DNA from: Podospora anserina
Lineage: Eukaryota
Assembly (NCBI GenBank): GCA_017654855.1
Contig: CM030338.1
Coordinates: 2,170,001 to 2,234,000 of the forward strand
Direction: 5' to 3'
DNA: 64,000 nt
Below the pieces are notes generated by a model, which was not told where the DNA came from, searched no databases, and saw only the letters and a list, made by a program, of their open reading frames with translations. The stretch's first letter is position 1, and the number at the start of each line of letters is the position of its first letter. Below, in pieces: positions 1 to 64,000 of this stretch. The translations under genes were made by a program, and so were the position numbers.

Positions 1-382
1 GCCACAGTGACTAGCATGAAGGAGCAAACTATGAGCCGGGAGCAAGAGCTGGACAAGATCAAGGCACGGTTGGAGGAGAAGAACTCGGAAATTAGCAAAC
101 TGAGGGCCAAGTGTCGCGGCAACTCAACCGATGAAGAGGAGGCTTTGCGGGTAGGTTTTTTTTTCGTCTCTGTCATGCGCATGAGAGTGGAAGCTAACAT
201 TTTGACAGAACTTGGTTATTTGCTCTGTTTGCCGCAGCAATTTCAAAAACACGATACTGAAGGGATGTGGTCATGTTTTCTGCAACAGCTGCGTGGACGA
301 CCGGCTGGCCAACCGAATGCGCAAGTGCCCGAGCTGCAACAAGGCGTTTGACCGATCCGATGCCATGGCGGCCCACCTTTAG
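1..382 (+). CDS. BRE1: E3 ubiquitin ligase BRE1, 3' end (gene begins upstream of window); intron 151-208
   Basis: Coiled-coil exon ...EEEALR, intron GTAGGT..GCTAAC..ACAG, then C3HC4 [61 protein letters not shown], matching the Bre1 C-terminal RING pattern. The ORF track misses it because of the intron. Confidence 0.9.
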
Positions 383-1241
383 GCTCGTTCTGGGGCTGAC
401 CTGGATGAAATCGGGCGCAGATTTGGGCCAGGGAGGAAGGATGAGAGAGAGGGGGAAGATGAGTAGGCTCTGTTGTTTCTAGCTCTTGTCGTCGCCGGGT
501 CCGTCGCCGCCTTGATCACCGCCTTGAACACCGCCATATCTTCACCATTGCCAAACTCGTCAGCCTGATTGCCCTTGGTTCAGGCTCACGAGAAGAATCG
601 ACCTGAACGATGGATCGACGCGGGCTGCGCAGTTTTGGTCCATTGGTCTCTGGACGTCGTTATCGAAACGATTTATCACTATGACACTGCAGAAACAGCG
701 GAGGGAGAAGAAGCTTGAAAGGGGTGATAATTTTCGTTTCTGTTGATGCTTGGATCTCTTCGCCACACAAAGCGTTTTGTAATTCTACCGTGTGAGAGTA
801 GTACGAATAAGTTTTTTCTAGTTTTACTCTTTGCGGCTCGGCATCCTTGGGTCTGGCTACCCTGCCTTGGCTTCTGGCTCTTGATATTTTCGCATTACAT
901 TTTTCTCCTTGGTGAGATGGGGGACAAGGAAAAGAAATGAGAAGGAGAAGGCAGGATATAGATGGCAGGGAGTTATTAGGCATATCATCATCATTTTTTT
1001 CCTGCTGTGTTGGGTGGGGTTGGCTGGGATGGGGAGTTGAGTATAAGGGTGGTGATGAGTGCTTTTATATAGGGATTGATACTCTGCCAGCCTTTGCTAA
1101 AGTTTTGGGAGGTATATCAGAAAGAAAGAAGGAAGGAAGGGAAAGTAGTGTACAAAGAAGTAAAACAACATTCAACACCTCTTGTTACTTGTTAGATGAT
1201 TGTTTGTCTAGGCATCTATACCATCGTGCCGTGTCTTCTAT

Positions 1242-2362
1242 CTATCTTCTCGAAGTAGACCCATACCCAGTGCTTTCATGACTTGGTCCAGAACTCCCCG
1301 AGCCAGACGACCTCGACGGTCCAGCAGCACCACCGCCCCAACCGCTCCCCCCACCTCCAAACCTGCTCGACCCGCCGCGGTAGTTGTCCTCATAATTGCT
1401 GTTGTTATACCCCCCGAAAGCACTGGAATTATTCCCCCTCCTCTGCCCAGCCATATACCCCCCCGCCGCCCCCGACGCCAGCCCCGTCCAAAACCCCGGC
1501 CGCCAGCCCTGTTCCTGCTGTTGTGGCTGTCTGGAACTCGAACTCGTTGTTTTCGGGCGTCTAGCCCCCCTTCCTGAACCAGAACCAGGGTAAGGAGGAG
1601 GCGGATCGTCATCGTCATCGTTGTTACCCCCCCACCCCGAACCGTAACCCCCTCCTGTCCGTGGTTGTCTCCTCTGCCCATTGGCAGTATTATCCCTCGC
1701 CCCCCTCCAGGCCCCCCAGATAATCCACACCACCACTCCGACAAAAATGATTCCGAAGAGTACACCCCCCCAATCTGTTTCATTCTTGTCGTTCATCAAC
1801 AGACCCGGTTTGAAGTACAAACCAGGGTGTTCCTGCCTGCCTTGATCGGTGAGCTGTAAAGTGTACTCCACCCCGCAACTCCCTTTTAGGACATAAGGGT
1901 CATCCGGGGAATCGTACCCCTCGCAAATAACCTCTGTCCTGTCGAGGCGGAGGGTGGGGGGCAGGGAGGCGGTGCAGGACCATTCTATGTCTTCGGATGT
2001 GTAAGAGGAGCCGGTGTTGAGGCAGCGCATGGTTGTGATGGAGGAGGCTTCAGGGAGGGAGCAGAGTTTGGGCGGGGATGTACATTTTAGTTGGGGAATG
2101 GGGGAGACGCGGCGGGAGGTGGTTTTGGAGTGGGAGTTTAAGGTGAGACTTTTAACCTGTGGAAGTGTCAGTAAAGAGGGGGGGCATCAAGCTGGGACTG
2201 GTGGATAGATAGAAAGGGGTGGGAATTGGCGCAGAAAAGGGGGCATACTTGGGAGAGGAGAATGGCGTTCTTAGGTTTGGCTGCTGCTGTTGCTTGGCCG
2301 GAGAAGGAAAGGAGGGCCGTGGCGGCGAGGAGGACCGCGGGGTTGGAGATGAGGTGGTGCAT
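1242..2362 (-). CDS. SARAF/TMEM66-like (DUF1183) membrane protein; intron 2157-2248
   Basis: Signal peptide MHHLISNPAVLLAATALL..., then KNAILLSQ|VKSLTL..TTSRRVSPIPQLKC, C.N.G...DIEWSC, VICEGYDSPDDPYVLKGSCGVEY, one TM helix, PPPPY, PGFWTG and C-terminal STGYGSTSRR. All are characteristic of the SARAF family. Confidence 0.85.
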
Positions 2363-3308
2363 GCTGGTGGTTGGGTTGGTGATAGTCTCAACATAAGCTT
2401 GGAGATATAGCAAAACTTGAGGTGTAGGCCAAGTGAGTAAGAACGGGAGCGATTGGCAGCCTCGGCTCGGTTTCTTTGTCCAAACTGTCAGCGTCTAAGA
2501 CGCGTAGGCAACCTCTCCTCACACACGCACTTTAGCCTCGTCAGTCACAACACACTCCAAAAGGCCAGATATCTGATGATTGCCACCTATTCTTCAGTTA
2601 GTGCTTGTCCAGAACTTATAAACACGCCCGGACTTACAAACCGTTCTGGTAGAAAACCCGATAAAAATTGCGCGTAGCAGATGTAGTTAAGTGAATGAAT
2701 GTGGTGTAGTAGGGAAATAAGTTGGGTAGTGATAAGTGGGGCCACTCAAGTGGTCGTAAAGCTCACTCAACTCACTTCGCTGGCAGCTAAAATGCAGTGG
2801 CGAATGGCCGTCTTTTGAACACGTCAACCGCTTCTACAGCATCAAACAGAATAGGTCATGAGCGTGAGGCAACTAGGCGACTTTGTAGCAAAATTCCCGT
2901 CTCATTTTGATACCATCTCGCAGTCCTTCCTCTGCAAGGCTAGACTGCCACCTTATCTCATCTCATCTGAACCGCCGACAGCATACCACAGTATGGGCGT
3001 GCCAAGCTTGTAACGTTATCAACGAACGGGTTGCCTCACTTTATTTCACTAAAGAAATCAAGCGTCTGATGAAGCTGTCATAATATTTTTTACAATTACA
3101 GCACTGAGTAGCGCATACAACACACACTCTTGCCTTCCCATCCATCTATATAATAACTTAGTAAATGTGTAAAATGTGTACTCGAACCAGACGCGGAAAT
3201 ATACCAACCCAAACGCCTCGCCTTTTTGCTTTGACTTGCTTGCTTGCTAAGTGGGATATCTCGAAAAACGGCAGCCAAAAACAAACTCTACTTCTTCTTG
3301 AAACAAAA

Positions 3309-6300
3309 TCACCGGTTCTTCTCCAAACTCTGCAAGTTGACCAACTCGGCATATCTGCCGTTGGCCTTCATCAACTCAGAGTGACTTCCCTTCTCCACTA
3401 TTCTCCCCTGATCAAACACATAAATGATATCCGCCTTTTGAATCGTGCTCAGTCTGTGCGCCACTGCAATTGTCGTTCTCCCCTTGGCAGCCTTGTCCAA
3501 AGCAGCCTGCACAACGTGTTCAGACTCGGAGTCAAGCGCCGAAGTAGCCTCGTCAAGAAGCAAAATCTTGGGATCGCGGACCAAGGCACGAGCAATAGCG
3601 ATACGCTGCTTCTGGCCACCGCTGAGCAGAGCACCCTTGGAACCAACAACAGTATTGAATCCGTCAGGAAGCGAGAGAATAAAGTCATAAATGTTGGCTT
3701 CCTGGCAGGCAAACTTGATCTGCTCATCAGACACCTCATAGGGTGCACCGAGCAAGATGTTTTCCTTGATGGTGCCCTGGTACAGTGTAGGCTCCTGAGA
3801 CACGAGGGCAATGAAGCTGCGGTACTCGTTGATGTTGAGAGTGCTAATCTCCTTGCCGTCGACAAAGATACCACCAGCGAGAGGGTCGTAGAAGCGTTCC
3901 AGAAGAGCGATGGTGGTTGATTTGCCGCATCCAGAGGCACCGACAAGAGCAACATACTGACCAGGCGAGATGGTGAGGTTGAGCCCACGCAGGACAGGCT
4001 GCTCGGGTCTAGTAGGGTACCTAAAGTGAACATCGCGGAACTCCAAGCTCCCCTCGATGGCCTCAACCTTGTCGCCGTCCTCGGACCAAGTATCGATAGT
4101 CGGCTTCATGTCGAACAGAGTCTTGAGGTTGCGAGAGGCCTCGGCCGCCTTGCCCATGTCGGGAGCAAAAGAGAACACCGAGCCGGCAGACTGAGCACCG
4201 AAGATGACAGAGGTAAAGACCAAAAAGAACTGGAACATGTCGTACTCGTATTTGGCGATCAAAGTACCGCCGTACCAGAAACCGAGCGCAAAGGCCAAGA
4301 ACATGAGCGACTGAGAGCCGGCATACAGCAAACTCGACTTCAAGACCGAGATAAGACTGGCGCGTTGCTGAATAGCCAATGACTCGCGATAGTTGCGAAG
4401 CACATCCTGCTCCCGAGTGAGCGAAGCAACGGTGCGAATGGCAGTGATGGCCTCGGAAGCAAAGCTGGCGGAGCCCTGGTAGGCACGCTTTGCGCGGCGT
4501 TGATAGTGAGCAAGCATCCAGAACCGGAAGAAACCGCATCCGATAAGGAGAGGCATGGTAGCAATGCAGACCAAAGCCAACTTCCAGCCTATGGCAAGCG
4601 CAACGGTGCAAGCAGCAATGAGTGTCGAGGTGACCATGATCAAAGTGCCCAAAGTAGAACCGCTCAAGCCAGCAACATGTGTCGTTTCAGTGCTCAAGAA
4701 CGAGGTGAGAGCACCAGCCGAATGCTCATCGGTATCAAAGTACTCGACATCCTGGCGGAGCATGGTGCGGAAAGACCTGTCGCGAACACGGTGGATGAGG
4801 CGCTCACTGCACTTCGCAAAGACGATGCCTTGGGCCGTGAAAGCGATGAACATGACGAGGGCTAACATCAAGTACATGAGGCACCAGAAAGAGGCTTCAG
4901 ATTTCATAAAGTCTCTGGCCTCTTGGGTCGTGGGGGGAATAGACCTGAAAAATATCAGCTATGGTCGAATGCACAACAAACAGGAAAACTTACAAGGCAG
5001 TGATAAGCTTGGCGAAGAAGACAGCCTGGGTCGGGTTACCCAGACCGCAGATAGCAGAAAAGAATAGACCAATCAACATGAGCTTCCACTCCTTCTTGTT
5101 GAAGCTGGCAATCACCTTGATCAGAGTCCACAAGCTATATTTATTGGGGGTGGCCTTGGCACGTCCGGCCAATGCCATGGAGCTGACACTCTGGGTCGAC
5201 TTGCTCCTGTTGAGTTTGGCATTGATATCGTCCTCTGGGTCCTCGGGGACACCCTCCTGTTTCTGGGCGGCGGATGCCTTGCGGATAAGAGCAGCTTCCT
5301 CTTCCTCGTTGATGGCCTCCTCTTCCTCAGCAGTCATCTCATTGACAGCGGCGATAGCCTGAGCAGTAACCAAGTTGTAGTATGAGCCACGCTTTTCCAA
5401 GAGCTCGTCGTGTGTACCCTGTTCGACGATCTTGCCCTGGGTCATGACCACAATGTTGTGAGCATCCTTGATGGTTGACAACCGATGAGCAATGGTGATG
5501 GTGGTACGGCCTTCGGAAGCAACCTCCAGAGCAGCCTGTACAACGCCCTCAGACTTGGTATCCAATGCGCTGGTGGCCTCATCAAGGAGCAAAATCTTGG
5601 GATCCGACACCACAGCACGAGCGATAGCAATGCGTTGCTTCTGGCCACCACTGAGGAGAAAACCACGTTCACCGACGTTTGTTTCGTAGCCTTCAGGAAG
5701 AGATGTGATGAAGTCGTGAGCGTTGGCCTTCCTGGCAGCGTCCTCGATGAGCTCTCTCTGCTTTTCAGGGCCCTCATTTTCCCACTTGGTACCAATCAAA
5801 CCGTGGCGGATGTTTTCGTAGATGGTAGTGCCGAAGAGTGTTGGTTCCTGAGAGACAAGGGCAATCTGCTGGCGCAACCAGCGGAGGTTCAGAGTGGAAA
5901 TGTCGACACCATCCAAATACACAGTTCCTTCGATAGGCGCGTAGAATCGCTCGACCAGACCAATGATAGTCGACTTGCCACTGCCGGAAGCTCCAACGAG
6001 CGCGGTGACCTTGCCAGCAGGAATCTCGAGGGTGACGTCGTCCATGACCACAACCTCAGGACGGGAAGGGTAGATATGCTTGATGTTTTCGAGACGAATG
6101 GTTCCCTCCACCTTCTCGAGCTTGATGCCGTCGTCAGTCGATGGATCGATCGGGGAGATACGGTCGATGGTGCTGTAGATCTTGGCGGCGGCACCGAGAG
6201 CGGTGGTAAAAGCCTGCATGTTAGGCGCGACATTGCCCAAGTTGAAGGCGCCCATCATGACAGCCATCATGACGATCAGGATCTTGCTGAGTGTCGTGGA

Positions 6301-7371
6301 GCCGTCAAGCAAGAAGACCGAGCCCATCCAAAAAGCAAGGCCGTAGTTTAGATACAGAATAAGCATCATACCAGCAACCATGACGCCCAGAACGCTCTTG
6401 AGCTTGAAGCCGAAGAACTCGGCCTTGATGAGGTGAACATCATACTGCTTAGCGAGGCGATCCTGGGTGCCAAAGGCAACGGCGTTGCGGACACTGCTAA
6501 TGACCTCCTCGGCCACCGAACCACCCTGAGCGTAGGCACTGATGTTTTGCCTAGAATACTTAACAATGAACGTTGAGCCAGTGCCCATAACCAGCAAGAG
6601 AGCCACGACAGTGCTCATAAGAATAAGAGTCAACTTCCAGTAGCTCACAAAGCCGATGACGAAGGCAGCAACGAAAGTGGCGACGGCTTGGAGCGTCAAG
6701 CCAACCTTCTCCGAGATTCCTTCCTGGATGAGATTGGTGTCGGCCGTGATGCGTGTGGTGACCTCACCAGCGCCGAGCTTGTCGAAGAAACCGATGTTCT
6801 GCTTCATGCAGCTTTCCAAATAGTGCTCGCGAATCTTGGCGCTGATATGCTCGCCGCAGTAGATGAATCCAACTGTAGCAACATAAGATGTAACGAACTC
6901 TCCAATGGCCAGATATACGAAGTAAAGGCACAATGATCCAAGCTCGCTGGTGAACTCATCGTAAGACAGGTTGCTGCCGGGTGTGAAATAATCCTGGAAA
7001 GTGCCCTGAAGATTGCCAAAAACGACCGTCATCAATGGCAAAGCGGCTCCAGAGGCAATGGCGCATATCGCCGAAACAACCAAGATGATCATGTCGTTGC
7101 GCGACGAATAACGGTACAGTGTCGCAACTCCAACTTTGATATCGGGGGTGTAGACCTGATCCCTCAGGATCTTGGCCTCCCTCTCTGGGAGGTGCTTGAA
7201 GGGGTCGGCCTCCTTGTCATCGTCTGCTTCTGGTGGGGGTGCGACGACCTTGCTGTCGAGCTTCTTAAGATCTGCTGAAGGACTGACGTCTCTGGATTCT
7301 TGAATTTCGGGGCTCTCAGGTGAGACGGCGCGGGTCGGTTCCGACTTTTCTGAGTACTGATCGGCTGCCAT
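3309..7371 (-). CDS. Full-length ABCB (MDR/P-glycoprotein-type) multidrug exporter, TMD-NBD-TMD-NBD; intron 4945-4993
   Basis: Two Walker A motifs (GASGSGKST, GASGCGKST), two LSGGQKQRIAIARA signatures, LLLDEATSALD Walker B/D-loops and two membrane domains. The two ORFs are joined by a 49-nt GTAAGT..CTGAT..CAG intron. Confidence 0.96.
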
Positions 7372-9743
7372 GGCGGCAGATGGCCTGTGAGGCGGCGCAA
7401 ATGAATAGCAGCGGCGCGTTATTCACTGGTAATAGGGGGGTGAGACGCGGTAAGCGACGAGCGATTGGCCCGTAGTTTACTGAATGACGTGCATAGGCTG
7501 GTCGATTCGTAGCTTAGGTCCGTGTCTTCGATCAGCTTACTACTCGGAGGCTTGTCTGGCAATGTAGGGAAGGTATTCAGAACCAAAAAAAAGCCGAGGT
7601 CGAAGAAAAAGGACAAGAAGGGGAGCAGGTCAAAGCCAAGAAATGCTAGGGACTGCGCACCTAGGTGGACAGGTCAGGATCAGGGAAGGAAGCAATAAAA
7701 GGGGACAAGGTGTCGGACACTCGGGATTTCCATGGCCGTGGTACCCACCCACCCTCAACCAAGAGGTGTCAACCGAGCCGTACATATTGACAAAAGCAGA
7801 AGGCAACCGACGCATGCGAAATGGGCGGCCCAGCATGCTTCCGGGCCGTCTACAGTACATGCTTTCTTCCCCAACAGGCGGAGTACCTCGCAGGCTTGCC
7901 ACCGGCCTAGCGGCCGAAAGATTCATCTGGTCTGATCGAACATCGAAACAACAAAGAAGGCGACTTTCTTCGATATCGATTTGCCGAATACGCCAACCCA
8001 GCGATCACAGCCTTCCACGTTTCTCCCATCCCAGCACCCCTCGCTATCGATCCAGTTGATTCTTGAATGGGGTTAGGCAACTCTCCGAGACTATTCCCCA
8101 TGTAACGACGTACATATATCACGGCTACCTAACGCCCCGTCGGACAAGGCGCGCATCCTTTATTTAGTCAAGTTACTTTCTCTGAACAGCAGAATGCGGT
8201 GTAACGGCGAAACATACATTTTCCTCCATTGACTCTACACGTGGAAGCTGGAAAGAGTCCGGTCAGTTGAGCGGATGAGTCAAATACACCTCATAGCCTT
8301 CCAATCGCACCTCTCTTGCAAGCTCTCCCTTCCCGCATATGACGTGAGACAAAGTCGGACTGCGGCCTCTACAACACCCCGATCCTCACTTATATCCGTC
8401 CAACCAACCATCCAACCAAACACCCGAGGCACGTACGCAACATGAACCTGTTGAACTCGGTGTGGCTTGAAAGGCTGAACCTGAACATGAACATAGCAAA
8501 TGGCGTACAGTAAACGCCCATCTCCCACCAACTGGTGACTCCGATGGCTGCTGTGAATCATCACCGGCCTGGCCAGCAGGGCAGAAAACATCGCTCCCTG
8601 AGGCACGTACATAATCATATCAAACAGGCGACATTATCAGCTCAGCAATCACACTTCACCGCCCCTATTCACTGATAACAAGAACTTTTGCTCACAAATC
8701 CTCCCGTTTCTGCCGATTGCAACCATCCAGCAAACCACAACCTCGGTACCTCCCACCGTGGTTGGCGGGCGAATGCAGTGTAAAAAGGTCACAAAAAAAC
8801 AGGAATGTGGCGGCTATAGCGGCATGCCCAGACATTCGGCGCACGGCACATCGTGATGGCCAAGAAAATGGAAAATCTGGAGAACCCTTGGCCCATGTCT
8901 CTTGGCGCAGTTGCTTGTGTCAGTGACCTGCAGATCGGATGAAAAGAGCACCCAGCAAGCAGAAAGCAGTTCAACCACACCTAAACACCCGTCAGAGGCC
9001 AAGACACTTCGTCATACCTTGCGGCTCTATGGGGAAGTTCCTTTTGTTCTTATTATTCATAGCTGGTCTCGACTAACTACCCATCATTCTTACGCTATGC
9101 ACCAACTGCATTGAATGACAAGATATCCTTCGACATCTGCTGACATCCCCCTCTCCCAAACAGGATGTCATGGCGATTTGAATCTCCCGGGGTGACTACT
9201 TTCGGTGGTTGGATTATGGGGGGTGGTACAAAGGTCCCTGAATTCGAGATACAGTTTCTGTGCGACCATCACACACGGCATCTAGACGACAACACACAAA
9301 CGCAGAGTCGCACCAGGAGATAAGGTATGTGGTATCTCCAGCCAGTCTTGGTACCCAATTGCATGACACGGCTTTGTGTCTAAGGAAATATGGGTACTTT
9401 TTCAAGTACCTAGTGATACATATGACCAAGAGGTAGAGAGCTGGTTGGTGGTGCTCAGACGGAGAGCTACCACGGTACAGCAGCACTCTCAACATACCTT
9501 AGGGTAAGTATTACGAGAAGCATCAATGCCTGAACAGCACCTGTCGACTACCTACAACATCAAACAACGTAGTCGGTGGTGTTAGTACCAAAGAGAGGCC
9601 AACTTCAACTACGCGGTCATTACGGCCGAGCTGTTTCTCAAGCTACCTTGGTGTCCGCTCTACAGAAAGCCGGCACTGAAGACAGGATGAACATAGCGCT
9701 GCCAGGTGCAAGCTAAAGCAAAGCTACACCAGCTACCCCAAAG

Positions 9744-10308
9744 GGGTCTGGCTAGCCAGCAGGGCATGGCGTGTCTTATCCGGTGTGGTCTAGCCGTCCT
9801 GGGCAAATCGGTCAGGAATTAATCTTTGGGTGTATGAAGATCGCAAAGGCCACATTTTGTATGGGAAAACTGGGTTTTCCAATGTCAGTACTCTCGTCTT
9901 GCATTTGCCAGAGGTTCGTACCAGACAGCTAAACAATTAAAACCTAAGATCCTGGCTATAATGTCAAACTCGGTGGTTTGGCGATGGCTTCGGTGGCCGC
10001 AGTTCAATGGGCAGTAACCCTCACAGTTCAGTAGGCCCTCACAGTTCAATGGGCCCTCGCAGTTCAGTAAGCAGTAGGCCTCACAGGGCAAGGCAATTTA
10101 CAAGGCCTTTGGAAGTCACTGGGATACGGGCATCATTCAAACCATCAATCGAACGTGGGTTGGTTAAGATATTGCTGCATTACTTGGCACGAAACAGACC
10201 CAGTTTTGGCTGTGATTTTGATATATTTTAATGTTTTCGAATGGTTTGCCCAGGACGGTTAGACCACACCGGATAAGAGAGACTAAGCCCTGCTGGCTAG
10301 CCAGACTC
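9744..10308. mobile_element. Non-autonomous TIR DNA transposon (MITE-like), 565 bp, 64-bp TIRs, 8-bp TSD CCCCAAAG
   Basis: 9744-9807 matches the reverse complement of 10245-10308 at 57/64 nt without gaps. CCCCAAAG directly flanks both ends (9736-9743 and 10309-10316). No transposase ORF inside. Confidence 0.88.
9997..10088. repeat. 18-bp minisatellite inside the MITE
   Basis: Units CCCTCACAGTTCAGTAGG (10018), CCCTCACAGTTCAATGGG (10036) and CCCTCGCAGTTCAGTAAG (10054), plus partial copies on either side. Confidence 0.85.
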
Positions 10309-10797
10309 CCCCAAAGTCAGCAATGACAAGTTGACAGACGTGAAACCCCAGAGACCTAGTTCAGAAGCCTGAATGACGTCTCTCTGCAGGCTTTAAGTAG
10401 AGCCGTCATCTACAGACTACCCCAATCTCATACCGAAGCGCAACTGCCGCGCGGCACTTTACTAGATTATGTTTCTTGTGTCTTAACGCAGGAGCATCGA
10501 GATTGGTCCAGATTTCATAGGTTTGACCCAGTCGAGATCTTGGAAGCCAGACGAAACCAAACACCAACACCGGACACTCACAGCAGACCAACAACATGCT
10601 GAAAATTAATTCCCATTTTTCCATTTTTCTTCCCAAACGCCAAAACTAAAAAAACCAAACAAAAAAACAAAGAGGTCCTAAAAAAACCGATCGCCCCTCG
10701 TTGTGGAAAAACGTAAAAAGCTCTGGTATCATCACGAAACCTTTCCCTTATATGAGAAAAATAGAAACCAAACATTCCCAACCCCAACCGATCCAGT

Positions 10798-11726
10798 TTA
10801 CTCGCTATCCTCCTCCTCCTCCTCATCATCCTCACCCCCCATCACAACATCCCCAGCACCCGAAGAACCCTTCTTCTTCTTCCCCGCACTCTTCGCCTCC
10901 TCCCTCTTCCTCTCAATATACTCCCTCGCCCCCTCCATAACCTCCACCTCCCCCCCAGCCGCCTTCCAAACCGCCAACAGCTCAACCTTGAACTCCGCCA
11001 TACAAACACTAAACAGCTTCAACAACCTCGTCTGCCGACTATCCAGCACCTCCCCCTCTTTACAGACAGTATACCCCTCCTCCTGGAACCCATTCCCCTC
11101 CTCATCAACCCCCAAGCAAACCTTCCCCTTCACCATCCGGCACGGCACCCCCAACCGCCTCAGCTCCGGCTCGAGCGTGTGCGCGACAGGGACGTCATGC
11201 TCCTTGGGCACCTCCCCCCCAGTGGAATACACCAACCCCTTCGGAATCACAAAATCCCTCGTCGCCACGCTCCCCGCCCGCGCGAAATCGACTTGGGTCA
11301 AGCTCTCAAAATAAGACTTGATCTCTTCAGGGGTACGATTGGTAAAAATCAAACCGACTGACCCAGTAAGATACGGTGCGAGGAGATGAATCCCGTCAGC
11401 TTGGGCTTCTTCGGGCGTGGAGCCGAGCGCGCGGAGGGTGAGCTTAGTCTTGCCAAAGAAGAGTCTACCCACCAAAAGAGTTAGCATCTACCACAATGGG
11501 GAAGTTAAAAGGGAGGGTGGAGGGGTGGTGCATACCGAGAATCACTCAACTCCCTCCTCACATCCTTCAAGTAATTATTCCTCATGTTGTCCACGCTAAA
11601 CACCCAGCAGTACTGAAACTCGGGGATCGCGTCCCGAATGTTGGCAAACAGCTTGTCCTTGTTCTCGCGCGTCTTCTTGGACACCTGGGTCAGGTGGTAG
11701 ACCTTTGCTCTCTTTGACTTGGGCAT
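10798..11726 (-). CDS. MRT4: Ribosome assembly factor Mrt4; intron 11465-11535
   Basis: [82 protein letters not shown] and an acidic tail: uL10-like Mrt4 motifs. Confidence 0.95.
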
Positions 11727-13114
11727 CTTGTCGTAATATCCTTCCCGTTACCGAAAAATCGAGAGATTGCCTGTTGACAAAAAGAGACAATGTGACCAGA
11801 TCGGAAAAAGTAATTCGGGGTGGTGGAATTGGGGTTGCGAAAAAGTCGAGAGGTGGGTTGGCCGCTCGCTGCTGTGGCGGGCGTTATCGACCGAAAACTG
11901 CTTGGGTCCCCCCCAACTTTTGGTTTTTTCTGCCATGGGAATTTTTGGGCGGTGAAGCGCGGTGCCCCACACCGATTGAGAGCTGCAGGCGGGATGCCCC
12001 GCCCTGATAGGAGGGGAGGTTTTTCCTTCCGAACTTTATGTCGAGGGACTTACAAAACTCACCCAATTCACCAGGGAAGCAATTGAATGAATCTAGAACA
12101 GAGATGAGCATGCGTTCACAATTCACATGGTTCATCGAGCAAAACATACTTCACTGGCAGTTCTGGTACTAGTCTCTTAAACAAACGGCTACCTACCAGC
12201 TTCTGGTTTGGCTACTTAAACATATCCTATCATGACATCCTGCCATGCATAATCAGGCCGTCAAAGCAGAGGAAAAACAGTGATTTCCTTACCTCCCGAC
12301 CTTACCTATCTAACCCATCCATCTATTCCAAATGCTTTGCCGGCATTGGGTATGGAGTGACATGGCAAATTCGTGGAGGATCAAGCCTGGCGATTACTGG
12401 GAACCATATCTCCCCTCCCGTTATTATTTCCCCGGTCCGTTCCCAGTCCTCGCTTGTTCTCTTCTTTCCCATGATAAGAGCATATGATATGCTCCGAGAG
12501 GTGAACAAAAAAATAACACAAATAAATACAACAGAAAGAAAAGGTCAGAATTCGCTGTACCTTGGTGTGGTTGGTGGGTTGAGTTGGATGCTTTCTGCAA
12601 AGAAACATGGTGATAGCTTGATGACTGTCCACCGAGGCTGACAAATGCAAGACAGTGGACAAAGCTTGCTGTTGGTAAGACGATGCCCAGAAAGATCAGT
12701 CAAAATATGGACAATAACTTCCGATAGAAAGCGAACCCTGACTTTGACCGAGAGTGTGGGTGACAATATTACAATGGCCGATACACAAACCCCTACCCGT
12801 CTTGGGGGCCTTGCAGGCAGATCCATGGGGGCTGAGCTTGTTTCCTGTGAGATATACTGGCGGCTTACCCCGTTGTCGAGGGAAGGGGGATGCGAGAGAG
12901 GGAAGATGTGAAAGTATCGTAATACCCACCACAAGACATCAAGTCTTGTCAAGAGCTAAGAGTAGCGGCGCAGTTTTCTGGGAGTCTCGGGCTCACGCTT
13001 GATGTAGGGTTCATGGGGGCGAGCTTGCGGGCGATAGGCAAGATTGGGCTGATCCCGATGAGCAGATGAATTGCTCTCACGCGGCGGCTTTCGGTCCTCA
13101 TCGTCGTCTTCCTT

Positions 13115-14663
13115 CTAGTACCGGCGAAGTTTTCTGGGATCCTCGTAGCCACCGCCTTCGTACGCACGCTTCCGGGACTCGTCGTGATCTCTCGGTCTGT
13201 CGTAATCGCGGCCACCGCTGCCACCATTGTACCCACCATGGTCTCCGCGAGGTCGAACAGGCTCCATGTTGCTTCCGGATTGGCGAGGGTTGCGATCGCG
13301 GAAACCGCCGCCAGATCTGTCATCATATGAGCGTGAGCCGCCATCGCGACCTCCATACCCACCACCACCACCACCACCACCACTACCACCACCACCACCA
13401 CCACTACCACCACCACCAGGCCCATCACGACGGCCATCGCGATTGTCACGACCACCAAATCCTCCACCGGGTCCGCTAGGCGCGTTGGGGGGACCGCCAA
13501 AACCGCGATCACCACCACCAAAGCCGCGGTCACCACCTCCAGCACGACCACCGCCAAAACCACCTCCGCGGAAACCACGATCACCACCGCCGAACCCACC
13601 AGGACCGCCTCTGAATCCACGGTCACGCCCTCCCCTAAAACCACCGCCGAAGCCGCCGCGGAAACCACCACCACCAAACCCGCTGGGACCCATCGGTCTA
13701 GGCATCGCGGCCTTAGTATAGCCTCTGCCACCCAACCCGCCACCGAGACGGCGAGGTTTCCAACCCTTGACTGTGCGACCTCTCTCCACATCAACCTTGA
13801 CACGGCGGTCTCTAATTCGGAGGCCATCACACTGATCTAAAGCAGCTATTTCAAGCATGCGCCAAAGGCGCATTTGTTAGTCACGCCTTACCACGGGAAA
13901 AGAGTTACCTTGAAGGCAGTATAAACGATGCGGAGGGGAAGGAAGGAAAGGGGATGCTGTTGCGAGGCAGGCATTCTTGAGCGCCGTGACTCCTGAACAC
14001 AAGCACCCGTCGAACATGATGATGAAGGATGGTTTGAATGTGGGCAATATTACCTCTCATGTCTTTCTCTCGCTCGTACACAACAAACGCGTAGCCGCGG
14101 TGCGGCTTTGGCTTCTTGTTGGGCTTCTCATGGGCATGGGTGTCGCGGACGATGCGGATCTGTTTGCTCTAGGTCAGCATACGTTTTGTTTCCTCGTGGG
14201 AGTATAGTAGATAGCAACATACACGCTCAATGGGGCCAAAGCGGCCAAACTCGCGCTCAAGGTCCTTTTCATCGGCATTGTAGTCAAGACGCGCCACAAT
14301 CAGCGTCTTGAAGGCATCGCCACGGATGTTGGGGTCCTCGTTTGGCTTGTCTAAACATCAGTTAGCATGCTGTAACAATAAAACCCATGGGCGAGGTGGC
14401 CGACAGTTGAGGGGACCCTCGGTCAGGAGCTTCTCGAGAGCTTCCTTCTTCTCGCGTTGCTTGCGGTCGCGCGCCTCGAGCCAGCTTTCGGTCGGGGTGT
14501 ATGGGATCTCCTTGTATTCCTCCATGGCTGGGAGAAAGTCGGCAACACCAGAGATTGTCGCTGTCTTTCGCTGCTCGGGGGCCTTATCGCAGGGCGGCAC
14601 CCATCGCAGAGGTGGGCGCGGCGTGAAGAGCGCCAGCAAATTGGGCGGGAGTCGGTCGGTCAT
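13115..14663 (-). CDS. SNP1: U1 snRNP 70-kDa protein; introns 14351-14404, 14160-14222, 13846-14053
   Basis: [20 protein letters not shown]-terminus; spliced [84 protein letters not shown]-rich tail. Confidence 0.95.
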
Positions 14664-15069
14664 CGCTGCGACGACTGAGGTGGTTGTTGTTTTGTTGTTG
14701 TGATTCCTTCTCGGCGAAAATCACAAAAGCGGGTCTTTGGGAGAATACCAACCCAGAGTCCCAGCTTGGTCAATGGAATCGGCAAGCGCAGTGTTTCCCG
14801 TTGCGCTGAAAGAGATGATAAATATTATGAGAAGTCGCGTGAGAGTTGAAATGGGGATTTGAGAATCACAACAAGCTGCCTTCTTGTCAACATCCTCAAA
14901 AAATGTGAACCGTGCATCACCCACGTCCACCCAATCGCAACCCGTTTCTCACCCAAAAACCCCCCACTTATTTTTCCCAGGGTCACTTTTCTGCCGACCT
15001 GCCCCGAGTCGCAACCAATTCCCACCCGCAGGTGATGCTCTTCTCGCTGCGAAGACGACGTCGGCGACC

Positions 15070-15606
15070 ATGGCGGTAAAAGCACTTCATGCGATCTCCC
15101 AAGGCCGGGTATGTCCCCTTTCCCTCTATTTCCCCCCCTCCTACCCACAGCTAACCTTCCCAACAGAACGGCGTAGGAGCCTTCATCCTCCAATGCAAAA
15201 GGATAGACCTCCACTACTGCGACTGGGCCGGTAGCTCTCGAGGCATGAAGTACGTCCCTTTCCCCCCCCCCCTCCCCCTTGCCTTCCCACCCATATACTA
15301 ACCCCCCCTCCCAGCGGCTTCATCAAATCCCTCCTCCCCAAATTCGCCGCCGCCCACCCCGAAATCGAATTCACCGTCTCCCCCCGCCCCGCCAAACACC
15401 CCGTCGCCATCGGCCACTACATCAACGGCCGCTCCAAGCCCATCTGCGTCCGCAACATGGAGCCCTACGAGATCCTGAAGAAGCTCGAGCTCCTCCGCGA
15501 CGCCAGCGGTGAGAAGCTCAAAAAGGTCACCAAGCCCGTCCGGTCCATCAACGAGTCCGTCAGAGGGATCTGGTCCCCGTACCACGGCAACGGTATGCCT
15601 TTGTAA
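15070..15606 (+). CDS. MRPL51: Mitochondrial ribosomal protein mL43 (MrpL51); introns 15109-15165, 15250-15314
   Basis: Spliced product MAVKALHAISQGR|NGVGAFILQCKRIDLHYCDWAGSSRGMN|GFIKSLLPKFAAAHPEIEF..RPAKHP..YINGRSKPICVRN..SINESVRGIWSPYHG. Not shown in the ORF track. Confidence 0.93.
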
Positions 15607-16306
15607 ATTACTTTGTGTGTGGTTGCTGTGGCGGGTTGGGAATGGGAAATGGGTGCCTGTATGAAAGATATATCACAATGGCAACGGCGTATATGGGCTG
15701 GTTGGTTTGGACTCTTCTTCTGGAAAAAGTCCAAATATGTACAAAAACGATATCATTATCCAAACCGGGAGATGCATACTGGGTTCAAATTTATGATTTT
15801 ATGCGTTTACTCTTCACTCCGTGTGCAACTGTCGACCCATGTTCCCTAGTCGTTCAATGCTCTGTACTTTTACATGACTGAATAACACACACTGAACGCA
15901 TAGAACATGATGGAATAGGGTCTGAAACAAACACAATACATTAATGCCTTGGCAGGACGACGTCATGTGTCTTTGTGCCTTCAATACATGTAAATTTCAT
16001 CCTGGATATATACGTTGAGGTATTAATAGGGTTATAGAAACGATGGATAGGCATAGTTCTACCTTGAAAAGACCTATTATGGCGAGGCCAAACACCGATG
16101 GAGTCTTCAAGCACCATTATCAGGTTAGGCAGACCTCTCACGTGCCTTGGCAAGTATTTAAACAGTTAAAATTGGTATTTGTCATAGAGTAGGTAGAGTA
16201 GCGGTCTTTCATCACACTCATCTATATCCTCGCTAGCTCCTTTTTAGTCCTAAAAATCCCGTATAAGCCCACGCTAATTCCCAATAAAACGGACAGTGCC
16301 GCGCGC

Positions 16307-17260
16307 TCACTGGTTGGAGTTGATGATGTCGACGACTGTTGATAATTGTCAGCACAAAACTTCTCCGCGATGAGCAGGAGTAACTTACACTCGGGCTTCA
16401 AGCTGGCACCGCCAACAAGGAAACCATCAATATCCGGCTGCTTAGCCAAGTCCTTGCTGTTCTTAGCAGTGACCGAGCCACCATACAAAATACGGGTCTC
16501 GTCAGCAACAGCGTCGGAAACCTTGGCCTTGAGCCACTTGCGGATAGCAGCATGCACCTCCTGGGCCTGCTCAGTGGTGGCAACCTTGCCAGTACCAATA
16601 GCCCAGATGGGCTCATAGGCAATGACAATCTTCTTCCAGTCATCCCCAGAGAGCTTGGCGGCAAGAGCAGCAAGCTGCTTCTCGACAACAGCAACAGTGT
16701 TGCCAGCCTCGCGCTCCTCAAGGGACTCGCCGCAGCACCAAATCACGCTGAGACCACCGTCAATGGCAGCCTTGGTCTTGTCGGCGACATTCTCGTCAGA
16801 CTCGCCGCCGGCTCTGCGCTCCGAGTGGCCGGTGATGGTCCAGTTCAGGCCGAGATCCTTAAGCTGGGAGACCGAGACCTCGCCGGTGTGGGCGCCGTTG
16901 GGCTTGGCGTAGACGTTCTGGGCCGAGACGGAGACGGTGCTGGCGGTGACGGCATCGACGGCGATGGGGAGGTAGAGGTGGGATGGGGCGATGACGACCT
17001 CTACGGCAGGGATTAGCTAACTTCGCAAACGGAGAGCGCGTGTCAGCAAAGACAAAAGCAGTGACATACCAACGCTGGGGTCCAATTGAGCCTCGTTGAG
17101 GTTCTTGATGATGGCCTTGATGGACTCCTTGGTGCCATTCCTATGTGTGGTCCGATCAGTCTCCGAGCTCTCTCTCTCGCACCGCGGGGTTTTGGGGGAT
17201 ATGGCGGGGTAGTTGAACTTACATCTTGAAGTTGCCGCCGACGAAGAACTTGCGAGCCAT
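16307..17260 (-). CDS. TPI1: Triosephosphate isomerase; introns 17141-17222, 17001-17069, 16336-16388
   Basis: MARKFFVGGNFKM|NG, AQNVY..GAHTGE, GHSERR, IAYEPIWAIGTGK, ILYGGSV, DGFLVGGASLKPE|FVDIINSNQ*. Confidence 0.98.
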
Positions 17261-18203
17261 GTTGGGCGATTGTTATGTATTGACTACTGGCGTTTGGGTA
17301 TAAAGTGTAGCTTGATGCAAAGAAAAATGCGTCTTTTAGGGTATCTCGAGAGTGCTGTGGTTGTTGAGGGAGCGTTGTTGAGAGCTGACGGGAGGTGAGG
17401 GTATTTGAAGCTAAGCTTGACTAGGGGGGGGGGGTCCAGGATCGTCTGAAGGTGGGATGGAACCCGGGCGGGATGCTTGGAAGCTGCGGGGGCCCTTGGT
17501 GCAAGAACCAGCTCCAAACAGCCCACCACGCCGTGGACGAGCAATTCAGGAGCGTTGTACATCATTTCATCGGCAGGAACCAGCAGATACGGATGCTAGA
17601 TAGATTCTGATCTGAGGACTATTGGATTCCATGGAGGCATCACCATCCCATATCTCATACCCATTAACCATATGTGAGCGGTCTCTACATGGCTTTGATG
17701 GCTTGAGGTACTTCAATACCTGGTATTTTGTCCCCTGTGTGCTCACTCCCGTTACGTCCGCGTTCCCCCCATTACCGGCAGGGTCTCACAAAAAGTTGAT
17801 GTCACACGGGATGAGCCTTTTGAAGTCCATAGTGTTGGGAACATGCAGCCAAATGTATTTTTGGTGTCATCTCTATTATGTACGCACGGCACTCGCTGCC
17901 GCATATGTTATCTGACCGAGCCCTTGCCTCTCAACCTCTCACCACCAGCTGGTCTGCTTTCTACTTTTCCGTGTGATTGCCATGAGTCCTCCGGCTTTAG
18001 CAAAACCAGGAGCGTCATGGTATTCCGTCATCACCGGTGCCAAGAACTCATTCTAGTCTCCGTTACTGGACACCGGCTATTGGGTCTCCACAACGGCCGG
18101 ACAAGACCGGACTACCGGTTCGTTGCCCTGCCGGGTCCTCCATCCATATGTCAAGCATGTCAACCTGCCTCAACTTTTGTCCCCTTCGCCGCCGTACCTT
18201 GAT

Positions 18204-19372
18204 TTAGCGCCTGAAACCTGGTCTCCGCTGAGGTGTCCGGTTTCTTTTGAGAAGAGCCTCCTTCGCGTTGATAGACTGCTTCTTGGCCTTGGGCGCAAGT
18301 TTCTCGCTGCCTCGTTTTACCTCGACGCGATACACGGTAGATCCCACCCGTTGATCGCGAGGAAGCTTGGGTCCACGGAGAAGTGCAGCCACCTGGTCTA
18401 CCTTTCTCCTCTTGTTGTTTGCGCCAGAATTATCTTCATGAGACTCATCGTCCTCGTCATCGGACTCCAAAAGGCCCAGAGGTAAAAGTTTAGGCACCTC
18501 CCGCTTCCTCTTTTCAGCCGGAGCTGGCGTTGGCTCTTCCAGCTCATCCTCCGAGTCAGCTTCTACAACCGGCTTCTTGGCCTGCTTTCTCTCCTTAGCC
18601 TGCTGTTTGAGGAACGCATCACGCTCTTGTCTCTTCCGCTTTGCGGCAGCTTCTTGTCTGTGTATAAAGTTAGCAAGTCGAACATTCTGTAAAATTGAGG
18701 TGTGACATACTCTTCAACAGCTTTCGCAGCAGCTTCAGCAGCCTTGGTGGTCTGAGCTTCAGCAACGCGCGTCGAAACAGCCTCTGGGGCCTCGTCATCC
18801 GACTCGTCCTCTGATTCCTCCTCATCTTCTTCCTTGGCAGCTTCTTCCTTCGCAGTCTCGGCCTTGATCTGGAGCTCCAAGGGGTTTCTCCTTGGTGCCT
18901 CGCTGGGGGTGACAAAATCCTCCTGGTCACTGTCGTTGAATGTGATGTGTCTGCGCTCCATTGGTGTCTTAAAAACCTCGTGGCCGCTCTCCTCTCCGCT
19001 CTCATCATCACCGCTAGCCTTTTTCCGCAACAAGGATGATGATGGCAGTGGAATCTCAATGCTGACATGCTTGTGCTTAACTGAGCCAGTCCCCTTGGAC
19101 CGGAGAGTCATTTTTGAGCTTAACGGTGTGGAGTTCATGTCTTGTTGTGGCTGATTCTCAGTCTTGTCTGTCTTGTACTTGATGCCGACGACCTTTAGGA
19201 GCGGTTGCTCATAATCACCTGTGTGAGCTGGCTTCTCCTGTGGCGCGTTTTCGACGGATGGGATTTGCTGAGGCTTAGTCTCGACCGTCTCTGGCTCAGA
19301 GTCTGATGATAACTCAATGACATCAGCCACAGGTTTGGCGGCCTGCTTGGTGTTGGTCGGTTCCCGTGCCAT
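18204..19372 (-). CDS. Probable U3 snoRNA-associated nucleolar protein (Utp16/Bud21-like); intron 18658-18710
   Basis: RRHITFNDSD, acidic ESDDEAPEAVS motif followed by charged helix E|QEAAAKRKRQERDAFLKQQAKERK, PKLLPLGLLESDDE, basic C-terminus. The family call is from motif recall only. Confidence 0.65.
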
Positions 19373-19870
19373 TTTCTTTTCAATGCCAAGATTGTGATTT
19401 TGAGTGGTGACTGAAGTGAGTTTGACGTTGGCTGGGTTTATCTCAGAAGGTAAGTTTTCTGGCCGTCCAAGGTGGTTTGATCTGGAAGTCAATCTCGTCA
19501 AAAGATGGGTGTATAGAAAGGCGAAACGTCGAGGGTGAGGTTGTTGCTGTTTATTGAAGGAATCAGTTCTTAGAAAAGAAGCAGACAGCCGTTCACACTC
19601 TAAACTTTTTTTCCTTTGCACGCTGGCACCTGATTGGTCAGCTTTCTCCTGTCTGGTGGACCCGCATTTCCGGACCCCTGCTTCATAACTAATAATGAAC
19701 ATCTCAACACCACGACACAACCACTGTTACTATTTGCAGCACCTGTTGTGCTTGTCTCTCATTTCAAGAGATTTGGGTTGTTTTCCAATTCTTCTTGCTT
19801 ACAATAGAATACAAGTTCTTCATCACCACTACCTAAACTCACCAGCCTCATTGAAGCTCACCCACTCACC

Positions 19871-21269
19871 ATGGCTCTGCCCGTTACATCCATCATGATG
19901 CCACGAGCCTTTCTAGCAGCGGCAAGACCATTACAGCGGATACTAGTTGGGGCTTCTAGCCGGACACATATACCACCATTTCCCGGACACCATACACAAC
20001 AAGTTCGCCAGATTCGATACCGCCTAGCTAAGCGGGAGGATGCCAATCCAAAACTTCTTTTCACAGGCGAGGACATCCCTTCACTGGATGTATGGGATCG
20101 TTTAAGTGAAAGGGCGATCACTCGACGGATTCCCCCAGAAATTACCTCTGAGCAGATGTATGAAGCGGTACGCTCATACTGTTCCATTGCAATTCACAAT
20201 AACGACTCCTGGCAGCCAAGGTTACAAAGTGGTATGCATCTCAAGAGAAGAAGAAGCCACAAGCAAATACTAACACCCCACCACAGAATTCGGAATCGAG
20301 CCCATCGTGCTTCATTACGCAGCCATCAGCCTCTGGCCCCTAAGCGATCACAAACTATGCATCCACATGCTATCCACCGCCTCCTCCCTAGGCTACCACC
20401 CCTCCACCGTCTCCGTGATGTTCTTCCTCTCCCAAATAAGCGACTTCTTCGACGCCCGTCTCAAGCCACCCTTCCGCGACATCAGCGCCCGCTTCAGGCT
20501 CCTCTCCCGAACCAGCAGAGACCCCGACATCCTCACCGTCCAAGGCCTCATCGCCCTTCGAGAAGACGACCAAGACGCCGCGCTTCGTTTCTTCGAGCAG
20601 GCCGTCATCGCCGCTGAGAAGGGCACCGGTATCCTGCCCCCCCTCGTACCAGGCGACTTCGTCTCCGATGGGGACACCAAGGAAGTCCCCGGCCGCCCCC
20701 TCCGGTTCTCCTACGAAAAGTCCTGCTACTACAACCTGGGTCGGCTCTACAGGAGAAACGGTCAGACTGCAAAGGCACGCGATGCGTTCGTCATCGCCGC
20801 CGCAGACCTCCGACATATCCCCGCGCTGGTTGATCATGCGAGAATGGTAGAGTTGGGGCAAACAGCCGAGGAGAACAAGTACAGGGAGGTTTTGCTGGTA
20901 TCAGGCGCCAAGATGGGCAACGTTAAGGCGTTCAGGCAGATGGTGGTGGATTTGTTGATCAAGTACGAGAATCCGGAGAAATACAGCCCCAAGGAGTTCA
21001 AGGAGGATCCTGTTGATGTGAGGGTGATTTGGGAGTGGTGCATTCTTACGCTGGGCCTGGGTCGGACAAACGGCCCGTTCGCGTTTGCCGATAAGGACGA
21101 GTTTGAGCGGGTTCACAACGCTATCAGGGGCAACCGGGCCAGGATGAGTCTGGTCGAGCAGGATGCAGAGACTGAGGAGGTGACATTGGCGATTTGGGTC
21201 TACCCTTCTAAAATAGCAAACTTGGGGAACCTTACCGGGGAGCCTGAGAGATTTGATATCACAATATAA
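19871..21269 (+). CDS. Uncharacterised protein with predicted mitochondrial presequence and TPR/Sel1-like helices; intron 20232-20286
   Basis: Two ORFs joined in frame by a GTATGC..CTAAC..CAG intron. Arg-rich, acid-free N-terminus; helical repeats GLIALREDDQDAALRFFEQA and YYNLGRLYRRNGQTAKARDAF. Confidence 0.75.
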
Positions 21270-21424
21270 GTCTTGCTACCTTCCACATCTGATGATGCCT
21301 TGTCTTTTTGCTTTCAATCTCTTTCATATTCAACTCCAAACGCCATGCTTTGAAGACCAAATCTCACCGGACAAGACATCGCCTCCGATCATAATCTGCC
21401 AGCAATTTTCATTTTCTCGACCGC

Positions 21425-22309
21425 TCAACGCCTATCCCCACGGTCCTCATCATCATAATCGTCCCGATCGCTTCCGCCTCTCCTCTCTGGGTACCTGTCC
21501 CGGCTAATGCTCCGCTCCCTGTACCTATCCCGGCCACCATCCCGCCCTTTCGGTATCTCCTGACTGACACTCCGCTCCCTATACCTGTCCCGGCTAACAC
21601 TCCTCTCCCTATACCTCTCCCGACTACCACTCCGCTCCCTATACCTCTCCCGACTACCACTCCGCTCCCTATACCGCTCTCCACTCGGGCTCCTCTCCCG
21701 GTACCTCTCCCGACTGTCCTCCCTTTCCCTCTCACCACCCCTCTCCTTCCTCCTCTCCCTCTCCCTCGGCGGAGCCCTATCTCTCACAGCCTCCTCCTCC
21801 TGTCTCACCACCCCCTCACCCATACCCCCTCTCTTCCTCTCCCCCTGCCTCCTCCAATGCCCCCCCTCCTCATAATCCTTACTAATTCTCAACGCCTGCC
21901 TCAACCGTTCACTCTCCTTCATCTTGGCATCTGCCAATTCATGAACCTGAAAACTCTTGATATTCCTCCTCGGCCCTACCCCAGTCCCCCCTCCCTTTTC
22001 CGCCTCTTTCTTCAGTTTCTCTCTTAGCTCGTCACATTTCTCGTCGATTTGCTCCTCTGTCAATTCCCCTGCTTCTTCAAGTTCGTCGCGGAGAGCAAAG
22101 ACCTTGACTTCAATCTGTCGTTTGCGGTCGTGGTCGAGGAGGCCTTGGTCGGGTTTGCGTTGGGTTTGGAGGGAGGAAGTTGGGGGAGGGGGGCGGGAGT
22201 AGGGACTGAGGCGGGAGGATTGGTGGTGGTGGGGGTGGGCGAGGTTGCGCTGGACGTAGCCTGATGTGCCTGAGCCGCGGGGAGTGGAGAGGCCTACGTT
22301 GTCGGACAT
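21425..22309 (-). CDS. CWC21: Pre-mRNA splicing factor Cwc21 (SRRM2 N-terminal homologue)
   Basis: [73 protein letters not shown]-rich tail. Confidence 0.95.
21490..21720 (-). repeat. 30-bp coding tandem repeat ([10 protein letters not shown]) in CWC21 tail
   Basis: About 6 near-identical 30-nt units, e.g. CACTCCGCTCCCTATACCTCTCCCGACTAC on the + strand. Confidence 0.85.
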
Positions 22310-22906
22310 TTTGAGGGTTGTGTTGGGTTGAGGTTGTTGGTTGAGAAAAGGGGGAAAGAGATGCGGCTCGAGACGCGACTTGGTGGTTGTGAAGGCGGTG
22401 AAGGCTTTCGAGGAAGATACTTTTGGGATTATGAAAGGTTAAAGTCCCCGGTGAGTCGTGGGTAATTCCAAATTGAATCTGAGCTCCTCAGTGTCGTATC
22501 TCAATTAAAAACGGTCGAGAGGATCGTTTGGTTGACGAAAAGGAGCTTTTCAGTCTCAAGCTGACGTTGAAAGCACCCTGAGCTTTGCGATCTTGGCGGC
22601 CGGCAGAAAACCGGCAGCGTTAGCGCGATGCGGGGCGCGTTGAGCACACCCCTGTCAATTGGCGATGTCATGTCAGTGACTCAACCCCACCATGTCCCAT
22701 CAAAAAGTAAATGCGACTGAGGGGCAACCCATCTTTTGAGGACGCATTTGGAGATTTGGAGAATCTCATGCATCTATGACTCTAACGAGTGACTCGATTT
22801 GACACTCGAAAGCTATAACATTGAACCCACAACCTTTCAACCATCAAACATTTTCAGGCCATTTTCTTCTGTCCACCCACAGCTGGTCTACTAAACAACC
22901 AACGTC

Positions 22907-24293
22907 ATGCCCGCCATCGAAGGAAAGCCGGCGCAACCGGTCGCAAACCAGGATGGCGAAATCATCTTCCCTCCTGTCACCAGGGAACACATCGTTCATT
23001 GTTCTTACGATTACTGGTTCCCCAAGTTCGCATACCACACCATTAAAGCTGTCCAGGTTCCAGAAATTAACAACGGCGCCTAGATATCGCACATCTTGTA
23101 TCCGTTCCGAAATCATCCCCCTCACCCCCGACTTCGTCTCCTACATCCACGAAGACGGCATAGTCCTCGCCGACGACCCCTCCTCCGATCCCAACCAGGA
23201 GCAAGACGAAGACGACGACTGGGAACCAACCAACCCCTCCTCCGACTTCCCACCACCCCCCCGCGACCCCCGCGATGAATCCGGCTCCGAAGACGACGAC
23301 GATGACGAACCTACCACCGCCCGCCTCCCCCCAAACCAACGCTTCCCCGAACTCCACCAGAAAATCGAGAGCACCATCGCCCAACTCGGCGGCTCCGTAG
23401 CCCCCAAGCTCAACTGGTCCTCCCCACGAGATGCCACTTGGATCTCCCGGCACCCCAACACAATAAAGTGCACCTCGGCCAACGACATTTACATCCTCCT
23501 CAAGTCCTCCTCTTTCATCTCGCACGACCTCGACCACGCCTTTGACGACTGCGCCCCTACTACCACCTCCCAGTTGTCACCACCATTTCAGCCCGTCTTG
23601 GTTCTGAGGAGTTACTTCAACATTTTGCCGTCGTTGGAATTCAGGTGTTTTGTCAAGGACAGAAACCTGGTGGCTATCACGCAGCGCGACCCGAACTACT
23701 ACCCCTTTTTGAGGAGTCTGCGGCCGCATATTGTGTCTCGAATCAGGGAGTTGTTTACAAAGAGGTTGAAGTTTACGTTTCCGGAGGCGGACTTTTCGTT
23801 TGATGTTTATATTCCTGAGGCGTCCTACGATGATGAGGTCAATCGCTTAGGGAGGGCCAGGCTGATTGATATTAACCCCTGGGCTCCAAGGACGGATACT
23901 ATTCTTTTTGGGTGGGATGAGTTGCTTGAGGTTAATGTTAAAAGGCCGGTTATTGGGGGGCCGATGTCGACGCAGGAGCAGGATGGGAGTGATGTGGAGA
24001 GTGAAAGTGATGATGATGAGGAAGGTGAGGAAGAGGATAGGCCGGAGTTGAGGTTGGTGGAGAAGGATGATCCGGCGGCGTATAACTTCTCGAGCCCGGC
24101 GTTTTCGGCGCATAAGTTGCCGAAGGATGTGGTGGATGCTAGTCAGGCTGGGGAGGGGGGGGGGATGAGGGAGTTGGCGGAGACTTTGAGGGAGTTTGAA
24201 AGGGGGAGGAGGGAGGGGGTTCAGCAGGGAGGGCAGGGGAGGGTGGAGGAGGTGACGGAGGAGCCGCGGGAGCAAGCAGGCGGGTCGGTGTAA
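22907..24293 (+). CDS. CDC123: Cdc123/D123 (eIF2 assembly factor); intron 23026-23083
   Basis: Exon 1 MPAIEG..FPPVTREHIVHCSYDYWFPK|YRTSCI; VAPKLNWSSPRDATWI, YILLKSSSFISHDL, LEFRCFVK..AITQRD, FDVYI, LIDINPW. Confidence 0.94.
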
Positions 24294-24427
24294 ATTTGAA
24301 GGGGAGTGGACGAGTTCAATCTTTGATTTTCTACTTGAGGTACAATCACGAGGGTGAATGAAAAGTGGTGCAGTCGACGACCCACAAAACTTCAGGTATA
24401 ATGTTCACTAGAACAAGGGCAGGAATC

Positions 24428-24908
24428 TTTTGGGGGAAATTTTAGCGTGAAAGAATGTCAGGTCGCAGTCCAAAGACACGACCAATCGGGTCATTGACAT
24501 ATGTCACGCATTGCCCTCGCTATCGACATGTGATGCAGAGCGTTTTGGGAAATATTTTAGCGTGAAAGAAGGAGATGTTCAGCCGATTATTCTCATGTCT
24601 CGGTCCCCTGTGGACAGAGAGGCTCAGAAGGTGTAAGATCTCAGGAGAGAAAGACACACCCACAAGCTCAAGAAGCAATGGAAACTATCAATCCAGCAAG
24701 GTAAGGCAACGTGCCCCAGAGAAATAGGTGAATGAAACAAGAAGTCAAAAGAAGGGGGCCAAATTGAACCCAGCGGAGGATGTAGAATGCAACTCAGCAA
24801 CAAAAGCTAGACACCAAAACGTTCAGCGAATAAGAACCGCATTACACCGGATTGGTTTGAGATATGGTTATCCCATTGGGAAGTATTTTAGCGTGAACGA
24901 AGGAGATG
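24428..24908. repeat. Three dispersed direct copies of a ~30-bp motif (core ATTTTAGCGTGAA)
   Basis: Copies at 24428-24455, 24545-24577 and 24876-24908. The latter two match at 31/33 nt. Confidence 0.8.
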
Positions 24909-25275
24909 GCCATCCAAGTCATCACAAATAGGTAATGATCGTAACACAGCATATGCAATGTTCCCACTGATAGTCCACAGACCCCATAACCTTCAACGCC
25001 GGTTGATCACTCCAGCTCATAAGAGAAACAGTCACTAGCTTTCAGGGCGTCTAACGAACCATATCTTCAAACATACATCCTATTCAGCAGCAAAACTTCA
25101 GCAACTAACAACCCCCCCTACTAGCCAAGATACTTCAAGTTATTCTCCATCCATAAAGTCTTTACACATTATCTCACCCCCCTTATCATCTCTATCCTTC
25201 TCATCCCATCATATTAAACCCCCTCCCATATCTCTCACATCAGTCCCACAGTCTTGGCCCTCCTGATTCCCTTCC

Positions 25276-26522
25276 CTAAAGCATAAACCAAACCACCACT
25301 CCCAACACTACCCACCCCGACAGCCTTTTCCTCCCCTCCCCCCTCCCCCCTTCACTCCTCCAGACAGTCTGATTATTAGTCATGTTCCCCCTCTCCATAA
25401 AAAACCACTCCCCCGCCGTCCCATTAGTGGGCAACACATCCGGCACCATACAAACCGCCCCCTCCGCCCCAGGATCCCTACACCTATTCTCCCAATCCCT
25501 CTGCCTCTCCTCCCTCGAACTATTAAAATACGCCTTGACATATCTCACCACCAACCCAGCATCCCTCCCCGGCGGCCCCCCACTCCACAACCCATTCCCA
25601 TTACTCCAATGCTGCAAAATCAAATGCCCCGCCGAGCTCGGCACCGCCTCCCCCTCAATCTTCCCTAACAACCCCCCATCCACATAAAAATACACCCTCC
25701 CAGGCAAATAATCAATCCTATACTCATGAAACCCTTCCGTCGGATCAAACGGTAAATAAGCCTTGACAAAGTTCGACGTCGCCGCAGAATCATACCCATT
25801 CAACACCGCCTCCCTCGACTGCAAAACCAGATTAACCGGATAGCTATCGTTGCTCTTGTCAAAGTCCTTGGACAAAAACTCCATGTCGATTTCTTGCGTG
25901 TCGTTGAAATACTACATCATCATGTTGGTCAGTCCACAATTTCATCCCATGCTTCTCAATATTTTCTTACCCAAAAAAACGCCGAACAAGTCCCCCTCTC
26001 CTTCGTCATTTTCATCGAAGCCCTAAACGTGCCCCAGTACATGTCCAACCTCCTCGTATCAATCTCTGCCACAGGCACCATATCCTCTACCACACTCCCC
26101 CTCACCACCAACTTCAGCCCTTTATCCTCCTCCTCTTTCCCGGCAGCGTCCACATTCTCCACGGCAAACATCTCCCCGTATTTTCCCCTTGCCCTTTGAT
26201 CGCTCAGGTTGAATGCTTGACGAACCCAGTCCGTGTTGGCTGATATGGTGGCTTCTCCCTCGCCCTCGGGGACTAATTTTGTGAAGTCGGACTCGATGAG
26301 GTCGGTAAAGAGGGCATGGTGTTGTTGATGAGAAGGGGCGTGGGAGTTGGGGAGGAGCTCGCCTATGGTGGAGAGGTAGCCGCATTCGCAGTCTGCTAGG
26401 GCTAGGGGGGTGAGAATTAGAAGTGATAGTGTTGATGAGAGGGGAATGGTGTGGTGGTGGCGCGTGGTGAGGATGGTTGCGGTTGCTAGTAGGAGGGTGA
26501 GGACCCCTGCGAGAAAGGCCAT
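25276..26522 (-). CDS. Glycoside hydrolase family 16 protein, secreted, with hydrophobic C-terminal anchor; intron 25912-25970
   Basis: Hydrophobic N-terminus then DCECGY; WGTFRASMK..GTCSAFFW|YFNDTQEIDMEFL (ExDxE catalytic motif); FHEYRIDY; HWSNG..WSGGPP; terminal hydrophobic stretch. Confidence 0.9.
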
Positions 26523-28609
26523 CTTCGTTGCTGTCGTGGTTTGTTCCCTCCCCCTGTTCCCCCTTTGGCTATTGCTCTCCTGTCTATAGGCGTTGTGGAT
26601 GCCGTCGCTTATCCAATCCACCCCAGACAAGCACTATCCTACCAGTAGGTGCGTATCTCCTTCGGATATGACTCTCGATGCCGGCGTCCTGGCCTCGCTC
26701 ATCAATCGTTGGCCTGTTGTCGTCGTCGTCGTCGTCGTCGGCGGCAGCGGCGCGTGATCCCTACCCTGGGTGACAGAAAGCTGAACCAGGGGCGTGTAGA
26801 TATCTCCCCACCGCACCATCCAGATCAGACGAGAAAGTCGAAATCTCAATCTGATAGAGCTCAAATCCCAGGACAAGCAAGGCCACAACCCAATAGTAAG
26901 TTGGGCCGACAAAACCGAGAACCAAGCAAGGAAAGAAACCTGGGAGTGAAACAAGACAACGCAGCAGCACCCCTCGACAGGATCTCGTGCTTGAGCAACC
27001 TCAGACTGTTTGGCAGCCAAAGAACACACAGAGCTGCAAGGACCCAAACAATAACACACCCAGGCAGGAACGGTTCCCTACAAAGCAGGAGCAGTCCCCC
27101 ACGCACCTCCCCTCGTTATCCCCATAGAAAATTCTGACCCGTCATGGCACCTTCCTGTACTCCCAACTCTCCCAAAAACCAAGGCAGGTACCCGTCAGTA
27201 CCCGTCAGCTCCTTCACCCCCCCAGTAGGTTCATATCAGCCACCGGAGCGAAAACACGGATACTCGCAGCTGGTGATATCAATGCCATCCATGCCAAGTC
27301 ACATCCCCTCATCCCTCGCCACTTTGACTTCTCCGGTTCAGGCGAGAGCCATGATAGTCACACAAACTCGGGGGCTGAAAGGAGAGCTGTGTTCCTTATA
27401 ACCCTCTCATCACACCATGAACGCTCGGATCAAAGCTCCAATTAATATAAAGTGGACATGTCTCACTTCAAGGGAGTAGTGGTTGACAGAGTGATGAATA
27501 TCTACTTTTTCCTATTGACATCATATGGACACTTGAAGAAAAAGAAACCCCCATCACAAAAGAAGGCAAGGATACCTGACAAAACACGCGAGGAAAAAAG
27601 ACTGAAAGTAAAGTAGAGTAGAGTAGAGTGAAAAAAAGGCCTTTCAAATTGATGAATTCTTTTCATTCTTGTCCCGAGAAATAACCACCACCCACCCAGC
27701 CCTTGTTCAGTAGGCATTCTGTGCCACTAATGGAGAGCTTCCCCAAGCAAAAAGACAGAAAATCAAAGCTCAAGGAAAATAAACAACCGCAACGCAAAAC
27801 CCAAGATTAAGTTCAAAGCCCATCCGCCTTTCCTCCCTTCCCTTCCCTCCTTCCTATGCCTCCCGTTCCCTCTTGCGAATTCCCTCTCCCATCACCTTGC
27901 TGCCGCCCGTCCTTATATCCCTCCCTCCTTTCGTCCGTACATATCTAGTACAGGGAGTAAAAACAGATGGGACAAAAATGTCAAGGAAAAAACTAGCTAG
28001 GAAACAGACATTAGATAGCGAGAAAAACTTGGGAGAAAACCAAAAAAAAAAAAAAAAAAAAGGAAAGAAACGATATATCGAACAAGGTATCCGAAACGCA
28101 GAACGGAAAAAGAAAGGAAAAGAAAAAGAAAAACGAAAAACGACTAAACTAACTGAACAGTAATAAAAGAAAACGACTAAAATCAACCGCAGTGAAGGCA
28201 GATTAAAAGTGGTAAAAGGTGTTAATGAAACACGGAGAAGACAAATTCCCTCCACATGGACCAGCCAACAGTGACAGATATTAGGTTTGCGGGACCGATG
28301 GCCCTCCCACTGGACCAATGTGCGAAACCGTACCCTGCCCACCCATATTGCTTAGACCATGACGATGCAGACGCGAAATGCAGCAGCAACCCGAAGGATG
28401 ACAAGTAGAAAAACACCCAACCCCGCCGCGCCGAGTCCCATACCCAGCGATGTTGTGTAAAGGAGATGCAAGGAAAAAAAAAAAAAAAGGACCATCGCGA
28501 AAAGCCGACAAAGAGGTATATGCCCGGAAACCCCACCGCCTATTACTGAGTAGAGCGAGAAAAAGGAAGGAAAGACAAAGCAGAAAAATGTCGTCAGGAC
28601 GTCGTGGTC

Positions 28610-31161
28610 TTAGTACACGCTGTCCTCGTCCGCGCCCTGAGAGGTCATAGACGGTGTCGAAACATTCGACGAGGCAGCAATATCGTCGACATAGCCGACG
28701 AGAGCTTGAGAGTGGAGGCGGAAGGATTCACCCATGAGGCGAGTAATTCTGCAGAAACACGTTAGCACATCTGTCGACAAGTTTTTCGTCAAGAGAATAC
28801 ATACCCCCAAACAACCACCTCGTCGAGCATGGAACCCCAGAGACGGGCCACCAGCGAGCTCAGCTGCGGTACATAGCGGTCATCAAGATCCTTGCCGAGA
28901 AGCTCACGGATCTTGTTGTACATGACCAGCTCTTCCTCAGTAGCTTGCTCCTCGTCATGTTCCAGACGATACAGCCACAAGCTGAGGATGATGATCAGAT
29001 CCATGCCGCAAAGAGGGTGCTCGATGCTCCAGTTTGTCGGCGAGGTTCTGGCAACCCAGCGAACGCCCTGGCGCACCGCAGTCTCGATGCAGTCGTAGCA
29101 CTCTTGAATGACCTTGATCATTTCGCTGGAGCGCTTGACGCGGTCCCGAGCGTTGGCCATGGCGGCGGCGACTTCGTACGATTCGTGGTACCGCAGAGCT
29201 TCCTGGACTCCCTTAAGGTCCACCTCGAGACGAGCGCGAGCATTGCGGAACATGGCCTTGGCGTTGAAGATGAGCGGGTGGCCCTTGTGAGGCGCACTGA
29301 GGGGCACGGCGACAGTCTCAGGCTCGCAGAGGTCCAAAGATTTCTCCCAAGTCTCTAAAGCAATCCTAAGCTTGTACTCCGTGAGAACATCCTGCAGGGC
29401 CTCGGGGCTGCGTTTGTGGTACCAGACTTCGAGGAAGAGCGCGTTTATCATGACACGAGTGGCAAAAGCACTGTACTTGAGCGCCTCTCCTTGGAACAGA
29501 TCGGCGTGGGCCTTCATGATGGTGACGCTGGGAGAAGCTCGGAGGTGGTCTTGCCAGGCATCCTCCGGTACCTTGAGATTCCAGAGGGCCTCGGTGGATG
29601 GCAGCTCAAGATCCTCAAACTCGTTGAAGCTGATGGCCGGAGTGTGGTTGTACGTAAGAGTGAGGAGGCCGAAGAAGATGTAGACGGCATAGTAGGTGCG
29701 GCGGCATCCTTCATCCTCAACCCACTCAGCACGGGTCGGCAGGCGACCACCACGAGCCTCCTGACGAAGCTTCAACTCGTAACGATTCCCGGCGACCATG
29801 TTGGCAAGAAGACCCTTGATGGAGCAGGCCCACTCGAGACCCTTGGCGTCACCACTCCAGCTAGCAAAGATCATGTTGAGCAACGAACTCTGCATGGTCC
29901 ACAATGGGCACTTTCGGGAGCTGAAGTTCTCCTTGTTCTGGAGGAACTGGTTGACCAGCACCTTGGAGCCAATGTGGAGAACGTAAGCCTGTTCTTGGTC
30001 AAAGGCATAAAGAGCACCGATGGAAAGAACAGCCAAGAGAAGCGCAGGCGAAACCTGGGTGGGCTCGAACGAAGCGGGGTGCAAGAAAGGCAGGTGGTGG
30101 TGGAACAGGCCAAAGTAGGTGGCCAGGTAGCGGTTCAGGGATGACAGGCTGGGGACCCGGAAGCCTTCAGGGATAGCGTGCTCGCTGTCATTGCCACGAA
30201 TGTTGTCCAGAATCACGTTTCTCTCCTCGTCACTGTTGATCATGGGCGCCTTGAAGGTGGACGACTGAGCGCCATCGGCAGGGCTGTCGGCGCGCTGCTG
30301 CACAAACGGTGACTGGGGGGCAGGGGTGCCCGCGGCAGAAGGAGGCAGAGAGTTGATCGTGGCCTGCATATTCGGCGCCAACCCATTGCCGTGCTGGCCG
30401 CCGAGGAGCTGGTTGGGATTCTGGGCATCAAACGACATCGATCCGTTCGAAGTGATCGAGTGCGCCTTGGGGTCCTGCGGGACAAAGCCATCCCACTGGT
30501 GCAGAGCGAGAGGAGCGTTGGTGTAGGTTGGTTCCAACATCGACGACCCGTTCGAGGGGAAGGTCATGCTGCTTGGGCTGGCACCGAATTCGCTGTTGGC
30601 TCGAGCAGCTGCGCGAGCTTTATGTTGAATATCAGCAACAAGCATCGCAGCAGTTTCCACATCAAAAATACCATCGCTACTAGCTTCAATCTGCTCACTC
30701 AGAGCTGACGTGTCAATCGCAAGCGCCGACTTGGAAGAGCCGCTGACAGTTCTGGCCGCCTTGGGACCGCCGCGACGCTTTCCATCACTGTGAAGAGGAA
30801 CACCGCCATCTTTAGCGTGCACGGTACGGTCATGTCTGAGGAGAAGATCACGTCTGACAAAGGTACTGCGACACTTTTGGCACTTGAACGGCCGCTCCTT
30901 GGTGTCTGTGAGGTGGTCAGCTTGGCTGTGTTGTTGGTGGTCATGATAACGATGCGAATCAAGGTGGGGGATGGAGGGATGGAGATGGGAGAGAGAGGAC
31001 AACATACGTGATCGTTCATGTCTACTTCTGTGCTCGCTTCTGCTAAAAGCTCGGTTGCAGAACTGGCATTTGTACTTTCTTTCTGGCGCGATTGACGTCT
31101 TCCGGGAGGCCGGCGTAGATGTGGCCGTTGATGGCATGACTGCCACGCTTGCGCCTGGCAT
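28610..31161 (-). CDS. C2H2 zinc-finger transcription factor with fungal-specific TF domain (Adr1/AmdX/Tda9-like); introns 30906-31007, 28749-28804
   Basis: YKCQFCNRAFSRSEHRSRHERS|HTKERPFKCQKCRSTFVRRDLLLRHDRTVH; YFGLFHHHLPFLHPASF; W...EGCRRT.Y; LELPSTEALW. Confidence 0.92.
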
Positions 31162-34100
31162 CTTGTATGGTGGATCTGTGGCAGGATGCAGCTTGTCGAG
31201 GTCGAGTATCTTTGTTTCTGGTAAAGATGACTCGGCGGTCGGTGTGATGCAGTGCTGGACTCGACGACGACGACGACGACAGCGACAATGACAACGGTCA
31301 CAGAACGATAGTTGAGATCGCTTTGCCTAGCTTCCTTCCAGATTCCTCGCTTCGCTTTCGCGCGCGCTCTCGCTCCCGTGGGATTTAAAGTGTGTCTTCT
31401 GGACTTTGAATCGTGTAGCTGCTCATTTGTGGTATGGTCATGGAATGAAGGTCGGTATTTGGGGTGATTAAAAGGGCATCCGCCGATTGAAAGTCGAGAA
31501 CGGTCAACCCGCTGCAGTGTGCGAGGACAGTTGTGGTGTTTATTATGTGCAGTAGGCGCGACGAAGTGGCGGGCCTCTTTTGGGGGGGGGAGGGGGAGTC
31601 GAGGGGATGAAAAGTAGGAGGGGTTGTCGAGAAAGGTTGATGACGGGAGGAGGAAAGAGAGGGATGCGAGAGGGGAAAAATGGACTGCGGAGGTGGTGGA
31701 GGGGGGGAGGGAAACTGCCAATGCAGGTGGGGGTGCTGTCCCAGACCGTCCCAGTGAACTCGTTCGCCTGTGAAGCAGCAGGGTGGATAATTTTGCTTTG
31801 TCCCGGATAGGCTTAGCGGCTCGCGCTCCCAGTTGAGCCCGGGAACGAGCAACTCCTGGCGGCCCACACAGTCTCTCGAGGGGTTGGGAATCATTCAGGG
31901 AATCCACAACCGCAGCGATACTTTTCCCTAATGAGCATCACGCAAAATGCAGACCGTCCACCGTCGATACCGCCCTCCGAGAAAGCGGTGAGCCCCTCCG
32001 GATCCTCATCCGGTGTCCGTAAGAGCTCTCATGATGCCGCCGCACACTAGAATGCCACCTGGCCGCCGAGGGACACCTGTCGCCGAAGGTCACGACGAGG
32101 TACTCGGCGGTCGGCTCAGGTGGGGGATTTGTTCCCAGCTTTCCAGCTTTCCCGCTTTACAGACAGGACAACAGCTCGACACAAAAGGGGCCCCCGCGGG
32201 GCATGGGGAGAGCTGTCAAGTCACGTCCAAGTAACACGCCAAGTCCTGTCTCCTAACGATTGGCACTGCTCTCAGACGGCACGCCCTATCATTTGGGACC
32301 GCAGGTGTTAACGCGTCCGTTGAAGCCACGTCCCATTAAATGACCTGGGAATGCACAGTGCCGGCTGGCGGAAATTTGGCCTCTTTCGATAGTGTGTCCC
32401 CCGACCCAGAATTGCTTCTCTTGCACTTCTCGAAATTCAAAAAGCCCGGCGCGATGAGGGGGGAGGGGTGGTGGGAGAGAGCTGGTCGCGGGGCAGATGG
32501 CAAATCACCTCAGGTCCAGGTTTCCAGCTCCCAATCGATCGCCATCGCCTTCCCCTCATTTTGTTGTTCTCTTTGTCAGGTCCAGAATTGACCCAAGCTT
32601 CTTCACACAGCTCACCTCACATCAAGCAACAGCTCACCTGCTCGCCCACGGGCCTCCCAAGCTAATTCCTACAATCAGCTCCCCTCTGGAAAAACTAATG
32701 ATGCAGTCACTTGACCGCCACATTGTGATAATAACTGATTAAGAGAATCTACACAGTGGAGTTTGTCGATGCGATGCGGTGGGGCTGTTGTCGCAGCGTT
32801 GCGTTGGCATGGCGGGGAGGTGTCGGGTATGAAATGGCATAGCATCTACACTACCATTTCAAACGGAGGGAGACCTCTTTTTCACCACGTTCTGCTGCAG
32901 TGGTGCTGGTGCTGTACCCAAAATAGGCCTTTTCCCTGGCAGTGCGATCCCTCATTTGATATTGATGGGCGAGTGTGGAGAGGATATGCATGACAATGCC
33001 GCAACTTGCAAACCAAAAAGCAAGGCTGTGTGCCAGTGGGTGTTTACAGCCAATACCTGTCCTGACGACGATGCCACATCGACACATTTGTTGTCCCGTG
33101 ATTAGGTCACCTACTGCGTATGTACACAACAGCCCCCTCCATGGCTCGTGACAGAGGCCTTCTTGGTGATGGAGATAGCGTTTGCAATGGCACGCCCGTT
33201 TCGTCGGCTGGAACATCCATGATGCTTCTACCGGCTAGAAGCCGCCTGAGGTAGCATGTAGCTCTCGAGCCCCTCCCCCTCCCCCGGTAATAATGTCAGA
33301 CCATGGCCGTCCAAGGCCATCTCCGAACGGCCATGCTGCCGCTCGCTCAGCACGACGGCCAGCCCAGAAGCAGAAGCATTTTCATTCCCTCGGTCCCATC
33401 AGCGTGGCAGACGTGCCTCCGCGATCCGCTTCAGCGGGGATCGGTCTGTCTTGCGGCTCTTGGCGTCTTGGCCGAACAATCCGCAGAACACTCCAGCTTC
33501 TCACAGGCATGATCCCAATTCTTGGAGGGGTAAACTGTGGGAATTGTGGGTGAGCTTTTTCCATCAGTTCTCGCGAGAGATCGAGACGATGGAGTTGAAC
33601 TTTTGCTCGGTACTAATACGGCACAGATCAGCCACATCTCACCCAACTCAGGGCCCGGATGGGCAAGCCAGGTGTTTGCTATTTTCTTTCTTTCTTTTTG
33701 GGATTCCCGTATCAGAATTTTCACTCTTCCTTTCTGTGACCACCACCCCCTGAAATTGCGCGCACGGTGAGAACCAGCCAACACATGTGCGCTAATCCGG
33801 GGCGGAAGTTGAAGCCGGTTCCCTAGCCACATTGGCGTTTCCCAGAGCTGGGAATGCAACCCCTCCTTGAGGAAACCGTCGATAAGCCACCCCACCACCA
33901 GCCCACCAAGCAGAACAGAGACAACCACTGACGCTGTCCCCTCGGTGTTCTCGGGGACACTGGGGAGACTGGGAATCCGTCATCGAGAGTGTGCAGCCGG
34001 CAAGATGTTCGCCTGCTGCTTTGCTGGCTGGTTGCATGTGCATGTGCAAAGCTGCAGCAGCATGCCCGCTTCTCTTTTGCTCAGATGCTGTACTTATCAC

Positions 34101-37100
34101 GACGTATCTCAAAAACGGTTCACCCTTCCCCTCCCCCTCCCTTCCCCTCCGGCTATGAAGTTCCTGGCTGATTGCTCAGAGATTGCCCCTCTTCGATCAG
34201 GACGTCCAGGAACGGGTCGGCGGGGACTTCAGCCTCTAGCCTCTAGCCTCTAGTGTCACGGTGGCAGGTCAGCACAACGCGCACAGTGCGTGTCACGAAC
34301 TGATGGATTGGCGGAATGGATGGGTGTTGCTTTTCTATTTTGCTGGCCGCTGGTTGCTGGTCAGTGGTTACACGATGAAATCTCGGGTGCTATTAACCAA
34401 CTCATCCTGGATCCTTCCTATAATGCTCCGTGCCACGGCGATACTGGACACAGTAATGCTCGGAACGGCGGAGGAGGGTGTCGTCGACTACCAAACACCA
34501 CGACATCTTGGGATCAATCCTACCGTGCCTTCTAACCGCATTGAGCACCGGACGGCACACATACGAAAAAGAATTTGACGACATTTTGCGGACGCTACCT
34601 CACCAGCTATCGGTAGGGTGGTGTTGATTTTCTTTCTCGAAGGAGATGAGACGGCACGACGGGCCCCCTTGTCACTCGGCGAAGTCTTGAGCACAGAGAT
34701 TTGCTCTCGTCGAGCGATCGTTGGATGATCGCCATCTCTCTGCGAACACGCCTGCAGCTTCATGCAAAGCACACGTGAACCACACCAGACGGACGACGAC
34801 AACCACTCTGTCACTGCCCCCCCTTTTTTTCCACCCCCTTGGATGTCGCAGCCGCAGCAGCAAAGCCAAACAACGCCCCTCGAAGAGCACCGCATTTGTT
34901 TGACCTTTCGTCATAAACAAAAGTCAGAAATCATTTCATCATGTTTCACGCGCTGCTTCAGGGTGGGACCATCTCCCTTTCGGGTCTCACCCGGGCCCTG
35001 GAAAGGTGTGGCCCGAGGCCGAGGGTTCGGAAATTGGCTCCATCAAGAACTTATTTTTTTTTCCTGTCTAGTTTTGGCGATTCAGATCTTGGACCCCGCG
35101 ACCAAGAATCCAGGGCAACGGCCATGCCGGAAGTCGCATCATCTTCCCAGGACGGACGCAAGTCATCAGAGATTTCTCCCTCTTCTTTGGGATCCCGGAA
35201 ACCATGGGTGATGGAGGGGCAGTCGGTATCAGCTTCGACCCTTCTCCTGATGCAGCAGGTGGACGCCAGCCAGCACTTCTTCCCTACGCCAAGCGACTGT
35301 TTACCTCTATCCCAACCTTGATCACATCCAGCGTGGCATGCCCCTCCCATAGGGACAGCCAAGCAGCCCTTCAACCCGTTCCAAAACATCTTCATCGCGG
35401 GGCCTAGGCTTGTCACCGCTCCCTCACCGCACATTTTGACAACTTTGGGGGAGGGGTACCAGACCCCTTGCTAGCTCGGGTTGGGCCGCCGATTTTCCCC
35501 TCCTCGCAGGAAGACAGCAAAGACAACAGAGGGGAATGCCAGGGGCAACTGCAAGCCGACTGGAATCGGCACAAAAAACCGCTCTTTTCTTCCCTATCCA
35601 GCGGTGTGGCGTTTTGCTGTTTTCCAGACCAACCGTCCGTCTCGCAAGGACCGGGCCTCTGCCGTCGACGGTCCGGCGCTCGAAAACGATGCAGTCCAGA
35701 AAGGGTCTCGTCAGGGGTACACGTGGTGGTCAACTTATGGTCGATGGTTACACACTCGATGTGCGGTTCAATGTCGGTGGCCTGTCAACGTTTATGCCCT
35801 ACCAATCTTGCCTCCTCAACATATCGAGCGCGAGATGCTGGATCACGGGACTTTGGCTGAGGACACGGGCTGACGCCATGGAGGCGTTCAACAACGTTTC
35901 GCCTTCGGCTGCATACAGGCAGCACCACGTGCGTATCATGGTCTCGCTCGTACAGATTTCTGTTACACATGATATCTTGCCACTCTTATTACTGCTGTGA
36001 TACAGAGTATGGGTTCCGTCGCCTGGCTGGCCGCACAGCAGCCAATACAATACTCCGCTGACGCTGACGAGCAAAACAAGGGGCTGGCTCAGCTACCCGA
36101 CGTCCCCAAAATCCGGTCTGAGTGAACCAATTCGAGGCAGGCGGTTGGAGGTCGCCAGTGTTCGTATCGGTCGACTATATCAGCAGTGGTTCTTATTCGT
36201 CTCGAGCATACCTCCGCGTCTACAGTAGGAAGCTGGTGTTTGCCACCTTCCCAGCGCTTACCACATTGCAGGCAGAGGGCACACGCGCGGTGATGGGATG
36301 GTTCTGGGTGTTGGCTCCCTTCGACTTTTACCTTCTGCATCCCGTCGTGGGGGTGGTGGCATGAAACATACCGTCAGAACGACATGCGATGATCTCACCT
36401 CCCTCTTTCGGCACCCCTCCCGAGCTGTACCGAGAGCTCCGTTTTGTTGGGTTGGATTGTTCCAGTTGGGTCCCCAATTCGAAAACTGGGTTTTGGATTG
36501 TGGGAACTCTATCGTGGACAGTTGTTTCTGGATGGGACAGTGCCACGAGTTTGGACCAGACCCTCGGCTACGAGACCAGCATCCATAAGTTTGACCAACA
36601 GGAGCGATTTATATGTCTCGGCAGTGACGCATTCAAGGTGTCAAGGGCTCCAGATAAGACGAGGCAGTAGAACGAACCACGGCATTGCTTGATGATGGAC
36701 AGCAAGAGGAGGGGCTGTGGGAACGACAAGCAGTTTTTGACCATGGTCCCTCTTCGACTACAACGACTGCTGGGTATGCTTAGTCGGGATATGGTCGACC
36801 ACTCGCGACGGCTCGCCAAGGTGTTGATATACGGGGCACTACTGCGTCGTGCGTATATACACTTGCCACGCCTACTCTGTAACCAACTACAGCTACCGGT
36901 GGATTTTGGGCAGCTTTGCGTGACGACTTTGCTCAAGTCAAGGGTCGACAGGAGAGGACCACGGTAGACCTTGGCCAAGCAAGGCCAGCACTTCGTAAGA
37001 GGAGACGGCAGCGTAGGTACTGTGCAGCCCAGTGAAATGACTTGACTCGGGTCGAAAACCGTGGCCTTCCCAAGAGCCTGGCAACCGGGTGCGAAGTGTT

Positions 37101-38730
37101 GCTTGTGGGAACGTGAAGTGCTGCTTTCTTGATATTAAATTTTGGCTTGGCCGTGGCTTTTGTCTGGTCGTTTGCTGCTTATGCGTGATTGCGAGTGCGA
37201 CACTAGGTTGATTGCGAGTACGGTAACTGCGTGTCAGCGATAGACCTATGATTAGTATCAGTCCATCGGCAAGGCTGCCAGCAGCTTTTCTTATGTAGTT
37301 TTTGCTGCGGCTGTGGCTGTGATTCGACTGACTCTCTCTTATCCGCGCGGATATATCTCTGACATGGGAAGGTGAGGGGTATTCATGTAGCCTTGGATTG
37401 TAGCAGTACGGGGGGTGCATTGGGACCTGCACGAAAATGCGGTTAGAGCTTTCAGGGGGAGGGGAAACCTGCTGCCAAGACCGACCGCTTCAGAGTCCAG
37501 GCATTGGCGGAGGGCAGGGTTTGGGGGAGTCTGTTTGTCTCTGACGAGGATGCTGTGGTTTGACTCTTGAGGGCATCCCGGAGAGCACTGCTACAGTCAT
37601 GAAATATGGTGGGAAAGAGATATGATTCCAAACTGTTGAAATTGAACCGTTCGTTGTCTTTGTGACCGGCCCACCCGTTGTCCGGGGGGACATATCCGTC
37701 ATAAAAGTCAAGGAAAGGGGGCACGGGCAGCTGAGGGTGGTGGATGGGGTCGGCCTTGTTCACCCCGCTTGTTGAGAGCTGCGGCCAACGAACGGACCCT
37801 CTCTTCGCCAGGCCCCATCCCCAAACACTGTCTCTTTTATCACCCCCGACCCAGGGACTTCATCCGATCCCCAGGCACCAAGAACGCAAAAAATAGAGCC
37901 CAGAAGCTGCCTGCTGAATTGACAGCCGCAGCAGAAAAAAGAGAGGTGAATCCGCGCAGCCAGGCGCTGTCATTCATCAGCCTCGAGAGCCACCCCCGAC
38001 GGGCCTGCGGGGGCGAAGACTCAAGACAGGACGAGGAGACCGAACGAGGACGAGACCGCCTGGGAAACGCCAATCCTTCCAGCGCCCGCCTTTTGGACCC
38101 TGCTAAGACTCCCCTCGACCGCAAAATTGGGCGAATTGCACCAGTTCCCTCTTCGACCACACCTTTACGCGCAGACCATCGATCCCATCCAACCAGTCAC
38201 GTCCGTCATCGCGACACTATCGTTCCCAGACAGACCGTCTAGCGCCCCGACAGTGTCTTTCCCGCCTAGTGAGCCATACCCGCCCGGCTGGCGGCCACTC
38301 TCTTAGTCCACTGCGGCAACGAACAGATTGCGATTCCATTCCCGTTATCTCGCTTTTTGCTTTTCGGAATCGTTGAAAGGAGACAGAAAGAGAAGTGGGG
38401 GAGACCAGCCAGGCCGAACCAATACTGCATACCGACCGACCTGTCTCCGATCTGCTCGTGCTTCCATGCTGTCTTTCTTTCCACTGACGACAACCTCAAC
38501 ATGCTAATGGCACAGACCCCCTGCTCGGCATTCAAGGGTTAGAATTTCACGACGAACCACACGCACAGCTTCCACCCACTGATCTTGAGCCTCGATCGAC
38601 TGCACTCGGCGGTGGAACAAGTAACGACTGCTCTACCACCATCTAACCTGCCCCGCGTCATAGGAGGGGTCCCGTGTCGATCGCGACGATTTCTATTCCA
38701 CAAATTGGATCCCCTGCGTCTGCTTTCCCC

Positions 38731-41700
38731 ATGAACGGCATCGTGGGGTCGGCACCTCCTGGTGCCATGTACGTCAGGGCGCTCTATGATTACGAGGCTG
38801 ATGACAGGACGAGCTTGAGCTTTCACGAAGGCGACATTATCCAGGTCATTACTCGGCTCGAGAGCGGATGGTGGGACGGTGTCATCAACGGCGTCAGAGG
38901 CTGGTTTCCTAGTAATTACTGCCAGATCATTGACGAACTCCCAGAGCTTGAAGAAAACGGCGAGCCAGAACAGGTCGAGGAGGAACCTGATGACCACCCG
39001 GAAGTATACGAAGGAGAGTATGAGGATGAAGATGGCTCCGAAGTTGACGATGTCGAGGGCCTTCCCCTCGAGGGAACCGAAGGCGACAGGCTGAGGGCCG
39101 ATTTCTGGATCCCTCAAGCCACTCCAGACGGCAGGCTATTCTACTACAACACCATGACGGGCGAGAGCAGAGCGGACCTGCCACTCGAGTCTCCCTCTTC
39201 GGTGACCGAGACAGGCCCAAGAGATCGCATGAATCTCAGTGTTCCCGACCGAACAAGGCCGCCGGCCGAAATGATTGCCAGAGGGCTGACCCGAGACGAG
39301 GAGGACGAATCGGACGTCAACTCGGCATCCGAACTAGAAGGCGAGGCTCTGATGAACATGCGAGGCTCAGCGGTATGTCATGACTACTTTTTGTTGTGCA
39401 CACGTTACTGACTTGCGTGACCCAGCCTGTTTCACGCCGATTCCAGATGGGTGACGGTATTTCTCCAGCACCATCCATGGATTCTATGAACGGACAGTCG
39501 CCGGTGACGAGAGCTCGCGGCGAGACGTTTCCAAACGGCAGCTCAGCTCAGACCCCAATGGTATCTTCAGCCACTGCGTTTACCAGCTCCGGGTTCAACC
39601 TGCCTACTGCTGCAACGATTCCGCGATCCTTTTTCGACGACGGAACGACACCTGCACTCAACTGGCCTCGTTTGGTGTCCAACATGAAGAAGGCTATTGA
39701 CCGCTACAGGGAGGCCATCACGAGCGGCAACAGGGCAGAGTATGTTGCACGCGCTGAAGACATCTCAGATCATTTGCGCCTTCTCTTGGCAGCAGGCTCC
39801 GGAACGACCGACAACCACTCAGGCCAACCCTCGATCATCTCGACAAACAAGGCGCTCTACCCGCATTTTCGTGACATGATGTCCAAGTTTAGCAAGCTCG
39901 TCATCTCTTCACACATCGCGGCGGCGGACTGGCCCAACGCCGAGTCGATACAAAAATGCCTGCAGGAAGCCGACGGCGTCCTGCTAGGTGTCTTTAGCTA
40001 TCTCGAGGTTGCAAAGCAGCAACGAGGCGACGAGATTCCACGACTGTTCCCAGGCTTTGTTATTGGGTCGAATGCGGGTGGCAGCTGGCAGAACAATGGA
40101 CTAGGTCCTCGTGACGCCATCACCACCAACTTTCTCGAGGATGAGGAAGGCCTGGTTGAACCAAATGCCCTCCTGGATGGCAAGCTTCTGGAGCGGCTTG
40201 ATGAGCTGAAAAGGATGGTGGTCTCGAGCATCCGTGAGCTGGATAAGAACCTGCTGGTTACGGACAAGATCATCACTCCCTACAAGCACGAAATGATTGG
40301 AAATGCTGTTTGCGCCGCCGGCAGCAAGGTACTGGATATGTTCAAGCCCTGGATTGCCATGATTGAATCAATCGACCTCTCGCTGCTGGACAACACGTTC
40401 CAAACGCCGCAACTTGCCGACTTTAGCACCAACAAGCAGAGTTTATATGATAATATCTCTGATTTGATTCTGGGCTGTCAAGCAGTGGCTGGTCCGTTGG
40501 CGGACGAGTGGTCAGAGGTGAGGGGTCAAGCTCTGGAGGAACGGCTGGAGTATGTCCGAAACTGCGCACGAGCACTGGAGACGAACTCATCCCATATCGG
40601 ATTCTCGCTCCAGCTTCTTTCCGAGCAGGTTTCGATTGTCTTGCAGCAGCAGGCCGAGACGCGCATGCGGGAAGAAGTGCCCACGCGAGAGCAACCAAGA
40701 AGGATGGAGACCATGCCATATGAGCGACCGCATCAGCGGACAGAGTCGCTGTCGCGGCCTGTCAGACCAGGAATGCCTATGGGGTCGCAGTCGTTTACTG
40801 AAGGTGACACCATGATGACGACTAACCCGTACCGGAAGGATGACAAGCTTAAGAAGTTCTTTGGAGAAGACCCTACCCCGGTGCAGCAAACGTTGATCGA
40901 CGACACCCCCGAGTTCTTGAGGCTGGACCACGATGTCGACCTTTCCTGGGACCTCAAGACCCAACCGCCAACGGTCAAGGGTGGTTCCCTGATGGCCTTG
41001 GTGGAGCAACTTACACGGCACGACAAGCTCGACGCCAACTTCAACAACACCTTTCTTCTTACCTATCGGTCGTTCACATCAGCACGAGAGCTGTTTGAGC
41101 TTTTGGTGAAGAGGTTCAACCTGCAACCGCCAGAAGGACTGACCCAGCCCGAGTATGACCAGTGGACAAACCAGAAACAAAAACTGATCCGCTTCCGCAT
41201 CGTCAATATCTTGAAAAACTGGTTCGACAACTTCTGGATGGAGGACCCAAGCGAGGAAGCGACGAAGCAGCTGTTGCGGGATGTTTACAACTTTGCCAAG
41301 GACACGGTCAAATCCACCGAGACACCCGGTTCGGGTCCTCTGATGACGGTACTCGACCAGCGACTGAATGGCAAGGAGGTGGGCGCCCGCCGCATGATTC
41401 AGACGGTCAACCAGAACACGCCAGCTCCCATCATGCCAAAGAACATGAAGAAGCTCAAGTTCCTCGACATCGACGTTACCGAGTTCGCCCGCCAGCTCAC
41501 GATTATCGAGTCCCGTCTGTACGGCAAGATCAAGCCAACCGAGTGTCTGAACAAGACTTGGCAGAAGAAGGTTGGAGAGGGAGAGCCAGAGCCTGCTCCG
41601 AACGTGAAGGCCCTAATTCTTCATTCTAATCAAATGACCAATTGGGTGGCTGAGATGATCTTGTCACAAACCGACGTGAGGAAACGCGTCGTTGTCATCA

Positions 41701-42362
41701 AACACTTTGTGGCGGTTGCCGACAAGTGCCGTGGGCTCAACAACTTTTCGACCCTCACATCCATCATCTCCGCCTTGGGTACTGCGCCTATTGCCCGCCT
41801 CAAGCGGACATGGGATCAAGTGCCGCAGCGCATTCACGCCACCCTGGAGACGATGCGCAAGTTGATGGCCAGCACCAAGAACTTTGGCGAGTACAGAGAA
41901 GCGCTGCACGCCCAGCAGCCCCCCTGCATTCCCTTCTTTGGTGTTTACCTGACCGACTTGACCTTCATCGAGGACGGCATCCCGTCCATCATCAAGAAGA
42001 CTAACCTCATCAACTTTGCCAAGCGAGCGAAGACGGCCGAAGTGATCCGGGACATTCAGCAGTACCAGAATGTGGCTTACTCGCTCCAGCCGGTCCCCGA
42101 GCTCCAGGATTACATACTCAGCAACATGCAGCAGGCGGGAGACGTGCACGAGATGTACGACAAGAGCTTGCAGATTGAGCCGCGCGAGCGGGAAGACGAA
42201 AAGATCGTCAGGTAGTACCGTCCTTCTTTTCGCCCACACCCGAATTATTTCCTGTTTGGCGTTTTCAAGCCGACTTCTTATGCCATGAGGCAGCAGTTTA
42301 TTCCGTACTAACGCTTTGATCTTTTGTTTTGCAGAGTTTTGGCCGAGTCTGGGTTCCTATGA
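38731..42362 (+). CDS. CDC25: Ras guanine-nucleotide exchange factor Cdc25 (SH3, WW, REM, CDC25 domains); introns 39373-39425, 42212-42334
   Basis: SH3 YVRALYDYEADDRTSLSF..GWWDG..GWFPSNY; WW FWIPQATPDGRLFYYNTMTGES; REM FLLTYRSF; catalytic EFARQLT, LNNFS, PPCIPFFGVYLTDLTFIEDG, INFAKR; last exon VLAESGFL*. The start codon is the first in-frame ATG and is tentative. Confidence 0.95.
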
Positions 42363-44103
42363 AGAGCGAAAGGGGGATGCGATATACTTGACCTCTACAG
42401 TTTTACGACGGGCTTCTACGGTGCGAATGTCGATGTTGGGACGGTACATGGATCATGGACGGTCGAAATGTGTGGATATTCATGTACTGTACGACAATGG
42501 GGTCCAAGGGCGGGATGATGGAGCTGTCGATTGTATTTGACAGGGTTTTCTGGGAGCTCCTGGAGTTCGATTTCGACGTCAAGAGAGAGGGTGGGGGCGC
42601 TTGGGGTCACTTATAGGAGTCTGCCGAACCGGGATAAACCCATCTCGTCGACCGGGAAACCGTGCGAGAAGACTGGACGCCAAGGAATCCCCGAGTCGAC
42701 CCTGGAACGACGACAATCTTGCAGCTCCGGCGATGAACCGCACCGACGACCGACCGAGCGAGGCCAGAAAGGAGAGGAAGAAACAAACTTGAAGGGCAGG
42801 CAGCTTTGGAGGACTGCCATTATCTTGGTGGGAACCGGGGCAACAAACTCATATATGGGCAGCATGGTTATGGCATGGGATTGGGTCGGGAAGAGTTATT
42901 TTATATGGCCAAGAGAAAAGGGTATATGGTGGGAGGGGGATTCCAAGGCCCCAGGCAAATTTGAAGGGATATGGACATATGGGAGGGCTGGAGGGCTGTG
43001 TGTGTATCTGCTGTGTGTGTATCTGCTGTGTGTGTATGTGTGTGTGTGGGATATGTGTATGTGTCGAATTTTAGCAGGCACATTCATGGATTTTTTTTCG
43101 GCCATCTTGGGAGCAGAGGGCAGACAAGGGGAAGGGGAAATAGATGATGGTTCATTTGCTGATGAATGGGGGGGGGGGAGGGGGGGATTTAGCTATCGGG
43201 ATTTAGAAAGCTTTAATCTGCTTCATACTGCTACCACTACTTGATGATTTATGGATGATGTAGACTTAGTGTGGGATATTGCAGTCTTCTTTTCTACAGT
43301 CATCATTTCATGCTTGTGAACTGATGACTCTGGAGTTTGTTGGTCATGAGAATCAGGAGTTGAGTGAATGAGTGAGTGATAAACTTGAACCGAGGTTAAG
43401 CAGCCAAGGATGTTGAGGTCGGCCCGGATGCTACCTACCCCAGATTGATCACCATGGCTCGCATGCAGTTGACAGGCCGTGTTCATGCCGCTCGCTGTCT
43501 GCTTGCATGGCCACGAGGAGGTACGTAGCCAATGATGTTGTGTTGTCAGTAATGAGGGGACTTTAGAGGGGTTTTCGGGCGTGCATTCGGGAGGGATGAC
43601 TTCCGCTCGCGCGGTTTCTCTACACAAAGCATGTGAAAAAGGGGCGGGTGACTGGGGAGAAAAGCCGCGACTTGTAACCTGAGGTTAGACGTGTAGTGGT
43701 AGGTTGTGTGTTTGTGCAGTGCTCGGTTGAAGTACCGATACTTGTTTTTTTTTCCTTTTTTTTTCCTTTTTCTTTTTTTTTAAAAAAAACCATCAGGGTC
43801 ATGACTGCGACCCATAGGCAGCATCATTCATCTACCTTTCTTCAAAGTTGGTTTCTAGAAAGGGGGTATGGGATGAGGTAAGCACCCCTTTTACCATCTT
43901 GTTATGTTATACCGCCTCATGGCTCATTAATATCTATATTTCATCCCTCGTATACATACATAGGTACATACATAGGTAACAAGTAGGTAAAGTCAACGTC
44001 AGCTATATAGCTCTTGTCCTTTGAGCAAATCCCATCATCGCTCATCCCCGTTCATTATGTATACACCACACCTTATATTCCCCCCCATCATCAAACCCCA
44101 CCA

Positions 44104-45008
44104 TCACCTCTTCTTCCTCAACTCCCCCTTCGGCGGCAAAACCCTCACCACCCCCTGCCCCACGCTCTCCCAGACACTCCCCCCCACCCTCCCGGGCAAC
44201 CTCCTCCCCCTCAACCTCTGATCGACGAGCCACATCCCCACCACAAACTCCTCCCGTCCCAACGCCCCCTTCCCCCCCCGATCAACCAACCCCCATATCT
44301 CGGCCAACTCCTCCCTCGGCAGCCGACTCCTGTCCCAAATATCCCTCACCACAACATTAACAACCAACTCTGCCTCCTTCGTCCCAGCCTGTGCCCTCCC
44401 TTCCTCATCATCATCCTCCCCACCGGTAAACCCCCACCCCGACCTCATAAACAACCCCTTATTGCTCGCCCAAACAGCCTCATACCTCCTCCTCTGCCCT
44501 GCCGTAACCTCATCCCTCCACCTCGATCTCGACCCCTCGTGGTGAGCGTGGTTCCTCCGGCCGGGTATGTGATGACCGAGCACCTTTCCCTTTCGGTGGG
44601 CGTGCCTGTGCATTTTCCTTCTGGCGTCTTCGTCATCTGACAGAGACGTGGGGGGTTGCCGGAGGGTGGTGAGCATTCCCGTCCGTTTTGGGGAGCGACT
44701 TCCCGATTTGGAGTTGCCACTGCGATGAGGCGTCAAAGAGTCGACTGTTCTTTGCGGAAGGGAAGCGTTGTGGGATTTATCGTTGTGATGGTAATGGGGG
44801 TTATGGCGTCTGGAAGGAGGAGGGATGGGGGGTGGTGCTAATGGGGAGGGGGTTAGTCGGGAAGAAGCCAAGTTGCTGGCTACGATGGCGTTGGTGAGGG
44901 AGTCGAGGCCGAGGTTGGGGGTTGATAGCCTTGGTGCTGAAGGCCGGCGTGGTGGTGGGGAGGAGGCTGGGCGGCGACGGGATTTAGGTGGTTTGGGTGC
45001 TTGTTTTG

Positions 45009-45068
<60 letters not shown>

Positions 45069-46524
45069 GCTCTTGGGGCTTGTTGTCTTGTTCTTGAGGG
45101 GTAAGTTCCTCAACTTCTTCCGGATCTGGTTGCTGAGCTGAGGATGCTGAGACGAAGCTGTCATCAGAAGACATTGAGCACTCAGACACCCGACGCATGA
45201 CTGGCGCTGCCGGGACTGGCCTCTGCTCAACCACATTGGCAGTTTGCTTCTCTTCAGGCCTGGCTTCCTCCATACTGGCCGACCGGATAGCAGTAACCTC
45301 AACAGTAGGTGTTTTCGTATTCTTGTCACTGGTCTTCCTAGCAGGTGGTAGTGCCGGGGGTTCCAGTTTTGCCGTCTTAGCAACCCTTCTTGGTTGAGGA
45401 GAGACAACTTGTGTAGAAACAGCAGGGGAAGAGAATTTCGAAGGAGGCGTGCCAGGACGCTTTATCTCATGACGCTCAAGCTTTGACTCACCTTCAGCTT
45501 TAGGCTTCTCAGTAGACTCGGGCGTCTTTTTAGGCTTAGGCTTCGGTTTTGGTTTAGGCTTTGTCTTGGTCTGTTGTTCGTCCAGCACTTCCTGTGTCTG
45601 CCTTTCACCGGCCGGCCCAGGGCTCCTACCCCTCGGTGACAGCGAGGGTGATACCTTTTGCTGCCTAGGTGTGGGCGCGTCCCTCTTCTTAACAGGGTCA
45701 ACATCCTCCCCACCCTTGCTTTCAAACAGCGACACCAAAGACGTCGTCGGCATTATCGACTCGGTATCCAGCGCATCCACCGACTTCGGACCTAAACTCG
45801 GCGCCATAGACAACACGCTCGCAGCTCCGGTGCTATGTCCCCTGCTCCTACCCGGACGGGTCTGGGTAACACCATTGTTGTTTGCCTTTTGGTTCGTGTT
45901 CGGAATCGGAGAAGTAGACCTGCTGGCGGCGAGCGTGGCAGCTATAAACGAGGCAGACGATTGCTTCCCGCCATCCCCAGCATTACTCCTGCCCGCCCCC
46001 GGTGGTGACAACAACGGCGTGCTGCTGGTACCCGGGCTGATCCCCCCCCCACTGCCCGCATGTAGATACTGAGCCACTCTCTGAGCCACCAGCCCATCAT
46101 CATCCTTTTCAATATTATCCTCCCTAACCCCCTGATTACTCCAACTACCCCCCGTCTCCTGCCTCCCAATCTCTAGTCTCCCAGAAGCACTGTGCGCCAC
46201 CGAACTCGCCCGCGATCGTGTCTGTGAAACAGAGGCATCTCTCGCGGCATGATTCGCCGCAAGGAAAGCCCCGTTCCCGGCCCCGGCCCCGGTTGTTCTC
46301 GTCCTCGTAGTATTGTTCTGCGTCGTGTTTCGATTCGGGGATATCGACGTCTGTTTCGTCTCAGCAGCGTTCTTATTATTCGTAGCGGCGACAGCCTTTT
46401 GGGCGTTGAAAGCAAGAGTTGCGCCCTTCAAGGCGGCCGAGAGAGCAGCCGCATTATTGCTGTTGTTGGTACCGCTTTTTGTAGGGAGACCGCCGCCTTG
46501 ATTTCGAGTCGGTGAGGTCGACAT
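44104..46524 (-). CDS. Irs4/Tax4-like protein with C-terminal EH domain
   Basis: 806-aa ORF, low-complexity S/P/Q body; C-terminal RRRYEAVWASNKG..VVNVVVRDIWDRSRLP..LAEIWGLVD..G.LGREEFVVGMWLVDQRLRGRRLP. Confidence 0.85.
45010..45070 (-). repeat. (CAA)n microsatellite encoding polyQ
   Basis: Uninterrupted TTG run on the + strand, about 20 units, in frame as polyQ. Confidence 0.95.
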
Positions 46525-47590
46525 TTAGGATGTCTCTTAAATCTCGATAGGCCCGTGGAATGGTAAAGCTTCGCCCCCCCTCCCCTCCGGTTAAGGACCG
46601 GATAATGTTTCAGTCTTGCAGCGCGCGGCGGGACAAAGCCGGTGTACCTATCCTTCTTAGCTGCCAGCCCGGGGCATCGAATCAGTTCAAGGGAAATGTA
46701 ATGGATGTCAATGTCGTAGGGAGGTGTGTTTTGTACGAGGGAAAGGATTAGGAACAGGCAGACAGCAGCTCCGAAAGGAACATTCGCATCAATGGGTTGA
46801 GGTGCGGCTGATGACGAATGTAAATACGTTTCATGGGGTGACGAAACAGCAAGCACAGGGCCGCCCTTTCGCGCTGTCAGGGACCTGCTGAAAGCGCGCC
46901 AGAGACCCCGGGAGCTGAAGCCAAGAGCTGCGCGTCTTCTGTAAGGCTCCAGCGAGCTAACTGATGCCCCGCTAAAGAGGCGCGTTCCAGAAGTTTAGGC
47001 CCGCTAGGGTGACCGATGTAACTGTCGCTGACAGCAAGGCTAAAATGTTGAAGATCGCAAAAACGGTGGAACTGATGACCGTAAATCCAAGGTTGTCACG
47101 ACTGCACATAAATCTGACTGATATAGACATATATATTGCAAAGTTAAGAATGCCAGACCTAATGCACCAAAGGATAAAGATATATGACGATCAGCCTCTA
47201 GTATTCAGGGCATATCGAAACGATAATAACTCCCCCTTATACAAACGCCAGCCATTTACAAATAGGTATCCATCCATCTTATCACCGAACTCCCATCCAA
47301 CATATTCGGTGTTCCCATTCCCTTACTCCCAGCCATCAATCCCATCTCGTGTTCTTTCCCATTGCTGGACCCAAACCATCAAAGGATACATATAACAATA
47401 TACATGAACCCCCCTTCTGATACAAAGTTTTGACCCGCACCAAGCTGAAAAAGCCAAAGAAGCAAAAACCGAAGAAACCCATCAGACAGGAACCAAACCC
47501 ATCCGACAGTAAAAAGCAGTTCATAAAACAAGTACCCCTCGAATGAAACCCAAACCTTCCCTTTTGCCCAAATCCAGCCCTCTCGCTCAC

Positions 47591-50165
47591 TTAAAAAGCA
47601 TCCTCATCAGTCCACTCACTCCCCCCACTCAAAATCCTATTTCCATCCTCATCCACAACAACATTCCCAGCACGTTGCTGCGACGACGGCGGCGGAATCC
47701 CCCCACCATTCCTCAACTTCTGCACCCCCCTAATAGTCCCAAACCCCCCCGCCTGCTGCGCCGCCCTAACCTTGGCATAATACGCCTCGGACACATCCAC
47801 CTCCGGCTCGCTCGTATCATCATACGTCTCCCAGTTCTCCGACCCCGACACCCCGCTAACAATAGTCGACGTGTCCGACACCTGCCTCTGCTGTGCTGCT
47901 GCCGACTGTGAATACTGCAGCGGACTCCTCGACGGCGGCTCATAGCTCTGCCTCGTCGACGACGACGACGAATCATACTCTCTCTCCCTCGTCGAGTTCT
48001 GCCTCGATGGCGGGTTATACTCCCTCGTCGGCGGCCTGCTGCTATCGTCCGTGTGATTCGTCTGTCTCGAAATGGTGGTGTATTCCCTGCTGCTCGGCCT
48101 GCTATCGCTGCTGTTCTGGGAAGAATACCTGTCCCTCTCGTCATAAACATCCTCGGGCTGGACCTGCCGCACAATGCTGACACTCGACCCCAGCTTCATC
48201 GAACTCCTAAAAGATGGCATCGTCGTCGGTGCCTCCATTTTCAGCTCGGGAGCCGGCATCAAATCCCTCATTTTCGGCGGTGGCGCTCTCATGACAAGCC
48301 TCAGACTTCCAGTCGCACTACTAACCGAATCCGATGCTCGAGGTCGCTCCGGGGAGTTGTTTCCGTTCCTAAGGTTTGAGAGCGGCGGTCGGGGGTGGCT
48401 AACCGTGCTTCCGCGGATCGGACTGCCCTTGCTGATGACTGTATTAGCTGTGACTGTTGCCGCCCTGGCCAGAGTTGGTTTGGTGGTGGTGGTGGTGGTG
48501 CTCGCCGTGGTGGGGGTTTTGTTTCCGTTCCGCTGCGGGTTCGGTTTGTTCAGGCTGCCTACGCTTTTGGCGCGGGAGAGGGTGCTGTTTGACCTGGAGG
48601 TGCCCGGGGTCGCAGCGGTGGGCGCTGCCGAGGCGTTGGCTGGTGTCTTCGACCTGGGGCCGGGGGTCGGTTTGGGGGGATCTTCGAGTTCGATGACATC
48701 CAGGTAGCGCTCTCCGTGTACAAGGAATGGTCGGCCGTAGTCGTCTTCCCACTTCTCAAGGCCTTTGCGGAGCTCGGCGATGACCTTGGGGAGGTCCTTG
48801 GCGATGCGCTTTCTCATCTTCTCTTCGCGCAGTAGCTTGCCTGGGTCGCGTCTCTCGCCTTTCTGTCCGCGCATCATTAGTCTGGAAGAATCCTGGGCTG
48901 AAGCGGCAAGCTCGTCTCTTTCTTGAATGAGGGACTTGTGCTTGTCAACGAGAGCCAGAGTAGGAGCTCGTTGTTCTTTGAGGACCTCGAGCCGAACGAT
49001 TTCGCGTTCGTGGGCCTCAAGAAGAGCATCGCTGTAGACATCGGAGAAGGCTGGCGTGAACTCGAGCATTTCCTCCTCAGAAAGATACAGGGTGTCCCAA
49101 AGTTCCTGAAGCTTCAGACGAGCATCCTCGACAAAGATGTGAAGGTTTTGCCTCTTCAGCTCATTGAGGCGCGCAAGTTCCTCCTCGAACTCGTTAATCT
49201 GCCGGATTCCGCAGCCGCGGTTGCTGTTGAGGAACGCCTTACGGTCCGCCTCATCAACCTCGAGCCTCTCCCAAAGACCCTCAACAGTATCTTTGAGGTC
49301 TCTAAGACGTCTTTCGCGGTTCTCCTTCTCTTTCAAAAGCTTGTCCCTCTTGGCCTTCAGACGAGTAAGATCCTCCTGGTGAAGACCAAGCTGCTCGGGG
49401 GCATCGCGATAATACTTCACTATCGCATTATCTGTTTGCGCTTGGGGGGTTCCCAGTTCAGCCCAGAGCTGGATGATATTCTCACCCAAGCCCTTGACAG
49501 TTTCCACGCGGTGCATGTACTCCTCATACACACGAGTAAACTCAGCATCCAACTTGTCCACATACTTGGGTGATAAGTCAAACGTTGGAGGAATTGATTG
49601 ATCTGGCGCGGTGGGCGGCAGCTCAATCTTGACAAATGATGGTTCAAGATGTGACGAGTAAGACTCGAGCGCTTGAACAAGTGCTGTCACATCATTAGCT
49701 GCAGTCACACACGTGGCATGGTGTTGTGAGGCACTTACTCTTGACCTGTTCGAATCGCTCTCTATGCAGCCGACTGACTTGATTTTGCTTTTTTTCGAGA
49801 ACTTTGAGACACCTTGTGAGTGGATAAGTGATTTTCATGTCCTCGTCCTCATAGCGGCGCGATGTGCTGTCGTCTAGGGAAGCCTCCATTTGCCGGATGG
49901 TGGTCATCATTTTTTGCGCTTGCTCAATCATCCCCTTCTTTTCAGATGTGACAAGTCGCACTTGATTGTTGAGTGCCTCGGAGAGCGCAGAGAAGAGCTG
50001 ATGTGATTTTGGTTAGTGAACATCTGCGATCGGGCCGCAATTGAATGCGCATACCTCTGCCTCTCGCGACTCGCGCTCATGGCTGGAGACTCCAATCTCG
50101 TCAAACAGGCCATGCAGCTGGCCAATTATTGTATTGACCTGCTGGGCCAGATAGCTGGTGTCCAT
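47591..50165 (-). CDS. ASE1: Anaphase spindle elongation protein Ase1 (MAP65/PRC1 family); introns 49998-50054, 49684-49738
   Basis: MDTSYLAQQVNTIIGQLHGLFDEIGV..|LFSALSEAL..; IIQLWAELG; ELARLNELKRQNL..LQELWD; DSSRL..RDPGKLLREEKMRKRIAKDLPK..WEDDYGRPFLVHGERYL. Confidence 0.92.
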
Positions 50166-53100
50166 CGTGGGGGGGAGGTGAGGTTGTCGTCAGGATGCGC
50201 AGTGGGTTGTAGATCGGATGCCTGATGAAGCGACTCCAGTGGAGATGATTGCTAGGGGCAGTCGGTAATGCTGCTGTGTTGTGGTAACGAGTGTACAGAT
50301 GATGTCGGTCGTGGCGGGGTGTGCCATCCAGCGCAATGCAGAGCAGAATGACGTGCAGCGGCAGCAGTTGGCCTGGGGTGTCGTGGCCTTGCAGCTGTTT
50401 ACAAAAGTCGCTATTGTACCTGGTGGGAATAGTAGTGGCAGCGTCGGCGCATCGCAAAAAAGTGAAGATGTCGAGATGAAAAGAGACGGGATTGATCGTG
50501 TGGAGTTTTGCGGCGAGGCCGGTCGATCAGCTCTTGTTGCTCACAGGTCGCGGGGAAAGCGTCGTCAGAAAGAAAAGAGGAGAACAAAATGAAAGTCGAG
50601 CGAGACAGGAAACGGCAAAGTGCGAAACACTGCGTCTTGTTTCCAGGAATCACCTGCAGAAAGCGCTGCACCTCGTAATCCTGGTTCGCGCTCCCGCCCG
50701 TTGTCAGGGCAACGTCTGCCTATATCCGTGTGTTTGGTTGGGTGGAGTTTCAGCCGTTCAGGAGGCCCCGCCTGAACTTCCCTGTTCCTGACGACCATTT
50801 CGCAACTCTACCCCGCTCCCAAGGCGCATCGAGTCTTGATTTCGCTCATTTAGCGGACGTCTATGAGCAAATCCGGGGGATCTGAACATGGGAACGGCTT
50901 CTAGAGATGCTTGTTGGCTTTCCAGATCCAACATTTCCTTGAATCAGTTAAACAAGATGGCTGGGGGTTAGTGGGGTTTAACATCTCTCTTAAGCGCCCT
51001 AAGGGGGGCTGTCAGCAATGCACACAGCTTCCAACTGCAGCTTTCTCAGCTTATTACTATTCCCGGCAAGTCCTCGGTCAAACGACTCGATATGCACCTC
51101 GTTCCGAGAGCATTCAAAGGGAGCGAGCGATAAGCACAGCCTTTCGCCAGATCTTGACACCATCGCGCGAGCGGCAATGGGTAAGCCGCTGTTGCTCTGC
51201 CTCCGAGATGTAAGGGCGTGTCAAGGTAAAGAGATCACAATCACCGGACGAGACAGACGACCTTCCTCTTCCCCTTGCATCCTCAACTGTGGATATCCGC
51301 CGTTTAGACCCGCAACATCTCGGCCGGTTACTTGAGGGACGCATATGATCTCGAAATACGAGTTCCCGGACAAGCGGACACGACCAACCTGGAGAACAAC
51401 CGGAGCCTCAAAGAGTCATTCTGCTTAACACCAATAGCATCAATCTCGGTTTCTAGTCACTTCCGGCCATTGTCACACCGTCCGGAGACGGCAGCCGGAG
51501 GAGATGATTTCCGTGTGTCCTCCCGTTGCCAGAGCATCGGTTCGTGAGGTGGACAAGATGAGAGGTCGCAATAGAAGTCTTCTGGATGCGGTGCGTTCAG
51601 GGTCAGCGGCCGCATCAGATTCCGTCGACGCAAGCTCACTGCTATTGGGGCTGCTGAAGCGGTGGGAGTTGGCTAAATTGTTCGACACAAACTGGCCGGT
51701 ATGGTCCAGAGCAACGTCGTTTCTGGGACGAACGAACCTCCGCGGCATCAATCGCACAGACCACATCGACGTTGCTTGGGATGGGATGGAGGCATATATG
51801 CCCGTACCTGCAATATAGGGGTCGTCTTTCAACCTCAGATGCAGTTCTCGGCGCCTCCTCAAGACACGGAAGCTGTGCAACCTAGACTCTCCAACGCATG
51901 AGATGGATGACTGTTGACGTCCCGAGTCCTTCTTTTTCTCTGGATGCGACCCCTTGCCGGCAGTTCTCCCCCACACAGGAGATCTGGGTCAATGCCATGC
52001 GGTCTGTGCGTTGACGTCTTCCTCCCTTTATCGTTTTGCACACGTCCCTGCATGAGGTGAGAAGGCACGATCTTGAGAAACTCCGTAGCCAAACAAAGAA
52101 GCTGCTAAAAAACAGCCAAAGGTAAGAAAGGCAGTCGCGAGCCAACCAGATCAGGCGTCTCCCCCCCACCATCACTCCTTCCTCTGCCCCTGAAAGCCAC
52201 TCTCAAGCCTCGTTGCCTCTTGCCATATCTGGATGCTTTAACATAGTAAAGAGATCTCATTGGCCAGACCGAAAATATCCTGTCATAGCCATCGAGCCGC
52301 AATTCTGGCGAGTTTGAGAAAGAGCCTTCCTCCATCTAACTTTGACTGTTATCCGCCATCCTCATGGTCCAGAACCCAGACAGGTCCTGGCAACTGCCGA
52401 TTTCCCCAGATTCTGTGCCGATCATTGTTACTTCTCTCGCCAGAGTGCTCTTGTGGTCTTCCTGCTTCGCATGACAGCCCGGTCCCTGTTGAGAGTCATT
52501 CGACTGAACTTCTACCGCTGTTTGATCAGCCACCGCCGCAATCAGACGACGTAACGTCACCCCATATTCAGACGATCTGGAAGAGTAGATTGTCTTCTCT
52601 GTTCTTTCTTCTCTTGTCAACCTTGTGCTCGATGGTTTCTCTGGATCCTACACTCGGGGCTTTCTCCGTCAGGGTGAGGACCGGTCTTGGCCATGTTTAT
52701 CCGAGCCGCTGGTGTGGTCGGGAAGACTCCATATCCTACAGTCAAAGGCTCAGGGTGAGTGGTGAATGGTTTGTCTATCTTTTATCTACCGAGAAATAAA
52801 TCGGTGGCTACGGCACCACATGTGCACTTCAACACCGGATGTTGACTTCGGGAACTATGAGACCCTCGACCGTTGATCTCATATCTCTTTTCTTGTCATG
52901 CTACCACTGAGCGGCCATGTCCGATATTGCCACCCAGCTCGAAACAGATGGGTTCAGCCCGTGACTTTTAACTATGCCGGCCGTTAGCCGGTACCTTCAC
53001 CACTTCACCTTTGCCTGGCGAGATCTACTGCAGAGTCCATCTTGATACACCAGACAGTTTATCCGGCCGGGAACTTGCATGTGAGTCGCACCAAGAGACG

Positions 53101-53467
53101 AGACGAGACACACTCTCAGATCGACGTACAGCATCTCTTTTTCCTCTCCAGTCCACTATCCGGCCTCTACCGAAGCCAGAGCCATTCGAGAGAAGCTGGA
53201 CACGGCACAGTGTTGCCCGGAAGAAGGCCATGATGTGTTTCCTTGACGTCGTCGACATCCCGTCTCTGCTCAGACTGGGGGGAAGTCGATGGCTTATATC
53301 TGGGGGAATATCCCGTCCTGTTTTGATATCTCGAGTTTCTATCCTTTTGAGTATTCAGCAGTGTCTCTCTTTTGGCGGTCTTCTTCTCACTCTCCTAATG
53401 GAGATTCAACCCACATTTTATATCCCATTGATTGTAATGAGATAGCACCTCCACCTTGCTTTGCGTC

Positions 53468-55081
53468 ATGGACGCCTCTTCACTTCTTGCCCTGCCGACT
53501 TCGCCGGCACCATCTTCGCTACAGATCTTTGCGCTCTTTATCAACTTTTTCTTTCCGGTGTTGGCTTTTATAGTGGTTTCCGTCAGGGTGGCGGGCAGGG
53601 TGGCCAGCAGCCAGTTTTCCATGGATGATTGGCTGGTCTGCATTGCCATGCTGATGTCGGTCACAGAGACGGTCATCAGCTTCTTTTGTACATGTCCCCT
53701 CGCTATTTTCCTGCTATGGCAACAACCACTAACTGACTCTTTTTCTGTCCAAGTCATCAAAACAAACTTCATCGGCATCCCCATCAGCCAAGTCCCACCC
53801 CACGACCCTACTCAGGGTCTTATCTGGGCTTATGCCGTGCAGATATTGTACAACCCCATCCTCGCCCTCGTCAAGTCATCTGCGCTTATTTTCCTGTCTC
53901 GATTGTTCGGCCAAAAAGACGGCGTCAGACGGTTTCTGCTCTGGCTCAACATTGCCAACATCTCCCAGATGGTGGCTGTCTTTTTTGCTATCACGTTTCA
54001 ATGCCTACCCATCGCCTTTAATTGGGTTCTCACTACTAGGGGTGGTAGGTGTGTTGACCGCCGGGTGCTATACACTTGCACGGCCGTAATCAACATCGTC
54101 ACCGACCTCCTGATCTTGGGGACGCCGATTTGGATATTTTCCAAGCTGAAGATACCGAGACGGACAAAGATGGCGTTGTTGTTTGTTTTTTTGTTGGGGT
54201 TTTTGTATGTGACCTCCCTCTTCTCACTTGGTTATCTTGTGTGCTGACCTGGGTTGTGGTGAAAAAGAGTAACCATCACCTCCGTCGTCCGCCTCGTCTT
54301 GCTGGTTCAGGGATTATTCAACCTTACTGCGCTGTCTGATCCGACGTCGAACGTCGGGTTTGTCACCTCTGCCATTGAGACGAACCTGGCGCTTATTACC
54401 GCTTCTGCCCCGGCGTTGAGGCCTATATTTCGGAGGAGGGAGAGGGGTGGGTGGTTAGGTCGATCCACCATCGCCCCTGCGACAACCAATGGAGCTCCTG
54501 ATTTGGAATCAGGGCAGAAATCGGTTGGTTGGGACAAGGCTAATAGATCGTCCTCCCCTGCGAGGAGTGTCAGGGCTAAGTTTGGACGTGGCGGGAGTAA
54601 GTTGTCTCGAGGAGGGAGGGCGAGAAGAGGGGGGAGAGGAGGGAAATTACGGCCTATCATCACCAGGGTCATCACGACGACCGAACAGCAGCAGGAGCTC
54701 CGGAGTTCGAGCCCGAGGGAGAGCGAGGAGCAGACGATGACGAGGAATGGGATTATGAGGGTTAGTGATGTGCAGAGGGAGATTGAGGAGATTGCTATTG
54801 GGTTGGCGAGGACTACGACAATGACGAGTAGGGGGTCGATGGAGGAGGAGAGGGGGAGGACAAGGGAGAGGGTGGTGGTTTATAGTGAGAGTATTTATCC
54901 GGAGTATGTTCCTGATTTATTACCTGGTGATGATGGGGGGAAAGAGTTGGATTTGAGGGTGAGGGATGAGGAGAGGAGGTATGATGAGGGGAGGGTGTCG
55001 AGGAGGTATGGGGTTGTTACGCCTAGGGCTGGGGTGACGCCTACGGGGAGGGGTTGGGAGGGGAGTGGGCGGCCTTTTTAG
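53468..55081 (+). CDS. PTH11-like (fungal rhodopsin-domain) integral membrane protein, no CFEM domain; introns 53688-53753, 54205-54267
   Basis: VVSVRV..DDWLVCIA, YNPILALVKSSALIFLSRLF, FQCLPIAFNW....GRC, NIVTDLLILGTPI..KLKIPRRTK, SVVRL, IETNLALITASAPALRP. Both introns end in AAG and restore the frame. Confidence 0.88.
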
Positions 55082-58000
55082 GGGGGGTGTTGAGCGCCTC
55101 TGTTTTCTTCTGTTTTGGGTGGTTTGCTTTGGATATGGTGTTTTGGTGTTTGGGAAGGGTTGGGGCTGGGTTTGTCATTTTGGACTATGGTTCTGGGAGG
55201 GGTTTATGGCTGGGGAAAATGGCTTGTGTGTGTTAAATACCACTTTCATTTGTTCATTTATCCGAGGTAGTGTGTAAATAGCTTTCTGGGTACTGTAGTT
55301 TGTGTACTCTACATCTTATGATCATAAACTTCCTAGGACTGACTAGTCACACCATGACAACTTCGCGCAGAAATTAGTCTTGACACAATACTTTTAAACA
55401 ATTGAAGGGTCAAAATGGTCTCTCAGACGATACTCCGAAACACGAGGAAAGTTGTTTCACGGGTGAATTTTCTTGAAAGACCCTTTCACTGTGCCGTCCG
55501 TGCTTTATGCAAAAGCTGATGGTTTATGCGTCCCGCTTCGGGTAGGGGGATAAGGGTCTGACATGTTTGGCGATGAAACGTGGGAGTTTCCTGTGCCCGT
55601 TCACCCATCCGCTTTCAGGGGTTGCTACTGGTATTTGGAATAGAGGATGGTGAGTAGTTTTCATGTGGGTGGAAACGTTGATAGAGTTGAGGTTTGATAT
55701 TGTTCTGCTGCTGTTCTAGGCAGTTGCGGTCTTGGTTTCACAAACCAGCTATCTGGAGTATTTACCTTGCCTTTGTTTCCAAAATCAAGTTTGGTGTTTA
55801 AGTCTTATTATACAGCCAAATGTGTTTATAGGGACCGCAAGTAATTTGGATGAAGAGCATTGAAAGCAATGGCATGTGTAGGGTTTTGGGTGGTGTTGAT
55901 ATATGGGCCAAGATTGTTCGAGAAGCAAGTGGTCTAGCAGTCGTTGGGTTCTGATTCTTTGGAGAACTTGCAAAAAATGTTAATTTGGGTAAGCAGGCAC
56001 CTTTGTTCTTTTCTGATTGTCAAGGCCAGAATCGATCTAGTGTATGCAGTGAGCTTTCTTTCTCGCTCATACTTGAGGGGTGACTGTGGCCGGTCATGGC
56101 TTCAAGACAGCCCTGTGGTAGTGAAGATATTTTCTCCGAGTTTGAGATAGTTTCCCCGAGTTTGAGAGACTTCCAAATGACTGAAGGCTTTCAGCGCTTA
56201 CTCTGATGTGCAACAGCATTTACAAATCAATATCCGGCCACTTCTTTGCTTGTAGTAAACCACCAGCTGTAACCGATTTCAAGGAGTTTTCCGGCTTGGC
56301 TTCAGTCAGTAGTTTCCGTATAAAGCAGGTAGTGATCAGCCCTGGCAGCCCCCCTGAATAGACTACTCCATAAGGAAAGTCACAACAACTCTGTCTCACT
56401 TAACCTTATCCAAACTCAACTGCCGACCTTCTCGAAGCCTTCGCTGCAACGAAACTCGGCCGGTCATCAAGGTTCAAACATCACCACCTTCTCACCTCAG
56501 ATCCCGCCTATTCCTCCCCGATCCTCTCAACCCCTACCCATGCACACTGTTGGTATGCAACGAGAATAATCAGGCTTACTCCCCCCTCTTGGCGGCCTGA
56601 TATTTTCTCTTGGTACTGCCGAAGAGCACACGTACACACACACCACCTGATATTGTCGTGATAGGTCTCCCCAAAGAGGCAGTCTGTCAACAATGCTTTA
56701 TCAGCGGGTATAAACGGATGGACTCGGTCATCCAAAGCAGAAGGACGATAACATCAAAACATGTCCACTCTGTTATTGAATTTGGGAAAAACTCCACAAA
56801 CCAATCCGAAAAATAAAAAAGTGGAGATGATGGAAGTTGGAAGGTTTCGTAGAAGTCTTCTCGGACACAAAAAATGCGCATGTGGAGCCTCCTCTTCACC
56901 ACTCACCGTGGTTTGCAGGAAGACATCGAACATTTTTTTTTCGAAACACGATACGACAGCCGCATGTGCGTGGGGAGGGGGAAGGGAGGGAGGTTGGTGG
57001 TATCGTCTGTTTTTGCTTTTTTCTTGCAGCCCAACGTACGTCCCTTGCCCTAGCGTCAGGCGGGCAAACGGACGTTTTGTTCCCATGGTGTCTGTAGCGA
57101 CGAGTAGCTGCTTGATTCTTCGGTTCCTTTTGCTCGCGTAGAGGGAAGTTCGGCAGGTTTGTGGGATGGTGTAAGCGGCGGGATGTCCAGATTAGGTTTT
57201 GCGGAGGGTTGTGGGCAGGAAAGCCAATTCTCTTGGAGTTGTTAGTTTGGGATGTCCCTCGTTGAGCCATGTCACGTTGTGTTCGTGGGGTGGATTTGGC
57301 TTGGAGGGGCAACTGGGATGGAGTTTGTTGTTTAAATGTGCCTGATGGATGTGTTGTCTTGTTGGAATTGGTGATACAAGAGAGTGATTTGGCTTGGGGT
57401 CGCCTGATATATTGTGTCAGCGGGTGACGTTCAAGAGGCTTTCTTCGTTGATAGGCGTTCGTCGATATCACAAGTCGAAAAGCCAAGAAGAGGGACACCA
57501 AAAAGTCACTCACAAGCGCGCAGACGATGCACCACCCCTGGTCGAATCGATCGTCATGGTATCGCGGACGGGCTGATGCACCCCGCATTCAAGTTCAATC
57601 CCCACGCGTCCTGTGGCCTATTCCGGATTAATAACAAGCCTTTAGCTCTCGATAAGGTGTGGTATCAGCATGTGGTCTTGATTGATCGAGGCGCATATGG
57701 CGGATATGGACGATGACGGCAGATAATTCCGTCCGGTTTGATCCTATCGCCGACAGATTGTGAAGCTGGAAGAAAAAACATCGCCATCTCAAACGAGCGT
57801 CCGAGGATGCCGAAATGGTCGTGGATTTGATGGGGAAATCAAATCCCCGAAATCTAGAAGGTGGAGTTTCGGGGTTCGACTCTTCTTCGAGAAGGTTTTG
57901 GCTGCCGAGGCACCTGGGGCACCCCGGGCAGCTTATCCGACGACGACCCCGTTGTAACATCGTGTCCATTTGCTCTATGGAAAAAAATGCCATACCAGAC

Positions 58001-59671
58001 CATCCAGTTGTCCAAACTGCCAAAAACAGGTTCAAGTTGTTAGACAAGGGAGCAGTTGATGAGGAGTCACGAAAAGATAATCATGTGTGCCCAGTGATTA
58101 AGCAAGCCGAGATAGGAAGGCGGGCTGCTAGAGAGGCTGATCGTCTTGGCAGACGTGGGAGTTCTCTGTGTTACACACCACGACGGCGTGTGTGTAAATT
58201 CAAGAAGCCCGCGTCTGGAGATATCTATCCGTGAAGTTGTCTATTATGTGCAGGTTGGTGTCGTTGTATGCATATCAAAACGACGTTTCACGAAGCTTTT
58301 TGCCTTCCGGCGAGGTTCGAGATCCGATCAGTGCTATCGCCAGTTATTTTCCGAAGAGACTATCAATACTTCTTATCTATGATGTCTCACTGCCTGCCGT
58401 GGCAGCCTTCACGATGCGGTGAGACTTGATCCTTATCAATGACATGTAGCTGGTAGAAATATGTATAATTGGTGCCCTGCTCTCCCAGCCGTCTGCTGTC
58501 GTTTGTGACGGAAGTTGTACGAAACCCCCACATCCGTGAACAGGTGGAATTGTCAGCGGTGAGTGAGGCGTTCCGAGCGGTGCCTGTGTGCCTGTCTGAC
58601 CACAGCTGCTGGCTCGTGTGCTTCAGACTGCGCCCGCTACGTCGACCCCCTTGGGTTTGGGTGATGTTGGGGTTGCCCAGCGATCTCTATTCAAAAAGTG
58701 TGGGTGTGACCTCCTCCGTATCTTGGAGTGCTTGGGCATGCGTGGGCAGCAAACCAGCAAACACAACACCCGACCCGGGCAGGCAGTTCCCAACTGGAAA
58801 CGGTCCTTATCAGGGACTCCACCACCGCTGCCGCCAGCCATCTGACAACCGCCGCCGTGCTAATACCTGAGAGTATATAGCAAGCCGCAGCCCGCCACAC
58901 GTTTCAACCTAGTTGTCTTTTTACCTATGTTTGATTATATACAGACCGAAGAAAAACACATACGGATATCTCGCTCAATCTACACCCCCGAATACTGCAT
59001 CTGCTAGAAAGTTTGTAATCGAAGCCTGTCCATTTTCGGCAACTACCTTAGACTCAGGGACCCGTTCGATATTCCCCAGAAGACCGGGGACCACGCTTGC
59101 ATAGCACCCACCTGAGCCAACCTGCATCCATCTGCCGCCCCTCAGCTTGTCCACACAGTGACGACAGAAAGCTTCTATCTCAAAACCGCCAACTTTCGAT
59201 CCCAACGGCTCGACATCCCGCCGGCTCCGCAGCCTTTGAGCCAAATCACAGTTGCACCGCAAATTCAAGTCCCGGCTTGGTAATATCTCTTGACTCCCGC
59301 GGGACGGAACGTTGGAGCGCAAGCCTCCGAAGAAAAGCAGCAGCTAGGGTCCAAGGCAGCTCAAGACAGTGGATCTTTGGGCCTTCTCGTTACGTACTTT
59401 TACGTACTCGTTTCGCTGCCGGCACGCGAGACATTGGACCGCATCACAGGGTCTCCCGTGTGTCGTGGCATCCAGCGCTGACAAGCCCTGGAATTCGCTG
59501 GCCTTCTGTTGGTCGCCGACCACAGGGCAGCAGGTCAGTTCCTGAATACGGTCTAGCCGGGAATGCCCTGCGCAGCCGATCCGCACCGTCCGGCCAGCTG
59601 GAGTGGTACCTCGTTACCTCAGGGTCTCTTTGTCGTGTGCTATTAATGCCAAGGGCCGCCAACTCGACAGT

Positions 59672-61297
59672 ATGATGTCTGCACGTTCCTATCTTGTTTC
59701 CAGGCACGCCTCGCCGCCCCAACCTCGACCTAAATCTACACCTACACCTACACCTATTCCCACCTCCCACCTCCGATCCTCTTCTTCTGCGCCTGCGCCT
59801 ACACCTACGTCCATCCGTTCCATAGCTGAGGAATATGAACGCTTCCCTCAACATCCTACACCAGTCACCGTCAGCAACAGCAGCCGTGTTACCGCTCCCG
59901 CCATGCCCTCCAAGCGAAGAGAGACCAGTAGCCTTGGGTCCTCTGCCCTGAGCCCTCCTCGAACAACCACTACGATTTCTCGTCCTACAACCCCATCGAC
60001 TCCTGTTCAGATTCCATCCAGGCCAAAGTCTCGCGATACCCTTCGTCCCCAAAAGCCACATCGCCACCATGGCGACCGAAGGCACAACTCGGCGTCGCAC
60101 CGTCCCAGGGATGGACACTCACCAGATGCCATTCCGCCATCTGTTGCTGCGCTGCTTGCCATCACGAGCATTCCACCGCCTAGGCAGACCAGGAGTGTGA
60201 GGCAGGCCAAGATGGAGAAGCGCATGACTGTTGAGTCCATCATCGAGAGAGCCCAAGAATCCGAGAAGGAACTCAGCTTGTCCTTGAGCAAGAGTCCATT
60301 AGATTTGCTGCTGATGTCACCCGAGGATCTCGAGGCGGAGTCAGACAGCATGTCTTATTGCGAGAGCTCGATGGGTTCGGTTCTGTCGACGAGGACTGTC
60401 TCTCTGGAGTCTATGCCATCTCTTTGCAACTCTTACGCTACCGATACGCTTTCTTCCTTGGAATCTCCCCGGACACCAATTAGGAGGCGGAGTGTCAAGC
60501 CTACTCGGCGTTCCTTGACCCCCGTTGCTTCCCCTCCGGAGGAGGTCTTGTCTCACCCGCTCTCATCGCCCGAGGTGGCGGTTGAGCAGTTGGATTTCAG
60601 CGTTTTTGACGAGGACAAGGCTGAAACCCAAGACAAGAAGGTTTCGCGATCGCCTTTCAAGGCAGCATTCAAGTCGAATCTGACCGCTTCGTTGCGCGCC
60701 TTGCGCCAGGCCGCCAAGTCGTTCTCGAACCTGAACTTCACATCGATCCCACCAGAAGACTTTCTCACCAGGTCTATTCTCACCATCGACCCGCAGGTCC
60801 CTTACACTGATGAGCGCAGGCCACCTCCACTTGAGGAAGAGCCAACCGCAGCCTTGCGTCGCTACCTCAACCCGACGACAACTGCGCGACTCGAGAAGCC
60901 GCAGTCTATCACCAATGGTCCCGCCCTACGAACATTTACGGCATCGATTCAGATGCAAACATACAAGGTCCACCGAGCGCGAAGTGGACCTTCTCCTGGC
61001 CGCTCTCCTTACCCATCAGTAGGACCATCTTCGGCATCAAACACATCGCAACAGCAACAGGTCAAGCCGACGCCCTCCGAGTACCCCATGCCTGGACCAC
61101 GCCAGCGAGAAATGCGCGAGAACCCCGACTTCATCCGCATTGCTGTTATGGAGATGGCCATGCGCAAACGGGGCAAGCTGGACGACCAACGGCCGGGCCG
61201 GGCAAGGTGGGCTCTGCCGCCCCGAAAACCTAGCACGAAGCCCTACGAGGTTGGTCCGGATGGAGTTCCAGCCAGATGGGTTCCTATCAGCTGCTGA
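59672..61297 (+). CDS. Uncharacterised S/P-rich fungal protein
   Basis: ORF of about 540 codons from the first ATG, with ordered-looking blocks IPPSVAALLAITSIP, FKSNLTASLRALRQAAKSF, YTDERRP..PTAALRRYLNP, RQREMRENPDFIRIAVMEMAMRKRGKL. Confidence 0.8.
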   Translation: MMSARSYLVSRHASPPQPRPKSTPTPTPIPTSHLRSSSSAPAPTPTSIRSIAEEYERFPQHPTPVTVSNSSRVTAPAMPSKRRETSSLGSSALSPPRTTTTISRPTTPSTPVQIPSRPKSRDTLRPQKPHRHHGDRRHNSASHRPRDGHSPDAIPPSVAALLAITSIPPPRQTRSVRQAKMEKRMTVESIIERAQESEKELSLSLSKSPLDLLLMSPEDLEAESDSMSYCESSMGSVLSTRTVSLESMPSLCNSYATDTLSSLESPRTPIRRRSVKPTRRSLTPVASPPEEVLSHPLSSPEVAVEQLDFSVFDEDKAETQDKKVSRSPFKAAFKSNLTASLRALRQAAKSFSNLNFTSIPPEDFLTRSILTIDPQVPYTDERRPPPLEEEPTAALRRYLNPTTTARLEKPQSITNGPALRTFTASIQMQTYKVHRARSGPSPGRSPYPSVGPSSASNTSQQQQVKPTPSEYPMPGPRQREMRENPDFIRIAVMEMAMRKRGKLDDQRPGRARWALPPRKPSTKPYEVGPDGVPARWVPISC

Positions 61298-63659
61298 ACA
61301 CGGCGCCGCTATCGGCGCTGCTGCTGTTCTAGACGGTGGCGGCAACCAAAAATTATCTACCACGGCAGTGGCACCAACCCGCCCGGTGTCATCATTGAAC
61401 CGCTCCCGCAGGATGCCATCAAGGTCCACATCACCATGCCAAGACCATACACCAACGTCTTTGGGGTTTGAAAGACCTGAATGCCGGGGGCGCAATACTT
61501 CGGCGATTGCAGTGGACCTTCTGCCCGGCCACCGCTTCGGCCAGAATTTCAAACTCCGAAAAGCGAGCGACCATACCGACGAGCCTCCTCCACGCCTCGA
61601 ATGACTCTTTGTCGGGGGGGCTGAGGGGTTTTCGGACACTTTAGAGTTTGCTGCGGCGAGCACCGCTTCGACAGACCGCCTCGGAACCCCACGCATCCCG
61701 CAGCAGCCCGATGGCTGCTGAATGGCTGGTGGCTCTCACATCTCGGGGGCTTGGCCATTGGACGACTCAACAACACAGACGCATAACGCACACGCACACG
61801 AACTTTTCTTTCTCTCTCTCTCTCTCTGTTTTCACAATTGCCGCATGCATAGCGACGGATCGGGGCCGTTTTTTTTTTGGGGGGGTTTGGAACCATTGGG
61901 AGCGAGCATTATCCACCCAGCTACGACATTTTCTTTTGCCGCCAGCAACTTGTTTCCAATACCACCAGGACCTTCAATTTTCGATTTGGTTCGAAAATCC
62001 GAAAGGGTGGGAGAGGCTTGCATCATTGGCGAAATTTTTTGCTTTCTCTTGAGCTTCGAGAAGCCGGTTTTTTTTTTCGGAGGGGGGCGGCATTGATGGG
62101 CATGGCATTTCATCATTCAGCAAGAGAAGAGCAGGATTTCATAACTGCATTGGGGAAGGTGTTCCGGTAATAAAGTTTAGTGGGGTGGGATCAACCACTT
62201 TTACATCACTTGCATACATCATTGTTCATACACTACAGCTGCTGTACACACGCCAGTGGGGAGGGGAGGGGAGGGGAATAATTCTTGGATTTCTTGGAGG
62301 GGGAGATAAAGCAGGCGCACTGTTTGGGAGTTTTGTGAGGGGTTGGGAGGGAAGAGGCGTGGTGATGGTGTGTTGCATTGGATTGAACAACACATCAAGG
62401 TAGAGGAAGAGAATTTTGGATGGCATGCATGCATCGCGACCTAAACGGACTTGTTACAAGAACTGGGCAGCAGCGGATATTTTTGTAGTGTGTAAGAATA
62501 GTGAAGAAATATTTTCAACAACACCTTTTTTTTTTTTTTTTTTTTTTTGGCTCGTGATGTGACTGTGGTGGGAAGGGGATTGTTCCTCTGAGACTTTTTT
62601 AAAGTGGTCAATTGGTGAGGGCGGACAATCCGTGCCCTTGGACTTGGGACTTGTGTTACACGATCTGGAGTATGTCCTAGATGGTGTGGATGGTGTCTGG
62701 GTTGTGTCACCGGGGCACATGGGAGGAATCTGGGGTACATGAGATGGACCCTGGGTTTTGGACTTTGGGGATATATTAATGTTTGAGGGGGTGGATGTTC
62801 GGTTTGGTATTGTATGGGTAAGGTGAGGATGGCGTGAGTGTCCGGGAAAGGGGAGGGAGTTAGTTGTGTTTGTGGTACGTAAGGGGATGATGTGATTCTT
62901 GGAGGGGATGAGGGAAGGGGGGGGGGGGTGTCTCGTGGCTATGGCAACAGCATCATAGACGAGATCTAGAGCTCATTTGACAGAATCGGTACAGAACTGC
63001 TACTATGAGTCTATAGCCTTTCGTACGATGTAAACTATTAGATCTATGTTCATGAAGCTGATGCTTACAATAGCCTCCTTTCAAAGCTTCCTCAGGTTAA
63101 GAAATTATGTTGTATAAGTTATTTCTAGGACCTCAAGTACCACATGAATATCTGCAAAACACCATATTGCTGTCGCACTCTAGTGTGGCTCCCCTTTTAT
63201 ACAGCTAAAGGTTGTTCCTTCCTGTCCAAAGTTAGCTCTTTCCTCTTCAGACACCCACCTGCCCACCCAAGTATCAAGAGAAGTCACAACCAGGTCGGTG
63301 CCTTCCTCCACATCCAGCACCCAGTTTAAAGGGTTACTTTCTCAAGGAAGGAAGACCTGTCTCAGATTCGCTCTTGCCTTTTTGAGATCGGGTTACTGGC
63401 GCGATCTTAAGCACAAACTTGTTATTTTCTCCCCCAAATCTTGTCTTTCGGTCTTTATCAACAAACCAAAGACTCTTCAGCTAAGTCGAATAAATCACAA
63501 CTTTTTTTCTTCAACTGCGTCTCATCTTTGTTCAGGTGGCTCAACACAAGGGCTTTACCATTGAAGGAGGGGAGACTGGGCCATACCTACATACTGTGGA
63601 CAAACGGGTTGCGCTTTCAAAAGGCGAACTTGTGTTGCTTTAGAAGCAATCAAGCCCTC

Positions 63660-63701
63660 CAACCTCGGCAACAGCAACAGCAGCACCACCAACGCCACAT
63701 A

Positions 63702-63732
<31 letters not shown>

Positions 63733-63770
63733 CAACAACAGAAACAACAGCACCACCACCATCACATCGA
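63660..63770 (+). repeat. Compound CAG/CAA/CAC trinucleotide microsatellite
   Basis: (CAG)7 followed by (CAA)5 and short CAC runs. Confidence 0.85.
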
Positions 63771-64000
63771 TATCAACGCACAATCCAACTATGCCAACCT
63801 CTCAGAGCCCGCCGCTCAGGTCCAATCAACCGTTGTATTCACGTTCCGCCCTGCTTCGACAGCTCATACCAGTTCAGGACGACGGATGAAAGAATACCAA
63901 CCTAGGTAGTGATATGGCCGTGAGCCAACGGTGGATAATAGCGTTCGCTCACGACGACGACATGTGGGATTTTGGAGAGGGTGCAGGAGATGCTTGATGC

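Follow-up and report, generated by a model that had tools for sequence, protein, structure and literature searches.

Autoregulation through a copy of a protein's own RNA site is exemplified by the PIE element of vertebrate U1A and by yeast RPL30, and the U11/U12-65K gene carries USSE elements in a tandem layout. According to the available part of a report on U11/U12-65K, such splice-site-like elements, bound by U11 and U1, control the 3' end of the transcript (PMC5473595). Feedback on U1-70K itself is documented, in the literature that we found, only in vertebrates. The accessible sections of the principal paper describe a U1C-U1-70K switch, in which U1 bound to cryptic donors in intron 7 of SNRNP70 activates an upstream acceptor, giving exon 7a and an mRNA that is a target of nonsense-mediated decay (NMD), and state that the human 7a junction was detected only when NMD was blocked (PMC3798272). 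Similarly, excerpts of another study indicate that blocking the SNRNP70 decoy donor in human cells reduced retention from ~35% to 9% (PMC7373989). In Neurospora, the portion of the paper on srp2 (SRSF5) that was available describes a long retained intron, at a position shared with animals, whose retention creates an NMD target (PMC4379411). A search of mainly open-access literature returned no report of an intron-based switch in a fungal U1-70K gene or of a stem-loop I mimic in any U1-70K gene, and the terms '70K' and 'snRNP' do not occur in the available main text of a 2021 screen of conserved fungal RNA structures (PMC8216456).

Here we analysed a window of 64,000 nucleotides from Podospora anserina, the minus strand of which carries a U1-70K gene of four exons (Table 1). 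Exon 1 is 100% identical to proteins of P. anserina and P. pseudocomata and has a single match in the genome. Transcript evidence came from assembled contigs of 4 of 24 listed runs, which derive from four studies and which we took, by guess, to be RNA. The initial annotation had given the introns as 54, 63 and 208 nt, and all three joints are indeed present in the contigs of 4/4 runs. The public Podospora model (P0001), in contrast, comprises only 216 residues, retains intron 3 and places the intron 2 acceptor 9 nt upstream, whereas the RNA contigs back the acceptor at 14160 and a protein of ~407 residues. The intron 1 donor, GTCGGC (14404-14399), is unusual and is still spliced in 4/4 runs; its weakness is not kept in orthologues. 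The loop before RNP1 is longer in the window protein and rich in lysine. The next gene on the same strand, from 11726 downward, presumably encodes a Mrt4-like ribosome assembly factor, judged by its N-terminus, and possibly has an intron in its 5' leader.

Table 1. Position of features at the U1-70K locus, in coordinates of the window.
Feature	Position	Strand	Details
Exon 1	14405..14663	-	U1-70K, ATG at 14663; protein match and RNA contigs
Intron 1, ordinary, 54 nt	14351..14404	-	joint in 4/4 runs
Exon 2	14223..14350	-	RNP2; Ile where human has Phe106
Intron 2, ordinary, 63 nt	14160..14222	-	joint in 4/4 runs
Exon 3	14054..14159	-	RNP1; ends with DMR plus 1 nt
Intron 3, 208 nt, phase 1, within RRM	13846..14053	-	spliced joint and intron-holding contigs
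Productive donor GAG/GTAATA	14048..14056	-	lacks G at +5
U1 stem-loop I-like hairpin	13964..13992	-	outer stem, bulge, GGC/GCC stem 13985-13970, loop GCUCAAGAAU 13982-13973
Decoy donor A, CAAG/GTAACT (GT 13908)	13903..13912	-	31 nt before branch A
Decoy donor B, GTG/GTAAGG (GT 13891)	13886..13894	-	14 nt before branch A
Branch point GACTAAC	13876..13882	-	branch A 13877 by consensus; 31 nt from intron end
7-bp hairpin, branch point to acceptor	13857..13873	-	fold prediction
Exon 4, coding part	13115..13845	-	rest of RRM, Lys where human has Leu175; Gly/Arg-rich tail; stop 13117-13115
Donor-like array 3' of stop	12286..12935	-	TGTGGTGG/GTAT (GT 12925), GGG/GTAAGC (12868), CGG/GTAGGG (12796)
Donor-like array, remainder	12286..12935	-	AAG/GTACAG (12560), tandem G/GTAAGG pair (12305, 12292)

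The starting point of the analysis was the proposal that intron 3 contains two extra donors, directly upstream of its branch point, that match the GTAAGT consensus at least as well as the productive donor. Both GT dinucleotides and the GACTAAC lie exactly where they had been placed. With the 5' end of the genome's own U1 genes as partner and G-U counted as half, the donor at 13908 made 10 of 12 possible pairs, and those at 13891 and at the productive site 7.5 each; the best score of the intron was reached by 0 of 200 shuffles. The 5' end of U1 reads ACCUUG, so that on the exonic side AAG/GU fits it best, and not CAG/GU. The same genome holds four divergent U1 genes (L002-L005). The coding consequences that had been foreseen also held: use of the 13908 donor would add 145 nt and bring in a stop 17 nt into exon 4, while full retention, which disrupts the RRM, meets a TAA at 13907-13905 that lies within decoy donor A itself.

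Equally, the suggestion that the intron sits where the human switch does could be substantiated. Primers and the 7a sequence, as given in the available part of the human study, place SNRNP70 intron 7 between Ser159 and Lys168. The exon 7 primer extends by one base into Ser159, residues 168-175 are covered by the exon 8 primer, and phase 1 is the only one in which the 7a stop ahead of the cryptic donors can be read (PMC3798272). In the protein alignment, the end of the human primer at DMH plus one base falls at the place of fungal intron 3, which follows DMR plus 1 nt, also in phase 1. As far as the human system is described in those sections, the two share the gene, the position and phase within the RRM, the clustering of cryptic donors and an RNA with a premature stop. 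They differ in that SNRNP70 has a 3.2-kb intron with an alternative acceptor, exon 7a and cryptic donors that are used, whereas Podospora has a 208-nt intron in which the decoys stand against the branch point at a spacing that appears unspliceable, with no clear internal acceptor. By analogy, the fungal switch may work like the human one, a used alternative acceptor not being evident in the fungus.

To place the intron in an evolutionary context we drew on a pattern scan of metagenomes, which yielded at least 111 loci and hence, with the window, at least 112 rows: 26 of Sordariomycete/Leotiomycete type (group A), 37 of other ascomycete type, 31 of basidiomycete type and 18 intron-less or spliced. 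The group A label is backed by likeness to named proteins, while the other ascomycete-type and basidiomycete-type labels are assumptions of ours that rest on exon motifs. Setting aside 2 incomplete rows and merging 7 near-duplicates left 17 group A introns of 160-255 nt among the matches listed, and these are related, not independent. Among the matches listed, the position and phase of intron 3 are identical across all three intron-bearing groups. The internal donors are conserved as well, decoy A (AAG/GTA, 23-31 nt before the branch A) in 17/17 and decoy B (G/GTAA, 12-14 nt before it) in 11/17 of the listed group A introns, in which AAGGTA and the core of a hairpin discussed below form invariant alignment columns against a mean identity of 42%. 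A site capable of at least 8 U1 pairs occurs, among the matches listed, in 10/17 group A introns compared with 0.46 expected from shuffles, and in 9/25 distinct other ascomycete introns (not counting one locus whose intron does not start with GT) compared with 0.79 expected. The productive donor of the listed introns lacks G at +5 in 17/17 group A and 23/25 other ascomycete cases, the two exceptions being plain introns of 57 and 61 nt. Retention would introduce a stop in 16/17 of the listed group A introns; in the remaining one (L024) it gives an in-frame insertion of 63 codons in the RRM.

The spacing of these elements is informative with respect to how they act. In a survey of 404 kb of the same genome, which was confined to heuristically called introns with strong signals, no ordinary intron had a donor-to-branch distance of 28-35 nt, 59 fell at 36-51 nt (controls 0), and counts at 8-27 nt equalled those of controls. 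As ordinary donors stand at least 36 nt from the branch, internal donors 23-31 and 12-14 nt away look like decoys. Splicing from the 13908 donor was not supported: it is 31 nt from the branch A, short of the 36-nt edge, and contigs of 4/4 runs, in which rare forms are lost, contain no joint from it. It could be argued that donor A is nevertheless truly used, removing a 63-nt intron, and that the frameshifted mRNA is destroyed by NMD too fast to appear in wild-type contigs, retention being secondary. An intron that began at donor A would be of ordinary length (49-63 nt in 16/17 of the listed introns), U1 pairs more extensively with donor A than with the real donor of the window, and rare forms drop out of contigs. 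The human 7a junction, in the part of that report available, was likewise visible only with NMD blocked (PMC3798272). It should be emphasized, however, that the ordinary length is due solely to a branch placed 24-48 nt from the acceptor, a distance that in ordinary introns is mostly 9-17 nt (group A introns among the matches listed). Furthermore, all the donor A sites, at 23-31 nt from the branch, fall below the 36-nt edge, itself derived from heuristic introns with strong signals; donor A lacks G at +5 in 16/17 of the listed group A introns; and its joint is found in 0/4 runs. We therefore regard use of donor A as unlikely.

Intron 3 itself is recovered in the contigs. A contig of its sequence is present in 4/4 runs (four studies, guessed to be RNA), which points to the unspliced form with a premature stop that the initial annotation had anticipated. 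In three runs this contig spans 13818-14083 and thus reaches 28 and 30 nt into the exons, less than the 31-nt bar set for bridging, and in the fourth it is internal to the intron, with no exon overlap. The depths of intron contig and spliced joint, which are poor measures of level, were 19.6:52.7, 28.1:77.7, 6.2:10.3 and 3.2:13.1. Neither intron 1 nor intron 2 is present in any contig of the four runs examined, so that simple carry-over of DNA seems less likely, and none contains a joint from 13908 or 13891, although rare forms drop out of contigs. The presence of intron 3 sequence together with the lack of an internal-donor joint indicates that the likely unproductive product is RNA that retains intron 3, and not RNA spliced from 13908. 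Retention at this position would account for the frequency with which public U1-70K gene models read into the intron. The srp2 intron of Neurospora offers a comparison, in that its sequence, as described in the available part of that paper, is not notably conserved (PMC4379411), whereas U1-70K intron 3 has several fixed elements.

One such element is a GC hairpin between the branch point and the acceptor, predicted in 17/17 group A introns and exceeding 95% of shuffles in only 10/17 (among the matches listed). Overall folding of intron 3 was no better than that of shuffles (z 0.49), and comparison with Rfam families gave matches at chance level only (E 1.8 or worse). Two further pairings were considered. 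Long-range pairing between the intron 5' end and the sequence preceding the branch point was no better than swapped pairs (15189 of 20000) and was rejected, and a stem around decoy A that had been seen by eye in Leotiomycete-type introns found no support when arms were swapped (11450 of 20000). With the post-branch hairpin folded, branch and acceptor are effectively 7-19 nt apart in the matches listed, which raises the possibility that the conserved elements merely aid the splicing of an awkward intron, the structure shortening a distance and the U1 sites acting as helpers, so that retention reflects inefficiency without feedback. Weak AG/GT donors may also follow from the coding sequence, and some orthologues have lost the intron (18 of at least 112 rows are intron-less or spliced). 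Against this, basidiomycete-type loci manage with a simple intron of 50-60 nt at the same position (among the matches listed), U1 sites next to a branch point would be expected to hinder splicing, and a second donor-like array lies after the stop codon, also in the listed loci that have no intron here. A mere splicing aid is, in our view, quite improbable, and the decoy switch remains the preferred reading.

The human precedent suggests a further arrangement, in which the internal donors and an acceptor located early in the intron delimit a cassette resembling exon 7a. A YAG is present at intron position 25-39 in 11/17 of the listed group A introns, often after a branch-like motif, and one other ascomycete lineage has, in an 85-nt intron, a branch, an acceptor and, 8 nt on, a perfect donor. 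In the window, however, no AG occurs before position 61 and no branch-like motif precedes that one, the upstream piece is, where present, too short for splicing, and the contigs of the 4 runs, from which rare forms drop out, contain no such joint; a poison exon of the human type is thus very unlikely. A nested layout is found in the introns of L013, L017, L033, L051, L071 and L105 (85-86 nt), which comprise a donor, a branch, a CACAG at ~33 nt and, after 8 nt, a perfect GTAAGTAT, which stands 20 nt before the real branch. Seven basidiomycete-type loci (L025, L041, L044, L055, L068, L098 and L114) have an 81-87 nt intron that begins with a GTTATT donor, soon meets a stop and forms a small conserved hairpin downstream of the branch, their relatives having plain introns of 50-60 nt.

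The most unexpected component is a hairpin in the middle of intron 3, 60-80 nt from any splice site, which resembles stem-loop I of U1; like the post-branch hairpin and the array behind the stop codon, it was absent from the initial annotation. Loop I of the genome's four U1 genes reads GAUCA(A/C/U)GAA(U/A) (the Rfam consensus was also compared), and the window loop, GCUCAAGAAU, equals it at 9/10 bases. The consensus loop of the clade, CCUCAAGCUU, matches at only 6/10, with the Podospora U1 genes as reference; a search for fungal U1 genes among prokaryote sequences gave 15 matches, all in prokaryote-titled records and set aside, and one among viral sequences gave a single distant match. The element consists of a 3-bp GGC/GCC stem, a loop of 9-10 nt, a bulge and an outer stem, and it is present in 17/17 group A introns among the matches listed; the L101 intron has two copies, giving 18 in all. 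A strict scan for the loop recovered it in 16/17 group A, 0/37 other ascomycete and 0/31 basidiomycete-type introns of the matches listed. The element is also visible in orthologue proteins whose models wrongly continue into the intron and which share the peptides ALKLA, WPSSL and GPQAC, which are three frames of one DNA element. It occurs in 19/32 such proteins, which belong by name to Sordariales, Diaporthales, Glomerellales, Hypocreales and Xylariales, and those of Colletotrichum, Ilyonectria and Cordyceps also hold two copies. Within the 36-Mb genome a pattern search gave four matches, and the three outside this intron look coding by eye.

The available part of the structural work on human U1-70K shows that the RRM contacts loop bases U30-G34, and that the structure makes use of G28 and of an A29-A36 pair (PMC4383343). 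In the 18 listed copies the positions equivalent to U30, C31, A32 and G34 are kept in 17, 18, 18 and 18, respectively, and position 33 varies, as it does among the four U1 genes (A, C or U). Positions 28 and 29 are both C in 17/18 listed copies, where U1 has G and A, and positions 35-37 of the consensus are U-rich and unlike U1; the three departures of the window from the clade consensus are all towards the U1 letter. In whole-intron folds the 3-bp stem has a probability of 0.88 in the window, and reaches at least 0.6 in 7/18 and stays below 0.1 in 8/18 of the listed copies. The arms of the outer stem pair better with their own partners than with swapped ones (2 of 20000 permutations), while its covariation did not exceed that of shuffles in a machine alignment whose varying bulge lengths put the stem out of register, and the inner stem shows no two-sided change across the listed copies. 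The protein differs as well: Ile and Lys occupy the places of human Phe106, which stacks on C31, and Leu175, which packs on U30, in 20/20 readable group A rows and in no row of the other two intron-bearing groups (among the matches listed). The joint occurrence of these changes and the hairpin is one clade-level coincidence and does not constitute a test. A role for the hairpin as a cryptic AAG acceptor was discarded, since 2/18 copies have no AG there. Other mid-intron hairpins that look conserved are found in L020, L060 and L069 (introns of 204-219 nt) and in L070, L077 and L085, and are unlike U1 loop I.

Does the likeness reflect binding? The decoy switch could be real and the hairpin bind another factor or serve folding, its resemblance to loop I being accidental. 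The conserved non-U1 bases at C28, C29 and the U-rich 35-37 are consistent with this view, as is the confinement of the hairpin to one clade when the decoys are wider (among the matches listed). In contrast, loop size and register are those of U1 loop I, position 33 is free in both, and the 9/10 match of the window sits in the one gene whose product binds loop I, the only other pattern matches in 36 Mb being the three that appear coding. We consider an accidental likeness rather unlikely, and treat the hairpin, on its sequence, as a candidate low-affinity site for free U1-70K, a role to which we would assign even chances. It would then belong to the type represented by U1A and RPL30, in which the gene's own pre-mRNA likewise contains a weaker version of the RNA loop that the protein normally binds. 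Neither a splice site nor a poly(A) signal lies within the hairpin, which would therefore have to act at a distance. The available sections on the human switch contain no mention of a stem-loop (PMC3798272).

Behind the stop codon lies an array of donor-like sites on one strand, which recurs across ascomycete-type loci of Pezizomycotina kind, including those without intron 3, among the matches listed. Its features are a TGTGGTGGGT block that is conserved, two sites in tandem at a spacing of 10-13 nt and, near 12532, UGUA with a U-rich stretch. Counting G/GTA(A/G) in the 800 nt after the stop (loci with at least 500 nt, duplicates removed, matches listed) gave 36 sense and 6 antisense sites against 8.0 in shuffled sequence for 7 group A loci; 84, 33 and 19.6 for 18 other ascomycete loci; 41, 11 and 12.0 for 10 intron-less loci; and 10, 12 and 14.9 for 12 basidiomycete-type loci. 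The window alone is weak over 800 nt (2 versus 1.1). Over 887 nt it has three GGTAAG, among them the tandem pair shared with orthologues, and 0/748 background windows have three; the tandem GGTAAG pattern by itself is common, with 50 instances in the genome and 100 in a reversed control. At 13114-12956 (minus strand), past the stop, the frame stays open for 52 codons and closes with a repeat of the C-terminal motif, ETPRKLRRYS-stop, preceded by 13 further residues. This second copy is absent from orthologous loci and proteins and thus looks like a local duplication, which shifts the 3' elements ~160 nt downstream. Contig cover at the locus reaches down to 13427 only, and contigs cannot show RNA ends.

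In other systems, U1-70K mediates a block of 3'-end formation when U1 sites lie close to a poly(A) signal. The array probably adds another layer of U1 sensing, at the level of 3'-end formation; binding by a protein of Nrd1/Seb1 type is an alternative. As in U11/U12-65K, according to the available text on that gene (PMC5473595), a gene for an snRNP protein is followed by elements that look like splice sites, two of them in tandem; the arrangement differs in that the fungal sites are of the major spliceosome and are known here from sequence.

Taken together, the anatomy of intron 3, its conservation, the spacing of its signals and the contigs that hold it make it a conserved candidate for a negative-feedback switch that operates by intron retention, and feedback at the level of U1, as originally proposed, is the best reading and a probable one. 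From these observations we infer how U1 loading, protein binding, the direction of the response and the fate of the RNA may be connected. Plentiful U1 snRNP would load on the decoy sites beside the branch point and either form a dead-end complex with the branch region or cover it. The weak, distant donor would then be left unpaired and intron 3 would stay in, the retained RNA being decayed, held in the nucleus or translated into a dead protein. Free U1-70K may, with about equal odds for and against, bind the hairpin as a low-affinity copy of stem-loop I and act in the same direction, which would provide a second input that reads unassembled protein. More tentatively, and at somewhat less than even probability, the sequences suggest that Sordariomycetes and Leotiomycetes have a self-control of U1-70K by direct binding of an intronic copy of U1 stem-loop I, which arose in the clade that has the Phe106-to-Ile and Leu175-to-Lys changes at RNA-contacting positions of the RRM. 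It would have been added to a more ancient decoy switch for U1, whose position animals share, and to the 3' donor-like array. If this is true, one short gene would combine the sensing of free protein and of assembled U1 snRNP with control of the 3' end, and it would be the first direct site-mimic feedback for U1-70K.

A fungal switch at the same intron as that of SNRNP70 would be either very old or repeatedly reinvented. It would illustrate a feedback layout for short introns that are recognised across the intron, in which decoys are set just inside the smallest workable donor-to-branch distance, and the hairpin would add a direct protein sensor of the U1A kind. As the whole switch lies within 208 nt of a genetically tractable fungus, each of its parts can be mutated.
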